From IMG/VR virus record IMGVR_UViG_3300017769_000001, positions 64,001 through 128,000 of that record: a stretch of 64,000 bases of DNA; one strand, given 5' to 3'. Of the stretch, positions 1 through 64,000 are shown in pieces. The translations under genes and the position numbers were made by a program. Under the pieces are notes generated by a model. It ran no database searches, was not told the origin of the DNA, and was given only the letters and a program-made list of their open reading frames with translations. Within the stretch, counting starts at the first letter, position 1, and each line of letters starts with the position of its first letter. This DNA comes from a virus.

Positions 1-184
1 CATGTGCTTGTACGCATCGCCATCACTGCGATGTGTGTCGAGTACCTTCGACACCGAAAGCCAAAAAATGAGTGAAGGGATGAACAAAGTGAAGATGAAA
101 AGTAAAAGTGTCATTTCTGTAAGTCCTCGTTCAATGAGAAAGAATGGAATGCCCGCGATTTCTCTTCTTTGGTTTGTATTCTGA

Positions 185-622
185 TTAGTCTTCCGACATG
201 ATTGCGTCATGCGCACTAACAAGCATCCTATAAACGTGCTTGTTATAGATCCTGTAACGACCGAGAATCGGGTGCTGCTCTCCGACCCCATAATAGTCAT
301 TGATGAACTTTGCAACAGCCCCAGACCGGGATATACCGGCGTCACAATGAACGTAGAAGTCTTTAACGTTCTCGTCCACAATCGCATCTACAACCTCCGT
401 AACTAGGAAGTTCGCGTCCTCTACTGTCATTCCTTCTTCATCATCTTTGAAGACGAGCGTGAACCCTGAAGCGTTTGCGGATGCCATGAGTCCCATCATC
501 TCATCAGCGTCGTCTTCCGTTGTGTTGATAGAGATGATGATGAGTCGGTCTTGATCGGACAAATCGTTGTCTCGAAGAAGATCGATTGCGCTCCCTCGGC
601 TATTGAATGTTACGTTAACCAT
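185..622 (-). CDS. protein-tyrosine/dual-specificity phosphatase-like protein
   Basis: Cx5R P-loop motif VHCDAGISRS. Confidence 0.8.
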   Translation of the reverse strand: MVNVTFNSRGSAIDLLRDNDLSDQDRLIIISINTTEDDADEMMGLMASANASGFTLVFKDDEEGMTVEDANFLVTEVVDAIVDENVKDFYVHCDAGISRSGAVAKFINDYYGVGEQHPILGRYRIYNKHVYRMLVSAHDAIMSED

Positions 623-863
623 AATTGCACCGTTTCTCTGTTCTGACTATAGAACCGCGCTTAGAGATCATTTGGACTTTGCCGCCTCCCGCGATTGCAC
701 ATTTTCGACACTCGTGTTCGAACGTCGCCTTTCCAATCTTCTTCGACTTTCCTTTGTAAACCTGAACGCCGTTACGGTATACAGTAACACGAAATTCAGG
801 GAAAAGAAACCGAATCAACTTACCAACGAACATTCGCGTACCACTCCCCATCCTTAAATTCAT
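615..863 (-). CDS. hypothetical protein
   Basis: ORF overlapping neighbours in a tight operon; start uncertain. Confidence 0.5.
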   Translation of the reverse strand: MNLRMGSGTRMFVGKLIRFLFPEFRVTVYRNGVQVYKGKSKKIGKATFEHECRKCAIAGGGKVQMISKRGSIVRTEKRCNYG

Positions 864-1245
864 ACAAGGCGGTCAGTGGTGCTTGTCCGCCATCAGTTCG
901 AACCAGTTGGTGTTGAGTTCTGTTCCCGCACCCACGATATCCGAGTTTGTCGGTTATCTCCCAAGCAATTGGGCGACCGCCTTCGGTGTACCCATTACAA
1001 AACAGACTTCCGGTTGGATTGAACGGAAACTCTTTACACCCTTCAATCCTTCCGGTCGACACACCTATGGATATCAGTGTAACTCCGAACGACTTTGCAA
1101 CGTAGAGTATATCTTTGGTTCGGTTGACCGATTCCGTAAATTCCTTGTAAAACTTTGACTCATCTTCGAGAGTCTCCGGTTTCGTCCGCCTGTGTTCAGA
1201 TTCAAACCTTGATTCGAAAAATTCTTGAATAGGAACCAGTTTCAT
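820..1245 (-). CDS. hypothetical protein
   Basis: 141 aa ORF, ATGA overlap with upstream gene. Confidence 0.65.
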   Translation of the reverse strand: MKLVPIQEFFESRFESEHRRTKPETLEDESKFYKEFTESVNRTKDILYVAKSFGVTLISIGVSTGRIEGCKEFPFNPTGSLFCNGYTEGGRPIAWEITDKLGYRGCGNRTQHQLVRTDGGQAPLTALYEFKDGEWYANVRW

Positions 1246-2006
1246 TTCTTTTTCCTTTTTGTCGGGGCTTTCTTGAAGCTCATGTCGTCGAATCCCTTAG
1301 CATCCCGCATGTCGGTGTCTGATATTTGGACAGGAGGAATCTGGTTTACACCGAGCACCCCGGTGATGAACATCGAGATATCCTGAAAGGCCGTATACGC
1401 ATCCACAACCTTGTAGAACCCGATATCCTTCAGTGACGGGTTGAGATACACTTCATCAGAAACGTCGCTTGGATGCATTGGAGGGTAGCAGTCTTTCAAC
1501 ATAGCATGGATGGGGGTTCTCTGAGATGGAATCACGAACACCGGAGTTTTTAGCTCATGAAAGATTTCCGGACACTCTTTCGGGAATCGATCAAAGAATC
1601 TCTCGGCGTCTCTTATGATTTCTTTTCTGGAGTGTCGTCTGGTGTTGTACGTGAACTCCGTATTAAGGTAGTCTTTGATCATCGCTTCACTCGGTTCATA
1701 GTGGAATCTCAGATCTCTTCCGTAATCATACACCGCTGTGTACACCGGATATATCTTACCACAGAACCCAACGAGATCGATAGCACCGGCAAATGCGTTC
1801 CGGAAATTCCTTTTATCCATCGATTCACCGATCAGATGTTCCAGCAGCGTTATTCGATTATTCTTGGAGTAGTATTCGTTTCTTGTCGGTAGATCTTTGT
1901 TCGGACGTTCGATCATTTCAAGGTTCCTGACATAGACAATGGTCTCATCAACACCCATCGATGCGCCGATATCGTAATAGTCTCGAAACTTTGAAATGAT
2001 CTTCAT
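1242..2006 (-). CDS. hypothetical phage protein
   Basis: 254 aa ORF, GAGG RBS. Confidence 0.75.
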   Translation of the reverse strand: MKIISKFRDYYDIGASMGVDETIVYVRNLEMIERPNKDLPTRNEYYSKNNRITLLEHLIGESMDKRNFRNAFAGAIDLVGFCGKIYPVYTAVYDYGRDLRFHYEPSEAMIKDYLNTEFTYNTRRHSRKEIIRDAERFFDRFPKECPEIFHELKTPVFVIPSQRTPIHAMLKDCYPPMHPSDVSDEVYLNPSLKDIGFYKVVDAYTAFQDISMFITGVLGVNQIPPVQISDTDMRDAKGFDDMSFKKAPTKRKKK

Positions 2007-2016
2007 GATTACCTCG

Positions 2017-2364
2017 TCAGATTTTGAACTTTTTTGCGATCTCTTTCATCAGATCTGGGTTGTAGAATTCGCTTCCGATAATCTCATCATGGATTCGAAT
2101 CAAGCAGTCCACAAGAGAACCCGCGAATTTTGTTACTTCTTCGGTCAGACTGTCATCCTCTATAAAAGACATCCCAAAGTCAATCGTCGGCAATGACAAT
2201 GCAATCAATGCCGCGTCTGATGGCGAGATACCTTTCGTTTTTTGAATGATCGCATCTGCAACCGCGTTCGTGAAGATTACGATCTGGGAGCAGTAAAGAG
2301 AATCCAGAATCCGATGATTGGATTCTGTAGCTTCAACCAATTGCTTTTTGATTCCATCAATCAT
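2017..2364 (-). CDS. hypothetical protein
   Basis: 115 aa ORF in operon, G-rich RBS. Confidence 0.7.
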   Translation of the reverse strand: MIDGIKKQLVEATESNHRILDSLYCSQIVIFTNAVADAIIQKTKGISPSDAALIALSLPTIDFGMSFIEDDSLTEEVTKFAGSLVDCLIRIHDEIIGSEFYNPDLMKEIAKKFKI

Positions 2365-2366
2365 CT

Positions 2367-2591
2367 TTATCCCCCTCTCTCTTCTTCGATAACTTTTCGA
2401 ATCTCTTCAAACCCACAATCATAAGCAGCCTTTACTTTTTCTGCCTTCTCCAGATCAGACGGAAGTGCAATTGAAGTAGCGACTGTCCACTCGCCCATGT
2501 TTTTCATGAAGGAAAGAACCTCAACCGGGTTCCCATACCAGATAGTCGTAAACACAGAAATCCGGTTTGTACTCCGCTCTACTTGAATCAT
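2367..2591 (-). CDS. hypothetical protein
   Basis: 74 aa ORF, AGGTG RBS. Confidence 0.65.
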   Translation of the reverse strand: MIQVERSTNRISVFTTIWYGNPVEVLSFMKNMGEWTVATSIALPSDLEKAEKVKAAYDCGFEEIRKVIEEERGG

Positions 2592-2598
2592 TTGTCAC

Positions 2599-3192
2599 CT
2601 ACCGATTTTCTCGTCCAAGTGGAATGTTTGCTTCGAGTTTTGAAGCATAACACAGGATGTCATCTTCCGTCCAGAACCGATGGTCTCCGAGCCGCTCTTT
2701 CGAACCGTCAAGACCAACATCGATCACTTTCCCCGGAGCGTGGATTCTTCCATGCTCATGACCATGTATCATGATTGCTCCGCGATGACTTTGGTTGAAA
2801 GTCAGCATCGGGTAGTGGCACATGACAAGTTTCTTGCGGTTCTGTCCTTGTCCGATCTTGATCTCCTTCAAACGATCAACCGAGACAATCTTGCTACTCA
2901 TCTGTTTCAGAGAGTCAAACATACGCTCGTTGTCATGGTTACCGAGAATGCAGCGGATGTTTCCGTTCAGCCGACGGATGACTTTCATTGCCATCTCCAT
3001 TCCAGTTGTGCTGGAGTTGACAAAGAAAAAATCGCCGAGATGCCACACGGTGTCTCCAGAACTAACTTGCGAGTTCCAAAGCTCGATCAGCTTTTCTTCA
3101 TTCTCTTCTTGCTTCCACGGTCTGTCAGTGAACTTGCAGATGTTCTTATGAAAATAGTGGAGGTCTGAAGTGAAAAATGTTTTGTTTTGCAT
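2599..3192 (-). CDS. calcineurin-like metallophosphoesterase
   Basis: SDLH, LGD, GNHD, CHYP, HGHEH motifs. Confidence 0.9.
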   Translation of the reverse strand: MQNKTFFTSDLHYFHKNICKFTDRPWKQEENEEKLIELWNSQVSSGDTVWHLGDFFFVNSSTTGMEMAMKVIRRLNGNIRCILGNHDNERMFDSLKQMSSKIVSVDRLKEIKIGQGQNRKKLVMCHYPMLTFNQSHRGAIMIHGHEHGRIHAPGKVIDVGLDGSKERLGDHRFWTEDDILCYASKLEANIPLGRENR

Positions 3193-3200
3193 GGTTGCTC

Positions 3201-3299
3201 CTAAATCATGAACACCAGTGACCAGAGGATACAGAATCCGACGAAAGAGAGAACTGACTTCAACGTTGAAGTCTTACAACTGTTTTTTGTATTTTCCAA
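3201..3299 (-). CDS. 32-aa single-TM peptide (not in ORF track)
   Basis: TTG start with GGAG 7 nt upstream; MENTKNSCKTSTLKSVLSFVGFCILWSLVFMI; fills the gap. Confidence 0.5.
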   Translation of the reverse strand: MENTKNSCKTSTLKSVLSFVGFCILWSLVFMI

Positions 3300-3444
3300 A
3301 ATGCCACTCCTTCATACTTTCGTTGATTTGGATCTTGAAAGCTTCCAGATCTTCCTTCGACTTCTCTTTCCAGTTCCGACGCATGTCTGAATTTTTGAAA
3401 TACCCGCCGTTTGAACACTTCACCCCGATGACGTAAGTCGTCAT
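3274..3444 (-). CDS. 56-aa hypothetical protein (not in ORF track)
   Basis: ATGA overlap with lipoprotein stop; MTTYVIGVKC...GKYKKQL. Confidence 0.55.
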   Translation of the reverse strand: MTTYVIGVKCSNGGYFKNSDMRRNWKEKSKEDLEAFKIQINESMKEWHFGKYKKQL

Positions 3445-3659
3445 TGTCTGGTTTCGTAGTTCGTTTCTTTATTAGGGGAAAACAACATCCCACCGGAGAA
3501 CGCGTCACTGATAGGAGTAAAAGCAACATCAATGTAAGTCACACCACCGTGAAGCATACAGGTTGATAAGGCTGGTTCAATCTCGCTGAAGTACAGACGG
3601 GAAGAATCAGAACAACCAACCAACATAGCCAGCATTGCGACAACAAGTAACTTTTTCAT
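3441..3659 (-). CDS. small lipoprotein
   Basis: signal peptide with lipobox MKKLLVVAMLAMLVGC; GAGG RBS. Confidence 0.75.
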   Translation of the reverse strand: MKKLLVVAMLAMLVGCSDSSRLYFSEIEPALSTCMLHGGVTYIDVAFTPISDAFSGGMLFSPNKETNYETRQ

Positions 3660-3668
3660 AACGACACC

Positions 3669-3758
3669 TCAAGCGAAAATGATAACGAGCATGACTGTGT
3701 AGATCACAATCACGGCCAGATAGATACGAATTTCTGTAACTTTTCTGATACGACGCAT
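3669..3758 (-). CDS. 29-aa single-TM peptide (not in ORF track)
   Basis: ATG directly after upstream TAA; MRRIRKVTEIRIYLAVIVIYTVMLVIIFA. Confidence 0.55.
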   Translation of the reverse strand: MRRIRKVTEIRIYLAVIVIYTVMLVIIFA

Positions 3759-4187
3759 TTAGAACCTCACTTCTGGTGAGAATACGATGGCGTCTCCGAA
3801 AAGCTTTATCGTAGGTTCGATCATATACTTCGTATAACCGATCCCGATATGACCATGCAGACAGGGCGTTTGTTCGTCCCTGAAGTCGCCATAGCATCCA
3901 CGATATCCGTAGTTTACACCAATGGAGGCCGTTACGTCAACGTTCTCCATGATAGTGTAGCGCCAATGTCTTGCAATGAAAAAAGAATCACGTCCGAAAG
4001 AGTTTTTGAAGTATCCAGCGGCTACACTACCGTACTCCACTGCGACGATGTTATGAGTTTCATTCGTAATGTTTTCGCTGACTACATGACGGCTCCAACC
4101 ACCAAGAGCGACGTGAACCTCTTCCCGCTCGAACGCGTTTGCGTTTAGAGCGAAGAAGATCAATGAAACAAAGGCAAAAGCTTTCAT
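3759..4187 (-). CDS. small outer-membrane beta-barrel protein, PagP-like
   Basis: signal peptide, amphipathic strands, C-terminal Phe; WSRH...NE...FKNS pattern resembles PagP TWH...NE...FKDS. Confidence 0.6.
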   Translation of the reverse strand: MKAFAFVSLIFFALNANAFEREEVHVALGGWSRHVVSENITNETHNIVAVEYGSVAAGYFKNSFGRDSFFIARHWRYTIMENVDVTASIGVNYGYRGCYGDFRDEQTPCLHGHIGIGYTKYMIEPTIKLFGDAIVFSPEVRF

Positions 4188-4217
4188 ACTTTCTCCTACG
4201 CCCTCAACGAGCGTTTA

Positions 4218-5636
4218 TCAGTTTACTTGAATTACGGTGACTTCGTCTTTCAGCCACTCGGGAATGGAGCCATTCCGAGTAACCACGACAATGAGGGGAA
4301 TCTCATGTTCGTAGACGTTTAGGATGTCGCCGTGCGACAGATATCCGTCAGTGAAGATGACAATGACGTTATAGGCATCATCGCCCCATTCCTGTTGGAA
4401 CAATTCTACCATATGGGACATCACTGTACCACCGCCACCCTTCAGCGATACTGCGGTCGGATCGTCCTCGTTTTCAGATGAAAGTTGCGCCAGCATAAAC
4501 GCCTTGCTGTCACATGAAGCCACGTCGATCTGCCAGTTGCCGATTTGATCAACAATGCCGTGTAGTTCGGTCATTGCTTCGGTCAAATCGGAATCCGACA
4601 TAGAACCAGACGTATCAACACCGAAGCCGACTCGAATCTTTTCACCTTCACGTGAAGGAAACACTACTTCGTCAGTGGATCGACGATTGTAGTACGCATA
4701 TGTCGGCTTATCGTCGCGAGTTCGTTCAAAGAAATTGGCGAACTGATCCCGCCAGTCTACTTTCGGCTCACTCATTTCGAGGAACTTTCGGATGATTCCC
4801 ATTTCAGCATCGCCAACACCCTTACCCATCTGAGCCTGAGTGGCTGCGGCTCGAATGGTTGACGCGATCTCTTGAGACGTTGCAGATGACGATCCGCCAT
4901 CGCCACTGTTGGATTCAGGAGGAAGATCGAAAGCTTGCTGCCCGTTCTTTCCACCGCCAGATCCACCAGATTTCGAACCACCATTTTTCTTCTGTTCTTC
5001 TTCGAGATCCTTATAGATCTCGTCCTCAGTCCATCCATCATACTTGCGATCAAAGCATATCTCAAATACATCCTTCGGAAGCAATTCGACCGATCCGGTT
5101 TTTGCTCCATTACGAATGATCGCATCCATTGACGAATGAATGTAGTAGTCACACGCCACATTGAAAAGCTTCGGGTCATACCCTGCTTCGGCTCCGCGCA
5201 TCCCGTGCTCGTAGAAGATATGCCATACCTCATGAACAATCGCGAAAGACCGATATGCGCCTTTCTGGAGGTATTCCATGAAGAAGATTGGATTGATTAT
5301 CACATAAAAGTTCGTACCGAGAGCCATCGCACCGGCTGTCGGGAGATCCAGAGACCAGTAGAACTTGCACTGAAATGCAAGTGCGCCGAAGAACTGACTG
5401 AATCCAGTAACCCGGAAAAGAACATCAGAAAGCTCTCGCTCCCATTCAGAGGGAACATGCTGCTTCGCGATTGTCTTGAGAGATTCGATTTTGGTGTCTT
5501 TACCGTTAACTTCGATAGTACCACCACCGATAGCCCCAGAAGGAAGATTCCGATACTTTTCGACCAAAGCCGAATATTTGCCGACTTCAGAATCAGGAAC
5601 CCACGAATAAGGCTTTGTGTTGAATGTATCGGACAT
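4218..5636 (-). CDS. metallopeptidase-like + vWA domain protein
   Basis: HEVWH (HExxH); DTSGS MIDAS, GGGT and FTDG vWA motifs; start set at MSDTF (GAGG RBS). Confidence 0.85.
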   Translation of the reverse strand: MSDTFNTKPYSWVPDSEVGKYSALVEKYRNLPSGAIGGGTIEVNGKDTKIESLKTIAKQHVPSEWERELSDVLFRVTGFSQFFGALAFQCKFYWSLDLPTAGAMALGTNFYVIINPIFFMEYLQKGAYRSFAIVHEVWHIFYEHGMRGAEAGYDPKLFNVACDYYIHSSMDAIIRNGAKTGSVELLPKDVFEICFDRKYDGWTEDEIYKDLEEEQKKNGGSKSGGSGGGKNGQQAFDLPPESNSGDGGSSSATSQEIASTIRAAATQAQMGKGVGDAEMGIIRKFLEMSEPKVDWRDQFANFFERTRDDKPTYAYYNRRSTDEVVFPSREGEKIRVGFGVDTSGSMSDSDLTEAMTELHGIVDQIGNWQIDVASCDSKAFMLAQLSSENEDDPTAVSLKGGGGTVMSHMVELFQQEWGDDAYNVIVIFTDGYLSHGDILNVYEHEIPLIVVVTRNGSIPEWLKDEVTVIQVN

Positions 5637-5682
5637 GATTACCTCACTTGAAACATTGAAACCATTTTTTCTTACGTTCATG

Positions 5683-5711
5683 ATAATACTGACACTCTTT
5701 CCTCGTGTCAA
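5683..5711 (-). promoter_or_regulatory. sigma70-type early promoter
   Basis: TTGACA-17nt-TATTAT; TGACAC/GTGTCA inverted repeat overlaps -35. Confidence 0.7.
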
Positions 5712-5813
5712 TGATTGTGACCCCAGAATCGAGAGCTATGATCCGTTTTTCTGGATCATAGCTCTTGACTGTGGACTCAACCCCCGTCCGTGGGTGTCGA
5801 ACCCGGACAAGCA

Positions 5814-6968
5814 TTACTCGCTTGCCATTGCAGAAGTCCGATCCAGAACCTTCTTCAAACTGTCGCGAAGCTTGGAAAGCTTGCTGTTTGTCATGATCTG
5901 CATCAGAGCTTTCGGGTTTGCTCGCTTGATCGAGCGGAAAGCAACACCGGCAGACGAAACGTCGAATTCTTTGAAAATCGCGTTCAGATTGTCGATTGCT
6001 TCGTAGTCCGGGTTGTCTGCTTCCATCATATCAACCATGCGCATAGCGGTGGTGGAAATGATGATGAACATGATGCCGCGATCTGCGTTCGCGTCATTCG
6101 GAGCATTGTAGACGCCAGTCTTCTGAACTTCTTCGTAATCCGGCAACCAGCGTTCATTGCGCAGGAATCCGATGAAGTTGGAGCCAACCGAAGAGCCGAG
6201 GCACGACAAGATGCCCATTTCTTTCTCTGCCGGAGTCAGATACTGGTTAAAAAGAATCCGACTAACAGACTCGTAGTTGGCTGGGCAAGCAAACCCGTAC
6301 TCACCATCCAGAGCCTTTGAAACCAGATCAGAAGGCTTGAAGTTAACCCATCCAGCTACGGCGGGGTGGAGTTTTCTCTTCATCGCATAAGTGATGAAGT
6401 CTTCTGCGGTCGGCTCGATGAGGAAGTGAGCGCAGAAGCGGCGTGCCAGTGCTGGAACGATGCCCTTTGCACCAGTTTTGTCTTCTTTCAGGTTGCCGGC
6501 TGCGAGTACGAGAACACCTTCAGGAAGCTTCGTGCCGTTATGAATCGTGCGATCATGAACCAGACGATAACACGCATGTTGGTTCGGGATCGGGGCGTTT
6601 GCGAGTTCATCCAGAAGCAGAATACCGCACTCACCATCACGCGGGAACCACTGTGGAGTGGAGAACAGCATGTCCTTGATTTCAATACCGTCGACAACAT
6701 CAACAGTCGCCGGGTATGGGATGCCCTGAATGTCCGATTCCTGTTGAGCGCCAACCCGAACGTCCCAAATCTTGAACTTCGCATCGAATGCCTGTTCAAA
6801 CAGGTCTTTGACGTCAGCACCAATCTGATGTGTTACCGCCGACTTACCAACGCCGGGACTGGAGTGGAGCATCACAGCCTCGCCACATTTCTTGGTATCC
6901 GCCATTTCCTTGCAGATTGCCATGATGAAACTTTGCGCTTGGCTCAGGGATACTTTGGTCATTGCCAT
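5814..6968 (-). CDS. MoxR-like AAA+ ATPase
   Basis: Walker A SSPGVGKS, Walker B LLLDE, AAGN sensor I, ALARRF arginine finger; adjacent to vWA gene. Confidence 0.85.
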   Translation of the reverse strand: MAMTKVSLSQAQSFIMAICKEMADTKKCGEAVMLHSSPGVGKSAVTHQIGADVKDLFEQAFDAKFKIWDVRVGAQQESDIQGIPYPATVDVVDGIEIKDMLFSTPQWFPRDGECGILLLDELANAPIPNQHACYRLVHDRTIHNGTKLPEGVLVLAAGNLKEDKTGAKGIVPALARRFCAHFLIEPTAEDFITYAMKRKLHPAVAGWVNFKPSDLVSKALDGEYGFACPANYESVSRILFNQYLTPAEKEMGILSCLGSSVGSNFIGFLRNERWLPDYEEVQKTGVYNAPNDANADRGIMFIIISTTAMRMVDMMEADNPDYEAIDNLNAIFKEFDVSSAGVAFRSIKRANPKALMQIMTNSKLSKLRDSLKKVLDRTSAMASE

Positions 6969-7033
6969 GGGGTGTTACCTCACTTTTTGAATGTAGAACG
7001 AATCTTACCAGAAAGAATTTTAAAAGAAAAGCC

Positions 7034-8035
7034 TCAATTGAGACTTTTCAGCTTTTTATCGAACAGCTGGCGAACACGAGTGGTGATCGCTTTGCTGACC
7101 TTATCAGTGTCGCGATGCTGGGCCATTGGAGTGGCGTTACGCGACAAAACGTGCTCACTGATGGTCTTGATCAGGGTGAGACCAGAACCGGCCTTAGAGG
7201 TGTCTACAGACGCCTTGCAGGCACCAGTGATTTCTTCGTTCAGATCTTTCGGAAGTTTGGCGTCTTCCAGAACGTTGGAAAGGAGCGCGTAGATGTCAGT
7301 CTCGCTGAACTCGCCATCGGCGAGGAACTTGACGTATGGAACGATTTGACTGTTCCACGTATTCGCAATCGATGCGACGGCTGCGTTGAAGTTCACGATT
7401 TCAGCTTTCGCGCCGTTCGTATGGCGAACACGGAAGTTGAACCCGCTCTTTCCAGTATCCGTAAACAGCAGTGGTTGCCCATCGGCTGAAACCGGAATAA
7501 CCGACATCGAATGGTTTGAGGATTTGTCCAGAGACGTCTTCAAAACGATTTCCATGTGATAGCCGTCAACAGACTCCAGAGTGGCGGTGTCGATGTCTTC
7601 AACACGAACCCGCAGCTGCTGAGAACCGCCATTATAGGAGTTGTACACATAAGTCGGCTTCGACTTCGTACTCTCCAACATCTTCTGGAGATTCTCGTAG
7701 ATCATAGCCGGGGCGACAGCGGCATAATAGTCGCTACACGGCGTCAGTGCCTTCCACTCGTTGTCGTTGTTGCGGTCGACCATAACCATGTAATACTGGC
7801 CGTCACGACCACTCTCAGTGACGTACGCACCGTGCATGATCTTGTCATCGCCGTATGTCGCAGTGGCGAGTCCGTTGTCGTCGTAAGCTGGCTCGTGCAC
7901 CATGATCGGCGTTACTGCAATGCCCATCTTCACGTGGTTGATTGCTGCTTCCCACGCCTCTTCTCGACTGCAATTTGCAGTGTCGATGACAGTGACGTCC
8001 AGATCAACTTTTTCGAATTTGCGTTCGTAAGCCAT
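7034..8035 (-). CDS. hypothetical protein
   Basis: long ORF; start set at MAYERK downstream of a promoter. Confidence 0.75.
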   Translation of the reverse strand: MAYERKFEKVDLDVTVIDTANCSREEAWEAAINHVKMGIAVTPIMVHEPAYDDNGLATATYGDDKIMHGAYVTESGRDGQYYMVMVDRNNDNEWKALTPCSDYYAAVAPAMIYENLQKMLESTKSKPTYVYNSYNGGSQQLRVRVEDIDTATLESVDGYHMEIVLKTSLDKSSNHSMSVIPVSADGQPLLFTDTGKSGFNFRVRHTNGAKAEIVNFNAAVASIANTWNSQIVPYVKFLADGEFSETDIYALLSNVLEDAKLPKDLNEEITGACKASVDTSKAGSGLTLIKTISEHVLSRNATPMAQHRDTDKVSKAITTRVRQLFDKKLKSLN

Positions 8036-8066
8036 GATTCTTACCTTTTTGATGTGTTCGAAGTAA

Positions 8067-8095
8067 ATACTAAAGACTTTCGAGGTGAAAGTCAA
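8067..8095 (-). promoter_or_regulatory. sigma70-type early promoter
   Basis: TTGACT-17nt-TAGTAT; GACTTTC/GAAAGTC inverted repeat overlaps -35. Confidence 0.65.
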
Positions 8096-8144
8096 CTTAC
8101 AAATAAAAAATATCGAAACTTTCGTTTTAAAGTTTACTTTCAAT

Positions 8145-8170
8145 GAAAAGGGGGAATTATCCCCCTTTTC
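8145..8170 (-). terminator. intrinsic terminator after rIIB
   Basis: GAAAAGGGGGA-atta-TCCCCCTTTTC hairpin directly after stop. Confidence 0.7.
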
Positions 8171-8171
8171 A

Positions 8172-9152
8172 TCAGACCTTGCCAGTTACTTCTTCGATAA
8201 CCTTGTACTTACAGACACGAGCCTTGGCGTTATTGTAATCGACCGGAATCGACACGAAGTCAGCAGGATCGACCAGAACCTTGACCACCCGAGAGCCGTT
8301 GAATTGTGACAGGTAGCTCTTTGCACATACGTGGTATCCGCGAGAGCAAGTCTGATGCTTGTCGGCGTTGACTTCCCAGCGGGGCATGTATGGCTCCTGA
8401 CCGATGGAGTTGTCAACCGTGTTCGAATGGCAATCCTTCCAGTTTTCGCGAATCTTCTTGAAAGCGACAACCATACCGTCGTCGTCGATCTCGATGTCGT
8501 TGTGCTGGAGGAACCCGAACAGCTGCTGTACCGAATCCTTTGAAGGATTTTGGTACAGGCGATCAGTGAACTTAACAAGACGGTTCAGACCACTGTCATC
8601 ATCAGCCCGTGCTGCTTCGATCAGTCGATCCCCCAGATCGGCAGAGATAACACGACCGGAATAGCGAACAACACCAGCTTTAGTGTCGACTTCAACGCGC
8701 CCACGCGTCAGCTTGATGAACTGTTCCTTTTCAGAAATCATTTCAAAAGCAGCCTTCAGCTGATCTTGCGTTGGCTTCCCTTGACTTTTCAGGAGATCGG
8801 TTACGATCTTATCAAACCGAGGATCGGTGTTCTCCAGATTCTCGGTTTCCTTTTCAGAGCCGGTGATCTTGCTGATTGACAGGAAAGAACCGGTCAGGAT
8901 GAAGTTGAACTTTGAACTTTCATCAACAACGACAGGGTCTTTCTTCGCTGGACTCTTCTTTGCACTCTTCCGGTGCTTCTGCTTCTCAGGGGTCTTAACT
9001 GCGATTGCCTGACCGCTTTCACGGTGGTGCTGAAGCGCACGGCGAACCGTACGCTCGGAAGTGTTCAGGATGCCTGCGATTTCAGAAACAGTTTTCCCGT
9101 TCTGAATCTTCAGCTTTGCAGCACGAGCCGCGATGTTTTTGTATACAGCCAT
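8172..9152 (-). CDS. rIIB: rIIB-like protein
   Basis: N-terminal HTH; NPS...LFGFL...DG..VAFKK...TCSRGYHV...VLVDPADFVSIPVDYN..KARVCKY core. Confidence 0.92.
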   Translation of the reverse strand: MAVYKNIAARAAKLKIQNGKTVSEIAGILNTSERTVRRALQHHRESGQAIAVKTPEKQKHRKSAKKSPAKKDPVVVDESSKFNFILTGSFLSISKITGSEKETENLENTDPRFDKIVTDLLKSQGKPTQDQLKAAFEMISEKEQFIKLTRGRVEVDTKAGVVRYSGRVISADLGDRLIEAARADDDSGLNRLVKFTDRLYQNPSKDSVQQLFGFLQHNDIEIDDDGMVVAFKKIRENWKDCHSNTVDNSIGQEPYMPRWEVNADKHQTCSRGYHVCAKSYLSQFNGSRVVKVLVDPADFVSIPVDYNNAKARVCKYKVIEEVTGKV

Positions 9153-9185
9153 GATTTTCTCCTAACTTTGAATTTGGTTCAGTGT

Positions 9186-11309
9186 TCAGACATTAAAGCC
9201 GTTTTTGCGACAGAAGTCAACCATCTTGATGATCTTTTCTTGGTCAGAAGTCAGACCGTAGCTCATGATACAGCTAACCACCAGATTGTTGTAGATTGAT
9301 TCGACCTTTTCAATCGCGTCGACAAAATCCTTAACTTCGTCCGTGCAATGACCTTCCCATTCCGCAAGCAGACCAGTAGTGTCGTCCGAAGGCCGTCCGA
9401 CAATGTAATTGACAATGTCATCGACATTGCGGACGTAATCTCGGTACTTGTCAACTACCTTTTCACATTCCGGGTTGTCACCATATTGTAGGTATTTTTC
9501 GATACTCGAATCACGCAGCTTTGGGTTTGCTTTGTCTGCACGGATAAAGTAACTATCGAGAGCCATCATCTTCATGATGTCAGATTTTTTCGATTGCAAA
9601 AACTGCTTCAAAACAACATCATATCGAGCGAATCCGGCTTTCTTGATTTTGTTCTTGTTGTTTGCGGTTTCAACCACGTATTGGATGTCATCGCCGAAGA
9701 TAGACGGGACGAAGTAGCGATCATAGTCTACCAGATCGGAAGTGATTACCAGAGTCTTTTTGATGTCATAGACTCTGTTATCAGCTCGTGCGACCGATCC
9801 GCTCGTCTGTACAACCCGACCATAGATGGTTTCATCCGACTTCGTGCTGGTGGCTGTTCGGTTCGAACTCACACGAACTTTCTTGACTTCATTCTTGATG
9901 TCGGAAAGCTTGACATGCTTAATGTCTCGCCCGATACGAGCAGACAAGCGGCGAACGAAGTTTTTGCTTACCTCCCCTTCACGCTCACGGATAAGAATCA
10001 TATCCTTCGACAGACTGTGCAGCTTGATGTAACGATTAACGTTCGTCTTAATACCAGACTCACTCAAACCGATATCGTTCTCAACCAAAACTATAGAGTT
10101 GTATTTCTGGTAGCTGCTTTTGCAGAGTTCATTATAAGACAGCCGTTTCAGATATACTGGACTGCGCTTATAAATGCCAGCAGGAGTTGTCCGAGTAACA
10201 CTTGCAGACAGCCCATTCACAGACACGCCGAGGTTCTTGAACTTGTAAACATAAAGTCGCGTTCCGTTATAAGTGAATGTGCTGTACTTGCTGTTTTGTA
10301 GTGACGGAACCTCCGCATCCAAAATGTCCAACGCTTCAGTCCAGTTGGAAGCCGCAGAGATTTTATCCTGAATTTCTTGTTTTACTTTTTCAACAATATC
10401 ATTCACTCGGGCAGTAAGCTTTTCTTCAGTACCTTCAACCATCGAAAGCATTTCACGCGGAGCCGCCGGTTTCAGTTCTCCGTCTTCAAATGGGATGACA
10501 ATGGAGTCATCACCCACAAGCATACGGAAGAACGCACTTTCGCAGTCACGAACGACAGAACTGGGATACGGATAGATGACATTGTTCATCAGCGCGTACA
10601 CCCGATGACCGCTATACAGGCGAGAGTCTGAGAATAGTGACATTCTGGCGTATCCGCGCTCTTCAAACTGATCAAACGCGTCGTTGCAACGCAGGTTGAA
10701 ATCCTCACGACCGTGAATGATTGGGCGAGTCTTGAAGAAAGAAGCGACCGTCATTGTCTCGTGATAGAATTTATCCATGTCCTGTTCTTTAACGGGTACA
10801 CGAACCTCAACCCCATTACCGCGAGTCGTCGGTTGTTCGTGGATCAGTTCGATCACCGGCATCCCATCTTCATTGATCAGGGCAGCATACGTCCGAGTAA
10901 CACCGTCATAGTGAGCAACCACTTCGAAAGCATCGGTATACGCGAATGGAGTTTTACCGCCAATCCCGAAACCACCAGTTAGCTTGGCGGACTTGGTTTT
11001 GGTGGATTTGAACGCAGCCGCGAACACTGTACGAACACCAGTGTCGTCCAGACCAATGCCGTGATCGATGACAGAGAACACTTTGTTGAAGCGGTTTGGC
11101 AGTTGGATTTCAAAAGGAACATCCATCTTTCCGGCGTCGATGTGTGCGTCATTGGCGTTGCAGCAGATTTCGCGAACGATGGCAGCAATCTTGTGTTCAT
11201 AGATGCCGTCGAAAATGATGTTATACGCGGCTGCATTCATTTCTGCATCGAACGCAGTAGCGTTCGTGCCTGAAGTCATTACTTGACGTCCGAATTGGTC
11301 GAGTTTCAT
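9186..11309 (-). CDS. rIIA: rIIA-like protein
   Basis: GHKL/HATPase motifs REICCNANDAH, DHGIGL, GGFGIGGK; precedes rIIB. Confidence 0.92.
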   Translation of the reverse strand: MKLDQFGRQVMTSGTNATAFDAEMNAAAYNIIFDGIYEHKIAAIVREICCNANDAHIDAGKMDVPFEIQLPNRFNKVFSVIDHGIGLDDTGVRTVFAAAFKSTKTKSAKLTGGFGIGGKTPFAYTDAFEVVAHYDGVTRTYAALINEDGMPVIELIHEQPTTRGNGVEVRVPVKEQDMDKFYHETMTVASFFKTRPIIHGREDFNLRCNDAFDQFEERGYARMSLFSDSRLYSGHRVYALMNNVIYPYPSSVVRDCESAFFRMLVGDDSIVIPFEDGELKPAAPREMLSMVEGTEEKLTARVNDIVEKVKQEIQDKISAASNWTEALDILDAEVPSLQNSKYSTFTYNGTRLYVYKFKNLGVSVNGLSASVTRTTPAGIYKRSPVYLKRLSYNELCKSSYQKYNSIVLVENDIGLSESGIKTNVNRYIKLHSLSKDMILIREREGEVSKNFVRRLSARIGRDIKHVKLSDIKNEVKKVRVSSNRTATSTKSDETIYGRVVQTSGSVARADNRVYDIKKTLVITSDLVDYDRYFVPSIFGDDIQYVVETANNKNKIKKAGFARYDVVLKQFLQSKKSDIMKMMALDSYFIRADKANPKLRDSSIEKYLQYGDNPECEKVVDKYRDYVRNVDDIVNYIVGRPSDDTTGLLAEWEGHCTDEVKDFVDAIEKVESIYNNLVVSCIMSYGLTSDQEKIIKMVDFCRKNGFNV

Positions 11310-11356
11310 GTTACTTTTCTCCAGTCAGTATGTTACAGGTATTCTTTAACTTTGAC

Positions 11357-11394
11357 TCGAAGTGTGCAAGCAGTCGTATCTTTGCACACTTCGA
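11357..11394. repeat. 13-bp perfect inverted repeat upstream of rIIA
   Basis: TCGAAGTGTGCAA-12nt-TTGCACACTTCGA. Confidence 0.85.
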
Positions 11395-11410
11395 AGTAAA
11401 TTGCAAACTT

Positions 11411-11941
11411 TTATTTCAGAGTTTCATCCAACCAAACGATACATTTGATGAATTTCACTCCATTGGAGTGTTGGATTGTGACGTCACCAAAGACTTCTCG
11501 ACACTCGTCAAGATACGACTCCAGAGGCATACGATTCTGCCAGCCATCCCGAGTTTCACCCGCTTGGGATGACCCGTCTCCAGCATAAACAGTGATCACG
11601 ACATAACCACCGTTGCGCATCATTTCTCTCGCTTGTTTGAGAACCGAAATTCTCTCTTCACGATCTTTGATGACATTAAGCACGTTGCTGATAGTCGTCA
11701 CGTGCGGTGGATGTCGTTTCAGCAATTCCAGACAAACTTCATTGGTAAGTCTGGGTTGGTTGTGGGGGTCATAACCGAAGTATGCGAATCCATTATCCTC
11801 GCACCACTGCTGGAACTTTGCAGGTTTTCCGCAGCCAAGATCGAATACTCGCGGTTTGGTGACTTCACCAAAATTCAACACTGACAACGCATGGCGAATC
11901 TTGGGTAACTGGTTTCTTGCTGTTTTCTTTGAATCAATCAT
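11411..11941 (-). CDS. class I SAM-dependent methyltransferase
   Basis: VFDLGCGK motif I, YDP, SNVLNVI motif; start set at MIDSKK. Confidence 0.8.
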   Translation of the reverse strand: MIDSKKTARNQLPKIRHALSVLNFGEVTKPRVFDLGCGKPAKFQQWCEDNGFAYFGYDPHNQPRLTNEVCLELLKRHPPHVTTISNVLNVIKDREERISVLKQAREMMRNGGYVVITVYAGDGSSQAGETRDGWQNRMPLESYLDECREVFGDVTIQHSNGVKFIKCIVWLDETLK

Positions 11942-11952
11942 GGTAGCACCTG

Positions 11953-12309
11953 TTAACGAATGTCCCAGCAATCTGACGTACTCTTGTCAACTTCCAGAAC
12001 GTATGGCTTCAATTCGGATTGAATGCGTTTCGCTTGCCTGATTCGGCAGCGATCGCTGTCAGTACAAGAAATCAAGCCGCTTCCTAGACGATAGTAGACG
12101 TCCAGCAGCTCGGCGTCATTCCGGATTTCAATGACAGTCTTATTCCGCTCCAGAATCTGATACGTATGGTGTTCTGGACTGATGACATTCGGATGCGTTG
12201 GATCGGCTTTGAACTCGGCAACGGCATCCCAGTATGCCGGTTCTTCGGAATCACTGAAAGTTTCAATGAAATCGGCAGTAGCCTTGACTTTGATAGGATA
12301 GTTGTTCAT
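11953..12309 (-). CDS. hypothetical protein
   Basis: 118 aa, GGGAAAAGGTATG RBS. Confidence 0.7.
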   Translation of the reverse strand: MNNYPIKVKATADFIETFSDSEEPAYWDAVAEFKADPTHPNVISPEHHTYQILERNKTVIEIRNDAELLDVYYRLGSGLISCTDSDRCRIRQAKRIQSELKPYVLEVDKSTSDCWDIR

Positions 12310-12563
12310 ACCTTTTCCCTTTTCTGACGAATGTACTCTTTGATAACAGCAGAAACTGCTTCAGTCACGTCCCTGCCGTCTTTATCTACCGCGTACAGAA
12401 CGGAACCACACTTGTTATCAGCCGGAACCGCACGGATGGCGATGAATGCGCGACCTTTGCTGTTACGGACGTGATCAACACTATATCCGCGAATGACGTT
12501 GATAGTCGCCCTGATAACTTCACGGCGCACTTTCGGATGATTCAGTGACGTTTTAGTGATCAT
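12306..12563 (-). CDS. hypothetical protein
   Basis: start set at the cassette RBS (MITKTSL). Confidence 0.7.
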   Translation of the reverse strand: MITKTSLNHPKVRREVIRATINVIRGYSVDHVRNSKGRAFIAIRAVPADNKCGSVLYAVDKDGRDVTEAVSAVIKEYIRQKREKV

Positions 12564-12643
12564 ACCTTTCCCCTTTCCAACTTTCATTTCAAAACTTCAC
12601 TACGTGTGCCACTGTATCAACAATGGCACCGATAGTCAAGTCT
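12561..12643 (-). promoter_or_regulatory. repeated early promoter-stem-loop-RBS cassette, copy 1
   Basis: TTGACT-17nt-TACAGT with inverted repeat around -10, then GGGGAAAGGTATG; near-identical to 14327 and 15692 copies. Confidence 0.9.
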
Positions 12644-12647
12644 CCTG

Positions 12648-12833
12648 TTAAACTTTTCGAGTAATCAGGTTTGCGTTGCGAACCCGCTCACACACGGACT
12701 TGCGACCGTTCTTCATACCCTTTCGGGGGATGACGACGTCAGTATAGCCGTTCGGAGCATTCAGCGGAGAATCCGCATACTTGCCAAGCGGGTACACTTG
12801 TTCACCAGTAGATTTCAGTACGACTTGTTTCAT
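12648..12833 (-). CDS. hypothetical protein
   Basis: 61 aa, TAATG coupling. Confidence 0.65.
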   Translation of the reverse strand: MKQVVLKSTGEQVYPLGKYADSPLNAPNGYTDVVIPRKGMKNGRKSVCERVRNANLITRKV

Positions 12834-13159
12834 TACAGTTTCCCCTTCATTTCTTCATAACGACAGCCGCCATACAGCTGCCCGTTCGCTTTAACGCTGA
12901 TCAGTCGATCAACGCGGAATCGCTTGTGCTTTCCGGTTTCGGAGAATGCTCCGAACTCAGACATTGTAATCGTGTTCTGTTCACGATCATAGTTCAATTT
13001 GGCTCGACCATTGCCAGTTTTTCCTTTCTGGATTGTCTTGTTGCCAAACTGGCCGTTCATCTTTCGGATAGAGCCATCTGAATTGATGAATGTCACAGTG
13101 AACATACGACCACCGCGAATCACATCAAGCACCTGTTCACGAGTTTTAAGAATTTTCAT
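12833..13159 (-). CDS. WYL/SH3-like domain protein
   Basis: FTVTF..SDGSIRKM...RFRVDRL pattern resembles phage WYL-like proteins. Confidence 0.5.
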   Translation of the reverse strand: MKILKTREQVLDVIRGGRMFTVTFINSDGSIRKMNGQFGNKTIQKGKTGNGRAKLNYDREQNTITMSEFGAFSETGKHKRFRVDRLISVKANGQLYGGCRYEEMKGKL

Positions 13160-13173
13160 TCGATTGTCAACTC

Positions 13174-13386
13174 CTATTTCACGATTTTGACATCAATCAC
13201 TGCGCTCGTCGACACTTTTCGAGTTAGTTCAACCAGTCGACCGATGTGGACAGGATGAACATAGTGAACGCCAGTGACGGTTTCGATAGCACCACTATCA
13301 ACGACTTGAAGAGTCGTTTTACGAACAACCCCGGACGAATCACAAACATTACTTTCCGCTATCCGTTTCAATGTTGCGTACTTCAT
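13174..13386 (-). CDS. hypothetical protein
   Basis: 70 aa ORF in operon. Confidence 0.55.
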   Translation of the reverse strand: MKYATLKRIAESNVCDSSGVVRKTTLQVVDSGAIETVTGVHYVHPVHIGRLVELTRKVSTSAVIDVKIVK

Positions 13387-13621
13387 TCTTGATAGCCTTA
13401 ATCAGTTGATCTTTCAGTCGTTTCCCCATAACAGGGAACCGAACGGTAGTTGAACCATGATACACTACACTGAACACACTGAACAGCTCGTGGTAGTCTT
13501 TCACCACTATAGTACTGAACCGGCGATTCGTGACAGCCTGAACCACCGGCATGTTGAAACCTTCAGCGTCTCTGGCAATCTGATTAACAATCGCTTCACT
13601 AGCTACGAATGACTTTTTCAT
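13349..13621 (-). CDS. hypothetical protein
   Basis: start set at MKKSFV with GAGG RBS; longer track ORF overlaps 13629-13943. Confidence 0.65.
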   Translation of the reverse strand: MKKSFVASEAIVNQIARDAEGFNMPVVQAVTNRRFSTIVVKDYHELFSVFSVVYHGSTTVRFPVMGKRLKDQLIKAIKNEVRNIETDSGK

Positions 13622-13628
13622 GTTAACC

Positions 13629-13943
13629 TCAGTGAAGTAAGCCGTTTCGGCGACGTTGTTTAGCCGCACGGTATGAATCGTAATGGTTGCCGCTGTCACA
13701 CGGCTCTTGATCATAGACGTTGGGTGGCGTTGGGGCGACAACACGCATAACCATGTCGACAGTAATGGCGTCAACTTCAGAAACTTTGTCGGTTTTGCCT
13801 TCACTGGCGTACGCGGCTTTAGCTTTCTTAATGCCGCGTTGGATAGCAGTTTCCAACGTCTGACAGTCTGGGTTGTGTTTAGAAGCCTGCCCAGCGAAAA
13901 ACACAACAGCTTGCATTGGCGGTAAATTTGTAATGAAACTCAT
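13629..13943 (-). CDS. hypothetical protein
   Basis: 104 aa, ATGA overlap. Confidence 0.7.
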   Translation of the reverse strand: MSFITNLPPMQAVVFFAGQASKHNPDCQTLETAIQRGIKKAKAAYASEGKTDKVSEVDAITVDMVMRVVAPTPPNVYDQEPCDSGNHYDSYRAAKQRRRNGLLH

Positions 13944-14329
13944 TTTGAAATCCCCATGCCGAACTCATTGAAAGGGCGTTTGAGTACAGCGAAGTCAGCA
14001 CACTCATACGTCCGCTCGCCTTCATTAAAGCCACCGAATTCCATTATATGTTTTCCGGTTTCGGCAATAAGAACACTCTCTAATGCATCCAGTGCAGACA
14101 AGCCAGTCAGAACAAAGCATTCTCCGGTGTTCAGATTCATACAGTGAAAGATATTAACCGAATCCTTAAACTCAGCCATACCATCAAACCCCATAACCTC
14201 ACCAGTGAAGCCGGAGTTTACACGGCTCCCGTAATGACATTTCTCTGGGCTCTTAGAAACCAAGTACCCTCGTGGGATATAACCGCCGATGGCACCCATA
14301 ACAATTCTAGTTGTGATCAACAAAGACAT
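13940..14329 (-). CDS. hypothetical protein
   Basis: begins at RBS of cassette copy 2. Confidence 0.7.
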   Translation of the reverse strand: MSLLITTRIVMGAIGGYIPRGYLVSKSPEKCHYGSRVNSGFTGEVMGFDGMAEFKDSVNIFHCMNLNTGECFVLTGLSALDALESVLIAETGKHIMEFGGFNEGERTYECADFAVLKRPFNEFGMGISK

Positions 14330-14412
14330 ACCTTTTCCCCCTTTCCAACTTTCATTTCAAAACTTCACTACGGGTGCCACTGTATCAACAATGGCACCGA
14401 TAGTCAAGTCTT
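14327..14412 (-). promoter_or_regulatory. repeated early promoter-stem-loop-RBS cassette, copy 2
   Basis: direct repeat of 12561-12643. Confidence 0.9.
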
Positions 14413-14415
14413 GGT

Positions 14416-15177
14416 TTATGCAGTGATCACGAAACCACTGCTATCCTTTCTCGCCTTGCCTTTCGCAGACAAGCCAACAATGACGCCTTTCTTGTCAAGA
14501 AACCGCAGGTCGGATTCATCGCCGTTCTCTACTGTCTTCCCCATCCACATGATGGGGAACAGCTTTTTGCTGAACACTACAGCAAGATTCACGCCATACT
14601 TGTTAGCAGCCGCAACAATCAAGTCACGGTATTTTTCATTGGCTTCACTATAACTGGCGGTGATATGCCAGTTATCGACACCGGCAGCAGCCCTCATGAT
14701 ATTTGGGCGTTTGGTGTAGTCATAAAACTGAATGTGGCTGTACTTGTCGAAAATGGTCTCGCCGTCCTTGTAAACAACATTCATCCAATTGATATCAGAC
14801 GTACCATTCAAACGCAGTACTGGTATCATACCTTTCCGTTCCGCCTTTTTGATCATGGCGTCAATTTCAGCACACAACCATTCAAAGAACAGGTCTCGGT
14901 TCTCTTCAAACAACCGCGTTCTTTCGGCTCTGGCTCGACCGATACCCGGCATGAAAGCAGCCCGACCGGCAGACACCAGACACGGAGTCCGACAACCGGC
15001 TATTTCTGACATTGGGCAGATCTGGTCGTTGGGCATCATGTACAGAACCCCAGTCAAGTAACCAAACTTCTGTCCTTTGATGGTTTTGGAGTCGACACCG
15101 ACTGAAAGCAAAGAACCAACTTCGTATCCGAGCAGGTTCACTTTCCGGATTATCGCAGCTTTTGATTGCTTTTTCAT
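14416..15177 (-). CDS. phage GP88-like cysteine-motif protein
   Basis: CP.....GC...CL..AGR, RLNGTSDI, FYDYTK, GDESDLRF motifs; start set at MKKQSK. Confidence 0.65.
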   Translation of the reverse strand: MKKQSKAAIIRKVNLLGYEVGSLLSVGVDSKTIKGQKFGYLTGVLYMMPNDQICPMSEIAGCRTPCLVSAGRAAFMPGIGRARAERTRLFEENRDLFFEWLCAEIDAMIKKAERKGMIPVLRLNGTSDINWMNVVYKDGETIFDKYSHIQFYDYTKRPNIMRAAAGVDNWHITASYSEANEKYRDLIVAAANKYGVNLAVVFSKKLFPIMWMGKTVENGDESDLRFLDKKGVIVGLSAKGKARKDSSGFVITA

Positions 15178-15181
15178 GATG

Positions 15182-15535
15182 TTATCCCCAGTATTTCCAA
15201 TCAGTTTCAAAGAAAGAACCACTACCAGTCTTTCGGTCGACATTCAAGCGATATTCGACTTCACCAATGCCGTTGTCGGTTTCCACAAGCAACCGAATAA
15301 ACCCAGTCAGTCGATCACGACCATGCAACTCACCATAACAGTACTCTGGGTATGATGGTTCGACTGAAGTAGAAGTAGAATGCGGTAACTCGATATCAGT
15401 GACTTCAGACAAAACCTTAAAGTCACCATATACTTTGTTGATAATGTCTTGCTGGCTCGCGCCTTTTCTAGTGAACAGCGCAGTACAGAACCGGCCAAGT
15501 TTATCAGTGTATTCAACCTTTACAAACGCTTTCAT
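15182..15535 (-). CDS. hypothetical protein
   Basis: 117 aa, GGGGAAAAGGTATG RBS. Confidence 0.7.
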   Translation of the reverse strand: MKAFVKVEYTDKLGRFCTALFTRKGASQQDIINKVYGDFKVLSEVTDIELPHSTSTSVEPSYPEYCYGELHGRDRLTGFIRLLVETDNGIGEVEYRLNVDRKTGSGSFFETDWKYWG

Positions 15536-15550
15536 ACCTTTTCCCCTCGG

Positions 15551-15694
15551 TCAACCACCGCACATTTTCAAGTCTTTTTGAAGCATTTTCAATTCTGCTT
15601 CAAGTAAATCGCGATCACGCGCAGTAGCCATAATTTTGAGTTTCATCTCAACGAGAGCGATTTTCTTGATCAATGACTTTTTGTAATCGGTCAT
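15551..15694 (-). CDS. 47-aa helical protein (not in ORF track)
   Basis: starts at RBS of cassette copy 3: MTDYKKSLIKKIAL...KMCGG. Confidence 0.65.
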   Translation of the reverse strand: MTDYKKSLIKKIALVEMKLKIMATARDRDLLEAELKMLQKDLKMCGG

Positions 15695-15771
15695 ACCTTT
15701 CCCCTTTCCGACGTTTCAAAACTTCACTACGGGTGCCACTGTATCAACAATGGCACCGATAGTCAAGTCTT
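15692..15771 (-). promoter_or_regulatory. repeated early promoter-stem-loop-RBS cassette, copy 3
   Basis: direct repeat of 12561-12643 with a short change in the leader. Confidence 0.9.
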
Positions 15772-15783
15772 GTTTTAAAATTG

Positions 15784-16035
15784 TCAGTCGACAATTTCCA
15801 GACCATAGACACCCGGATAGAATTCTTGACGAATCCCAGTATCGATATCTTCAACGAACACGCGACCGGTAGAATTCTCGTGTTTTGGGCGAGAATGTGA
15901 GATCAACTTCGCAGCACCGCCGCGAAAGTCACGCACAGTATCGCCAGCGGAAACAGTCTTACCGGAATGCATGTCAATCACTTTCGAAGTATCCGGCTTT
16001 TGTACCATACCACTCAGAATGATTACAGTTGTCAT
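15784..16035 (-). CDS. hypothetical protein
   Basis: start set at MTTVII after GGGGAAAGG. Confidence 0.65.
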   Translation of the reverse strand: MTTVIILSGMVQKPDTSKVIDMHSGKTVSAGDTVRDFRGGAAKLISHSRPKHENSTGRVFVEDIDTGIRQEFYPGVYGLEIVD

Positions 16036-16046
16036 TACCTTTCCCC

Positions 16047-16238
16047 TTAAAACGGATTCGACCAATTGTCGTACTGCTGCTGCGTGATTAGACCATCCTT
16101 ACACAGACCATCGGTAAAGACAGACCATGCCTCACGTTTGGCGATAGAGTCGCCGTTAAAGTTTGTGCAACGCACACACTCACGAAACATAGTCAACGCT
16201 TCATCCTTACGGACTCGAACCTTTCGCACACCTTTCAT
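16047..16238 (-). CDS. hypothetical protein
   Basis: start set at MKGVRK after GAGG. Confidence 0.65.
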   Translation of the reverse strand: MKGVRKVRVRKDEALTMFRECVRCTNFNGDSIAKREAWSVFTDGLCKDGLITQQQYDNWSNPF

Positions 16239-16246
16239 AGCACACC

Positions 16247-16732
16247 TCAATAACAAAAGTCAACACTTACAACCTTAGCAGGAATGTCTCCATACTCTCC
16301 GACATTTATCGCATCGGACATGTAGTAGTCGACAATACCATCAACCGTCCCGCTGATATCAGTATCGAACGACATGAGCCCACATGACTCCCCGATTGGT
16401 CGGTAGTTGACTTTTACGCTGTGCGGTTTTGGTGTGGATTTTTCCCGCCGAATGGCTTTAGCACTCGCTTTCAGAATACAAACCAGCTCCGACTTAGTGA
16501 GTGCGGTGGTTCCAAAGGCATCCTTGTGCTTTTTGGATATAACCACAAACATAGAATCCCACTCTCGAAGTGGAATGTCGTTGAAATTCGGACAGATAGA
16601 GTCGACAATTCTCGACTCCCCAATCCCACTGGCAACTAACTGTTTCATACCATCAGTTACAAACTGACCATAGAATTGGTCATGTGTGAAATGACCAGCC
16701 ATGTATTCTTTGCGCGTTATCAAAGTGTCCAT
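16247..16732 (-). CDS. hypothetical protein
   Basis: 161 aa, GGGGAAAAGTTATG RBS. Confidence 0.75.
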   Translation of the reverse strand: MDTLITRKEYMAGHFTHDQFYGQFVTDGMKQLVASGIGESRIVDSICPNFNDIPLREWDSMFVVISKKHKDAFGTTALTKSELVCILKASAKAIRREKSTPKPHSVKVNYRPIGESCGLMSFDTDISGTVDGIVDYYMSDAINVGEYGDIPAKVVSVDFCY

Positions 16733-16751
16733 AACTTTTCCCCTATACTAT

Positions 16752-17027
16752 TCACACACTACGCATGATTACAAGATTGATTACGACACAATCGCCCGCC
16801 ATGCCGTCGACGTCGTTTGTGTGACAGAATTCTGATTCCGCGCCCTCGCTGACAGACCAGTGATAGTGTGTACCTCCAAAGGCGTCTCTAAGACTTTCGG
16901 CGCGTTCTTCCAATGCGTCGACCGATTCAATTTCATCGTCGGTCATACCTGTTTCGTCTCCGTTTACGATACTGCAAAGAGCATACGAAGGCACAGTAAA
17001 CTCGATATTTTCCAGTACTTCTGTCAT
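16752..17027 (-). CDS. small acidic hypothetical protein, first gene of early operon
   Basis: start set at MTEVLE after GGGGAAAAG. Confidence 0.7.
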   Translation of the reverse strand: MTEVLENIEFTVPSYALCSIVNGDETGMTDDEIESVDALEERAESLRDAFGGTHYHWSVSEGAESEFCHTNDVDGMAGDCVVINLVIMRSV

Positions 17028-17044
17028 AACTTTTCCCCTTTCCA

Positions 17045-17686
17045 ACATTGACAGCACACTTCGGAGAGCTGCCGCCTAACATAAGCGGCAACCCGAAATC
17101 AACTGTTTTGGCTAACTTGCTCGTTAACAGCTTGCCACACTGACACTATTTCCCGCCTATGAGATACACCAGACTGCCAGCGGGAATAGCCGATATAGTG
17201 ACAGTCTGGCTGAATTCCGCGTTTCAGCCTTCAGCGGATAGTCTCGAACCGGTTTTGTGTGTTAGGTCATTTACAAGGACACACGAACCCCTTGAACGTA
17301 AATTTACAGTTTGGGTGCATTGAAATCATACACTTACACTGAAGGCTGTTACCGCCTGAGAGTGACATTCTCCGGTTAAGAGACTATCCGCCAGCATGTA
17401 AGATCGACACCTTTTCAGGCGCAACTGTGCCACGCTAACACATTTGCCTTTACTCCGTTCCAGTTTGTTACCGGTGGCCGCAACTATAACAGAGCCAGAA
17501 TCATTAGGTTACTAAAAGCGCCAAAAACTCACTTTCACTTTCGCCGACATTCATGGCCTAGCAAGTACTAGCCGCACGTTCTGAGTGCGATACAGTCCTA
17601 GACGTAACTCCCCTTCGGGAATGGGATTCCACCGTAGTGATACCCGTTGTCTCCAAATTTTTAAAGAACGTTGGCGTTTCAGCCTG
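17045..17686 (-). ncRNA. candidate large structured RNA / leader (~620-640 nt)
   Basis: no ORF >=60 aa; downstream of a consensus promoter; multiple long helices, two crossing helix pairs, G-U pairs favouring the minus strand. Confidence 0.6.
17655..17685 (-). promoter_or_regulatory. boxB-like hairpin + boxA-like antitermination site 1
   Basis: GGC-TGAAAC-GCC then CGTTCTTTAAAAATTT just after the predicted start. Confidence 0.65.
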
Positions 17687-17692
17687 TGAACC

Positions 17693-18133
17693 ATTATACA
17701 GCGTTGGTTCCCGTTGTCAAGTTTCGTTTTAAAGTTTTTTCGGTTTCCCGAAAAATCGAATCTTGATTTTGCCGTTTCAGTCTATCAGACTTGATCTGTC
17801 GTCGTCAATGCTTTTTTTGCCTTTTTGCGCGGTCTGTCGTTTGGATAACATGCCGAAACAGTACCCTATCCTAACCTGCCACCTGATAACTATTATGTAT
17901 TGTCAGGTAGTGCAAAACGACTGGCATTGATAATTTAAGCCTAGTCTAATCGAATGATCTGGCTATGTCAAGATCAAAACGAAACTCAATTTTTAAAGAA
18001 CGGTGCCGTATTGGCATGGCTTCACTTTACTGAAAGCCGTTTCCCTTGTCAAGCGATTTTTTGCTTAACTCCGCTGGCGTTGTTTGCCGCGTTTCCATGG
18101 TTCCCATGATACGGATTTCAAAACGAAAGTCAA
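17693..18133 (-). promoter_or_regulatory. array of five tandem leftward sigma70 promoters
   Basis: TTGACA-16-TATAAT (17720-17693); TTGACG-18-TAGACT (17808-17779); TTGACA-17-TAGACT (17971-17943); TTGACA-17-TAAAGT (18052-18024); TTGACT-16-TATCAT (18133-18106). Confidence 0.8.
17988..18017 (-). promoter_or_regulatory. hairpin + boxA-like site 2
   Basis: TGCC-AATAC-GGCA then CGTTCTTTAAAAATT. Confidence 0.65.
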
Positions 18134-18152
18134 AATTTTTATTTCCCTTTCA

Positions 18153-18193
18153 AATCAACAACTTACAACGATACGTCACGTAACTTATTGATT
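18153..18193. promoter_or_regulatory. two inverted IHF-consensus sites
   Basis: AATCAACAACTTA (18153-18165, +) and AATCAATAAGTTA (18181-18193, -) both fit WATCAANNNNTTR. Confidence 0.65.
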
Positions 18194-18360
18194 TTCTTAG
18201 AAAAAATAATTTTAAAATTTTGCGTTTTTTCTGTCCGGGGTTCTTGCTTCATTTATATGCAAATCGTGGGCGCGATTTTCTCAAAATTTTGTTTGGTGGT
18301 CAAATTAATTTTAGTTAATTTTTGTTAAGTCTTTGTTTTTATTAGGGATTTTCTTTTTCC

Positions 18361-18429
18361 TGTGGGTTATCCACTGGGGTAAATCTTGGTGTGTGGATAA
18401 GTGTGTAACTGTGGAAACCCTGTGTATAA
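18361..18429. promoter_or_regulatory. cluster of DnaA-box-like 9-mers
   Basis: TGTGGATAA 18392-18400 and TGTGTATAA 18421-18429 match TTATNCACA; TTATCCACT 18367-18375 has 1 mismatch; weaker TGTGGAAAC 18410-18418. Confidence 0.65.
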
Positions 18430-18447
18430 GTGTGTTTTCGCGGGGGT

Positions 18448-18490
18448 TTCACACTACACTTCACACTACACTTCACACCACACTTCACAC
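18448..18490. repeat. 12-bp tandem repeat TTCACAC(T/C)ACAC, ~3.6 copies
   Basis: read directly. Confidence 0.9.
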
Positions 18491-18615
18491 GAGAAGATTC
18501 CTCGAATAATCGGCGCTTCGCGCCGACCTCAAATCGTTGCACAGATGTCCTTCATGTGTCAGCAAAATGACGCTTCCTACTAAATAAAGGGTATCAAACT
18601 AATACAAATTTTGCT

Positions 18616-19014
18616 ATGACTGATACGATAAAAGACGAATCACTCAAAGAGCGACTGATCATGGTGGAGCAACAACAAAGCCACCAGAAAGAAGTACTAC
18701 TTGAGATCAACGATACTCTCAGAGAAGTCGTCAAGACTCAGCACGTCTTGGCGAACCAGAGGAAAGATATTGACAGGTTGACGAAAGAGAACGAAGTCAT
18801 TCTCAAAAAGTTTCATGCTGCGGATATCGAGAATGCTGCTAGGAGTTCTCGTGATGAGTATACAACAAAGCTTGTGGAGTCTCTCAATAAAAAGGTAACT
18901 AACGATATCGAACCCCAGCAACAAAAAGTAAAGACTTACTTGAAGATTGCTGGAGTCGTATCTGGTGCTGGCTGGGCTCTTTTCTTGGCTACTTTGAAGT
19001 ATTGGGTTGGTTAG
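18616..19014 (+). CDS. coiled-coil protein with C-terminal TM helix (possible holin-like)
   Basis: late motif CTAAATAA at 18580; hydrophobic C-terminus IAGVVSGAGWALFLATL. Confidence 0.6.
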   Translation: MTDTIKDESLKERLIMVEQQQSHQKEVLLEINDTLREVVKTQHVLANQRKDIDRLTKENEVILKKFHAADIENAARSSRDEYTTKLVESLNKKVTNDIEPQQQKVKTYLKIAGVVSGAGWALFLATLKYWVG

Positions 19015-19017
19015 GGG

Positions 19018-19560
19018 TTAACGCACCCCTAACTGCCTGCGACGTCTCATAGCCTTCTTACGCTTCTTGACAGCACGACGTGTTGCTCCCACATCCCTTC
19101 TACGAGTCCTTGCTGCTTTTCTTGCTCTACGCTTCAAAGCGGTCTTACTCATCCCTGTAGTTCGAACGGCTTGGCGGGATCTTACTTGACGGGATCTTAC
19201 GCGGGAAACCTTACCAGAAGAAGATACTCGGCGTTTCAACTGCTCTTCAAGCTGTTCACACTCAGCTACAAGCAATTCTTCAAACCAACCCGACTCAGAC
19301 ACCAGATCACTGATATCATCGCCGTACGCTTCGCTGAGAGCCTCCTGAACCTCATCTTCACACACTTCGATAGAGAGGTCTTCGTTTACATAATGCCATA
19401 CGACTTCGCCCTCTTCTACGGTGGTCACATAATCAACCACATCGTCAGAAGTTTTTTCAAACTCGACGATGTGGTTTTTGATTTCAGAGTACTTCTCAAT
19501 CTCTACTTGGAAGAGTGGGTCATACTCACTCTCACTATAGAACATAACTTGTTGTGTCAT
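19018..19560 (-). CDS. gp68: prohead core protein gp68-like
   Basis: acidic N-half; VSSSG...TTGMSK...KRKKAMRRRRQLG tail resembles T4 gp68. Confidence 0.75.
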   Translation of the reverse strand: MTQQVMFYSESEYDPLFQVEIEKYSEIKNHIVEFEKTSDDVVDYVTTVEEGEVVWHYVNEDLSIEVCEDEVQEALSEAYGDDISDLVSESGWFEELLVAECEQLEEQLKRRVSSSGKVSRVRSRQVRSRQAVRTTGMSKTALKRRARKAARTRRRDVGATRRAVKKRKKAMRRRRQLGVR

Positions 19561-19593
19561 TTCAAAACATCCACGGCTATGTTCTTTATTTAC

Positions 19594-20820
19594 TCAAGGA
19601 ACAACAACCAATAGAGATTCTGAAGGTCTGGTGCAGCCGGTGTAACGGTATCGCTTCTGATCGATAAAGAAAGACACATCCTCATCATAGAAGATCACAT
19701 TGGGCATACTACTTCCCTGCATCTTATGGCAAGTCAATGCGTACCCGAACGTGAAGTCGTGCAAGTTCCTATCACCGAAGTTCTCTGGAGATCGAACACT
19801 CTCATCCCACATATTGTTGTCGACCCGAACGGTCAGGAGTGGCCCACATTTCTGCATGTCAGCTCCGATTTTCTGGATCTGGAACTGCGATGTCTTGTCA
19901 CCGATATACGAGGTCAGAACTTCAAACAACTCACCGTTATTGATCTTTGATCCTGCTACCACACTATTCGATAGACATACGACCCGATCTCCGGGTTCCG
20001 GATACTCGGAAGTTTTACCAATAGCCGCACGAACGAGCATGTTATACTTCGCTCTCGTTCTGTTTGTGCCACAGATTATGACATCCCAATCTTTCCAGTT
20101 TTCACGGAGCCACTTCATATTGAAGTCTTTCTTTCGAAGTTTCTTCACGTCATCGCCTGCCGACTTGAAGCTCAATCTCCCCGTTGTTCGAATATCCTGA
20201 GCAAACATGTTTATAGACGACCCATCAGCGGTTCTCTTGACTTCTTCCAGAAAGATTATCGGCATGTTGTCAAACAGATGTGCGTACTTCTCACTCTGGT
20301 TCGATATAGCAGTGAAAACACTCTCACCGTCGATACAGTCAAGCTGTTCGTCATCGCCGACAAACAAAACGAACGCACCAGTATCAAGAACCTTTGAGAT
20401 AAGATCAAGCGGCATCATCGATGCTTCTTCAACGATTACGTAATCTCCGATCTCGTCCCGTATAGTCTGTACGTCTTTCTGCTTGAAGTACAGGAGATTG
20501 CCATTGTGATCAAGAACTGGTTCGTAGAACAGGGAATGTGACGTCGAACATGGAACGCCACGATCATTCAAGTTTTCACATGCTCGCCCTGTAAAGGATG
20601 TAACACATCCACGGATTCCGTATCGTGTCTCAGCTATCACCAACTCACTCCACAGAGACGATATGACAGCCGATTTACCAGTTCCTGCATATCCACTGAT
20701 ACACGCAAACTGAGTCTTACTATCGGCGATCCCGCTTCTTCTGAGTACGGTGTGGAGCATTATTGAGTTGTATGCAGTCAAGAATGCCATTTGCTGCATT
20801 TCTGTTAACTTGTTTGTCAT
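19594..20820 (-). CDS. dda: Dda/RecD-like SF1B helicase
   Basis: GYAGTGKS, VEEASM, VGDDEQL, YALTCHKMQGS, YTGCTR motifs. Confidence 0.85.
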   Translation of the reverse strand: MTNKLTEMQQMAFLTAYNSIMLHTVLRRSGIADSKTQFACISGYAGTGKSAVISSLWSELVIAETRYGIRGCVTSFTGRACENLNDRGVPCSTSHSLFYEPVLDHNGNLLYFKQKDVQTIRDEIGDYVIVEEASMMPLDLISKVLDTGAFVLFVGDDEQLDCIDGESVFTAISNQSEKYAHLFDNMPIIFLEEVKRTADGSSINMFAQDIRTTGRLSFKSAGDDVKKLRKKDFNMKWLRENWKDWDVIICGTNRTRAKYNMLVRAAIGKTSEYPEPGDRVVCLSNSVVAGSKINNGELFEVLTSYIGDKTSQFQIQKIGADMQKCGPLLTVRVDNNMWDESVRSPENFGDRNLHDFTFGYALTCHKMQGSSMPNVIFYDEDVSFFIDQKRYRYTGCTRPSESLLVVVP

Positions 20821-20877
20821 TGCTCTCCCCAAGATTCATGACGTATCCGTGCATTATGGCACGTAAAGGAGAAAAAG

Positions 20878-20900
20878 AAAACCCTGCCGAAGCAGGGTTT
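20878..20900 (-). terminator. intrinsic terminator
   Basis: AAACCCTGC-TTCG-GCAGGGTTTT on the minus strand. Confidence 0.8.
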
Positions 20901-20907
20901 GTGTGGG

Positions 20908-21324
20908 TCAGTCTTTTTTCTTCGGTGGTCGACCGGGGCCGCGACGTTTTGGAGCGTCTTCAGAAGATTTGGCTTCAGATTTCTCCGAATCCTCAGAACT
21001 TTCAGGCCCACGAAGAATCGGATCTTCTTCCTTTTCTTTCTTTTCAACCGGTTTGTTGTGAACTTGAATCAGATTCTTGTACACAACCAGTGCGTTTCGA
21101 CCGTTATCCAGCTGGAAGTCCCGCATGGCGGTCAGAAGGTCAACTTCACTTCGGCTGTGCAGGTCTCTCAGCCGATTGTAGTCAACACGAGCAATGCCGT
21201 TCAGAGGAATGTGAACAGTTGCAGACTCGTTGTCACTCAAAACGATAACGCGCTTTTTGCGACGACCGGTTACGGTTTCTACGATGATATCCGTCAGAAA
21301 CGGATTGGGGTTTTTACTAGCCAT
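20908..21324 (-). CDS. late protein with C-terminal AT-hook-like motif
   Basis: late motif upstream, AAGGAG RBS, ends KRRGPGRPPKKKD. Confidence 0.7.
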   Translation of the reverse strand: MASKNPNPFLTDIIVETVTGRRKKRVIVLSDNESATVHIPLNGIARVDYNRLRDLHSRSEVDLLTAMRDFQLDNGRNALVVYKNLIQVHNKPVEKKEKEEDPILRGPESSEDSEKSEAKSSEDAPKRRGPGRPPKKKD

Positions 21325-21359
21325 ATGTGCTCCTTTGATTTGTTGGCTTGAATCTCTAT

Positions 21360-22238
21360 TTAGTTCAGAAATTTAGCATTAAACAGCTTTGTGTACTTTC
21401 CGCTCATACAACCTTCAATCATCTTCATCAGATTATGGTCTCTGGCGTACTTCATTACAGCTCCCTGATTGTACTTACCCGGAATGTAAGAGGAAATCGA
21501 ATTTGAGATCGCATCGCGTACATACTGAGGTTGTTTCGACAGATCGATCAGTAACCGATTCTCAGCGTACCGATCCCCAACCTTGGTTCCATCCTTGTTG
21601 ATGGTCTCCATCAGGTTCAGCCAAGATAGAGAATCACCATAGAATGCTTCCTCCAGCTTGGTCTTCCACACTTTCGGGTATGCGGAATAGATGTTGTCAG
21701 AAGGATCACCGCGAATGCATTTCAGGAATAACTCAAACTCTGCATCGTCACAGGTTCTTTCTACGTTCTGCTGTGGAGAGAACAAAGTAACGCCGTCGAA
21801 TCTGAGAAGCTGAACAAAGTCTTTGTCTGAAGAAATGATGACGACTTCTGTGTCAGGGTCTTTCTCTTGACAGACCATAGCAATGACGTCATCTGCTTCG
21901 GCGTGTTTTACCGACATCGCATAAATTGACGTATGGGTTTCAAGAAACTCTCGCAACATGACAATCGCTTCTTGAACATCCTCATAGTAGATGTCATCAA
22001 TTTCCTTGTTCTTGTAGTCAGAGTAAACCTTCTTCCGCCAGTTTCCCTTCCCTTCGAACGCACACATAACCCCAGTACACTGATACTTCTTGAACATCGC
22101 ATTCATTTCATCAATGAATCTGATGAACAGAATCTGAGGAACATATGCCTCTTTCTTCCGCTTGTTCAGTTTCAGGATATGTCGGGTTTTCCAGAGGACG
22201 TTATTGACGTCCATAACCAGATTACGCTTCGTCGTCAT
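21360..22238 (-). CDS. rnh: T4 RNase H-like 5'-3' exonuclease
   Basis: WRKKVY..YK, EADDVIA, SSDKDFVQL, GDPSDNI motifs. Confidence 0.9.
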   Translation of the reverse strand: MTTKRNLVMDVNNVLWKTRHILKLNKRKKEAYVPQILFIRFIDEMNAMFKKYQCTGVMCAFEGKGNWRKKVYSDYKNKEIDDIYYEDVQEAIVMLREFLETHTSIYAMSVKHAEADDVIAMVCQEKDPDTEVVIISSDKDFVQLLRFDGVTLFSPQQNVERTCDDAEFELFLKCIRGDPSDNIYSAYPKVWKTKLEEAFYGDSLSWLNLMETINKDGTKVGDRYAENRLLIDLSKQPQYVRDAISNSISSYIPGKYNQGAVMKYARDHNLMKMIEGCMSGKYTKLFNAKFLN

Positions 22239-22683
22239 CGCCAGAGCCCTCCATAGCAACACCATCACGTAATGCTTCTTCGAACGTGAATACGAGTTGC
22301 TCCATCCCTTCATTAGCAACAAGCAGTGCCGCGAGGTTGATTGCAAACTCGTTGTCGCGCTTGTTAAATGGAAGGTAACCGTGCTCTACCAGCTTATTGA
22401 CCGTCGAAGACTTCACTTTCGTAACTGGCGTGATGCTGGACAGATCGTCGGAGATCTTCAGAGTGATAGATGTCGACTCTTGGTCTTTCAAGAGATTAGA
22501 CTCCAGCTCTTCGGATTTTTTAATTGCGGAGAGCATATCAGATCTGATAGATTCAACCGCTTCCATGAGTTCTTCGATCTTCTCGTTAGCTTCTACGTTT
22601 TTCTCAAGAAGTTCGGTGCACTCTTGGTCGAGTAATTCATATTTCCTATGAAGTTCCTCATATGTCCGTTTACGTACGAACAT
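22222..22683 (-). CDS. coiled-coil hypothetical protein
   Basis: start set at MFVRKR after GGAGG; TTGACA promoter-like sequence near 22738. Confidence 0.7.
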   Translation of the reverse strand: MFVRKRTYEELHRKYELLDQECTELLEKNVEANEKIEELMEAVESIRSDMLSAIKKSEELESNLLKDQESTSITLKISDDLSSITPVTKVKSSTVNKLVEHGYLPFNKRDNEFAINLAALLVANEGMEQLVFTFEEALRDGVAMEGSGDDDEA

Positions 22684-22747
22684 AACAATGCCTCCAATGT
22701 TATGAAGGTATTTAATCACTTATCATGGCGGCTGTCAATCAGGCAAT

Positions 22748-22774
22748 AAAAAACCCCGCCGAAGCGAGGTTTTT
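22748..22774 (-). terminator. intrinsic terminator after major capsid gene
   Basis: CCTCGC-TTCG-GCGGGG-TTTTTT. Confidence 0.85.
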
Positions 22775-22791
22775 CATCAGTTCCGTATCCG

Positions 22792-24021
22792 TTACGGAGT
22801 AACTGCGTTGCTGAAGCCAAGCTCCAGATTTGCGATTGTAGCACGAGCCAGATGGTCGGCAGAATCGGCAAGATCGGTAGCCGGATCTTCGAAAGCAGTC
22901 AGGGCGTAGCGAGTACGCAGACCCATACCCTTGTCCAGAGTCTCTGGGTTCACAACGATACCAGAGCTTGACAGTGGGATGTAGCTGCTGTAGATCAGCG
23001 GTGCGTCAACTTCAGAGCCTTTACGACCCATGATCACCTGATCACCTTCCATGTGCACGTCAACGTAAACGCTGATATTGCCATCGAAAGTACCTACGTA
23101 CAGGGTTTCAGAAGCGCGGAACGCGTTTGCTTCAGCCGGTACGAAAGTGCTGTTAGAAGCGTTTTTCAGACCAGTCAGAACGCGAGGGGAAACAACCATC
23201 CAAGTTGCACCTGAACGCTTAGTCGCCAGAGCGATGTCAGAAGACATGTCGCTGAACGCGATAGTCATTGCAGACAGTTTCTCACCAGCGTAACGACCGT
23301 CGACGTTAGCGAAGTCCAGAGTACGGACAGAACCAGCCAGACGAGACAGTTCACCGATCAGTTCGCGATCCAGTTCACGACGGATTTCGTCGGACAGAGT
23401 TGCGATCAGTTCGTTTTCCATGCTCAGACCGTCAAGGTTTTGCAGGTCATCGTCAGATTCCAGAGACCAGCGAGCAGACAGCTTGCGGCTCTTGGTTTCG
23501 ACTTGCTTCATGGTCACGTCGAGGCTCATCGGCTTACCACGGTTGCCTTCCAGATATTGAGTCTGAGCAAACGGATCCATGGCGTCGGTTGCGTTATAAT
23601 CGGCTTCGCCGTTCTGAAGCAGTGAGTACTTCTCGTACAGGTTCTGCGCAGATGCTTCGTCGCCAGCTGTTACACTTCCGTTAGTCAGTGCGTCTTCGCT
23701 GTAACGCTTACGCAGGGTACGAATTACACCGCGAGGGCCGGGGATGGTTTGAACACCAACCAGATCCATAGCCAGCAGGTTCGGCATAGTACGACGAATC
23801 AGCGGCATGAAGATTTGGTCATAGCGAGTGATGTCGCCGGTTACTGTTGATCCAGTAGCAGTAGATTCGAAAATCTTTTCCTGCTCCTGCTTACCACTTC
23901 CGCTGATGTTAACAGCGTGGGTGTTGTCCATGAACTTTTCGATCAGCTCACGACGAGATCCTTTCAGACCGTCGAGAAGGCTCTCTTTCAGTTCACTGTA
24001 TTGCATGTTTTCGGTAGTCAT
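22792..24021 (-). CDS. gp23: major capsid protein
   Basis: LIRR.MPNLLA.DLVGVQ...GP, V.TKSRKLSARWS.E, TRYAL motifs; synteny with 22/21/20. Confidence 0.95.
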   Translation of the reverse strand: MTTENMQYSELKESLLDGLKGSRRELIEKFMDNTHAVNISGSGKQEQEKIFESTATGSTVTGDITRYDQIFMPLIRRTMPNLLAMDLVGVQTIPGPRGVIRTLRKRYSEDALTNGSVTAGDEASAQNLYEKYSLLQNGEADYNATDAMDPFAQTQYLEGNRGKPMSLDVTMKQVETKSRKLSARWSLESDDDLQNLDGLSMENELIATLSDEIRRELDRELIGELSRLAGSVRTLDFANVDGRYAGEKLSAMTIAFSDMSSDIALATKRSGATWMVVSPRVLTGLKNASNSTFVPAEANAFRASETLYVGTFDGNISVYVDVHMEGDQVIMGRKGSEVDAPLIYSSYIPLSSSGIVVNPETLDKGMGLRTRYALTAFEDPATDLADSADHLARATIANLELGFSNAVTP

Positions 24022-24071
24022 TTGACAAACTCCTGATTTCTTTCCTGTTATTTATGCTTGAAAAATTTTTA

Positions 24072-24914
24072 TCAATCTTCGACGCCAGCTAGACGACGAG
24101 CATGTTTCAGCCAAGCTTTGGTATTTGGCTTTGCATCGCCATCCTGATCCTGATTTTCAATAACGACGGTTCCTTTCGGAGTTTTGTCGTCGACATTTTC
24201 ATTCAGGTTGTCCTTATCTTTGCCTTCGCCGTCACCTTCGTCGTCGCCGGATCCTTCGCCTTCACTCAGAACGACACTTTTAGCCAGTTCTTCGTATCGT
24301 GATTCCAGCTTATCCAGAGCAACGCCTTCCAGAAGAGTTGCCATGATTGCACGCTTACGGCCAGTCAGACCTTCCAGCAGTTCATTGGTTTTCTTCTCGA
24401 CGCGAAGTGTTTGCAGCTCATTGGTTGCTTCTTCCAGCTTGGCAGTCAGTTCTTCTGACTTGTCGTCTTCAGCTTTAACAAGACTTGCATATGAAGTCTG
24501 GAAAGCTTCAAACATTCGCTGACCAACCAGATTCTTGCGAGATTCTTCCAGAGACTCTTTCAGCTCTCCGAGTTCTTCCGCAATGATGGCATCGACAGAT
24601 TCTTTGATCTCTGCGTCTTTCTTCTGAGCGTACTGCTCTTTGAATTCTTCAAGCTTGGATGCGTAGCGAACATCAAGAGTGCGTGCCTCTACGATTTCGT
24701 CTTGCAGAGCTTTGAATTCTTCGGTAACTGCTTCTTCGATCATTTCGACCGCAGATTGAGCCAGTTCTTTCTTGCTGTTTTCGAATTTCTCAGCAAGTTC
24801 GACTTCACGAGCAGCAACCTTTTCGTTTACTTGTGATTCGAAAGCTTCTTGCAGTTTGGTTTTAACCTCATCTGTAAGAACAGAGCTTTCAAGGATCTCT
24901 TTCAGTTCGTTCAT
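24072..24914 (-). CDS. gp22: prohead scaffolding protein
   Basis: acidic coiled coil between protease and capsid genes. Confidence 0.85.
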   Translation of the reverse strand: MNELKEILESSVLTDEVKTKLQEAFESQVNEKVAAREVELAEKFENSKKELAQSAVEMIEEAVTEEFKALQDEIVEARTLDVRYASKLEEFKEQYAQKKDAEIKESVDAIIAEELGELKESLEESRKNLVGQRMFEAFQTSYASLVKAEDDKSEELTAKLEEATNELQTLRVEKKTNELLEGLTGRKRAIMATLLEGVALDKLESRYEELAKSVVLSEGEGSGDDEGDGEGKDKDNLNENVDDKTPKGTVVIENQDQDGDAKPNTKAWLKHARRLAGVED

Positions 24915-24970
24915 TTCATTTCTCCTGAAATCTTTAACGATAGTTTGAATTTATTTAGGCTCTGCATCAC

Positions 24971-25588
24971 TTAGCGCAGATTCATTGCCTTGATGAATTT
25001 GCACATTTCTTCAAGAAAGTACTTCTGGGCAGCTGCGTCGTAAATTACCGCTTCCGCCAAGTCATTCACGATCTCGCCGCGCTTATAAGCTTCAAGGGAT
25101 TCCATGATGCTTTCGGGATACGCGTTCTGAGCAGAAGGCATCGCAACGGCATCAATAGTCACCAGATGAAAGTTGGAAACGCCGCCAGACTCATTCAGTT
25201 GACCCTTACCACGTGAAGAAACCCCAACACGAACACCAGAGTCGACAAGACCTTTCAGGATTGACCCGGCTTGTGTCTTCTCAAGAATTTCGGCAGTTCC
25301 GATTACTTGGTTGCCCTGCATCTTCAGCTCGGTGATTTTGTGTGAAACGTTCTTCAGGGAAACATCGAGACGGCCACTCGGGTGGTCAAGTTCGCCAAGC
25401 ATGTGATTGCCTTGGGCAAACATTGCGTTATGGCGGTCGACTTCTTTCTGCATTTCTTCCAGAAGGTAAGTTCTGCCGTTTCGGTTTTTCTTCTCGGCTT
25501 CCATGAAGACACCTTTCAGGTAGAGTTTCTTGCCATCTTGGGCAGATTCTGTGATAATGCCTTCTAAGTTTTGTTCGGTGAGAATCAT
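24971..25588 (-). CDS. gp21: prohead protease
   Basis: NRNGRTY, GELDHP, VSHKI, GVSSRG, DAVAMPS motifs. Confidence 0.95.
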   Translation of the reverse strand: MILTEQNLEGIITESAQDGKKLYLKGVFMEAEKKNRNGRTYLLEEMQKEVDRHNAMFAQGNHMLGELDHPSGRLDVSLKNVSHKITELKMQGNQVIGTAEILEKTQAGSILKGLVDSGVRVGVSSRGKGQLNESGGVSNFHLVTIDAVAMPSAQNAYPESIMESLEAYKRGEIVNDLAEAVIYDAAAQKYFLEEMCKFIKAMNLR

Positions 25589-25806
25589 TTGACGATCTCC
25601 TTCATCTGTCCGGACTCGGTGATCTCAAACCGAACATCAGTTCCGGGTTTTTTCGCAATCGGATTGTCGGATTCACCTTCAGTGATTTCCCAATCCATAG
25701 AAGCAAGGTCTTTAACAACTCGCTTCTGTTCTTTTGTCATCTTTAGAGAGCGGATCTCGCTTTCTACGAGTGTGATAAATGACATCATGAATTCCTTCAA
25801 TATCAA
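25585..25806 (-). CDS. small late head-region protein
   Basis: late motif upstream; ATGA overlap with gp21; start uncertain. Confidence 0.6.
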   Translation of the reverse strand: MILKEFMMSFITLVESEIRSLKMTKEQKRVVKDLASMDWEITEGESDNPIAKKPGTDVRFEITESGQMKEIVK

Positions 25807-25823
25807 TGACCTTATTTAGAAAT

Positions 25824-25846
25824 AAAAAAGCCCCTACTTGAGGGGC
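25824..25846 (-). terminator. intrinsic terminator
   Basis: GCCCCT-CAAGT-AGGGGC-TTTTTT. Confidence 0.8.
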
Positions 25847-25870
25847 AAGGAGATGTACACGACTATGAAA

Positions 25871-26323
25871 TTACATCTCAACGAGGTTTCCTTGCGGATC
25901 TACCGTGTAATCAGTCTCATCGCCGTTGTTCTTCTTGACGATCATGTATTCGTATTGACGTGACTTTGCGAGCTTCTTCAGATCAGACATCCGGTTGATC
26001 GTGAATTCATCGACGCCTCTTTTAGGCCCACCAGTTCTCGTAGCGGTAACCTTGATGGCTTCTTCGAGAGCATCGCGATTTCCTTCTTCGGACTCACTGA
26101 CTTCTTCTTCATTGACATTGTCTTCGTCGTCCTTGTCTTCGTCGTCCTTGTCTTCGTCGTCCTTGTCTTCGTCGTCCTTGTCTTCGTCGTCCTCGTCAGT
26201 ACCATACTTTTCTTCGATGGCAGCTTTAGCAGCTTCCTGAATCTTCTGACGGATCGCTTCCCGAAGGGCCGTAACTCCGTCTTCCTTGCTCATACCTTCA
26301 TCAAAAATTTTTTCAATGCTCAT
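25871..26323 (-). CDS. acidic prohead core protein, gp67-like
   Basis: position after portal; long D/E tract. Confidence 0.6.
   Translation of the reverse strand: MSIEKIFDEGMSKEDGVTALREAIRQKIQEAAKAAIEEKYGTDEDDEDKDDEDKDDEDKDDEDKDDEDNVNEEEVSESEEGNRDALEEAIKVTATRTGGPKRGVDEFTINRMSDLKKLAKSRQYEYMIVKKNNGDETDYTVDPQGNLVEM
26118..26192. repeat. 15-bp tandem repeat x5 encoding DDEDK
   Basis: TTGTCTTCGTCGTCC x5. Confidence 0.95.
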
Positions 26324-26350
26324 AGAATTTCTCCAAGCGTTTTGTTCTAT

Positions 26351-27895
26351 TTACCACCCGCGACCAAGACCACCTTCTTCAGCTTGTGGTAGCCCATACT
26401 CAGAACCAAGCCTACCGTCGCCATAAACGATGTTGGCAATTGCCTCTTGTGGCATTTCTGCGATCTGTTCTTCAGTCAAACCCTTCTCCATCAGAATCAT
26501 GACTTCGTTGTCAACCATTTCTTCTTTCGACAGGTTTAGATATTTGGTCAAAGCCAGTTGTTTTGAAATAGTCTTAGCCTGCATTGTGCTCTGGAACAGG
26601 TTAAGGAGACTCTGATACGTCTCAATGTTCTTGTACAGCGCAAAATTATGTGATGGGGTGATTCGAAGTTGCATTTCTTCCGGTACTTCGATATCACGTT
26701 CCTCGCAGAACCATTTGAAATGTTTCTCAAATTCACACTCAACACGACGCTTGTCTCTGTTTACAAATCCAAGATAACGCATCTCTACTTGGTAAACCTG
26801 ACCAACTCGCATATCAGAATACGTATCTCTGTCGTTCCCTTCGTTCTGAGTATCAGTCATCGAAGGCGGAACGCGCATCGCTGCTGCAAGTTTCCTTGCA
26901 AGGTACGTCATATCATTGAGGTCGCCAGAACTCGGGCTTCCCTGTACACTCTCAATTCGAGAACTTCTTCCCTGTGACGTAACCGGGAGGTAGAAATCCT
27001 CTGTCATCGAATGGGGATCGAACTCAGTGTTGACATCACCATCTTTCTTGACGATGGCTTTTTGTTTCATCTGCAAACGGTATTTGTCAATTACTTCTTT
27101 GTGCTTCTTCGGAGGAAGACGCCCAACATCAATGTAGAATACCCTGCGATCAATACTTCTGGTGAATCGGTGGATGACCACGGCGGTTTCGAGAAGATCG
27201 AGTTTTCTCCATATTGGGTATGCACGTTCAAGCAGAGATTCCCCAAAAGGAGTATTACCTCGTTTCACAACAACCATATCTTCAACAGAAATGTGATCTA
27301 TTGAACGTTTCTGGTTGGAGTGGTTAATCGTTTCGATTTTCCGGAACGTTTCTTTGATATTGAGAAACGGGGCATTCCAATCCACGAGATAGTGAGTTAC
27401 GATGTTGTCGTCGTCCGGAGAGAGAACGTACCCGACCAATTTCTCAGGAGAAATCTTCTTCAAAGACCCATCTGGCTTCTTGACGAAAAATATACCACCA
27501 TACTTTTCAAGCTCCCGAGAATAGTCGAAAAGCTTGATCTCTAGGTTGTTCCTACCGAACCACGTATCCATCAAGTAGTTCAAAGACTTGATGTGGGTTT
27601 TTCTCAGCTTGCTGTCATCCGGGAATTCCAGAATCATGATAGGCTCGTCGTCGGCATTGCAGCTACTGATATCTTCAGCAATAATGTCCAACGCCCGAGA
27701 AACTTCGACAGACTGTCGATCCATAATGTCAAGCTTGGTTAGAATGCTTCTGCGGTCTCCTTCGAGGGATACATAGTTGTTATACCAGCTAAGACCCTCC
27801 CCCTTTGTAGATTCCGGAGCAGTGTTGTGGGTGGCATTGGCACCTAAGCGGACAGTACTCCACTGGTGTTCATAAAGCTTTTGCTCTGTTGCCAT
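26351..27895 (-). CDS. gp20: portal protein
   Basis: RRVFYIDVGRLP, EDFYLP motifs; start set at MATEQK. Confidence 0.95.
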   Translation of the reverse strand: MATEQKLYEHQWSTVRLGANATHNTAPESTKGEGLSWYNNYVSLEGDRRSILTKLDIMDRQSVEVSRALDIIAEDISSCNADDEPIMILEFPDDSKLRKTHIKSLNYLMDTWFGRNNLEIKLFDYSRELEKYGGIFFVKKPDGSLKKISPEKLVGYVLSPDDDNIVTHYLVDWNAPFLNIKETFRKIETINHSNQKRSIDHISVEDMVVVKRGNTPFGESLLERAYPIWRKLDLLETAVVIHRFTRSIDRRVFYIDVGRLPPKKHKEVIDKYRLQMKQKAIVKKDGDVNTEFDPHSMTEDFYLPVTSQGRSSRIESVQGSPSSGDLNDMTYLARKLAAAMRVPPSMTDTQNEGNDRDTYSDMRVGQVYQVEMRYLGFVNRDKRRVECEFEKHFKWFCEERDIEVPEEMQLRITPSHNFALYKNIETYQSLLNLFQSTMQAKTISKQLALTKYLNLSKEEMVDNEVMILMEKGLTEEQIAEMPQEAIANIVYGDGRLGSEYGLPQAEEGGLGRGW

Positions 27896-27939
27896 TGTTA
27901 AACCTCTTTGATTCGTGCCATTATTTAGACCACCTACAG

Positions 27940-28446
27940 TCACATGAACTTCTTATAGTGATTTGACCACCGATTTGAAGTGGTTTTTGCTTTATCTTCC
28001 CACTCCATCAAAGGAACCAACTCGGATACCCGGATCAATGGTAGTTTGTAAAGACGGGTGGCTCCTGATACTTTTGGAACCGCTCTTTTGAGAGCGTGCC
28101 AATCTACCATGATAGGCAAACCGTCCCTTATCCGGTTCCTGTTAGACTCAAGAACATACCGGATGACGGCAATGCGATCACGGACTGGAATGTAGTGGAG
28201 ATTGCAGACGAGCACACAGTTGTAAATGGATACGTGCCTTAGAGTGATCGCCAATGGATTTGGATCATGCTCAAACCCGGCATAATACAGATCTGCCATC
28301 GCCCCAATGTACAACTCCTGTACTTTGGATGCTGCGTATGCAGGTGACGCATACATATCCGGATCTGTCCCAGCGCCAACGTTGAGAGTGTTGAATCCTC
28401 GATATGTTTGGAAGTATTCTTCGTCTGCTGGTTTTATTAGTGCCAT
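27940..28446 (-). CDS. gp2: DNA end protector gp2-like
   Basis: D.NPL...NLHYIP..R motif; late promoter. Confidence 0.65.
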   Translation of the reverse strand: MALIKPADEEYFQTYRGFNTLNVGAGTDPDMYASPAYAASKVQELYIGAMADLYYAGFEHDPNPLAITLRHVSIYNCVLVCNLHYIPVRDRIAVIRYVLESNRNRIRDGLPIMVDWHALKRAVPKVSGATRLYKLPLIRVSELVPLMEWEDKAKTTSNRWSNHYKKFM

Positions 28447-28565
28447 ACCTTAAACTCTTCAGTATGACTCTATTTAGAAGGGGTGCCGCCCACGGATGGT
28501 AAGTCCCGACGGCTCTTGTGATGATTGGGGTGAGGTGCGGAGAGAGCCACCACAAGCAAACTTAT

Positions 28566-29114
28566 TTACTCTTCTGGAACTTCGTCATAACCAAGCATAA
28601 TAGCATTAGTTTCCCGGTCGTCGTAAAGTCCCGATATATCGCCAGACGTCGTCAGATATGGAGCGTATCTGTTCAGATGGTAACTCAGATTTTCCAAGTC
28701 ATGATCACCTTCATAATGGTGTGCTATCACAAGATCAAATGAAGGATCGTGATCAACGGCTTCGTAGAGGTCTGCAATCATTTCGAAGTACTTCTCCATT
28801 GTCGGAGATTCATACTCGGCGATTAGACACCGCACACCGTCGACATCCTCAGAACGAAGTTTGAATCCAGAAAGGCGAACTGGCCCTTTGAATATCTTCA
28901 TCACTCCTTGTGGTTCATTTTCGTACACTTCGTCAACAACAGCAACAGGTACAGACAAATATTTGTCTTCTACAACTTCAGTAATCCCGTAATCTTCACA
29001 GAAGTTCCTGATAATCTCCTTGTCCTTCGTCTCCAAGTCCATCCCGTACACCAAGTACACTGGGAACGGGATTGCGTTCTCTTTCTCTGTATTTTTCACG
29101 AACTGTCTCCACAT
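28566..29114 (-). CDS. acidic hypothetical protein (possible degenerate 2H fold)
   Basis: 182 aa; late motif near 29161. Confidence 0.6.
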   Translation of the reverse strand: MWRQFVKNTEKENAIPFPVYLVYGMDLETKDKEIIRNFCEDYGITEVVEDKYLSVPVAVVDEVYENEPQGVMKIFKGPVRLSGFKLRSEDVDGVRCLIAEYESPTMEKYFEMIADLYEAVDHDPSFDLVIAHHYEGDHDLENLSYHLNRYAPYLTTSGDISGLYDDRETNAIMLGYDEVPEE

Positions 29115-30721
29115 GATCGTCGCCGAGCCATAACTGGCGATACTTTTTCTGATATCCCTTTATTTACTGGGAGTGTTGTATCGGATGGTGATTGTTTTCG
29201 ACTACCAAGTTTCTTCCGCCCATTGGTGGATTTACGCTTGGATTCGCTGTTAACCGCAGTAATAAGCTCTCGAATGTTTCTGATCTCTTCGCGCTTAACA
29301 ACACCAGATCCGAGCCGGAACAAGGGAGTTCGCATCGCACCTTCACCATGCATTTCTCCGGTCTTTTCCATAAGCCCAAACTTGATGGCTGCTGCTTTCA
29401 TCTTGTTAACCGTTTCTGTGGACACTCCAGTCCATGCTGCTGCAAACTTCTGCGAGTAGCAGGTACAGACTTCCTCCGTAGACCAAGTGGATTTCAAGCC
29501 AACCAGATCCAAGAACCCCTGTGCGGCTTTCTTTTGCCCTTTCGTCATATGAGTTATTTCTGATTTCAGTTCTGGTCTCTCAAAGTCAATGACACCAGCT
29601 TCAGACATCAACTTCATAGTCCATACGACAAACTCGGTCGGAGAAGGCTTTCTGTAGTTCTTTCCGTACCGAACGTTCATAAAGATTCTTGTCAGGTTAT
29701 AGTCGATCTTCTCGTCTGAGTTATGGTCTGAGAAATCTCTGACAATGAGACCCCAACCACCACCTTCGCGTCTGACCCAGCGGGATGACATCGAAGGATT
29801 GTTGTCAGTGTGGCCGGGGAGTAGTGACCTGAACGGGCGACCAAACATTTCCCCGTTCTTCGGTAGCGCGACTCCAACGTAAGATGCCAGTCGCTTCTGA
29901 ACGTCTTTGTTGAACAGAATACTGTTGAACATCTTTCCAGTCATTTCTCCACGACCGATGAAGATTGGATCCCCGGTGTATGTGATGTCTTCATAGCCGT
30001 GATTGGCTCCAATACCCTCGTACACACGCGAAAGAGAAGCAGAGGTCTCTGCTTCGATTACAGCAGACACATCGTCACCGGGTTCTTCCGGGATCTCTTC
30101 GTTCTTCTTTGCTGTTGATTTTGAACGTTTCGGTGTTGTCTGTTCCCTGTACTGACTAAGGCTTTCGATTTCCCGGACACCAGTCAAATGATTTTTCAGT
30201 TCCGACGGCAGTTCCGGTAATTTGTTGTCTCGTATTTGAGAAATGAAAGAGTCTAGGGAACCGCGCTGCATGTAGCGATTCCCGTCAGGAAGTATTGCGT
30301 ACCCCCCAACACCCAGAGAATCTATGGCATAAATGAAACCAACTTTTCGAACTACCTCGTTGTCTGGCTTGAAGTAGTAATGATGACCGTTGTTTAACGT
30401 TGACGCCGTCGCCTTTGTCTGGCACGTGTACTCATGAATTTTCCCAAAAGAAGCAAATGCTTGTTGGCCTTTGCTCAAATCGACATCGATTACGCTAAAT
30501 TGTCCTTCACAAGGAGCACCAATGAGCGCGTCCGGATTCTTCTTCCACCATCGCTTGACAAGACCAACATCAGAAGATGCGTTCTTGAAACCGTTCTTCG
30601 TTAATGGACTCTTGTCGCTTGGCTTGCACGGAAAAATCTTGATCCCAGCTTTGGCGTATTTTACTGCTATGTCGATGTATGATTCACTCACCCCAGATAA
30701 CCATCCTTCGCATTGTTCCAA
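29096..30721 (-). CDS. bifunctional primase-polymerase (Prim-Pol) domain protein
   Basis: IFPC...KSP...GFKNAS...WW...P...IG...VIDVD, GHHYYF, GGY motifs; HTH-like C-terminus. Confidence 0.85.
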   Translation of the reverse strand: MEQCEGWLSGVSESYIDIAVKYAKAGIKIFPCKPSDKSPLTKNGFKNASSDVGLVKRWWKKNPDALIGAPCEGQFSVIDVDLSKGQQAFASFGKIHEYTCQTKATASTLNNGHHYYFKPDNEVVRKVGFIYAIDSLGVGGYAILPDGNRYMQRGSLDSFISQIRDNKLPELPSELKNHLTGVREIESLSQYREQTTPKRSKSTAKKNEEIPEEPGDDVSAVIEAETSASLSRVYEGIGANHGYEDITYTGDPIFIGRGEMTGKMFNSILFNKDVQKRLASYVGVALPKNGEMFGRPFRSLLPGHTDNNPSMSSRWVRREGGGWGLIVRDFSDHNSDEKIDYNLTRIFMNVRYGKNYRKPSPTEFVVWTMKLMSEAGVIDFERPELKSEITHMTKGQKKAAQGFLDLVGLKSTWSTEEVCTCYSQKFAAAWTGVSTETVNKMKAAAIKFGLMEKTGEMHGEGAMRTPLFRLGSGVVKREEIRNIRELITAVNSESKRKSTNGRKKLGSRKQSPSDTTLPVNKGISEKVSPVMARRRSCGDSS

Positions 30722-30963
30722 GCCTGCTTGTCAGTAAGGTAATAAAGACAGTTCGTTGACAAAGAACTGCCCACTTTCTTACGAAGCCTGCTCACTTCTA
30801 CTCTGATTATTTCCCGCGCTTCATTCTTATCTTCATCACTCCCGAATCTATAATCGATTGAATGATAAAGATTAATGAGATCGATCATTTTAGCAGTAGC
30901 CTGACCTATGGTCAATTTGTTTGATGGCTTCTGTAATCGATCTCTCATCCTGTCAGGACGCAT
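30688..30963 (-). CDS. hypothetical protein
   Basis: start set at MRPDRM after GAGG. Confidence 0.6.
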   Translation of the reverse strand: MRPDRMRDRLQKPSNKLTIGQATAKMIDLINLYHSIDYRFGSDEDKNEAREIIRVEVSRLRKKVGSSLSTNCLYYLTDKQAWNNAKDGYLG

Positions 30964-31630
30964 CGCACAACCCTCTAAGTACAAATCCGTACTGACTCAA
31001 CCAATATGCGTCAGTGAGGTCATACCGGCCTTTCGTCTTAGGTATCTTCGAGAACTGATCCTTTACTGTCTTGGGGAGTGCGTCGAACATTTCATCTTTC
31101 GTCGCTTTTCCGGATCCAGTTGCAAACTTCTTCACGGTTGTTGGCGTTGCGATATCAACGAACGAGTCTTCAAATTTCACAGTAAACTCATCGTTGATCG
31201 CGTTTTTGAAACCATCAATCAGAAGGAACTGAAGCCCCGCCAATGATCTTGCCGCGTCTCCGGTTGCGCCAAATCCCAATCCTTCCATACAGACGTGCAA
31301 TGGTGCATTTTCCGACATAGTTAGAGCGTTGGTCTTCAAATACAGATTCGTCATGACGTTCCTAACGGCAGCTGCCATGTAATACTGCTGCATCGGTTTG
31401 TTCTGTTTAAGCCACTCTTCCCCACCACCAACAAGAACATCAAGAGCAGGATGGAGGACAGGTATATCTCTCTTTTTGTTATTCGGATCTGATGCTGGGC
31501 TTACTTGCACAAGGTCATATGCAATCAGGTTGCCGTCCACATCGGTGATACACCATCCAGTACTTGCAAGTGATTGATCGACCCCGATTATTAACGGCTT
31601 TTCATGTCTTACTTGATTGCAAGAATTCAT
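30953..31630 (-). CDS. RuvC-like Holliday junction resolvase
   Basis: IGVDQSLASTGW, MEG, P.TVKKFATGSGKATK, DLTDAY. Confidence 0.85.
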   Translation of the reverse strand: MNSCNQVRHEKPLIIGVDQSLASTGWCITDVDGNLIAYDLVQVSPASDPNNKKRDIPVLHPALDVLVGGGEEWLKQNKPMQQYYMAAAVRNVMTNLYLKTNALTMSENAPLHVCMEGLGFGATGDAARSLAGLQFLLIDGFKNAINDEFTVKFEDSFVDIATPTTVKKFATGSGKATKDEMFDALPKTVKDQFSKIPKTKGRYDLTDAYWLSQYGFVLRGLCDAS

Positions 31631-31673
31631 AATTTACTCTCTCCATAAATATAAGGGATTGGAGACTGTATTT

Positions 31674-31856
31674 ATGAGTAAAAAAGCCGTGCCAGTTAAA
31701 ACCGAAGACCTGAAAGAAGAAGACCGCATTTACTTGTCAATGGTCAAAATAAACCGGCTCGTGCAGAACGAGATTCGAAGATGCGAATACTTAGAATCCT
31801 GTCTGACGAGCCTTAGTAAGAATATTGACGAGTCTAACCAAAGGAAATCTGGCTGA
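31674..31856 (+). CDS. small late protein, opposite strand to neighbours
   Basis: TAAATA at 31646, GGAG RBS. Confidence 0.55.
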   Translation: MSKKAVPVKTEDLKEEDRIYLSMVKINRLVQNEIRRCEYLESCLTSLSKNIDESNQRKSG

Positions 31857-34101
31857 ATCCGTTACTCTTCGTAACAGTCCATACCATATCACACTTATCG
31901 TCAAACTCTCCGCTGTGGCTTACCAGCAGCACTTTATCGAAGCGATCAGAAATCAATCTGAATACGTTTCTCTTCGATTGTCCGTCCAAGGCAGAATCGA
32001 ATACTTCGTCGACTATCAGGAAATCACTTCTGGTTCCCAACATGCCCATTAGATCCCGAAGGGCAACAGCAACACTGATGTCCAGCTTCAGCTTCTCACC
32101 AGCAGACAGGTTGTGATAACTGACCGAACGGTTCATGTACTCAATAGACACGCTCAGATCGTCTTCAATACTGCAAATATGTGGCGAGTCCAGCTGATCG
32201 GCGTACTTATTGATCATCTTATTCAGATACGGTACGTACTTGCCGATAATGTTTCTCCGAATGAAACTCTTTGAATCAGTCAGCAGCTTCACAAGATAGT
32301 TGCAGTGTCTGATGTCGATGCCAAGATCAGAGATCTTCTTCTCAAGCTCGTCAGTATCCTTCAGGTTCATCTTTGATTCATCCGGATCATCAAACGGACA
32401 TTCTTCGGCGTTCAAGCGATGAACCTCTTCCAAGGCAGTCTTTGCCTTGTTGATGAGATTCTCAAACTCAACTTCGTTTCCTGAGAGATTCATCGCTTTC
32501 AGTTCCGCAACAATCTCATTAATCTTGGACTCAGACTCTGCGACCTTTTGATTCAGAGAATCGAGATTCTTCTCTTTCTGACTGCGAGTACCTTTCAAGT
32601 CTTCCAACTTCTTCGAAATCTCAGAGACATCAAGACTCGCAATTTCGTCCAACTTGCGATTGGTTTCTTCGAGTTGCCTGTCATAGGAGTCGATCAGAGT
32701 TTCTGACTTACGGATAGACGCTTCAACGTTCTTGAATTCTTCACGGATCCGGTCTCCATCGTCAATGACTTCGTCTGGGATGTCAGTGACCTCTTTCTCA
32801 ATCCGAGACATTTCTTCATTAATCTCGGAGATCTTTTCTCTAACAGATTGCTTTATTTGATTTTTTTCTTTTATTGCGTCCTCGTATTCTTTGATTTTTT
32901 CAACATATTCTTCACCAACCCACTGCTGTCGACACGTCGGACACTGGCTTTTTGAAAGATGGTCAAGTTTCTTTTGAAGTTCAGCAATCTCACGATCAGT
33001 GAGACTAATCACAGATTCTTCAGTCACCAGCTGAGAGTCCAATTCTTCAAACTCCTTGTTCAAAGAATCAAACTTATCAGCGTGCAACACCTTTGGTTGA
33101 AGTTCTTTTAGGTCTGACTTACGAGACTCTATATCCCTTACCAGCTCCAAGCGATCCTGCTGTAGTGATTCCAGTCTGGATTCCAGTGAACGCCTGTCTC
33201 CTTCTCCGGAGTTCAAAGAAATCTCGGCAGCATGGATCTCCCGGTCGATCTTTCGGATCTCGTCAATACCGGTATTGATATCCGAGGAAACATTGGATTT
33301 GAATGCCTTGAGATCAGAAAGATTGGAGAAGAGTGACCGGATCTTTTCTTCCGACTCAAGAACAGAAGAAGAACTCTTGATGATATCATTAAGCTCAGAA
33401 ATCCTCTGTTTTTGGTTTCTGAAGTACTGGTCGTACTTTTCTTTGTTGTTCTGAAAGATCTGGATCTCGCGAGCATTGATTTCCTCCGCATTCTCAAGAT
33501 CCTTCCGAACTAACTTCAAATCAACCTCATACTCATCCCTCAACGCCTTTACAGACTTGGCTCTCTCAGTGAGCTTTGACATGCCAAGGAATTCTTCCAT
33601 GAAGTTGCGCTGCTCCGCAGGCTTCCTTTTGAGAAGCGGAGGTACAGACGTTGTCATAAGGAAACTGAATACGAATGTGTCGTAGTTGACACCAATGTAT
33701 TCTTCGATCAGCTTCGATGTGTTTTGAAGAGAATCACGAGTCAAATCTACAGAATCCACGACAAACTTCAGTGAGTTTGGCTTTCTTGTTCTGGTGATGA
33801 CTGCATGTTTACCATCAACCTTCATATGGAGTTCAACGAACATTCCCTTGCCGTTTACCATGTTTATGAAGTCGTCCTGCTTGATGTCCGGATCGACACC
33901 CTTTCCATAAAGCGCATACGTCAGAGCTTGGTTTATGGTGCTCTTACCACTGCCGTTGGATGATCCATTCTCTTTCCCGGCATCTACGTCGAGGTTCTTT
34001 CCTTTGATGTTGGCAATACCATCTTTGAATTCGATCTCAGTCTGAACGTTGCCAAACGACAGGAAATTTTTAATCAAAAGTTTTTCAAACTCAAGCTTCA
34101 T
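31834..34101 (-). CDS. gp46: recombination nuclease subunit (Rad50/SbcC-like)
   Basis: KNFLSFG, NGSGKST, CPTC zinc hook, LSAGE signature, IVDEVFD, VSH. Confidence 0.93.
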   Translation of the reverse strand: MKLEFEKLLIKNFLSFGNVQTEIEFKDGIANIKGKNLDVDAGKENGSSNGSGKSTINQALTYALYGKGVDPDIKQDDFINMVNGKGMFVELHMKVDGKHAVITRTRKPNSLKFVVDSVDLTRDSLQNTSKLIEEYIGVNYDTFVFSFLMTTSVPPLLKRKPAEQRNFMEEFLGMSKLTERAKSVKALRDEYEVDLKLVRKDLENAEEINAREIQIFQNNKEKYDQYFRNQKQRISELNDIIKSSSSVLESEEKIRSLFSNLSDLKAFKSNVSSDINTGIDEIRKIDREIHAAEISLNSGEGDRRSLESRLESLQQDRLELVRDIESRKSDLKELQPKVLHADKFDSLNKEFEELDSQLVTEESVISLTDREIAELQKKLDHLSKSQCPTCRQQWVGEEYVEKIKEYEDAIKEKNQIKQSVREKISEINEEMSRIEKEVTDIPDEVIDDGDRIREEFKNVEASIRKSETLIDSYDRQLEETNRKLDEIASLDVSEISKKLEDLKGTRSQKEKNLDSLNQKVAESESKINEIVAELKAMNLSGNEVEFENLINKAKTALEEVHRLNAEECPFDDPDESKMNLKDTDELEKKISDLGIDIRHCNYLVKLLTDSKSFIRRNIIGKYVPYLNKMINKYADQLDSPHICSIEDDLSVSIEYMNRSVSYHNLSAGEKLKLDISVAVALRDLMGMLGTRSDFLIVDEVFDSALDGQSKRNVFRLISDRFDKVLLVSHSGEFDDKCDMVWTVTKSNGFSQISFG

Positions 34102-35134
34102 TGTGGTGCCCTTTGCATTTCTTAAAGATGTCCACCAGACGTTCAATTTCTACATCTGCGGGTGGCTCTGTGATGGCTTCGATTGATGCGACGATACTTT
34201 CATCGATGTCGTCAACAGCTTCGACGTCTACTGTGGATTCGATAAGCTCTTTGGCTTTGTTCCCCTTGTAATTTATCTTCGAATTAGTGGTTTCCAGCTG
34301 CGCAACCACCTTCGAAGCATCGTCGATCAGTTCATCTGTCGCGTCATCTGGGAGATTGATTCTGACGCTAGTGTGTTCGTCAATCAACCCCTCGTCGTTG
34401 AATTCGATGAAATCTTCGTAAGACAAACTGAAGATTTTGACTTTCATCCAATCAACCCACTCGATCTCGTCAGTCTCCAGATCGAGAACCAAGAACCCGC
34501 GCTCAAGGTCATTCGCATCGTTGTAATCAAATGGGAACGGACTGCCAACATAAATCACGTTATCTTTGATCTGACGCTTATGGTAGTGGCCGGTGATGAC
34601 TCGCTTACAGTGACGAAGTTCCCTATGTGAAAGACCGTGCTCCATCACATAGTTCTCGTTCATCATGAAATTTTTGAACTCAAAATGTCCAAAAACGTAG
34701 TCACAATCTTCAGATTTTTCGATCAATGCATCCCACTGCTCTCCGTCACATACCCAAGGAGATACCAGAATTCTCTTACCGTTGATAATCTGAACGACAT
34801 CATCTGCTATCAGATTTGCGTATTGTCCGAGACAACGGGTCGAACTTACATCCAGCCGATTCTTGTAGAACATGTCATGGTTTCCGGTGAGTACTGAGAA
34901 CGGGATCCCGGACTTATGTACTCGGTGAGCGCCATCGATTGCGTAGTTCAAAGTCTCCACTGATACCTTTGATCGGTTGTCAAAGTAGTCTCCCAGCTGG
35001 TAGATGTGAGAGATCCCATTTGACTTGGCGTAGTCTACCATAAATTCTATGAAATCAATAAGATACTGATTATGTTTTGGGGAGTCGTTATCACGCCCGA
35101 AATGCCAGTCGCCGGTTAAGATGACTTTGCTCAT
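34091..35134 (-). CDS. gp47: recombination nuclease subunit (Mre11/SbcD-like)
   Basis: GDWHFG, GDYFD, GNHD, GHFE, GHYH. Confidence 0.93.
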   Translation of the reverse strand: MSKVILTGDWHFGRDNDSPKHNQYLIDFIEFMVDYAKSNGISHIYQLGDYFDNRSKVSVETLNYAIDGAHRVHKSGIPFSVLTGNHDMFYKNRLDVSSTRCLGQYANLIADDVVQIINGKRILVSPWVCDGEQWDALIEKSEDCDYVFGHFEFKNFMMNENYVMEHGLSHRELRHCKRVITGHYHKRQIKDNVIYVGSPFPFDYNDANDLERGFLVLDLETDEIEWVDWMKVKIFSLSYEDFIEFNDEGLIDEHTSVRINLPDDATDELIDDASKVVAQLETTNSKINYKGNKAKELIESTVDVEAVDDIDESIVASIEAITEPPADVEIERLVDIFKKCKGHHNEA

Positions 35135-35799
35135 TATTTCACTCCGAATGTTTTTCCGATGTAATCATTGAAACTGATTTCGGATTTATTTTCCTCTTCT
35201 TCGTCGCCCCAGAGAGTCATATGTTCAAGGTGGTCGTAAACTACCCTCGATGATTTCTTCTGTGGCGTAGTGTCAGATTCAGAGCCGTCTTCCATTCCGA
35301 ATTCGTCCGTATCGCGACCTTCTTCATCCTCATCATCGTCTTCGTCACGAGCGGCTATCGCTTCTTCGGCAATGGCTTCCTCGTCCTCGACTTTCTGTGC
35401 CTCTTCCTGTTCCTTGATCATTTCTTCGTATCCGTAATCGCCACGAAGACCTTGATCTACCTTCAGGGCGTTCTTGGTGTTCATGTATCCGTATTCTTTC
35501 TTCAGGTAACCGATATAAGCTCGAAACAGACAGGTAGTGAAATAACCGAAAGGATTATCCGACTCTTCTGGATTGAACTTGGGGGCTGCTTTGATGCAAG
35601 CATGGAGACCTGTTGCGATCAGATCTTCTTTGAAGGCACGTCCGTATCGTCGTTCGTATTCACGGAACTTCCGGTCGTGGGAGTAGTTCTCTGCCAATGT
35701 CATGAACATCTGGCCTAGCTTTTCAGTGACCCGTCCTTGCTCTCTTGTCTTGATCACTTCTTCGTACATTTCTTTCTTGTCGATGTAGTGTTTGCTCAT
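35134..35799 (-). CDS. gp55: late transcription sigma factor
   Basis: HYID, EDLI..G...C....KFNP....NPFGYFT motifs; 55-47-46 synteny. Confidence 0.9.
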   Translation of the reverse strand: MSKHYIDKKEMYEEVIKTREQGRVTEKLGQMFMTLAENYSHDRKFREYERRYGRAFKEDLIATGLHACIKAAPKFNPEESDNPFGYFTTCLFRAYIGYLKKEYGYMNTKNALKVDQGLRGDYGYEEMIKEQEEAQKVEDEEAIAEEAIAARDEDDDEDEEGRDTDEFGMEDGSESDTTPQKKSSRVVYDHLEHMTLWGDEEEENKSEISFNDYIGKTFGVK

Positions 35800-35825
35800 A
35801 CTGCCTCTGTTTCTACGATATTGAC

Positions 35826-35854
35826 ATTCTATACCATTTACGTTATGTGGTCAA
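35826..35854 (-). promoter_or_regulatory. sigma70 promoter for gp55-47-46
   Basis: TTGACC-17nt-TAGAAT. Confidence 0.7.
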
Positions 35855-35935
35855 GTTTGTAAACACCAACCAAGCAATATTTCTCAATCCCCCTGCAACC
35901 CCCGTCATCACTGCATTCCACTTCAAAACAAGCCA

Positions 35936-36126
35936 TTTCCTACACAGGAATATATATCTGTGTAGGCGAGCGTGGTTAAACTTAAAGGTGCATGAGAATA
36001 AATTTCATTTGAGAATTGTTTCTAAGGATAATCCGGATCCTTCTGGAGCCCAGTAATAGCAAGGAATGTGGCGTTTCCTACACAGGAATATATATCTGTG
36101 TAGAGAGCGTGGTTAAACTTAAAGGT
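35936..36126. repeat. two ~54-bp direct repeats, each with a hairpin
   Basis: 35936-35989 and 36074-36126; CTACACAG-GAATATATAT-CTGTGTAG. Confidence 0.92.
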
Positions 36127-36226
36127 TGTTGAGATAGATTCTCAAATGACATCAGAACATCCGTTTAGCTTCGATGGTAGGTTTTTGCTAAATAAGATAA
36201 AACCGTAAGTACATGGGAGTTAACGA

Positions 36227-36442
36227 ATGAAAACTTATGTTAACAAGACACGTACCATGAAGCGTCTCGTTCTCGTAACTGACAAAAAGTCAGGGAAAAC
36301 TGAGACTAAGTTTCTTGGTAAAGGTCAAGAAGTAACCACTTCAAGCGAAGCATCTTTCGTTGAAGATGGAATCAAGATTCGGGAAACAGCGTCAAAGCAG
36401 CCTGCGTCTAAAAAAGCCGAAACCAAAGAAGATAAGGAGTAA
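36227..36442 (+). CDS. small basic late protein
   Basis: CTAAATAA at 36188, GGGAG RBS. Confidence 0.7.
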   Translation: MKTYVNKTRTMKRLVLVTDKKSGKTETKFLGKGQEVTTSSEASFVEDGIKIRETASKQPASKKAETKEDKE

Positions 36443-36448
36443 TAACCA

Positions 36449-37894
36449 ATGACTTTTCCTATTTCCGCTGGGGTTTACGGTCGTGAGATTCTCGGTGATG
36501 CTGTTGCAGCACCACAGATCGGCTTCACTGGTGCTGCTGTAATCAGTGCGCTTAAAGGGCCAGTCGAACCGACCCTTATTACCTCTGAACGCCAATTCTA
36601 TGAGCTGTATGGCAAGCCTACAATGGATCGTCCATCAATGCACTGTGTTGCTCGATTCCTGCGTCAAGGTAATGCGGCAACCGTTCGTCGGGTGATTGTT
36701 GATGCTACTGCTGCTTCTGGCGAGATCGCTGGTGCAGTGGATCCGTACATCACCATCGAAGCAGCCAACCCCGGTGCTTGGGGTAATGACCTGACCGTCA
36801 CTTTCAATGAAAACGAAGACAACACTTCACTTTGGGATCTGACGGTGACTTATGATGGTGAGGTTGTTGAAACCTTCACTGTTTCTATGGTCGAAGGTGC
36901 TGTTGACGGATTCGGTCAGCCTCAGTACATCGAAGACCGCGTCAATGAGCGCAGCCAGTACGTTCGCATTACTGTGGACGAAACCGAAACAGCAACCATC
37001 ACTGATGGTGATGACGTTGTTCTTGGTGCTGGTACAGACGACAGCACACCGGTTGGTGACGCTGAAATCGTTCTGGCTCTTGAAGACTTCCGCAACACCG
37101 ACGAAGTTGAAGCAAACTACATGATCAACGCAGGTTGGATCTCAGCCGCTGTTCACGCAGCTATGGTTGATGTGATGGAAGACCGTAAAGACGGTATCGT
37201 CATCCTTGATATGCCAGACTCCAAAGTTGCAGCTGATCTGGTTACTTTCCGTAAAACAGAAAGCAACATCAACTCATCTTTCGCAGCGTACTACGCTGGT
37301 TGGGTTCGCATCATTGAAACCGAAACTGGCAAGGAAGTATCTATCCCGGCATCTGGTGATGTAGCAGCGATCTTCTCTGCTTCTCAGCAAGGAACCGTTT
37401 GGGATGCTCCTGCTGGTCTTCGTCGCGGTGTGATCAACGGCATTCTGGGAACCAACAAGATCTGGTCTGAACTTGAGCGCGATGCCCTGTACAAGGCAGG
37501 TATCAACCCAATCCAGACATTCGCAGGTCAAGGTACTGTGATCTGGGGTCAGAAGACTGCATACGCAATTGCTTCTTCATTCGACCGCATCAACGTAAGA
37601 TTCCTGCTGAACTATGTTCGCACAACTGCGATTGCTTCCCTGAAGCCATTCGTATTCCAAGCGAACACTGAGTTCACTCGAAACTCGATCTTCACTCTGC
37701 TTGACAACTTCATGGCAGGTGTTCAGGCGAATGATGGTGTGTACGGATACAAGATTGAAATCGGAACTGATCTGAACACTGCTCAGGTTATTTCGAACAA
37801 CCAGCTGCTGGTTAACATTCTTGTTCAACCGACTCGCACTGCCGAGTTCATCCGTGTTGACACAATCACAGTTCCACTTTCTCAGGATCTGTGA
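36449..37894 (+). CDS. gp18: contractile tail sheath protein
   Basis: SAGVY.RE, PGAWGN, APAGLRRG, INPI, WGQKT, FDRINVR motifs. Confidence 0.95.
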   Translation: MTFPISAGVYGREILGDAVAAPQIGFTGAAVISALKGPVEPTLITSERQFYELYGKPTMDRPSMHCVARFLRQGNAATVRRVIVDATAASGEIAGAVDPYITIEAANPGAWGNDLTVTFNENEDNTSLWDLTVTYDGEVVETFTVSMVEGAVDGFGQPQYIEDRVNERSQYVRITVDETETATITDGDDVVLGAGTDDSTPVGDAEIVLALEDFRNTDEVEANYMINAGWISAAVHAAMVDVMEDRKDGIVILDMPDSKVAADLVTFRKTESNINSSFAAYYAGWVRIIETETGKEVSIPASGDVAAIFSASQQGTVWDAPAGLRRGVINGILGTNKIWSELERDALYKAGINPIQTFAGQGTVIWGQKTAYAIASSFDRINVRFLLNYVRTTAIASLKPFVFQANTEFTRNSIFTLLDNFMAGVQANDGVYGYKIEIGTDLNTAQVISNNQLLVNILVQPTRTAEFIRVDTITVPLSQDL

Positions 37895-37935
37895 TAACCG
37901 GTTAAAACGACAAGAAATTTCGCTACCAAATATTC

Positions 37936-37960
37936 AGCCCCTTTCGAGGGGCTTTTTTAT
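37936..37960 (+). terminator. intrinsic terminator
   Basis: GCCCC-TTTCGA-GGGGC-TTTTTT. Confidence 0.85.
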
Positions 37961-38022
37961 TCTTGGTCAATAAGTTCCTAAATAATGGAACAGAAACATC
38001 CTTTGCAATGGAGAAATAAAAC

Positions 38023-38520
38023 ATGAGTATTGAACAAACCCGCGCAATCGACCGTCCACAGAAGTCATACGAGTGGGAAATCGAAATCGTCGGCCCATCT
38101 ACCGGCGGTCTTGAAGGTCTAAAGGCGTATGCCCAGACAGCGAACATTCCTGAAGAAAGCATTGAAGAAATCGTGATCAACCACAAGTCTGAACGTTCTG
38201 TTCATGCTGGCCGTGTTGCTTCTGCCCGAACTTCAACGATTAACTTCATGGATGACGAAGCACTTACCGTATTCCGGTATATCCGTCAGTGGCAGGAAAT
38301 CATCAAGAACTCGCAAACCGGTGGTGGTGTTCCTCGTTCACTGTACGTTGCTGATATCATCGTCCGCCAGTTCAACTCTGACAGTCAGACTGTAAGCGCA
38401 GAGCATCGCCTGCGTGGTGCCTTCCCGACTTCTCGTGGGGAGATCAGCATGTCTTATGACGCGTCAGAAGTAATGAACTTCGATGTGACATTCAGTTACG
38501 AACGCCTTGATCTGGAATAA
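38023..38520 (+). CDS. gp19: tail tube protein
   Basis: follows sheath; GAFPT...I..SYD...FDVTFSY motif. Confidence 0.85.
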   Translation: MSIEQTRAIDRPQKSYEWEIEIVGPSTGGLEGLKAYAQTANIPEESIEEIVINHKSERSVHAGRVASARTSTINFMDDEALTVFRYIRQWQEIIKNSQTGGGVPRSLYVADIIVRQFNSDSQTVSAEHRLRGAFPTSRGEISMSYDASEVMNFDVTFSYERLDLE

Positions 38521-38526
38521 TAACTG

Positions 38527-39213
38527 ATGATTAACACCCGACTGAAAGACTTGGTTCCAGCTGGCGGTGAGCTGTTAGGTGACATCATCACCAATCAGCT
38601 CGATCCCCAACTCGGATACATGTGGGAGGTTCGGGTAGAAAGTGCGGATGCTCCGAGAGACTACGAACGGAGCATTCAGCTTTTCGCGAGAAACGTGACT
38701 CTCCCCCAACGATCAGTTGAACCGATTCGCCGTGAGTACATGGGAGAGTCTGTTGTCCATGCCGGATACTCTTCGGATCCAAAACAGATTCGAGTGACTT
38801 TCTGGGATGACAAGCGACTTATCGGCTACCGATATTTCAACGACTGGATAAACCAGTTGTCGGATCCGATGTATGGTCGTCAAGGACGCCAGACAATGAC
38901 TCGGAAGAAAGTCGTAATGAAACTCAAAGACAGGACTGACTTCTTCGTGGGTGTTGAGATTGAGTTCACTGGGGCATTCGTTTTCAACATTGGGGATGTT
39001 ACTCTGAGTTACGATGAAAGTATTCCTTTCTTGTTTAACGTCGGTATCCAATACGATGACATGTTGATGAACGGAACTCGTTACAGCATGGAAGAAATTA
39101 AGAATGCTTCTGGTAATTCTGATTTCTTTTCTAAGATAAACAAACAGTTAAACGACAGAATCAGCGCAGCGAAAAACAAGGCATCCGATTTCATTGGCGG
39201 GTTAGGAGACTGA
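38527..39213 (+). CDS. tail-tube-fold protein (gp19 paralog / gp54-like)
   Basis: VTLP, VTFWDD, W..Q, GAF...DVTLSYD shared with preceding tube gene. Confidence 0.7.
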   Translation: MINTRLKDLVPAGGELLGDIITNQLDPQLGYMWEVRVESADAPRDYERSIQLFARNVTLPQRSVEPIRREYMGESVVHAGYSSDPKQIRVTFWDDKRLIGYRYFNDWINQLSDPMYGRQGRQTMTRKKVVMKLKDRTDFFVGVEIEFTGAFVFNIGDVTLSYDESIPFLFNVGIQYDDMLMNGTRYSMEEIKNASGNSDFFSKINKQLNDRISAAKNKASDFIGGLGD

Positions 39214-39214
39214 A

Positions 39215-39958
39215 TTGAGCTACGAACAATTTGAAACGTATGAGAAGAATCTACACAAGCGCAGGGTTTCAGAACCTGCTCGCGCTTATCTGTGGGCGGT
39301 CGAACTTCCTGACCTGACTGTCGATCCTTCTAACGGGTCAAAGTCTGAAAGCTTCTCTAAAGCATCCTCGGATCTAAAAAGCAGATTCCTCCCCGTTGAT
39401 ATGCAGTTGGTGAATACGCTTGTGACATCAATCACCACGCCGTTCTTCACATTTGATACTGACAAGGTAACGAGTGGTAGTACGTTCTGGTACAAAGCCA
39501 CACATAACGACATTTCAAACATCTCCATGACTCTCGAAGAGCAGGAGAATGGTGTTGTCTGGAATTACATCAACAACTGGAAGAATCTGATGCTTGCTTC
39601 AAACGGCGGACAAAACCCTCCGGCGTTCTACAAGCGAGATATTACTTTTCTTCGTCTCGACCTGATGAAGATGCAGTTTCAAAAATTTGTTTACAGCAAC
39701 TATTTTATCAGTGAAGTATCTCAGATCACAAATGACTATACATCAAATGCAGCAGTGCAGTATAATCTGACGTTTACTGGTGATAGTCTACTTCCGGTAT
39801 ATACCCTTGAAGGTGCTGCGCTTGAGGCTAGATTGGAGAGAGCATCTCAGCTTCTTGGCGGTGTCGAGATTCCTTACGATCCATTTGCGTACTCCGGAGT
39901 TCCTGCACCGGCAATTTCCAATTTACTTGGAACCATCGCCTCAAGGGCTCTGACTTAA
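39215..39958 (+). CDS. tail-tube-fold baseplate junction protein
   Basis: YLW.VE, NNW, YKRDI, LTF pattern; synteny. Confidence 0.6.
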   Translation: MSYEQFETYEKNLHKRRVSEPARAYLWAVELPDLTVDPSNGSKSESFSKASSDLKSRFLPVDMQLVNTLVTSITTPFFTFDTDKVTSGSTFWYKATHNDISNISMTLEEQENGVVWNYINNWKNLMLASNGGQNPPAFYKRDITFLRLDLMKMQFQKFVYSNYFISEVSQITNDYTSNAAVQYNLTFTGDSLLPVYTLEGAALEARLERASQLLGGVEIPYDPFAYSGVPAPAISNLLGTIASRALT

Positions 39959-39992
39959 CGCGTAAATAGTAATATCAAAAAGGAGCGGAACA

Positions 39993-40856
39993 ATGGGAAA
40001 CCCTACCCCTGATAAGATGTTCATGGATAATCCCCCTGAACAGCCAAAAGAAAAAGTCGACCTATCACCAAAGGTATATGAGCCAGTCGAACAACCAATT
40101 GATGCACACGTGGATTCCCCCGTTGGCAACGTTGTAGATCTTCCTTCAAAGGGTCTGCTTGGTTACCCGGCTTCGATCACCCACCGTGAGATTATGGCTG
40201 GCGACGAAGAGATTCTGAAATCTTCGACGAACAAAAACTTCAGTCGAACCGTCAACAAAGTTCTGAAGTCCATCTGCAACAACGCAGAATTCTTCGATGA
40301 CATGTATGTTGGCGACCGGGATTATGTGATGATCCATATCTGGGCAAACACATACGACTCTGAGAAAGAGTTTGAAGTGAAGTGTCGCCACTGCCAACAC
40401 AAAGACGACATGAAGATCGATATCTTCAGATTGGATTCAATCGACCCGAAAGATAACATGCCGTCAAGACTTCCGATGCGAGTATCAAAAACCGGTGACA
40501 CAATCAAACTTCGATTGGTTACTGTTCGCGATGACAACAACGCAGAAGAGTACATGGCGAAGAACCCGAACGCCGAAGTTTCTACGGAGACCCTGCACTA
40601 CGCTCTGGCGATTGAGTTTGGGCGTCCGATGAGCATTGCTGAACGGATTCAATATGTCCATGAGAACATCACGGCGAAAGAACTGGCGACGATTCGGGAA
40701 TTCCATCGTCATTTCAGCTTTGGTCTGGATACAAGCTTTGAACATACGTGCTCAGAGTGTCAGGGGGTCACTCGTGGAAATATTCCCTTTCTCCCCGAGG
40801 ACATTATCAATCCTCAAGTACGAACAGATCTTGAGCAGCTACTACGATCTCAGTAA
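39993..40856 (+). CDS. gp26: baseplate hub assembly protein gp26-like
   Basis: LPSKG, EEIL, D.DY, two CxxC pairs. Confidence 0.75.
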   Translation: MGNPTPDKMFMDNPPEQPKEKVDLSPKVYEPVEQPIDAHVDSPVGNVVDLPSKGLLGYPASITHREIMAGDEEILKSSTNKNFSRTVNKVLKSICNNAEFFDDMYVGDRDYVMIHIWANTYDSEKEFEVKCRHCQHKDDMKIDIFRLDSIDPKDNMPSRLPMRVSKTGDTIKLRLVTVRDDNNAEEYMAKNPNAEVSTETLHYALAIEFGRPMSIAERIQYVHENITAKELATIREFHRHFSFGLDTSFEHTCSECQGVTRGNIPFLPEDIINPQVRTDLEQLLRSQ

Positions 40857-40989
40857 GGTTCTTGGCGGGGATCCTGTGAGCTATAGACAAATGCCTATGG
40901 CTCATATGATTTACTTTAACCGAAGGTTGAGTAAAGATATCAAAGATAAAGATCCGTTTATCTATCCACACCCTCCGATATCCCTCTGA
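40831..40989 (+). CDS. small gp51-like baseplate chaperone segment (start unclear)
   Basis: YY....L......MP....Y...L pattern; position after gp26. Confidence 0.5.
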   Translation: MSSYYDLSKVLGGDPVSYRQMPMAHMIYFNRRLSKDIKDKDPFIYPHPPISL

Positions 40990-41042
40990 CTGACATGGCA
41001 AGCCCTAAATAACCTCATATCTACAAAAGGTTTATTTGGAGC

Positions 41043-43316
41043 TTGCCAATGTCTAATCGCAACTACCGTCCAATCGAAAGTATCAGACTTGAAGCTGAAC
41101 TGTCACTAGCAGATTTTCTTTTCGATCAAGAAATTATTTCAGAAAGTGCCTATGCAATTGAGTACATGGGAACCAAAACTTTCGACCTGATGGAGTCTGC
41201 GTCTCGAAGCAATTCTCCCGGTTACTACTACGGAAAGGGAAAGGACGCAATTTACTATGTTGATTTCAGAAACATCTGGAACAACGTAAAAGACTATCCG
41301 TCAACAGAAGACGTTTATCGAGTATTTCACCCATCTGTCCAAAACGTAGAGGCGAATACAGCCACTACATGGTCGTCAAGGGTTCTTAACAAGTTTCTGG
41401 GCGGAAATAAAGGCGATCCCGGAGTACCGGAGGCTCGAACTGAACTCGTCGCTAAGACGACCAGAGAGCGCACAGATCTCGAAAAGAAAATCCGTGCTGG
41501 TGAAGCAGAAGAGCTTGCCGATGACTTTGGCGAATATTCAATTGACGGTGGGTATCAGCGAAAGTCGTCTCGTTCTGGAAACATTGAACGAGCATCTACC
41601 CTGTTCCCCGGTGAGCTTTACAGCGACCAGTCTCGGATTCCGAAGCGTCGTTGGGGTTCATGGTGGAAGCGGTTCCTGAGAGCAAGAACCAGCGTAGCAG
41701 ACCCAGAAAGCGGATTGCTGGCTATGCGCAAATGGTCGAAGCACTTCATTATGGGGTATCAGATCACTCCGAATCTTTTATTCGAAATCTGGTACAACAA
41801 CATGGACAGTACATTCAGCGTCCATGACAAATACGGGAACGTGGTTCAGCGTGGCGACAGTATTCCTTTGATTCGCGATGCTCTTAACGTTCTGTTCCAT
41901 AATGTGGCAGATGCAAGTCCCAAAGACGCAGAAATCCTCAACATGAGAACTCCGAGCCTGCGTCGTGTGAATCAGGACATTGAAGCAGCACTGTCTGGCA
42001 GCGTTGATTCCGCACGGTCATACGCGGAACGTGTTCGTGATCGTAAAGAAAAGACAATCCAACAACAGGAAGCTGAACGCAAACGTCGTCAGGAAAAGGA
42101 AGAGCGCGGTATTGAGCTTGGTGCTGACATCCGAGGCGAAGAAACTCGCAAATCTGAAGAAGAGACAGTTCAAAGTTTCCGTGACCGCGTGAAGAACGCT
42201 GTGAAAGACAAAGCGAAAGAAGCTGCAAAACAGGCTGCTGACAACTATAAGCAATCTACTCAATCTGGTGTTGCTTCTCCTTCCTATGCGAAGAACACAA
42301 AGCAGACAGATGATGTTTCTGATGAAGCTGCTCGTCGCCGTGAGGCTCGTCAGGCAGAAGCCATGCGTCGTGAAGAAACACGTGATGCTGAACGCAAGCG
42401 TAAGATGGAGACCGAAAAACTGAAAGCCCAGAGTGAGCTTGCAGCGAAAATCGACGATCTGTCTCAAGAGCTTGAAGACATGCGTTCTGATCCTGCTTAC
42501 TTCGACGATGAAGCTACTCGTCAGGAAGAGATCAGAAAGGCTGAACAGGAACTTGCTGATGTCCAGAAAGCTGTTGCTGAATATGAAGACGACGATTTCG
42601 ATTCTCGTCTGAAGGCCGAGTTTGAAAAGCTGAACAAAAAGATCGAAGCAAGTAACAAGCGTCGTGAGAAAAAGAAATCAGATGATTCACCTTCACTGGA
42701 TGACTATGTGAACTCCGGGAAGAACAAGAAAAAGAAATCTGTGAATGAGTCTGCGATTGATGACCTCCTTGGCGGTCAAGCCGACAATGATGCTGAGTTC
42801 GATCTTCAGGATTACGATATGAATCCTCTGTACCGTCCAGAGGTTAATCGAGAAGTCGAACAAACCAGACAGAAGGCTGAGAACAGTCCGTTCACAAAGC
42901 AGCTGATCAATAGCATGTTCTTGGAAGGGTTCGTTCAGGTATACGATCAGACTCGTGTGAAAGACAACCGTACGTTCATTCGTCGTATTTTCGACCGACT
43001 GAAGATCTTCCGTGGAAGGGTTGAACCTATCGCACTCCCGTCTCGAATCGTTTCCAGCTACATGAAAGTGAAAGGATTTTTTGCTGGGGCGCAGGCGCGT
43101 GCGGATTTCATCATCGGCTACACCATAAATGATGTTGCCAACTTTGAGATCTGGTATGTGCAGGAGATCAGCGCGGATGGAACCCAGCAGTATGCGAGTT
43201 TCTATCTGTATGATGTCACTGCAATGAAAATCATTCAGAAGAACATCCCGCATTACAGAAACGCAGTTCAACTTCTGATCCTGAAGATCGGATCTGAGGA
43301 TACAAAGGGAGCTTAA
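41043..43316 (+). CDS. large late virion-like protein with coiled coil and duplicated domain
   Basis: late motif 41006; two FI.GY.I.....FEIWY segments. Confidence 0.75.
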   Translation: MPMSNRNYRPIESIRLEAELSLADFLFDQEIISESAYAIEYMGTKTFDLMESASRSNSPGYYYGKGKDAIYYVDFRNIWNNVKDYPSTEDVYRVFHPSVQNVEANTATTWSSRVLNKFLGGNKGDPGVPEARTELVAKTTRERTDLEKKIRAGEAEELADDFGEYSIDGGYQRKSSRSGNIERASTLFPGELYSDQSRIPKRRWGSWWKRFLRARTSVADPESGLLAMRKWSKHFIMGYQITPNLLFEIWYNNMDSTFSVHDKYGNVVQRGDSIPLIRDALNVLFHNVADASPKDAEILNMRTPSLRRVNQDIEAALSGSVDSARSYAERVRDRKEKTIQQQEAERKRRQEKEERGIELGADIRGEETRKSEEETVQSFRDRVKNAVKDKAKEAAKQAADNYKQSTQSGVASPSYAKNTKQTDDVSDEAARRREARQAEAMRREETRDAERKRKMETEKLKAQSELAAKIDDLSQELEDMRSDPAYFDDEATRQEEIRKAEQELADVQKAVAEYEDDDFDSRLKAEFEKLNKKIEASNKRREKKKSDDSPSLDDYVNSGKNKKKKSVNESAIDDLLGGQADNDAEFDLQDYDMNPLYRPEVNREVEQTRQKAENSPFTKQLINSMFLEGFVQVYDQTRVKDNRTFIRRIFDRLKIFRGRVEPIALPSRIVSSYMKVKGFFAGAQARADFIIGYTINDVANFEIWYVQEISADGTQQYASFYLYDVTAMKIIQKNIPHYRNAVQLLILKIGSEDTKGA

Positions 43317-43319
43317 TAG

Positions 43320-45734
43320 ATGCTCATTGAAAGAGAAGCAATTGACAATTGGGATCCATCCGAGCCACGAACCAACGGAAGACCTGCTGGTTCTGGTCTT
43401 GATATCGTTTCTCTGTCAAAAATCGGGATTGATGTAAATGTAAAGGAAATTGAAGACTCGACTGTCAATAATCTGACGATGGCGATGACTCAGAACCAGT
43501 TCAAAGTTCGTGTCATGAACCTGAAGTCTGGAATTATCACACCGTTGACGGATTACTTCAACTTCCGATTCCAGCAGCAGGATTCTGTGGAGACCCAACG
43601 CCATAAAGAGTCTATTCTTTATAGTGCAGACTTAAAGCGTACAATCGAGCGAGTGAACGCCCGTAGCGATTTCGCTCTCGTGAACAGTTTCCGAGAAACG
43701 TATTATGGCTTGACAAAATCAATCACGTCCGCCATTGGGACGGTGATTACCCCTGTTCTGAAAGGGATCGGATTCGTTCTCTTCGGGACAAAGGATAAGG
43801 GGAAGACGGTCGTTCAGGCGATTGAAGAACAAACTCAGTTCCTGAGAACTGGCAAAATCTTCGAAAGCAGCAACATGTTCTCTCGCTTCATGCGACGTGG
43901 TCTTGTTGGTAGTGCTGTTGCAGGTGCTGCTGATCTTGTTGGATTGGGGAGACAAGCAGCCCAGAGAGCAGAAAGAAAGCGTGCTGCTGGAGAAGACCGC
44001 ACAATTCGTGAGAATATTGTCACACAGATGGGCATCTGGTGGGGTACGTTTGGGGATATTGAGAAATTCGACACCAGACGGAACTTCGCCCCGGATTCTT
44101 CTGAGTTCCGACAGGAGTCTCTGTTGGATCGCATTCGCTTGTCATCTGAGGCGTTCTTAGAGTTCTTCCGGGACTACAGTGGTAAGATGTTTGATGAAGT
44201 TCGAATGATTAACATCAACCTTGCCAATTACTTGAAGAAATCTCCGGATACATCTGAAGCTGCGAACGAAGAAAATTACGAAGTTGAAGAGAAGCTCTTC
44301 AGTCGGGTGACCCAAGCAATCCATCAAGCAAACGATAGCTCAATCGTTGCCATGGCTGCTGGGTACGATAACATCGTCAGAAATGACAACGAGAACATGC
44401 GGGAATCAATACGCATGTCTTCTTTTGACAACTTCAGAAATTCTCAAATCCTCAGAAATATCAACGAGGAAATGAAGCAAACAAACAGTCCGGTTCTGAC
44501 TCCGTTCGAGAACCGTATGCTCGAATCAAGCAATGCACAGTACGAGCAGCTGCTTGAAGCAAATGAGCTGGCTCGTATTCGTGAAGAAAGAAGAAAAGAA
44601 TCAATCGAAGGTTCCGGTGGTCTTCTCGGTGCTATTACTGGGCTTCTGTCTGGTGCCGCTGGGCCTCTTGCTTCCCTTGGTAAGAAGTTCATTATTACAC
44701 CTATTATGGGTGCTATTAAAGCAGGCGGTGCTTGGATTGCCAAGAACGGATTTAAAGTATTGCTTCGTGCTCCATTCGCCAAGGTGTTTGCCGTTGGTAT
44801 GGTTTCAAAACTGTTATACGACCATATTCTTCGCCCTACTGTATCTTGGTTCGATAACACATTCGATACTGAAATTGGAGCGAAGCTTGATTCGATTACT
44901 GGGTGGTTCTCTGAAAAATTCGGAAACATGGTCGATTGGATTAAAGAAAAACTCCAAGGCGTTCCTGTGATCGGAAGACTGTTCAAGGAAGATAATGTCT
45001 CTGTTCCTGAAGTAGAAGAACCAGCAAAACGAAAAGAAGATTCAGTCAGCGCAGTAGACACCGCGAAGAATTTCGGTAAATGGTATGGAAAGCAGTTTAC
45101 TGAAATGGTTAGAACTGGTTCTACTGCCCTTGGTGGTATTCTGGATCGCGGTCGTGGATTTGTTCGGGATTGGTTCAGTTCTGATGAGAGCAATGTTAAT
45201 GGGGTCGTAAAAAGACCTTCATCATCAGATGTCTTTAGCTTTGCGAGGGACACTGCAAACAGAGCGTATTCCGGAATCACTACAGCCGCAAAGAATACTC
45301 TGAAGATCAGTCAGGCGTTTGTTGGAGAACTGTCAGATTCAATTCCGAAAGCGATTGAAGAAGGTATCGACAGGCTTCGTGGATATGACTACGACGCATT
45401 TGAGAAAATGCGAGCATTAGGACTATCGCCGCTGTCTATTGCAGATAGTGCGATGAGTTCAGTAATAAATCCTCTGTCTCCAAATACGTCAGATCTGGTT
45501 TCTGAACAGATGGTACTCGCTGCGTCCGAAAGTAAGCGAATGGCGTTCGAACAGGTTGAACTAATGAAACGCCAGAGAGAAGAAGCAGCCGCATTCAATC
45601 GCAGGTTTCTTGAAGTTATGCAGGCCGTTGCCGGGAATACTGAAGCGACTGCTGGTGCAACCATGGCTGGCGTTCGTGCGACAACCGAAATGCAGCGAAG
45701 AAAAGACACATTAGACGTACCGAAGGATATGTAA
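43320..45734 (+). CDS. tape measure / hub protein (gp29-like)
   Basis: 804 aa, helical, G/A-rich hydrophobic stretch, W-spaced repeats; precedes baseplate genes. Confidence 0.65.
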   Translation: MLIEREAIDNWDPSEPRTNGRPAGSGLDIVSLSKIGIDVNVKEIEDSTVNNLTMAMTQNQFKVRVMNLKSGIITPLTDYFNFRFQQQDSVETQRHKESILYSADLKRTIERVNARSDFALVNSFRETYYGLTKSITSAIGTVITPVLKGIGFVLFGTKDKGKTVVQAIEEQTQFLRTGKIFESSNMFSRFMRRGLVGSAVAGAADLVGLGRQAAQRAERKRAAGEDRTIRENIVTQMGIWWGTFGDIEKFDTRRNFAPDSSEFRQESLLDRIRLSSEAFLEFFRDYSGKMFDEVRMININLANYLKKSPDTSEAANEENYEVEEKLFSRVTQAIHQANDSSIVAMAAGYDNIVRNDNENMRESIRMSSFDNFRNSQILRNINEEMKQTNSPVLTPFENRMLESSNAQYEQLLEANELARIREERRKESIEGSGGLLGAITGLLSGAAGPLASLGKKFIITPIMGAIKAGGAWIAKNGFKVLLRAPFAKVFAVGMVSKLLYDHILRPTVSWFDNTFDTEIGAKLDSITGWFSEKFGNMVDWIKEKLQGVPVIGRLFKEDNVSVPEVEEPAKRKEDSVSAVDTAKNFGKWYGKQFTEMVRTGSTALGGILDRGRGFVRDWFSSDESNVNGVVKRPSSSDVFSFARDTANRAYSGITTAAKNTLKISQAFVGELSDSIPKAIEEGIDRLRGYDYDAFEKMRALGLSPLSIADSAMSSVINPLSPNTSDLVSEQMVLAASESKRMAFEQVELMKRQREEAAAFNRRFLEVMQAVAGNTEATAGATMAGVRATTEMQRRKDTLDVPKDM

Positions 45735-46453
45735 TGTCAACAACACTCAATAAAATCGAAGAGCTTTATCTTAGCAACCCGGAGTCGGTGCTGACAATTA
45801 TCCAGAAGGATGATGAGGGAAGATATCTGAGGAAAGTGAGGGCACCACTTCCAGACGGGTTTGGTATGTCTGTTGGGTCGGCTTTCACTGACCCTCAGAA
45901 TATTGACCTTGCAGCACACACAGGAGCTGGCAGATTCGGCCAAATCCTTTCTGTGGCAATGCGTGGTGCTTCTGCTTTAACAGGTTTCTCTACACGAGCG
46001 GTTCAGAACAGTAACACATTCTATGCTGGGCCTGAACCTACTGAAATTTCATTTGAGATCCGATTTGATTCTTTCTACTCTGCGTACCACGAAGTCGTGG
46101 TTCCCGCTGCTCGTCTTATGATGATGAGCGTTGGTACAGAAAGAACCCTGAAAGATCTCAATGAAGTCGTTAAGGGAGAACTGAAAACAGAAGAGCTGGC
46201 AGCAACGAATGAGGAAGTCGATTCAATCATGACTAATTTCGGTTTGATCAAGTCTGCTGGGGAATGCATCATAAAATTCGGGAAGACGATGACAATACCT
46301 CGTGCGTATGTCTCTAGTGTTGGGACTAAATTTTCGAACGTCGTCGATAACCAAGGCTACCCGATTTCATGTGATTGTTCTGTAACCATCAAAGTGATCA
46401 GAAACCCAACCCAGACAGAGGTTGGTGCCAAGTACTTTGGAGGTATAAGATAA
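45734..46453 (+). CDS. baseplate tail-tube cap/initiator (gp48-like)
   Basis: synteny; P..ISF.I.F and GYP...V pattern. Confidence 0.55.
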   Translation: MSTTLNKIEELYLSNPESVLTIIQKDDEGRYLRKVRAPLPDGFGMSVGSAFTDPQNIDLAAHTGAGRFGQILSVAMRGASALTGFSTRAVQNSNTFYAGPEPTEISFEIRFDSFYSAYHEVVVPAARLMMMSVGTERTLKDLNEVVKGELKTEELAATNEEVDSIMTNFGLIKSAGECIIKFGKTMTIPRAYVSSVGTKFSNVVDNQGYPISCDCSVTIKVIRNPTQTEVGAKYFGGIR

Positions 46454-46779
46454 TGATTTATAAGAGAAAATTCCTCTACAAACGTGAGACGGTCGGGGGA
46501 ATTCGAGAGCTTGACTACCTACAGACTGAGTTATTCAACCAGCAAATGGATACTGCTTTCGAGTTCACTATCACAGCATCAACTGCGTTTCGTCCGGATC
46601 TGATATCGAAACAAACCCTGAGCAGCTATCATTATGGATGGTTGATTATGGATTACAACGACATTCTGGATCCGTACGAAGAGCTTTATGTTGGTCGTGT
46701 CTTGAGAATTCCTAAATTAGACGACTACTTCCAGTTTTATAATGAAAACAGTGTCGTCAATAAGGAAGACCGTCAATGA
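46453..46779 (+). CDS. gp53: baseplate wedge gp53-like (LysM)
   Basis: RPDLIS...W.I...NDILDP...G.VLRIP. Confidence 0.85.
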   Translation: MIYKRKFLYKRETVGGIRELDYLQTELFNQQMDTAFEFTITASTAFRPDLISKQTLSSYHYGWLIMDYNDILDPYEELYVGRVLRIPKLDDYFQFYNENSVVNKEDRQ

Positions 46780-48056
46780 GTGAACTTGTTCTGATCGATG
46801 AAATTACTCTCCAAAATGGTGAGTCGGATCCTGCGTACTCTACGTATTTTGTCCGACTGACCGCAGAGAGTTCTTCAGAAATTACACTTGGTGCATTTAA
46901 ACCGATATCTCTCATAATCGAAGAGGGGTTTGGTAAGACTGTTGTTGATTGTAAAATTGTTCTGGAGGATTTGGTTGGAACATTCGTCAATGTGAAACCA
47001 GTCGAAGGTAGTTTCATTTTCAATCTGTATATCGGTCGGTCTCCCGAATCTACCGTGAATTACAAAATGAGATTGAAAGCAGTAAGAAACGAAAACATGC
47101 AGCTGGGAGAATCTGCTGGATATCGTGTAGAGCTTCACCTGACATCCAGTCACTGGCAGTCAACCACTCATGACAGGCAATTTAAATCATGGCGTAATGT
47201 TCCTTATTCCCAAGCAGTTACCGATATGATCAATGATTCTGGTTTGGTTCCTATTTTTGTTTCTCCTACTGAGGGAAGCAAAAGACACATCATGAATCCG
47301 AACTGGACTCGCAAGCAGATGATGGACTGGATCCGGGAACGTTGCAAAGGAACCAATGGGGATACGTTCTTTACGTACGCAGCACTTCCGAACAACATGT
47401 TCTTTTATTCGACATTCAGTGATCTGATAAAGGGAAACATCAACAACACTATCGATTTTGAGCCACTGGATCCGAGGGAATTTGTCGTTTCTGGGGAAGG
47501 GATCAATGGTGATAATTCTCGACGTCGCTTGTATGACTTCAAAGTCGAGTCGAACTACGTTCAGGAACTCCGTAGCGGAGCTTCTGGGGTGTCTTACGGA
47601 TACTACGACTATGACACCAGATCGTATGTGAAAGGCTCGCACACGTTCTCTGAGAGCCAAGAAGCACAATTATCTGACTGGGCGATGATCTCAGAGGATC
47701 AGGAAACGGTTGGAACGTTCCATTTCGGACATAGAAATAAGGAAGAAACTGAACAAATTGCAAAGGCAAAGGTTAGCTTGGAAATAAACAAGATCCACGA
47801 CGTCATTACTTCAACGATGGGCTACTGTGATGTTCAGGTTGGTGAGCTTGTTGATGTACTAATCCCCATCAATCCAGAATTCCTTGATACGAAATTCAAT
47901 GAATTTTTCTCTGGGGAATACGTTGTCTCATACAAGCGAACCTATTGCAACCTCGAATCTTCAATGGCGAATACCGTATTTCGTATGACCCGTCAGGGAA
48001 TTAATAGTCCCAACGTAAATACGCTGGCACAAAGCCAAAGGGGGAAAGTAGTTTGA
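46776..48056 (+). CDS. baseplate hub gp27-like
   Basis: between gp53 and gp5; SGEY.V motif. Confidence 0.65.
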   Translation: MSELVLIDEITLQNGESDPAYSTYFVRLTAESSSEITLGAFKPISLIIEEGFGKTVVDCKIVLEDLVGTFVNVKPVEGSFIFNLYIGRSPESTVNYKMRLKAVRNENMQLGESAGYRVELHLTSSHWQSTTHDRQFKSWRNVPYSQAVTDMINDSGLVPIFVSPTEGSKRHIMNPNWTRKQMMDWIRERCKGTNGDTFFTYAALPNNMFFYSTFSDLIKGNINNTIDFEPLDPREFVVSGEGINGDNSRRRLYDFKVESNYVQELRSGASGVSYGYYDYDTRSYVKGSHTFSESQEAQLSDWAMISEDQETVGTFHFGHRNKEETEQIAKAKVSLEINKIHDVITSTMGYCDVQVGELVDVLIPINPEFLDTKFNEFFSGEYVVSYKRTYCNLESSMANTVFRMTRQGINSPNVNTLAQSQRGKVV

Positions 48057-48754
48057 ATCAATTTTTTGGAAATTATCGCGGCGAGGTAATTCGCACCGAC
48101 GATCCTCTTAAAGCTGGCCGTGTGAAAGTCAATATTTTCGGTGTTTATGATGGTTTCAAGGAAGAAGACATTCCATGGGCAATATACGCAGATTCTTTTA
48201 TGGGAGGATCGACAAAGGCTGGTGGAATTATTGTTCCGGAAGTAGGAGCGCATATCTGGTGTTTCTTTGAAGGCGGAAATCATCATTACCCTGTTTACTG
48301 GGCTGGTGCTCCCGCAATGAAAGATAAAACTCCTGATATCCCTGCTGAAAGTAGCGCCAAGGAAAATCAATACCCGTTCAATAAGGTATTCAAGACGGGT
48401 GCCGGGTTTGTTGTTGAAGTTGATGATATGGCAGGCGACACGCGGTTCAGATTCTACCAACCATCCGGAAATGAATTGATTGTTGACCATGGAGGTAATG
48501 TTCAGGAAACTGTTGTCGGGACTACTGAACAAACAAAAACCGGTGACGTAACAGAGAATTACGAAGCAAACCATACAACGAATACTGGCGGAAATAAAAC
48601 AGAGGACGTTGCTGGCGATATAACTATCACTTCAGGAGGCACTATCACAATAGATTCAGGTGGTAGTACCATTACAATATCAAACGGGGGCGATATTGAG
48701 ATTGTTTCGGCTGGACAGGTTAATGTCACCGGAGTGATGATCAATCTGAACTGA
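48053..48754 (+). CDS. gp5: baseplate spike gp5-like (OB fold + beta-helix, no lysozyme)
   Basis: DDPL..GRVKV, PWA, P..G....CFF..G...P, YP.NKV. Confidence 0.9.
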   Translation: MNQFFGNYRGEVIRTDDPLKAGRVKVNIFGVYDGFKEEDIPWAIYADSFMGGSTKAGGIIVPEVGAHIWCFFEGGNHHYPVYWAGAPAMKDKTPDIPAESSAKENQYPFNKVFKTGAGFVVEVDDMAGDTRFRFYQPSGNELIVDHGGNVQETVVGTTEQTKTGDVTENYEANHTTNTGGNKTEDVAGDITITSGGTITIDSGGSTITISNGGDIEIVSAGQVNVTGVMINLN

Positions 48755-48756
48755 TT

Positions 48757-49422
48757 ATGAAAGTATTCGAATATCAAACATGGCGTGCGGCTGCTGTTGC
48801 ATACTGGGAAGCAAAAATCGATCAAGAAGTTGATGACGCAGGTCATACTGGACTTGGGTTTAAGGATCAGCTAAAGACTGAGCTTTATGCCTTTATGGAT
48901 ACTCTGGATCCAGTATTCAACGCATATGCGAATGATGACACTCGTCGTGGGCCTTTCATCGACGTTTTGCTGGCTCTCTACAATTATGCTGTGTCTGCGT
49001 ATCTGATGGTAACCCCGGAAGTTCCGGTTCCTAGCCTGTCAATACTCCCCAACGGGGTTGTGACTGACTTGTTCGCATGGTTTACGGAAGATCTACCTCC
49101 GTATGAAAACTTGTTTGAGGTCGTGTTTACGGAAGATCCAATGGCGGTTCCTCCTACAGTAACAGCAGAACTGGTTGACGTGGAGTTCTCCGGAGTGGTC
49201 GCCACCGTCGGAAATTACCTGTCGGATGATATGGCTAATATCGAGGGGATAACTAATCAGATCGTTGCTGCGGTTCGCGAACGAGCTGCATACATTGTAT
49301 TTGCCGATGATGCAAACATTGTTCGAAATGATGGGACTGCAAAAGAAATCCTGCTGAATGATTTCCGTCTATTAGACGTCTTGAATGAGTTCGGATGGAC
49401 TGTTAAAGGGATAAACGCGTAA
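48757..49422 (+). CDS. hypothetical protein between spike and PAAR genes
   Basis: 221 aa, coupled to both neighbours. Confidence 0.7.
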   Translation: MKVFEYQTWRAAAVAYWEAKIDQEVDDAGHTGLGFKDQLKTELYAFMDTLDPVFNAYANDDTRRGPFIDVLLALYNYAVSAYLMVTPEVPVPSLSILPNGVVTDLFAWFTEDLPPYENLFEVVFTEDPMAVPPTVTAELVDVEFSGVVATVGNYLSDDMANIEGITNQIVAAVRERAAYIVFADDANIVRNDGTAKEILLNDFRLLDVLNEFGWTVKGINA

Positions 49423-49724
49423 TGCCACAAGTAGCAAACCTGAATCAACTGTGTGTCGGAATTTGTTGTGCCCACCCACCAGTACCATGCATTCCAATGA
49501 CCGGATTAATATCAACTGGAGCTGCGACTGTCAACGCAGAGGGGCTTCCTGTTGCTCGCATCGGTGATCTTGTCGTGTTGGCGTGTGGGCATACGTCGAT
49601 TGTCATAAGCGGATCTCCTACGGTGACTGCTGAAAAGATCCCGCTATCCCGCGTCGGAGATCTTGTCGGTGGCGTATTCACTGGTTCGATTGCAACCGGA
49701 ACACCGACAGTCAATTCAAACTGA
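49422..49724 (+). CDS. PAAR-domain spike tip
   Basis: PVARIGD, CGH, GS.TV, SRVGD repeats. Confidence 0.9.
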   Translation: MPQVANLNQLCVGICCAHPPVPCIPMTGLISTGAATVNAEGLPVARIGDLVVLACGHTSIVISGSPTVTAEKIPLSRVGDLVGGVFTGSIATGTPTVNSN

Positions 49725-49772
49725 TCCCTATAGACCTTCCTAAATAATCACCAAGAATTAACGGAAGGTCTC

Positions 49773-50162
49773 ATGTCAAAATTCGTCGATTGGTCTGACA
49801 TTGATTTCCGGTTTACAAAATCAAAAACCGGGAACATCAAAATCGTTGAAGGCGAAGACGCCATCAATCAGTCAATAAAACTCATTCTCTCCATTATGCG
49901 TGGTGAGAAAGTCCGTTCTGATATGGGGAGCAGCCTGTATGCTCTTCTTTTCAACCCGATTTCCGATGAGACCGCTGAAGAAATCCAGAGCGTTATCCAG
50001 ACAAACATTTCGAGATTCGATAATCGGATCTTTGTCGAAGAGGTTAGCGTTATACCGAATCTGAATCAGAAGTACTACGAAATTGTTATCTCATACAGAA
50101 TCAGACCCTCTATGAGTAAGAAGAATCTGACGACATACATGCCAGCCATGGGAGGTTTGTGA
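49773..50162 (+). CDS. gp25: baseplate wedge gp25
   Basis: SDID..F, AI.QSI, GE....GS.L..LLF, F..RI. Confidence 0.9.
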   Translation: MSKFVDWSDIDFRFTKSKTGNIKIVEGEDAINQSIKLILSIMRGEKVRSDMGSSLYALLFNPISDETAEEIQSVIQTNISRFDNRIFVEEVSVIPNLNQKYYEIVISYRIRPSMSKKNLTTYMPAMGGL

Positions 50163-50163
50163 A

Positions 50164-52371
50164 GTGGCAACAAATAACGTAACAAATTATGATTATCAAG
50201 ACCTGAGATCAAGAATTCAGGAAAAGCTGAAAAATAAACAGGGCTGGGGTGATGGTTATGAGTCTACTGTTGGTCAGATCCTGATCGATACACTCGCAGA
50301 TGCGGCTGATAACCTCTCATATATGCTTGAGCGTCGTTCTCAGGAGAGTTTTCAGACAACCGCACGCCTCCGTTCCTCTGTTGCTTCACGTGCCTCTGAG
50401 CTTGGCTACAGAAGCCGTAGAGCATCAGCAGCAAACGGGTATGTCACACTTCGTCTTGTTGACGAAAGCGGTGTTGCCAAGCCTGTAGCCGCTGGTGGTG
50501 AGGTTGTTATACCCGAAGGCACTCCGATGACATTCGATGATGAAGCATTTTATACGACTGCTGAATATATCATCGAAGAAGGCATGTCAGAAATTGAGAT
50601 GGCTGTTTCTCAGGGTGTTGTTGAGACATTGACATTCAACCCGGCTACTGAAGAAACGTTCACTTCCAGTCAGTACATTCTGATTCCGGATTATGAATAC
50701 ATCGACGAAAACAGCATTGTGGTTATTTCCGAGGGTATTGAATACCGGGACGTAAAAGAACTCGACCAGCAGGATGGTATTGGGATTGGTGCTTTGTCGT
50801 TCGCCGGGGTTCGCACCCAAGACGGATCCAGTGCTTACTATGACATCCGATACGCACATGACGGTATGCGTATCCAATTTGGTGATGATCTCTTCGGTAG
50901 AACACCGGAAGCCGCCATCACAGTAACCATCGTTCGTACGAAGGGTGAGCAGGTTCGTGTTCTGTCGGTCAACAACGAATTCAGATTCGGGTTTGACACA
51001 TTCAGTGATGGTATTAACGTAACACCACCGAACGAATACGAATACCTGATGACTAACAACACACAGATTGTTGGTGGTCGTGCTCCAGAGACGCTGGAAG
51101 AGATTCGTACGAATGCTCCGCTGTTCATCACAACCAACAACCGAGCTGTTTCACTTGATGGTTACGGTTACTGGGCACGTCGTTCGAATATCGGTGGTAT
51201 TATCGACTCACGTGCGTTCGCAGAGAGTGAAATTGATACCCTGCTGTACAATATCAACAACGTTTACATCGCATACCTAACAGAAACCGGTGTTGAACTT
51301 TCTGTCCAACAGAAACAGGATCTGATTGATTTCATCAAAGAGCGCGACGTTGCACTGGCGCATATCGTCCCTCGCCCTGCTTCTGAAATTCAGCTGGGGA
51401 TGGATTTATCTGTAAAAAGAAATGCAGAGCTTCAAATTGCACCGGAAGATCTCTACCTGATTATCCGTGCATATATCATGGAGTACTACAAGCGTCGTGA
51501 AGGATCCATCGGTATCGAATACCAGAAGTCCGATTTTATCAGGGATGCATATAATTTGCAGACTCGGGTTGCCGGTGTTGATTATAACGTCGTCGATTTT
51601 ATTGACGTCGATATTTTCGCGTACCAGATTGCCGAATACCCACTGGAAGTGAACGACTGCTTGATTCGTCTGAGAAACGACGGAGCTACTGCGCAGGTTG
51701 GTGATGAATTCACTCTGCTGATTGATAACACCCCATACACAGTAACCGTTGAAGCAGATGACCTCAACACCGGGGAATTCTACGTAAACATGCTGTTCAA
51801 AATGCGCGATTACCTGTACACGGTAACCGAGCTGATCTCTGCGGTTAATGTGACCACTGATGGTGTGAATAACGAATTCATTCTTCAGATCAAAACTCGT
51901 GATGGTCTGGGTGGATTCAGAATTGATACAAACGCCGGGGATTTTGCAGCAGACACCATCGTAAACTTCAAGCTGCAAATCCATCCGAAGATCTTCAACA
52001 ACGAGTTTGAGGATATTCTTCTCCGTAACGGTGTGTACATCACAGATTCCAATGGCGATGTTCTGTATTACGACAACGGGGAAGGTTTCTGGGTTGATGC
52101 AGATACTGGCGACATTATCAATCTCGATCCTCAGAATACCGGTGGTGGTTCTGGTGGTGAAGCAGAAATCCCAACTCAGATGATCGACTACATTACTGCG
52201 AACCTTACTCTGCCGACATTGCCTACTGGCACGTATTACGTGAAATACCGTCAGGATAAGTATGAGAACTTCAAAGCAAACAGTGCGACGGCGGTTACAC
52301 TGATTCCACCGAAGGAAGAATACGATGATGTTGCAGAGACATTCACGAAAATCAATCTGATTCCGGTGTAA
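50164..52371 (+). CDS. gp6: baseplate wedge gp6
   Basis: ESF.TTA..RSSV, LGY, FGD..FG..P, GG..PET..EIR.NAP, RAVS..GY. Confidence 0.9.
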   Translation: MATNNVTNYDYQDLRSRIQEKLKNKQGWGDGYESTVGQILIDTLADAADNLSYMLERRSQESFQTTARLRSSVASRASELGYRSRRASAANGYVTLRLVDESGVAKPVAAGGEVVIPEGTPMTFDDEAFYTTAEYIIEEGMSEIEMAVSQGVVETLTFNPATEETFTSSQYILIPDYEYIDENSIVVISEGIEYRDVKELDQQDGIGIGALSFAGVRTQDGSSAYYDIRYAHDGMRIQFGDDLFGRTPEAAITVTIVRTKGEQVRVLSVNNEFRFGFDTFSDGINVTPPNEYEYLMTNNTQIVGGRAPETLEEIRTNAPLFITTNNRAVSLDGYGYWARRSNIGGIIDSRAFAESEIDTLLYNINNVYIAYLTETGVELSVQQKQDLIDFIKERDVALAHIVPRPASEIQLGMDLSVKRNAELQIAPEDLYLIIRAYIMEYYKRREGSIGIEYQKSDFIRDAYNLQTRVAGVDYNVVDFIDVDIFAYQIAEYPLEVNDCLIRLRNDGATAQVGDEFTLLIDNTPYTVTVEADDLNTGEFYVNMLFKMRDYLYTVTELISAVNVTTDGVNNEFILQIKTRDGLGGFRIDTNAGDFAADTIVNFKLQIHPKIFNNEFEDILLRNGVYITDSNGDVLYYDNGEGFWVDADTGDIINLDPQNTGGGSGGEAEIPTQMIDYITANLTLPTLPTGTYYVKYRQDKYENFKANSATAVTLIPPKEEYDDVAETFTKINLIPV

Positions 52372-52380
52372 GGATAGGTT

Positions 52381-53874
52381 ATGGCTGAAGAAACAAAAGA
52401 CATGATTGAGGCGGTTAAGGATAACACGCCTGCTGCCTTGAAGAATAATGATCTGATCGATCAATATCTCGATGTGGTGGGTGAGGTATTCGAAGAAATC
52501 CGTCAAGATATCAGGTACAAGTCATTCGAGACTGATTATGCGAATGCCAAGCCTGAGACACTCGTTCGGGTTGCTGCTGACCTTGGGTTCAATCTATCCC
52601 CAAAACTCCGCCCATCTGTCCTGAGACGGATTATACGGGACGCTCAGGAAGTGTTCAGTCGAATGGGTACAAGGGAGTCTCTTGTATGGGCTTTGAAGAC
52701 TGTAGGCTACCGAAGCTACGATATCGACGAAGTCTGGATCCCTAACCCGGATCTACTTCGAATTGGTTACTTCCGTGAACTGAATTCAACTTCAGACCCC
52801 CGTCGATATGAAGTTCGGAAGGGTAGCTATAGTGATTTTGTCGTCGGTGAAGAATATGTAACTGCCCAAGGTACATTCTTCCAAGGGTATGTTTACAACG
52901 ACTTCGAAAAAGGAGAACCGATCAACAATATTCCGATTTACGGTGAGCGGTATTCCACTTACACTGGGCTATCTTTCAAGGATATGGTTAGTAAAACCCC
53001 GTATATCCTCGTTCGCTTGTATGATCCCCCAGAGTATGACGACGTTATTGCTGACACTGATCCGGTGACTGGTGATCCTGTATTTGTTGATATTCAGGAA
53101 AAACAGAGAATCGTAATTAACACGATCAGAACTCTGATTCAGGAATTACAGAGAACGGCAACCACAAAGGTAATTCTGGTTACAGACCTACTTATTTTTG
53201 ATGATCTGATTACTCGGGTTATTGATCAAATCGAATTCACAACATCCACATTTGGATTTGAGTGGGTTGATGAAATTCCTTCTGTGTCTGACACACTGTC
53301 ATTCACCTCCGTTGGCGATCCTCTGAATTTCGTTGATGTTGTTGATGAAATTCTGGATAACTTCCAGCTGACATCCCAGTACGGGGATATTAACTGGTCA
53401 GATGCCGTTGATGTGACGCTTGACAATTATCTGCAAGACGGATCGATCATTTCGGCATACGATTCCCCGTATCTGACTGTTGGCAATAAACTGCCAATCG
53501 GATCTGGATACCCTGTACCTGCAACTGGAGAATACACCGGGTATTTCAAGGTTGGGATTGTTGATAGCTCTGTCAGAGAAATAAATGATGGTGTCCGTGG
53601 TGTTAACGAATCCCATGAAGTTGTTAAACCACCTGCCGGATATGAACACATCGTTTATCTGGACTACAATGCAAATGTCCAATTCACAGCACCATCAGAC
53701 TCGGCTGTTGTTGTGAGAAGAGTCGACAATTACCAATACAGTACGGGTAGTACGACGATAACTACTGTTAACGCAGGTTCGTCGTTCAACCAGAATATCA
53801 CCGACAGTCACGCGCTGATTCTGGAATTCCAGAGTGAGAGTGTTGAAAAGACGGCAATCACAGTTTCTTACTAA
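52381..53874 (+). CDS. baseplate wedge protein (gp7-like)
   Basis: follows gp6; LG.N...R..I.......GT..S pattern. Confidence 0.6.
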   Translation: MAEETKDMIEAVKDNTPAALKNNDLIDQYLDVVGEVFEEIRQDIRYKSFETDYANAKPETLVRVAADLGFNLSPKLRPSVLRRIIRDAQEVFSRMGTRESLVWALKTVGYRSYDIDEVWIPNPDLLRIGYFRELNSTSDPRRYEVRKGSYSDFVVGEEYVTAQGTFFQGYVYNDFEKGEPINNIPIYGERYSTYTGLSFKDMVSKTPYILVRLYDPPEYDDVIADTDPVTGDPVFVDIQEKQRIVINTIRTLIQELQRTATTKVILVTDLLIFDDLITRVIDQIEFTTSTFGFEWVDEIPSVSDTLSFTSVGDPLNFVDVVDEILDNFQLTSQYGDINWSDAVDVTLDNYLQDGSIISAYDSPYLTVGNKLPIGSGYPVPATGEYTGYFKVGIVDSSVREINDGVRGVNESHEVVKPPAGYEHIVYLDYNANVQFTAPSDSAVVVRRVDNYQYSTGSTTITTVNAGSSFNQNITDSHALILEFQSESVEKTAITVSY

Positions 53875-53886
53875 GAGAGTAACGCA

Positions 53887-54417
53887 ATGAGCAAATTTGA
53901 CGAAACAATGAAACCGATGAAAGGCAAGCTTCAGCTTATTTTCAGAGATCGAAACACTGGTGAAATTCTTGACGTGGAAGACGACAATAACATCTTCCTG
54001 AACCTCGGAATGTCTCAGATGCTTCGTGCAATTACCACACCGGCTCCTTCTGGTGGCGCGGTTCAATACATTCTTCAGGAATTTTCAATCGGTGATGATA
54101 TCGGTAGTGGTTCGCTTCTGAACCCTGAACCAGCACAAGCAACATACACCGCTGCGAACCAGAACGTAGTATATACTGTTCCTTATGCTGATCTGACGAT
54201 CAACTACCCGAACTACTACACTACTGAGATTTCTCTGGTTCTGGATGGTAACGCTGTGATGGCACAATATCCTTCACAAGTCGATCTTCGATTCTCAAGT
54301 GCTGCACTGTACAGCGGTGGTGGCGATCCATTCGCATATCGTCGTTTCCAAACACGTACGATAACTCGTGAGATCACCATCGACGTTAAATGGACACTGT
54401 ACTTCGACGGTCAGTAA
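53887..54417 (+). CDS. baseplate protein
   Basis: N.F...G, IG.G, AALY, W.L.F pattern; synteny. Confidence 0.6.
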   Translation: MSKFDETMKPMKGKLQLIFRDRNTGEILDVEDDNNIFLNLGMSQMLRAITTPAPSGGAVQYILQEFSIGDDIGSGSLLNPEPAQATYTAANQNVVYTVPYADLTINYPNYYTTEISLVLDGNAVMAQYPSQVDLRFSSAALYSGGGDPFAYRRFQTRTITREITIDVKWTLYFDGQ

Positions 54418-54426
54418 ACCAAACGA

Positions 54427-55953
54427 TCAGACAAAGATGCCTACCTCGTAGGCATCTTGTTCTTGATCATAGCTCACTTCACTCATCTTTTCGTACGCAC
54501 TTTCTTCATAGTCGCCAATCTGTTCAAGCAACAGCATCATCAGAACAGCAGCCATACACAAGTCATCCGTTTTACCGGATTCAGCGGCAAAGCTCCCTTT
54601 GTTCTTCACGAAGAATTTCAGCTCGTTTATCAGGTATGAACTTTTAATTGTGTATTTCTCAAGCTCAACCATATCCTTCAGACGCTGACACCCGTGTGGT
54701 TTTGTTTTGGTATTGGTTGGCATACCGAGCTTATTCGGATAATCAACGTGAGAAATAAACGTGGCACTGTCCAGAGCTTCTGAATCTGTGTTCTGAAGCA
54801 GGTTGATGACACCCATACCGATACTGTTATTCTCAACCGTGTAATAAACTTCAGCTGCACCCATACGGAAGCAGAGGTCGATTACGCTGATGATTGCTTT
54901 CACATAATGAGTTTGCGTCAGTGTGTTATTCCGATATTCGCCAACCTGAACGAAATTATCAACGTCGGTTATATGCATTGCGTGGTAGTCTTTACCAATA
55001 CCTTCGGATACGTCGATACTGATCGCAATATTCTTCCCTTTGAGATCCTTTTCCCACATGTAAAGGGAATCGTCAGGATAGAATATCGGGTCTTCTGATT
55101 TCATATCCTCCAGTATCTGGGAATTAATCAGAGTTCCCTTGTCGGAAATAAAATGGTTGCAGAATTCCTGAAGGAATTTCGTTAAACCGAATTTGGAAAT
55201 CATATCCTTTTTGAATTTTTCTGTACGTCCGGGAACTTCGTCGTATTTCACTTCAACAGGGAAGAAACCGTTTGTACCAGCCACAGCACCAAACCAGATA
55301 GACGAGAACAGGTCTCCAGAACCGTTCGGGGTTGATGTGATGATCAGTTTTACGTCGGCATCCTCACCTTCGGCAGTCAACGATGGCAACAGACCACCCC
55401 AGAACTCTTCAGCAACAGAAGGCTTTACGAACGCAAGCTCGTCGATGTAGATGATCTTTGGTGTGTTACCACGGAAGGTATTTTCTCGGGTCACCTGAGC
55501 TTCGATAGAACTGCCGTTCGTAAATGCCACAGAATACCTGTTGTACTCGATTACAGGAGGTTTTAGCCAGAAGGGAAGGTTCTCATAGGCAAACTTAAAA
55601 CGAGCCATGAGGTCTTTACAGTTAGCCAGCTTGTACGAAGTCACACCAACCTTCATATCCTGATTGAAGATCATTTCATGCAGCAGGTAACCAACCGTAC
55701 TGGTCGACTTACCAGTCTGACGCCCAGAAAGCAGACAGACGAAATCGTTGTTCTCGATCCCACGATAGAATCTCTTCTGGTATGGGCGGGGGTTAAATAA
55801 AACACGGCCACGCTGACCTTGCGTGTAAACGTAAGTCTTCAGGAAGTAATCAAGGTTATCTGCACAGCGAATCCATTCTTTCTCTTGGTCTTCTGTCAGA
55901 TCTTGATCGTCCTTCGGCTTCTTCACCGATAGTTGTTCGTGATCGTAATTCAT
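54427..55953 (-). CDS. gp17: terminase large subunit
   Basis: PYQ, RQTGKST Walker A, IDELAF, STPNG, QEF, DVSEG..D, DDL nuclease motifs; start set at MNYDHE. Confidence 0.95.
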   Translation of the reverse strand: MNYDHEQLSVKKPKDDQDLTEDQEKEWIRCADNLDYFLKTYVYTQGQRGRVLFNPRPYQKRFYRGIENNDFVCLLSGRQTGKSTSTVGYLLHEMIFNQDMKVGVTSYKLANCKDLMARFKFAYENLPFWLKPPVIEYNRYSVAFTNGSSIEAQVTRENTFRGNTPKIIYIDELAFVKPSVAEEFWGGLLPSLTAEGEDADVKLIITSTPNGSGDLFSSIWFGAVAGTNGFFPVEVKYDEVPGRTEKFKKDMISKFGLTKFLQEFCNHFISDKGTLINSQILEDMKSEDPIFYPDDSLYMWEKDLKGKNIAISIDVSEGIGKDYHAMHITDVDNFVQVGEYRNNTLTQTHYVKAIISVIDLCFRMGAAEVYYTVENNSIGMGVINLLQNTDSEALDSATFISHVDYPNKLGMPTNTKTKPHGCQRLKDMVELEKYTIKSSYLINELKFFVKNKGSFAAESGKTDDLCMAAVLMMLLLEQIGDYEESAYEKMSEVSYDQEQDAYEVGIFV

Positions 55954-56045
55954 TTTCTTATAGCCTCCGATAAACAATATTTATCGTCAGATCAGGGGCT
56001 AAATAAAGGCACAATAATCCAGTCAAAATTTCACAGGATAGGTAT

Positions 56046-58181
56046 ATGAGCGTTTCAGACAACATTGATTACATTCAGAACGGCGAAAACATTGATGAGG
56101 TTGTTCTGAATCGTCCTTCACAGCAACTAGCGGAGGCACTTGACAGTCTTTCTCTGGCAGATGCCATCAAGAAAGAATCCACTATGATGTTGGACTTCGC
56201 AAACAATGAATATCGTTTGTACGAAGGTGATGATGGGCAGACGTGGCTACCGTTTGAAGAAGTCATGGAAGTTAACCGTGCTTCAGTGGCAACTTATATC
56301 GATGGTACTGGGAGACTACGGTATGCAGGCATCAATGAGAAACGCATTGCTTATGACGGTAAAGATCCGGTTGGCATTCTTGCTGAAGAGCAGCGTACGA
56401 ATTATCTGAGAAACTCCGAAAACTTTCTCGCCAATTGGGGTGCTGGACGCGCATCAATTGAACCATACGCAGCTATCGCGCCAGATGGTCGAAAAACTGC
56501 TGCAAAAATTACCGCAACCGAAAATAACGCATCTGGTTACTATATCTACCAATCTGTGTCATCTCCAAGCCCCGGATCCGACTTCTGTTTTTCTTTCTTT
56601 GTTAAGCCGCAACCGTCTTCAAATTATTGCTTGGCGATTGTTTATGATGGTGGTTCAAATGGTTGCCGTCAGTGGTTTGATCTTGAAAATGGAGTTCCAG
56701 CCACCACAAACGTTTTTGGTGCAGGGTTTTCTGTTATTTCTTCAGACGTTGAATCACTTGATGACGGGTGGTATCGATGCAGTATGGTTGTTACTACAAG
56801 CGGCAGTACAATTCGCCCCCAAATATATCCAACTTCTGGTACATCTCAAGGGCAATATAACGCAGTTGCTGGGGATTATGGTTATGTATGGGGTGCTCAG
56901 TTGGAAGCCGGATCCATCCCAACCAGCTACATCCCATCAACTGATACATTCACCAGCAGGGCATCAGCAGCGACGTATTTTGATTCTGAAGGCATTCTTC
57001 GTACTGCTGGGTACAATGTCGCTCGTGATAATGCTTACGGATTTGATAACCGTGGTCGTATTGTTCCTATTGGACTATTGCTGGAGCCACAAAGAGCTAA
57101 CTTGTTTACGTGGAGTGAAGATGCCACCACCGGCACTGGTACTGTAACCACAATCAATACAAACTCTGCAATAGCTCCAGACGGAACCATGACTGCTGAC
57201 GATATCGTCGACAATTCGACTGGAGAATCTCTATACTGGCAGAAAACACGGTTCGGTGCTACGGCTACAGAATATGCTGCTGGTTCTTATTCTGGATCTC
57301 TTTTCCTCAAAAAGAAAGATGAGAGATATGTTCGGGTAAACTTCCAGATTTATGGGACATCAACTTTCGCCGCAAACCTTGATATTGACTTCGACGAAAA
57401 AACAGTAACTCCAATCGCCGATGCCAAGATCGACTACGAATGGCTTCCGGGTGATTGGGTTCGGGTGTCATTGTTAGTAACAACTACGACAACAAACCAA
57501 TATTGTCGTTTGCTTGTATACCCGGCAATGTCATCTGGAGGATATAACGCGGCTCTGACAGGAGGGGTTTATGTCTGGGGTGCACAGTTTGAAGCTGGAG
57601 AATATGCAACTTCTTACATTCCAACCGAAGATGCCGAGACTACTCGGTCTGCCGACATCGCGAACTCGGCACAGAGCACTCGTATTGTTGATGATGTGAA
57701 GCGTAAACTGACTTCCGAATTTTCTGATAGTTCTGATGCTACCATTATTCTGGAGTTCAAATATTACGGAGTTGATGCTGGTTCATCAGCTTATGGTATT
57801 TTCACTATCGGCGGCGAAGACCCATCTGTAGCCGATGACAGATTCTTCGAAGTTATTGTTGCCGGTAATACGAAACTTCTGAGAATTCAAATGCCCGGTG
57901 CAACACCAGCTTCATACGACATCAGAAATATTCTGTTTGGAGAAACGGTTCGTCTTGCGGTTACTTGGAATTCTCAGGGGTCTGCTGTTTCTATAAACGG
58001 CGAACCAGTGATTACATCAACCGCAACTCCACAATCAATTCAGAAATCGAAATACACTTACATGCGGTTTACTGATCTGATCGGAGAGGCGATTCGTCGT
58101 ACAAACATCGGAATGAAGACTGTGATGTACACTCCAAAGTATACGGATCCTTCAAAACTGAGTGGACTATCGGCGGTGTAA
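56046..58181 (+). CDS. tail fibre / spike protein with duplicated beta-sandwich module
   Basis: N-terminal NGE...NRP; two ..N....SE...WGAQ.EAG...TSYIP units. Confidence 0.75.
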   Translation: MSVSDNIDYIQNGENIDEVVLNRPSQQLAEALDSLSLADAIKKESTMMLDFANNEYRLYEGDDGQTWLPFEEVMEVNRASVATYIDGTGRLRYAGINEKRIAYDGKDPVGILAEEQRTNYLRNSENFLANWGAGRASIEPYAAIAPDGRKTAAKITATENNASGYYIYQSVSSPSPGSDFCFSFFVKPQPSSNYCLAIVYDGGSNGCRQWFDLENGVPATTNVFGAGFSVISSDVESLDDGWYRCSMVVTTSGSTIRPQIYPTSGTSQGQYNAVAGDYGYVWGAQLEAGSIPTSYIPSTDTFTSRASAATYFDSEGILRTAGYNVARDNAYGFDNRGRIVPIGLLLEPQRANLFTWSEDATTGTGTVTTINTNSAIAPDGTMTADDIVDNSTGESLYWQKTRFGATATEYAAGSYSGSLFLKKKDERYVRVNFQIYGTSTFAANLDIDFDEKTVTPIADAKIDYEWLPGDWVRVSLLVTTTTTNQYCRLLVYPAMSSGGYNAALTGGVYVWGAQFEAGEYATSYIPTEDAETTRSADIANSAQSTRIVDDVKRKLTSEFSDSSDATIILEFKYYGVDAGSSAYGIFTIGGEDPSVADDRFFEVIVAGNTKLLRIQMPGATPASYDIRNILFGETVRLAVTWNSQGSAVSINGEPVITSTATPQSIQKSKYTYMRFTDLIGEAIRRTNIGMKTVMYTPKYTDPSKLSGLSAV

Positions 58182-58184
58182 TCT

Positions 58185-58322
58185 ATGAAATACGTAGCAG
58201 CAGAAATCTCAAAAAAGAGTAAGGCAACGGTTCAGGATATCATTGATAAGGTTCCTGACAAATATGTTGATGCTAAAACGCTTTACGAATATCTCGAACT
58301 GAAGCGTACAGGGCAAATCTAA
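58185..58322 (+). CDS. 45-aa stand-alone copy of the N-terminal module of the next two genes (not in ORF track)
   Basis: MKYVAAEISKKSKATVQDIIDKVPDKYVDAKTLYEYL aligns with the 58358 and 59690 N-termini. Confidence 0.7.
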   Translation: MKYVAAEISKKSKATVQDIIDKVPDKYVDAKTLYEYLELKRTGQI

Positions 58323-58357
58323 ATAGCTGAGAATCAAAAAAAGGCACCAGTAGCATT

Positions 58358-59653
58358 ATGGCAAAGTATATCGTTCACAAGTTATCGAAGAATATCAAGG
58401 CAACAACTCAGGACATCGAAAATGGTGTTTCTGGTAAGTTTGCTGATGCTTCTGTTATTGGTGCCTATTTTGAAAATGTTTCAACAGCTGCTCTCGAAGG
58501 CATTGGCGATATTGTCATGCTACGAACAAATCAGAATGCAACGGGTTATCTGAAATGCGATGGTTCCTTATTTCTTGACTCCGAGTACCCGGAACTTGCA
58601 GATCTCTTGAAGAGTAGAGTTGAACAAGGCGTCCACAATCCTTTCACAAGCCAATTGGTATCTGTATCGAATGCAACTGCATCCGACGCTGGAAAGCATA
58701 TTGCAATATCCCGAAACGACGAGTTTGTCGCAGTGACCAACGCGTTTGGCGGCGACCTTCTAGTTTATCAGACATCGGATTGGACATTGTTAAGTTCTAC
58801 GTTAGAGCCTGTTAATGCTGCTGTCAACGCCGTCGAGTTTTCTCCCACGCAGGATATCATGGTGTCAACCAGAAATGGACAGGACGTCACAACTTCAGGA
58901 TTCGCTGTTTACGACACAAACACATGGGCGAGAACCGTCTATAACTTCCCATCGGGATACGAAACAGCTGTTCCTATATATTCGTCGTTCAGTGGCGATG
59001 GTCGCTATCTTGCAATCACCATGGCACTTAACGATACCCTGATCTATGAGACTGAAAATTGGACGTTGGTTCACACATTAACGTCTGGCATCGTATCCCA
59101 GAGAGAATGTTCATACTCTCCAAATGGAATTTATCTGGCAGTCTGCGGCACTAACCCTAACTCCGTAGAAATATACGAAACCTCAGAGTGGACTTTGGTG
59201 GCTTCCGAGACTTACGCCAACGCGGTCGATGCTATTTCATTCTCTCCTGACGGAAGGGAGATCTTCGTATGCTATGGTAACTTACTACAACAATACAGGA
59301 TGGATGAGGGGGCATTTATTCCAGCAAGAATTTACACGGGGAATTACCCAAATTCCGTATCATACGCTCCGGATTCTTCGTATGTATTCACGTCATCAAC
59401 CACAGCACCTTATCTCAATGTGCTGTCGAATCAGGAATACTCCAATTCACTGCCGCAACCGCCAGCCGCTGCTCGTTATGTGAGGGTGTCTCCGAAAGGA
59501 AAGTACGTTGCTTATATCGAGAGTAATTACGGATTGCGAGTTCGTATGATTCAAGAAGACGTTCCTGCTGGTTATACCCGACTGCCAGACTTCCCGATAC
59601 AGAAGCAAGGAACAATAACATTACATCCGATGATCAAAGCCTCCCTGCAATAG
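58358..59653 (+). CDS. tail-collar + WD40-like beta-propeller protein 1
   Basis: IGD...CDG...YPELA collar motif; FSP.G repeats. Confidence 0.8.
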   Translation: MAKYIVHKLSKNIKATTQDIENGVSGKFADASVIGAYFENVSTAALEGIGDIVMLRTNQNATGYLKCDGSLFLDSEYPELADLLKSRVEQGVHNPFTSQLVSVSNATASDAGKHIAISRNDEFVAVTNAFGGDLLVYQTSDWTLLSSTLEPVNAAVNAVEFSPTQDIMVSTRNGQDVTTSGFAVYDTNTWARTVYNFPSGYETAVPIYSSFSGDGRYLAITMALNDTLIYETENWTLVHTLTSGIVSQRECSYSPNGIYLAVCGTNPNSVEIYETSEWTLVASETYANAVDAISFSPDGREIFVCYGNLLQQYRMDEGAFIPARIYTGNYPNSVSYAPDSSYVFTSSTTAPYLNVLSNQEYSNSLPQPPAAARYVRVSPKGKYVAYIESNYGLRVRMIQEDVPAGYTRLPDFPIQKQGTITLHPMIKASLQ

Positions 59654-59689
59654 GAGTAAATAGTTTCGTCACGATAAAGTAATGGTGTT

Positions 59690-61027
59690 ATGACGAAATA
59701 TATTGGTTCTGATTTAACCGAAAAAATCAAAGCAACAACAGAAGACGTTCAAAACGCCGTTGAGGATAAATACCCGGACGCTTCTGTTGTTCTTGATTAT
59801 TTCAACAGCGTTCCGAAGAGTCGCCCTGAACAGGTGGGCGATATATTCCTGAATCGGCTTGATAAGTCGACTCCGGGCATGATGCCTTGCGATGGCCGAC
59901 TGCTTCAGAAAAGTCAATACCCGGAACTTGCAGAAATTCTCAAGGACAAGACTCAGACATCATTCCAGTTCAATAACCTAGATGCAATCGCAGGATCATC
60001 CTCTGTGAACGCAGAGGTTCTTTCTATCTCCGAGCGCAGCAACGGTGAATTGGTTGTCTTGTACTCAGCATCTCCGTATATCCGAGTCTTTACTGGTTTT
60101 AACGGGACTGATCTGAACGTTCCTTCACTTCCGGGTATCGGCAGAGGTGGTGCATTCTCTCCAGACGAGAGTATCTTCATTGCTGTTCATAGCGGGTCTC
60201 CTTTCATGACTGTTTATGAAACAGAGAACTGGACAAAGCTAACAGGAACTCCGACACTCCCGCTAACCGGGTACAACGTTTCATTCAATCCAGACGGGAG
60301 TAAGGTCGCAATCGGACATGCCGGTTCCGCTCGAAGAATGTCCGTTTACCTGACAGACAGCTGGACTCTTGATCCGGATGCTCCCATTGTAACCGCTGGT
60401 ACGACTGGGTGGTGTGCCGAATTCTCACCAAATGGTAAGTATCTGGTGGTTGGTTTTGCTGGATCCCCATATTCAGCACTTTATGACGCAGAGACTTGGG
60501 AATTGAAGAGCGAATACACACCGCCTAACGTTGGGTTCGCCGTTTACACTGCAAAATTCAGTAATGATTCTAATGTCCTTTACCTTGGATCCAATTCCGG
60601 AACGAGAGAAGTATTGACAAGACATCTTAAAAATGGTGACCGTCAGGTGACTGGATCTTCGGACGAAGTTTACAGTATTTCTATACACCCGAACGGAGAG
60701 GGGTTTTCATATGGTACTAACTCGGCTCCTTTTACGGCGACCAGATTGTCGTACATGAAAGTTTACGAATTATCGTCGTTGACCCAATCATTTGATGGCC
60801 CAGCACTACCAGACTCGGCTAACATCAACTGGGTTAAGGCAGTAACTGTAAGTAAGGACGGAAATTACCTTTATTACGGACTGTCGAATACTGCTACTGG
60901 GCCTTTCTTCGGAAGGATTACGCTTTACACACCACCTCCGATTGGCACATTCGCGTTGCCGAGGCTACCGGCGGTTCGGTATGGCGACATTTTAGTACAG
61001 CCTATGATCAGAGTGGAGCCTATTTAA
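59690..61027 (+). CDS. tail-collar + beta-propeller protein 2
   Basis: same architecture. Confidence 0.8.
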   Translation: MTKYIGSDLTEKIKATTEDVQNAVEDKYPDASVVLDYFNSVPKSRPEQVGDIFLNRLDKSTPGMMPCDGRLLQKSQYPELAEILKDKTQTSFQFNNLDAIAGSSSVNAEVLSISERSNGELVVLYSASPYIRVFTGFNGTDLNVPSLPGIGRGGAFSPDESIFIAVHSGSPFMTVYETENWTKLTGTPTLPLTGYNVSFNPDGSKVAIGHAGSARRMSVYLTDSWTLDPDAPIVTAGTTGWCAEFSPNGKYLVVGFAGSPYSALYDAETWELKSEYTPPNVGFAVYTAKFSNDSNVLYLGSNSGTREVLTRHLKNGDRQVTGSSDEVYSISIHPNGEGFSYGTNSAPFTATRLSYMKVYELSSLTQSFDGPALPDSANINWVKAVTVSKDGNYLYYGLSNTATGPFFGRITLYTPPPIGTFALPRLPAVRYGDILVQPMIRVEPI

Positions 61028-62229
61028 TGATTGGCGATATTGTATATAATAGTTTAAACACAAAGAACCGTCTGAAGTGTGATGGTTCTTTACATCGGAT
61101 TTCGGACTACCCGGAACTGGCGTCTTATTTGAGCGACGTAAAGTCATCTTCAATTGATGTGAGTTTTAATGACACCCCGTCTTCTCTATCGCCGAATATC
61201 GGGGTTCCATGGTGTATTGAATTCTCTCCAGATGGAAGTCTTATGGCTGTCGGGGGTGATGCGAACTCAAACTTGAAGATTTATGACACGGCGACTTGGT
61301 CAGTTGTCTCCGGAACTCCAACGCTGGCAAGTGAAGTCCGTGATATTTCTTTCTCCCCCGATGGGAAATATATGGCCGTTGCCATGTATTACTCGCCGTT
61401 CCTTTTCGTGTGCGACACTGAAACTTGGACGGAGATTGACGTAAAGGAGCTATCAAATCAACCAGCATACGTTAGGGGCGAAGGGGTGAACTTCTCTCCG
61501 GATGGCAAATGGTTGATTTACATAGATATAGATTACGTCTTTCAAATCAGAACAGATACATGGACGCATCATGGACTGCTTTCATTGGGGGCAGCTGGTG
61601 ATACATATCGAGGCGCGTTTAGTAATGATGGAAAGAAGTTCGCCGTGTGCGGTAGAAGTACCGCATTGGATCAAGCAGTAATTCACATGTACGACTACAT
61701 TGAAGATGGCGGTTATTTGGAATTCACCCATATGAAAACAAGTTCTACTACCATTCCATTTTGGGGTGACGTCTGCTTTGCGAATGATGACCTTCGCGTC
61801 ATGGCAGTTTACGACAAGTACATCGGTTTTTATGAAACCACGAAACTCACTTACGCTGATGTTGTCGAGGCATTAGGTGCCGTTACATTTGCCAGATTGG
61901 CTCCATTGAATGAAACGATGGTTGCTGTTTCTGCTGCTGTTGATGCGACCGATGATAACTCTGCGGTCATAGCATCAACGATTTCATATTTTGGTGATTC
62001 GTTAGGTCTATCAGAATCCCAGATATCGAACTCTGGGTCTGTAAGAACAATCGCAATCGCATCACCACCGGATAGGAGTATTCTCGTTTATGGTCTGGGT
62101 AATAATTTAGCCGTACGGACGATGAAAAAAGATCCACCTGCTGGATACTTCCATACACCGACGATAGAATCAAGACAACCGGGCAACGTCTTTAACTACC
62201 CGGTACTAATACAGGCTAAGGAGGATTGA
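61027..62229 (+). CDS. tail-collar + beta-propeller protein 3
   Basis: starts at MIGD; FSPDG repeats. Confidence 0.8.
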   Translation: MIGDIVYNSLNTKNRLKCDGSLHRISDYPELASYLSDVKSSSIDVSFNDTPSSLSPNIGVPWCIEFSPDGSLMAVGGDANSNLKIYDTATWSVVSGTPTLASEVRDISFSPDGKYMAVAMYYSPFLFVCDTETWTEIDVKELSNQPAYVRGEGVNFSPDGKWLIYIDIDYVFQIRTDTWTHHGLLSLGAAGDTYRGAFSNDGKKFAVCGRSTALDQAVIHMYDYIEDGGYLEFTHMKTSSTTIPFWGDVCFANDDLRVMAVYDKYIGFYETTKLTYADVVEALGAVTFARLAPLNETMVAVSAAVDATDDNSAVIASTISYFGDSLGLSESQISNSGSVRTIAIASPPDRSILVYGLGNNLAVRTMKKDPPAGYFHTPTIESRQPGNVFNYPVLIQAKED

Positions 62230-62230
62230 A

Positions 62231-63394
62231 ATGATCGGAGATCTGTATTTCGACAGTCTTAATACACAGGGTAAATTGCCTTGTGATGGAGCTATGTATC
62301 CGGTTAGTGACTATCCTGAGTTGGCCGAAGTTTGTAAGAAACTCCATCAGGATAGGATTGAAATCAATCAAACTCCGTTTTATTCCTATACTGCGAACAT
62401 GCCAGCGGAAGAGTATTTGAAAATACATCCAAGTGGAGAGTACCTTGTCCACAACATAAATGTGTCGCCATACTTGGTGAGGGTAAATCTAACTACAGCT
62501 GCTACCAGCACCCCAGTGTCACTACCAACAGTGCCAATTTGGTTTGACTTCTCTCCTGACGGAGGATTTCTTGCTGTCGGGTATAACGGGTCGCCTTTTA
62601 TGGAGATTTATAGAACATCCGACTGGAGTAAATTGGATTTTTCTCCTGTTGGGGCGAGTATGAATTTCTCGTCTCGTCAGGGTAAGTTTTCTCCCGATGG
62701 GACGCGACTTGCACTGTGTAATTATGACGATAATGCCTTTGTAGTCGTAAACATGCGAAACATGAATGCCCGTAGGGTTTCCACCACAGACCCGTTGGAC
62801 TTTACAGAAGCACTGGATTTTTCTCCGGATGGTAGATATATAGCGGTTGCTTACGACCTGAGTCCGAACCTGAAAATATTCGATGTAGAAACTCTACAAG
62901 AAGTCACCGGGCTATCGGTGAATGCTATAACGGATGTTAAGTTTTCTCCGGATGGGCGTCATCTGGCAGTAGCACATAACGGAGGAGGAGGAGGATCCTA
63001 TTTCTCCATAATCAGTACAGCTAATTGGGGCGAATTAGCCATAGGGGATGTGCTCAGTCCGACGGCTGCCGTTGAATGGACAGTTGACGGGAATCATATT
63101 GTTCTAGGAACGCAGTCAGCAACTCCATATCGATTGTTTGATGTTTATCAGTGGGAGTATAACGACATTGCGACTATAGGCGAAATGTTCCCTGCGTATG
63201 ACGGGCCTGCTCAAAGTGGGTTGCAAATATCTCCAGACGGCTCTTTACTTGCGTTTAACGTATTCGGAGACGGATTTAAAGTTCATGAAATCAAGAAGAA
63301 AGCACCTGCTGGGTATTTCTACGTTCCGAATATCCCGCACCAACAGTCTTCAAATATTTCGAAATACCCAGTACTAATACAGGCAGAAGAGTAA
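62231..63394 (+). CDS. tail-collar + beta-propeller protein 4
   Basis: starts at MIGD; FSPDG repeats. Confidence 0.8.
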   Translation: MIGDLYFDSLNTQGKLPCDGAMYPVSDYPELAEVCKKLHQDRIEINQTPFYSYTANMPAEEYLKIHPSGEYLVHNINVSPYLVRVNLTTAATSTPVSLPTVPIWFDFSPDGGFLAVGYNGSPFMEIYRTSDWSKLDFSPVGASMNFSSRQGKFSPDGTRLALCNYDDNAFVVVNMRNMNARRVSTTDPLDFTEALDFSPDGRYIAVAYDLSPNLKIFDVETLQEVTGLSVNAITDVKFSPDGRHLAVAHNGGGGGSYFSIISTANWGELAIGDVLSPTAAVEWTVDGNHIVLGTQSATPYRLFDVYQWEYNDIATIGEMFPAYDGPAQSGLQISPDGSLLAFNVFGDGFKVHEIKKKAPAGYFYVPNIPHQQSSNISKYPVLIQAEE

Positions 63395-63855
63395 TGATTA
63401 AAGTTCACTTGTACAAAACCAAAGGAAGAATCATCCCACAGATAATTCGTTTCATGACGTTCTCACGTTGGAACCACGTCGGCATCACAGTTGATGGTGT
63501 TTATTACGAGTCCGAATACGGTCGTGGTGTTACAGTAGACAGGAATAAGCATGAAGCCTTCTACGAGGACGAATACGTGATTTATTTGAACGTGGGAGCC
63601 CATCAGCTGGAGGCAGTCAAAAGGTTCCTCAGAGACCAAGTAGGGAAGCCATACGATATCTTTGCGATATTCGCACTACCATTCAGATCACGTTGGCAGA
63701 GTCCGGGCAAATGGTTCTGCTCGGAACTGGTTGCTGCTGCTTTGAAAGAGGGGGATATCGCACACTTCCCATATGAAGCAAGCAGAATAACCCCGAGAGA
63801 CCTTTACATCGGTCTAAATAACAACAAATTCAAGAAAGCAGAATTTCCACTATAG
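63394..63855 (+). CDS. permuted papain-like NlpC/P60 (YaeF/YiiX-type) protein
   Basis: WNHVGI (His) before GKPYD and WFCSELV (Cys). Confidence 0.85.
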   Translation: MIKVHLYKTKGRIIPQIIRFMTFSRWNHVGITVDGVYYESEYGRGVTVDRNKHEAFYEDEYVIYLNVGAHQLEAVKRFLRDQVGKPYDIFAIFALPFRSRWQSPGKWFCSELVAAALKEGDIAHFPYEASRITPRDLYIGLNNNKFKKAEFPL

Positions 63856-63865
63856 GAGAGTGTTA

Positions 63866-64000
63866 ATGAATCACGATGTGATTGGAACAATTTATGAAAC
63901 TCAGCCGGTTTATGACGAAGAAGGAAATGTAGTGACAGAGGGCGTGCTCGCCGAAGGCTTCCATGTGAACTTCCCGAGCCCTGTACCAGAGTTTGAGGAA
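63866..64000 (+). CDS. tail-region protein, truncated by window end
   Basis: AGGAG RBS, MNHDVIGTIY...GFHVNF open to the edge. Confidence 0.65.
   Translation, partial: MNHDVIGTIYETQPVYDEEGNVVTEGVLAEGFHVNFPSPVPEFEE

Follow-up and report, generated by a model that had tools for sequence, protein, structure and literature searches.

A boxA-bearing and very probably structured non-coding RNA ahead of the predicted early operon of a T4-like phage

Described boxA leaders and large phage RNAs

The boxA sequence functions as a signal for Nus factors (PMC5725501). In the Escherichia coli rrn leader, tandem strong promoters with A-rich upstream elements are followed by a small hairpin, boxA and a long structured untranslated RNA (PMC5725501, PMC6614797), and the antitermination complex contains NusA, NusB, NusE, NusG, SuhB and S4. 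The nut sites of phage lambda carry boxA and then boxB, a hairpin to which the phage N protein binds. In the early region of phage T7 (promoters A1-A3, boxA and the RNase III site R0.3), boxA stands behind the early host promoters (PMC3709561, citing Savalia 2010). Another group of RNAs, namely GOLLD, ROOL and OLE, comprises multi-domain molecules of several hundred nucleotides that are often phage-borne and whose function is little known (PMC12286853). Non-coding RNAs of such size and intricacy are seldom met with, and most have no assigned function; the RNA described here is a new sequence family from a T4-like phage.

The locus resembles the rrn leader in having tandem strong promoters with A-rich upstream elements, a small hairpin, boxA and a long structured untranslated RNA, and by this analogy Nus binding is predicted. 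It differs in that the RNA behind boxA is no rRNA, fits no Rfam model and enters protein-coding early genes, and no supported leader-trailer helix was found. Its hairpin precedes boxA, which is the rrn order and the reverse of the nut arrangement. With T7 it shares a boxA just behind strong early promoters for the host polymerase and a non-coding, hairpin-bearing leader ahead of the first early gene, although the two phages belong to different families and site R0.3 is a feature of T7. To our knowledge, the T7 leader is shorter and has not been described as a conserved multi-domain fold. In size and in multi-domain architecture with long-range helices, the RNA recalls GOLLD, ROOL and OLE; it differs from them in lacking a covariance-model match and in its apparent place as the 5' leader of an mRNA rather than as a free-standing gene by tRNAs.

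The phiEco32-like coliphages have the same architecture, that is, boxA followed by a long gene-free stretch. In phiEco32 (L035, 72787-74730), genes 124 and 125 are separated by 1.9 kb that contain no gene. Four perfect boxA sequences occur there on the minus, transcribed strand (~73620-74274), and the next ~830 nt are again gene-free. The bodies are nevertheless not homologous, and a podovirus stands here against a T4-like myovirus. A search of phiEco32 with R1, our covariance model of the central domain of the RNA, gave a best E of 0.26 on short fragments (cmsearch, filters off), while nhmmer with the full alignment found nothing and blastn matched boxA only. By sequence comparison, the RNA is therefore a separate family with the same layout as in phiEco32, in an unrelated phage group.

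No Rfam 15 family matched the analysed window (64,000 nt) at the gathering score, and none matched positions 17037-17686 even at E<=10. ROOL, GOLLD, OLE, tmRNA, RNase P, group I and II introns, 6S RNA and riboswitches were covered by this Infernal check, which the preliminary description of the locus had proposed. A 15-bit group I intron match at 17737-17979 was dismissed, as it lies upstream of the promoter nearest the RNA, in a segment that varies between relatives.

The locus, its promoters and its relatives

The source record is a 148.7-kb virus with terminal repeats, and the window corresponds to its bases 64001-128000. The neighbouring genes (portal, gp21-type protease, gp23, RNase H, Dda-type helicase, gp68-like core protein and rIIB) identify the phage as T4-like. 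The second-longest ORF-free gap of the genome, at window positions 17058-18615, houses the RNA. Read on the minus strand, the gap presents an origin-like part, five sigma70-type promoters, approximately 650 nt and then the first early gene. We delimited the RNA at 17037-17686 (minus strand, ~650 nt), from a transcription start placed by means of the -10 box of promoter P5 to the base preceding the first start codon. This codon and its ribosome-binding site (17034-17050, minus strand) belong to a gene for a 94-aa DUF6926 protein that starts at 17036.

As the preliminary description had claimed, the ORF listing contained no frame of at least 60 aa between promoter and ribosome-binding site; there were none in the whole of 17058-18615, and the largest frames within the RNA had 54 aa on the plus strand and 47 aa on the minus strand. 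A conserved reading frame was sought among the relatives described below and none was found. The candidate small ORFs (33-54 aa) are ruled out as coding by indels of 1, 2, 12 and 17 nt and by the loss of one candidate start codon, which speaks against the objection that the region might be translated as small ORFs.

The promoter that had been noticed ahead of the RNA is P5 (17720-17693, minus strand), which reads TTGACA-16-TATAAT and matches the sigma70 consensus at 12 of 12 positions. Only one other perfect match, heading a tRNA operon, occurs in the 148.7-kb genome, and the identity of P5 across all relatives, including the partial copy L012, is 97-100%. P5 is the last of five leftward sigma70-type promoters at 18133, 18052, 17971, 17808 and 17720 (~440 bp span), with P1 to P3 spaced 81 bp apart. 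P2 has its own hairpin and a second, identical boxA at 17991-18001 (17991-18052 with the promoter, minus strand), and its transcripts are predicted to read into the RNA. L002 differs in the segment that separates P3 from P4 (~17810-17935, including a hairpin at 17875-17912), which it has in replaced or shortened form. A search of the leader revealed no terminator-like site, and neither a terminator nor a strong promoter was found between the RNA and the first gene. The RNA would sit in the most strongly promoted early transcript of the phage.

Homologues of the flanking proteins were used to reach contigs in other assemblies, yielding six further copies of the RNA from independent metagenomes. 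Five are full (L002, L026, L027, L028 and L030) and one, L012, comprises the first 355 nt; together with the window, seven copies are known. The helicase, gp68 and origin-like parts of L012 share 60-65% identity with the window. Identity jumps at the upstream element of P5, reaching 100% for P5 and 95.9% for the RNA. In L002, the RNA is 93.5% identical, compared with 78.6% for the next gene. However, the RNA of L027 and L030 (84%) is more diverged than the adjacent gene (91%), and for this reason part of the conservation island in L012 may be due to recombination, not constraint. L026 has no DUF6926 gene, and its RNA abuts the second gene directly. Since the first two genes in the window have an identical ribosome-binding sequence, GGGGAAAAGTTATG, this loss (L026 3960-4003, compared with window 16733-17050) looks like recombination between the GGGGAAAAGTTATG repeats. 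Judged by the mosaic identity and the gene loss in L026, promoter and RNA form a module that is exchanged between backgrounds by recombination and can do without its downstream neighbour.

Searches elsewhere were negative. The RNA had no blastn match among cultured phage records and no DNA match in IMG/VR or the JGI metagenomes; exact and gapped DNA patterns from its invariant parts had zero hits in viral, metagenome and genome contigs, and scans of viral contigs with single proteins found no relatives. Model R1 found nothing in the whole IMG/VR records of five T4-like relatives. Two sets of loci were rejected: those of P0013 (L009-L011) belong to an unrelated phage, and L003-L006, with a 51% relative of the second gene, have another context and no boxA. 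A more distant relative, L014 (gp68 43% identical), has a syntenic 830-nt ORF-free leader behind a perfect promoter (11838-12669) that folds with a z of -4.95 and carries a perfect boxA at ~+480 and a boxA with two mismatches at ~+105. This leader was rejected as a homologue, since the covariance model, nhmmer and blastn all failed to reveal homology; what it has in common with the RNA is the perfect boxA and a few short words, some of them reordered. In these searches, then, no homologue appeared beyond a narrow phage clade. Together with the Rfam result, this agrees with the earlier view of the RNA as undescribed, except for its boxA part, which is a known Nus-factor signal.

Fold and compensatory changes

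For the whole RNA on the minus strand, the folding energy is -224.3 kcal/mol, and dinucleotide shuffles average -196.5 +/- 6.4 (z -4.3); the plus strand gives a z of -2.4. Divided by domain, z is -4.7 for the central 160 nt, -4.2 for the 3' 196 nt and -1.2 for the 5' 294 nt. Eight coding controls ranged from -0.4 to -2.7, which leaves the central and 3' parts outside this range and the 5' third within it. Folding no better than shuffles, which had been named in advance as an argument against a functional RNA, is therefore seen in the 5' third and not in the RNA as a whole; yet it is this 5' third that has the highest sequence conservation.

We aligned the seven sequences, which are of about three types, so that the compensatory changes, which are few, derive from three or four lineages. 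RNAalifold predicted 204 pairs in 31 helices, and 98.1% of 1306 pair cells stay paired, the structure being predicted from the same sequences that test it. The alignment of homologues revealed nine two-sided compensatory pairs, compared with 3.4 +/- 1.3 when the 3' letters were shuffled (0 of 500 shuffles reached nine) and 0-2 when the partners were slid by 1-3 columns. A good consensus fold is obtained on the minus strand only: its consensus minimum free energy is -196, that of the reverse complement -159, and G-U cells (165) far outnumber A-C cells (3) in the structure, in line with the preliminary remark that mismatches resolve as G-U on the minus strand. The fold is very probably under selection at the RNA level.

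From 5' to 3', a cluster of hairpins (17558-17658, minus strand as for all features below; helices 3-9) includes a C(UACG)G hairpin at 17629-17640 and a CCC-GAAG-GGG hairpin. Most of its pairs are invariant, and the one-sided changes are all wobble-compatible. The next domain (17394-17557) is closed by the long-range helix 17543-17557/17394-17408 (helix 10), in which six pairs vary on one side only and remain paired through wobble; in hairpin 11, one pair appears as U-G, C-G and U-A. L027 and L030 have deletions of 17 nt and 12 nt within this domain, where a variable hairpin is lost in two relatives; two peripheral elements are cleanly deleted in these two sequences.

The central domain (17233-17392; z -4.7) is closed by a 19-bp helix (helix 16) pairing 17372-17392 with 17233-17252. 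Four of its pairs are switched: C-G to U-A, U-A to C-G, A-U to G-C or G-U, and again C-G to U-A. Around the 3' strand of this helix, the variable positions among 82 columns are the four compensating partners and one other. Within the domain, L027 and L030 have exchanged a G-C pair for C-G in a local hairpin, AGGC-GGUAACA-GCCU (17343-17357; helix 18). Further downstream lie a stem-loop and H-type pseudoknot (17146-17210), made of a 12-bp stem (17199-17210/17168-17179; helix 26) that is 100% paired with one U-G to U-A change, and of pairing between loop 17180-17189 and 17146-17156. Four relatives lack one base on either side of this pairing, and the matched losses leave the pseudoknot in register. 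A long terminal hairpin (17051-17106; helices 30-31) stands directly before the ribosome-binding site and carries three two-sided compensatory changes in L026. It was rejected as an intrinsic terminator, as no U-run follows it.

All features listed in the preliminary description occur where it placed them, and most of the structure that it proposed reappears in this fold. The perfect 12-bp inverted repeat 17234-17245/17380-17391 is present (chance alone would give ~0.013 perfect 12-mers in a 650-nt sequence, from ~2.1e5 pairs of positions at 4^-12 each) and, with its extension 17247-17252/17372-17377, makes up the 19-bp helix with its four compensated pairs. The 11-bp near-perfect inverted repeat 17169-17179/17199-17209 corresponds to the stem that is fully paired in the relatives, and the pseudoknot, the C(UACG)G hairpin and the terminal stem (17060-17097, within the hairpin with compensatory changes in L026) were likewise recovered. 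The proposed crossing helix 17348-17359/17415-17425 was not: it has 7+4 bp in the window, but 3 of 11 pairs are broken in L027 and L030 by the same substitution that is compensated in the local hairpin 17343-17357. Of the "multi-pseudoknot" character claimed earlier, one pseudoknot is thus supported. Two further candidates were discarded. A third perfect complement of 10 bp (17225-17234/17339-17348, ~0.2 expected) is broken by substitutions that are compensated in the local hairpin, and a helix closing the 5' and 3' ends near boxA and the ribosome-binding site (helix 2) is broken in L002 and L026. The broader claim of a large functional RNA finds support in the conservation, the compensatory changes, the strand asymmetry and the lack of a conserved ORF, and we consider it very probable that 17037-17686 encodes a structured non-coding RNA that is under selection.

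The boxA cassette and the role of the RNA

At the 5' end, a small boxB-like hairpin, GGC-UGAAAC-GCC, was read from the sequence at 17673-17684 (minus strand), adjoining boxA on its upstream side. Its 3-bp stem (GGC/GCC) and 6-nt loop are invariant in all copies, which puts it beyond the reach of covariation. The boxA itself, GTTCTTTAAAA (17659-17669, minus strand), is a perfect fit to GYTCTTTAANA, the gamma-proteobacterial consensus (PMC5725501). The minus strand of the window has perfect boxA sequences at 17659-17669 and 17991-18001, two matches where 0.35 would be expected in the window, and the genome holds three, all on the minus, transcribed strand. At both P5 and P2, 23-24 nt separate the -10 box from boxA, and a hairpin stands before boxA.

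Cassettes of promoter and boxA, with starts predicted from the promoters, are present in L002, L012 and L026-L028 as well as in L015, L016 and L019, three IMG/VR T4-like relatives reached through the gp68-like protein. The latter have one to three cassettes each (L015 at 6775, 7083 and 7372; L016 at 6917; L019 at 6685, 7162 and 7416), directly downstream of the gp68-like gene and syntenic with the window. Early transcription guarded by boxA thus seems general in this T4-like group, for which the literature searched contains no description of boxA. The first early gene of these three relatives follows only ~130-330 nt after the cassette. Since they share the cassettes and have such short leaders, the 600-nt body is, on the present comparison, a clade-specific addition and probably not needed for antitermination. 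We regard the boxA as a likely working, Nus-dependent anti-Rho signal, with good though not overwhelming probability. It is also likely that ordinary boxA and Nus factors, rather than the large fold, provide the antiterminator. The cis-acting antiterminator suggested in the preliminary description would therefore apply to the first ~30 nt (hairpin and perfect boxA) but not to the 600-nt fold. The composition of the RNA with regard to Rho sites (G/C 1.28) is like that of the surrounding genes, and a count of GGA motifs of the CsrA type found no enrichment.

The explanation that we favour, at about an even chance, is a leader guarded by boxA and Nus factors whose body acts on the early message. 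Host RNA polymerase would initiate at the perfect P5 and at the four weaker promoters upstream; approximately 17-27 nt into the transcript, hairpin and boxA would recruit NusB/NusE and other Nus factors, as in rrn and T7. The elongation complex would then withstand Rho and be able to reach the early genes beyond the 600 untranslated nucleotides, and the Nus-bound complex may also help the RNA to fold, as the rRNA complex does. Our best guess is that the body would remain on the early message and act there, perhaps as a 5' platform that resists nucleases or has a regulatory role. The sequences themselves show the lack of coding capacity, the conservation, the strand-specific fold with its compensatory changes, and a boxA that relatives retain; where transcription starts, that Nus factors bind, that Rho is resisted and what the body does are the parts of this explanation that we infer. 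In this explanation, the RNA would form the 5' part of the immediate-early transcript of an uncultured T4-like phage; that the body works while attached to the message has an even chance or slightly less. What speaks for a leader is that neither a terminator nor a cleavage site is apparent, nor a promoter dedicated to the genes downstream.

The body could instead be an RNA in its own right, a possibility to which we give clearly less weight. It would represent a new class of large phage RNA, protected by boxA, made in bulk in the first minutes of infection and acting in trans on a host or phage target, either after release by processing at the terminal hairpin or while still attached. A gene-like module is suggested by the size of the body, by loops that never vary, by the fact that relatives with the same promoter and boxA cassette do not have it, and by its mobility with the promoter, which has carried it into a background of 60-65% identity. 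It was kept in L026 despite the loss of the downstream gene, all copies share an invariant 60-nt stretch that includes predicted loops, and compensatory changes preserve the shape of the terminal hairpin. In size and long-range-helix architecture, it is nearer to OLE, GOLLD and ROOL (PMC12286853) than to cis regulators. Against this stands the continuity of the operon, as no terminator or separate promoter divides the RNA from it.

Quite unlikely, and a weaker candidate than a body acting on its attached message, is a body that is itself the antiterminator, a put-like fold that modifies RNA polymerase and renders it processive over the 17-kb early operon. The fold is conserved and heads a long leftward operon with few strong internal promoters, as such an element might. 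However, the 5' end already has a canonical boxA, relatives make do with boxA and a short leader, and terminator-like sites downstream in the operon number 17 against 16.1 in shuffles. The RNA-only antiterminators that we know of are all under ~150 nt, and the fold is larger than these.

We consider it very improbable that there is no functional RNA and that the sequence was conserved through recent phage exchange or a role at the DNA level, with incidental folding. The mosaic identity, the lower conservation of the RNA than of the neighbouring gene in L027 and L030 and the ordinary folding energy of the 5' third would agree with this; but compensatory changes match each other over a distance and in a strand-specific manner, the two strands of the pseudoknot have corresponding indels, and peripheral hairpins are lost cleanly.

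The stretch at 18140-18615, directly upstream of the promoter array, is origin-like, with DnaA-box-like words (TTATCCACA and near matches) and an AT-rich tract, and it contains GT-rich tandem repeats at ~18440-18500. Within this stretch, blastn similarity to the distant relative L014 (11217-11270) is confined to these repeats. RNAs that act in replication have precedents in the R-loops of T4 oriF and oriG and in ColE1 RNA II. Least probable of all is that our RNA primes or activates this region, for although the region lies immediately upstream and its GT-rich repeats are the one part common to L014, all five promoters fire away from the AT-rich tract, so that the RNA is not made across it, selection acts on intramolecular RNA pairing, and transcription away from an origin needs no 600-nt fold.

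Returning to the boxA-guarded leader, our comparison suggests that these T4-like phages may rely on the Nus-factor complex to keep polymerase going through a long untranslated RNA, and possibly to fold that RNA as well. As the layout recurs in phiEco32-like phages and its boxA part in T7, early promoters, boxA and a big fold may form a recurrent and overlooked strategy of lytic phages. We also put forward, tentatively and as a doubtful extension, that the phage borrows the antitermination and chaperone complex of the rRNA type to make and fold a trans-acting body. If this is true, the body would be directed at a host component, for instance the ribosome, a nuclease or a defence system, and the place behind the boxA cassette, ahead of the first early gene, would be a general expression site for large RNAs, filled by unrelated large folds in the clade of the window, in L014 and in phiEco32-like phages.

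Two minor observations concern other promoters of this genome. The sequence TTGACT-17-TACAGT, preceded by TG, occurs in three copies inside the early operon (15738-15766, 14379-14407 and 12611-12639, minus strand), which may be a phage-specific class of internal promoters. The other perfect sigma70 promoter, at genome positions 59248-59277, heads an ORF-poor leader of ~1.5 kb before 19 tRNA genes, in which Rfam recognised no family besides tRNAs. The third boxA of the genome, at position 57625 (L034 ~6126, minus strand), lies inside this tRNA operon, just after tRNA-Gly.
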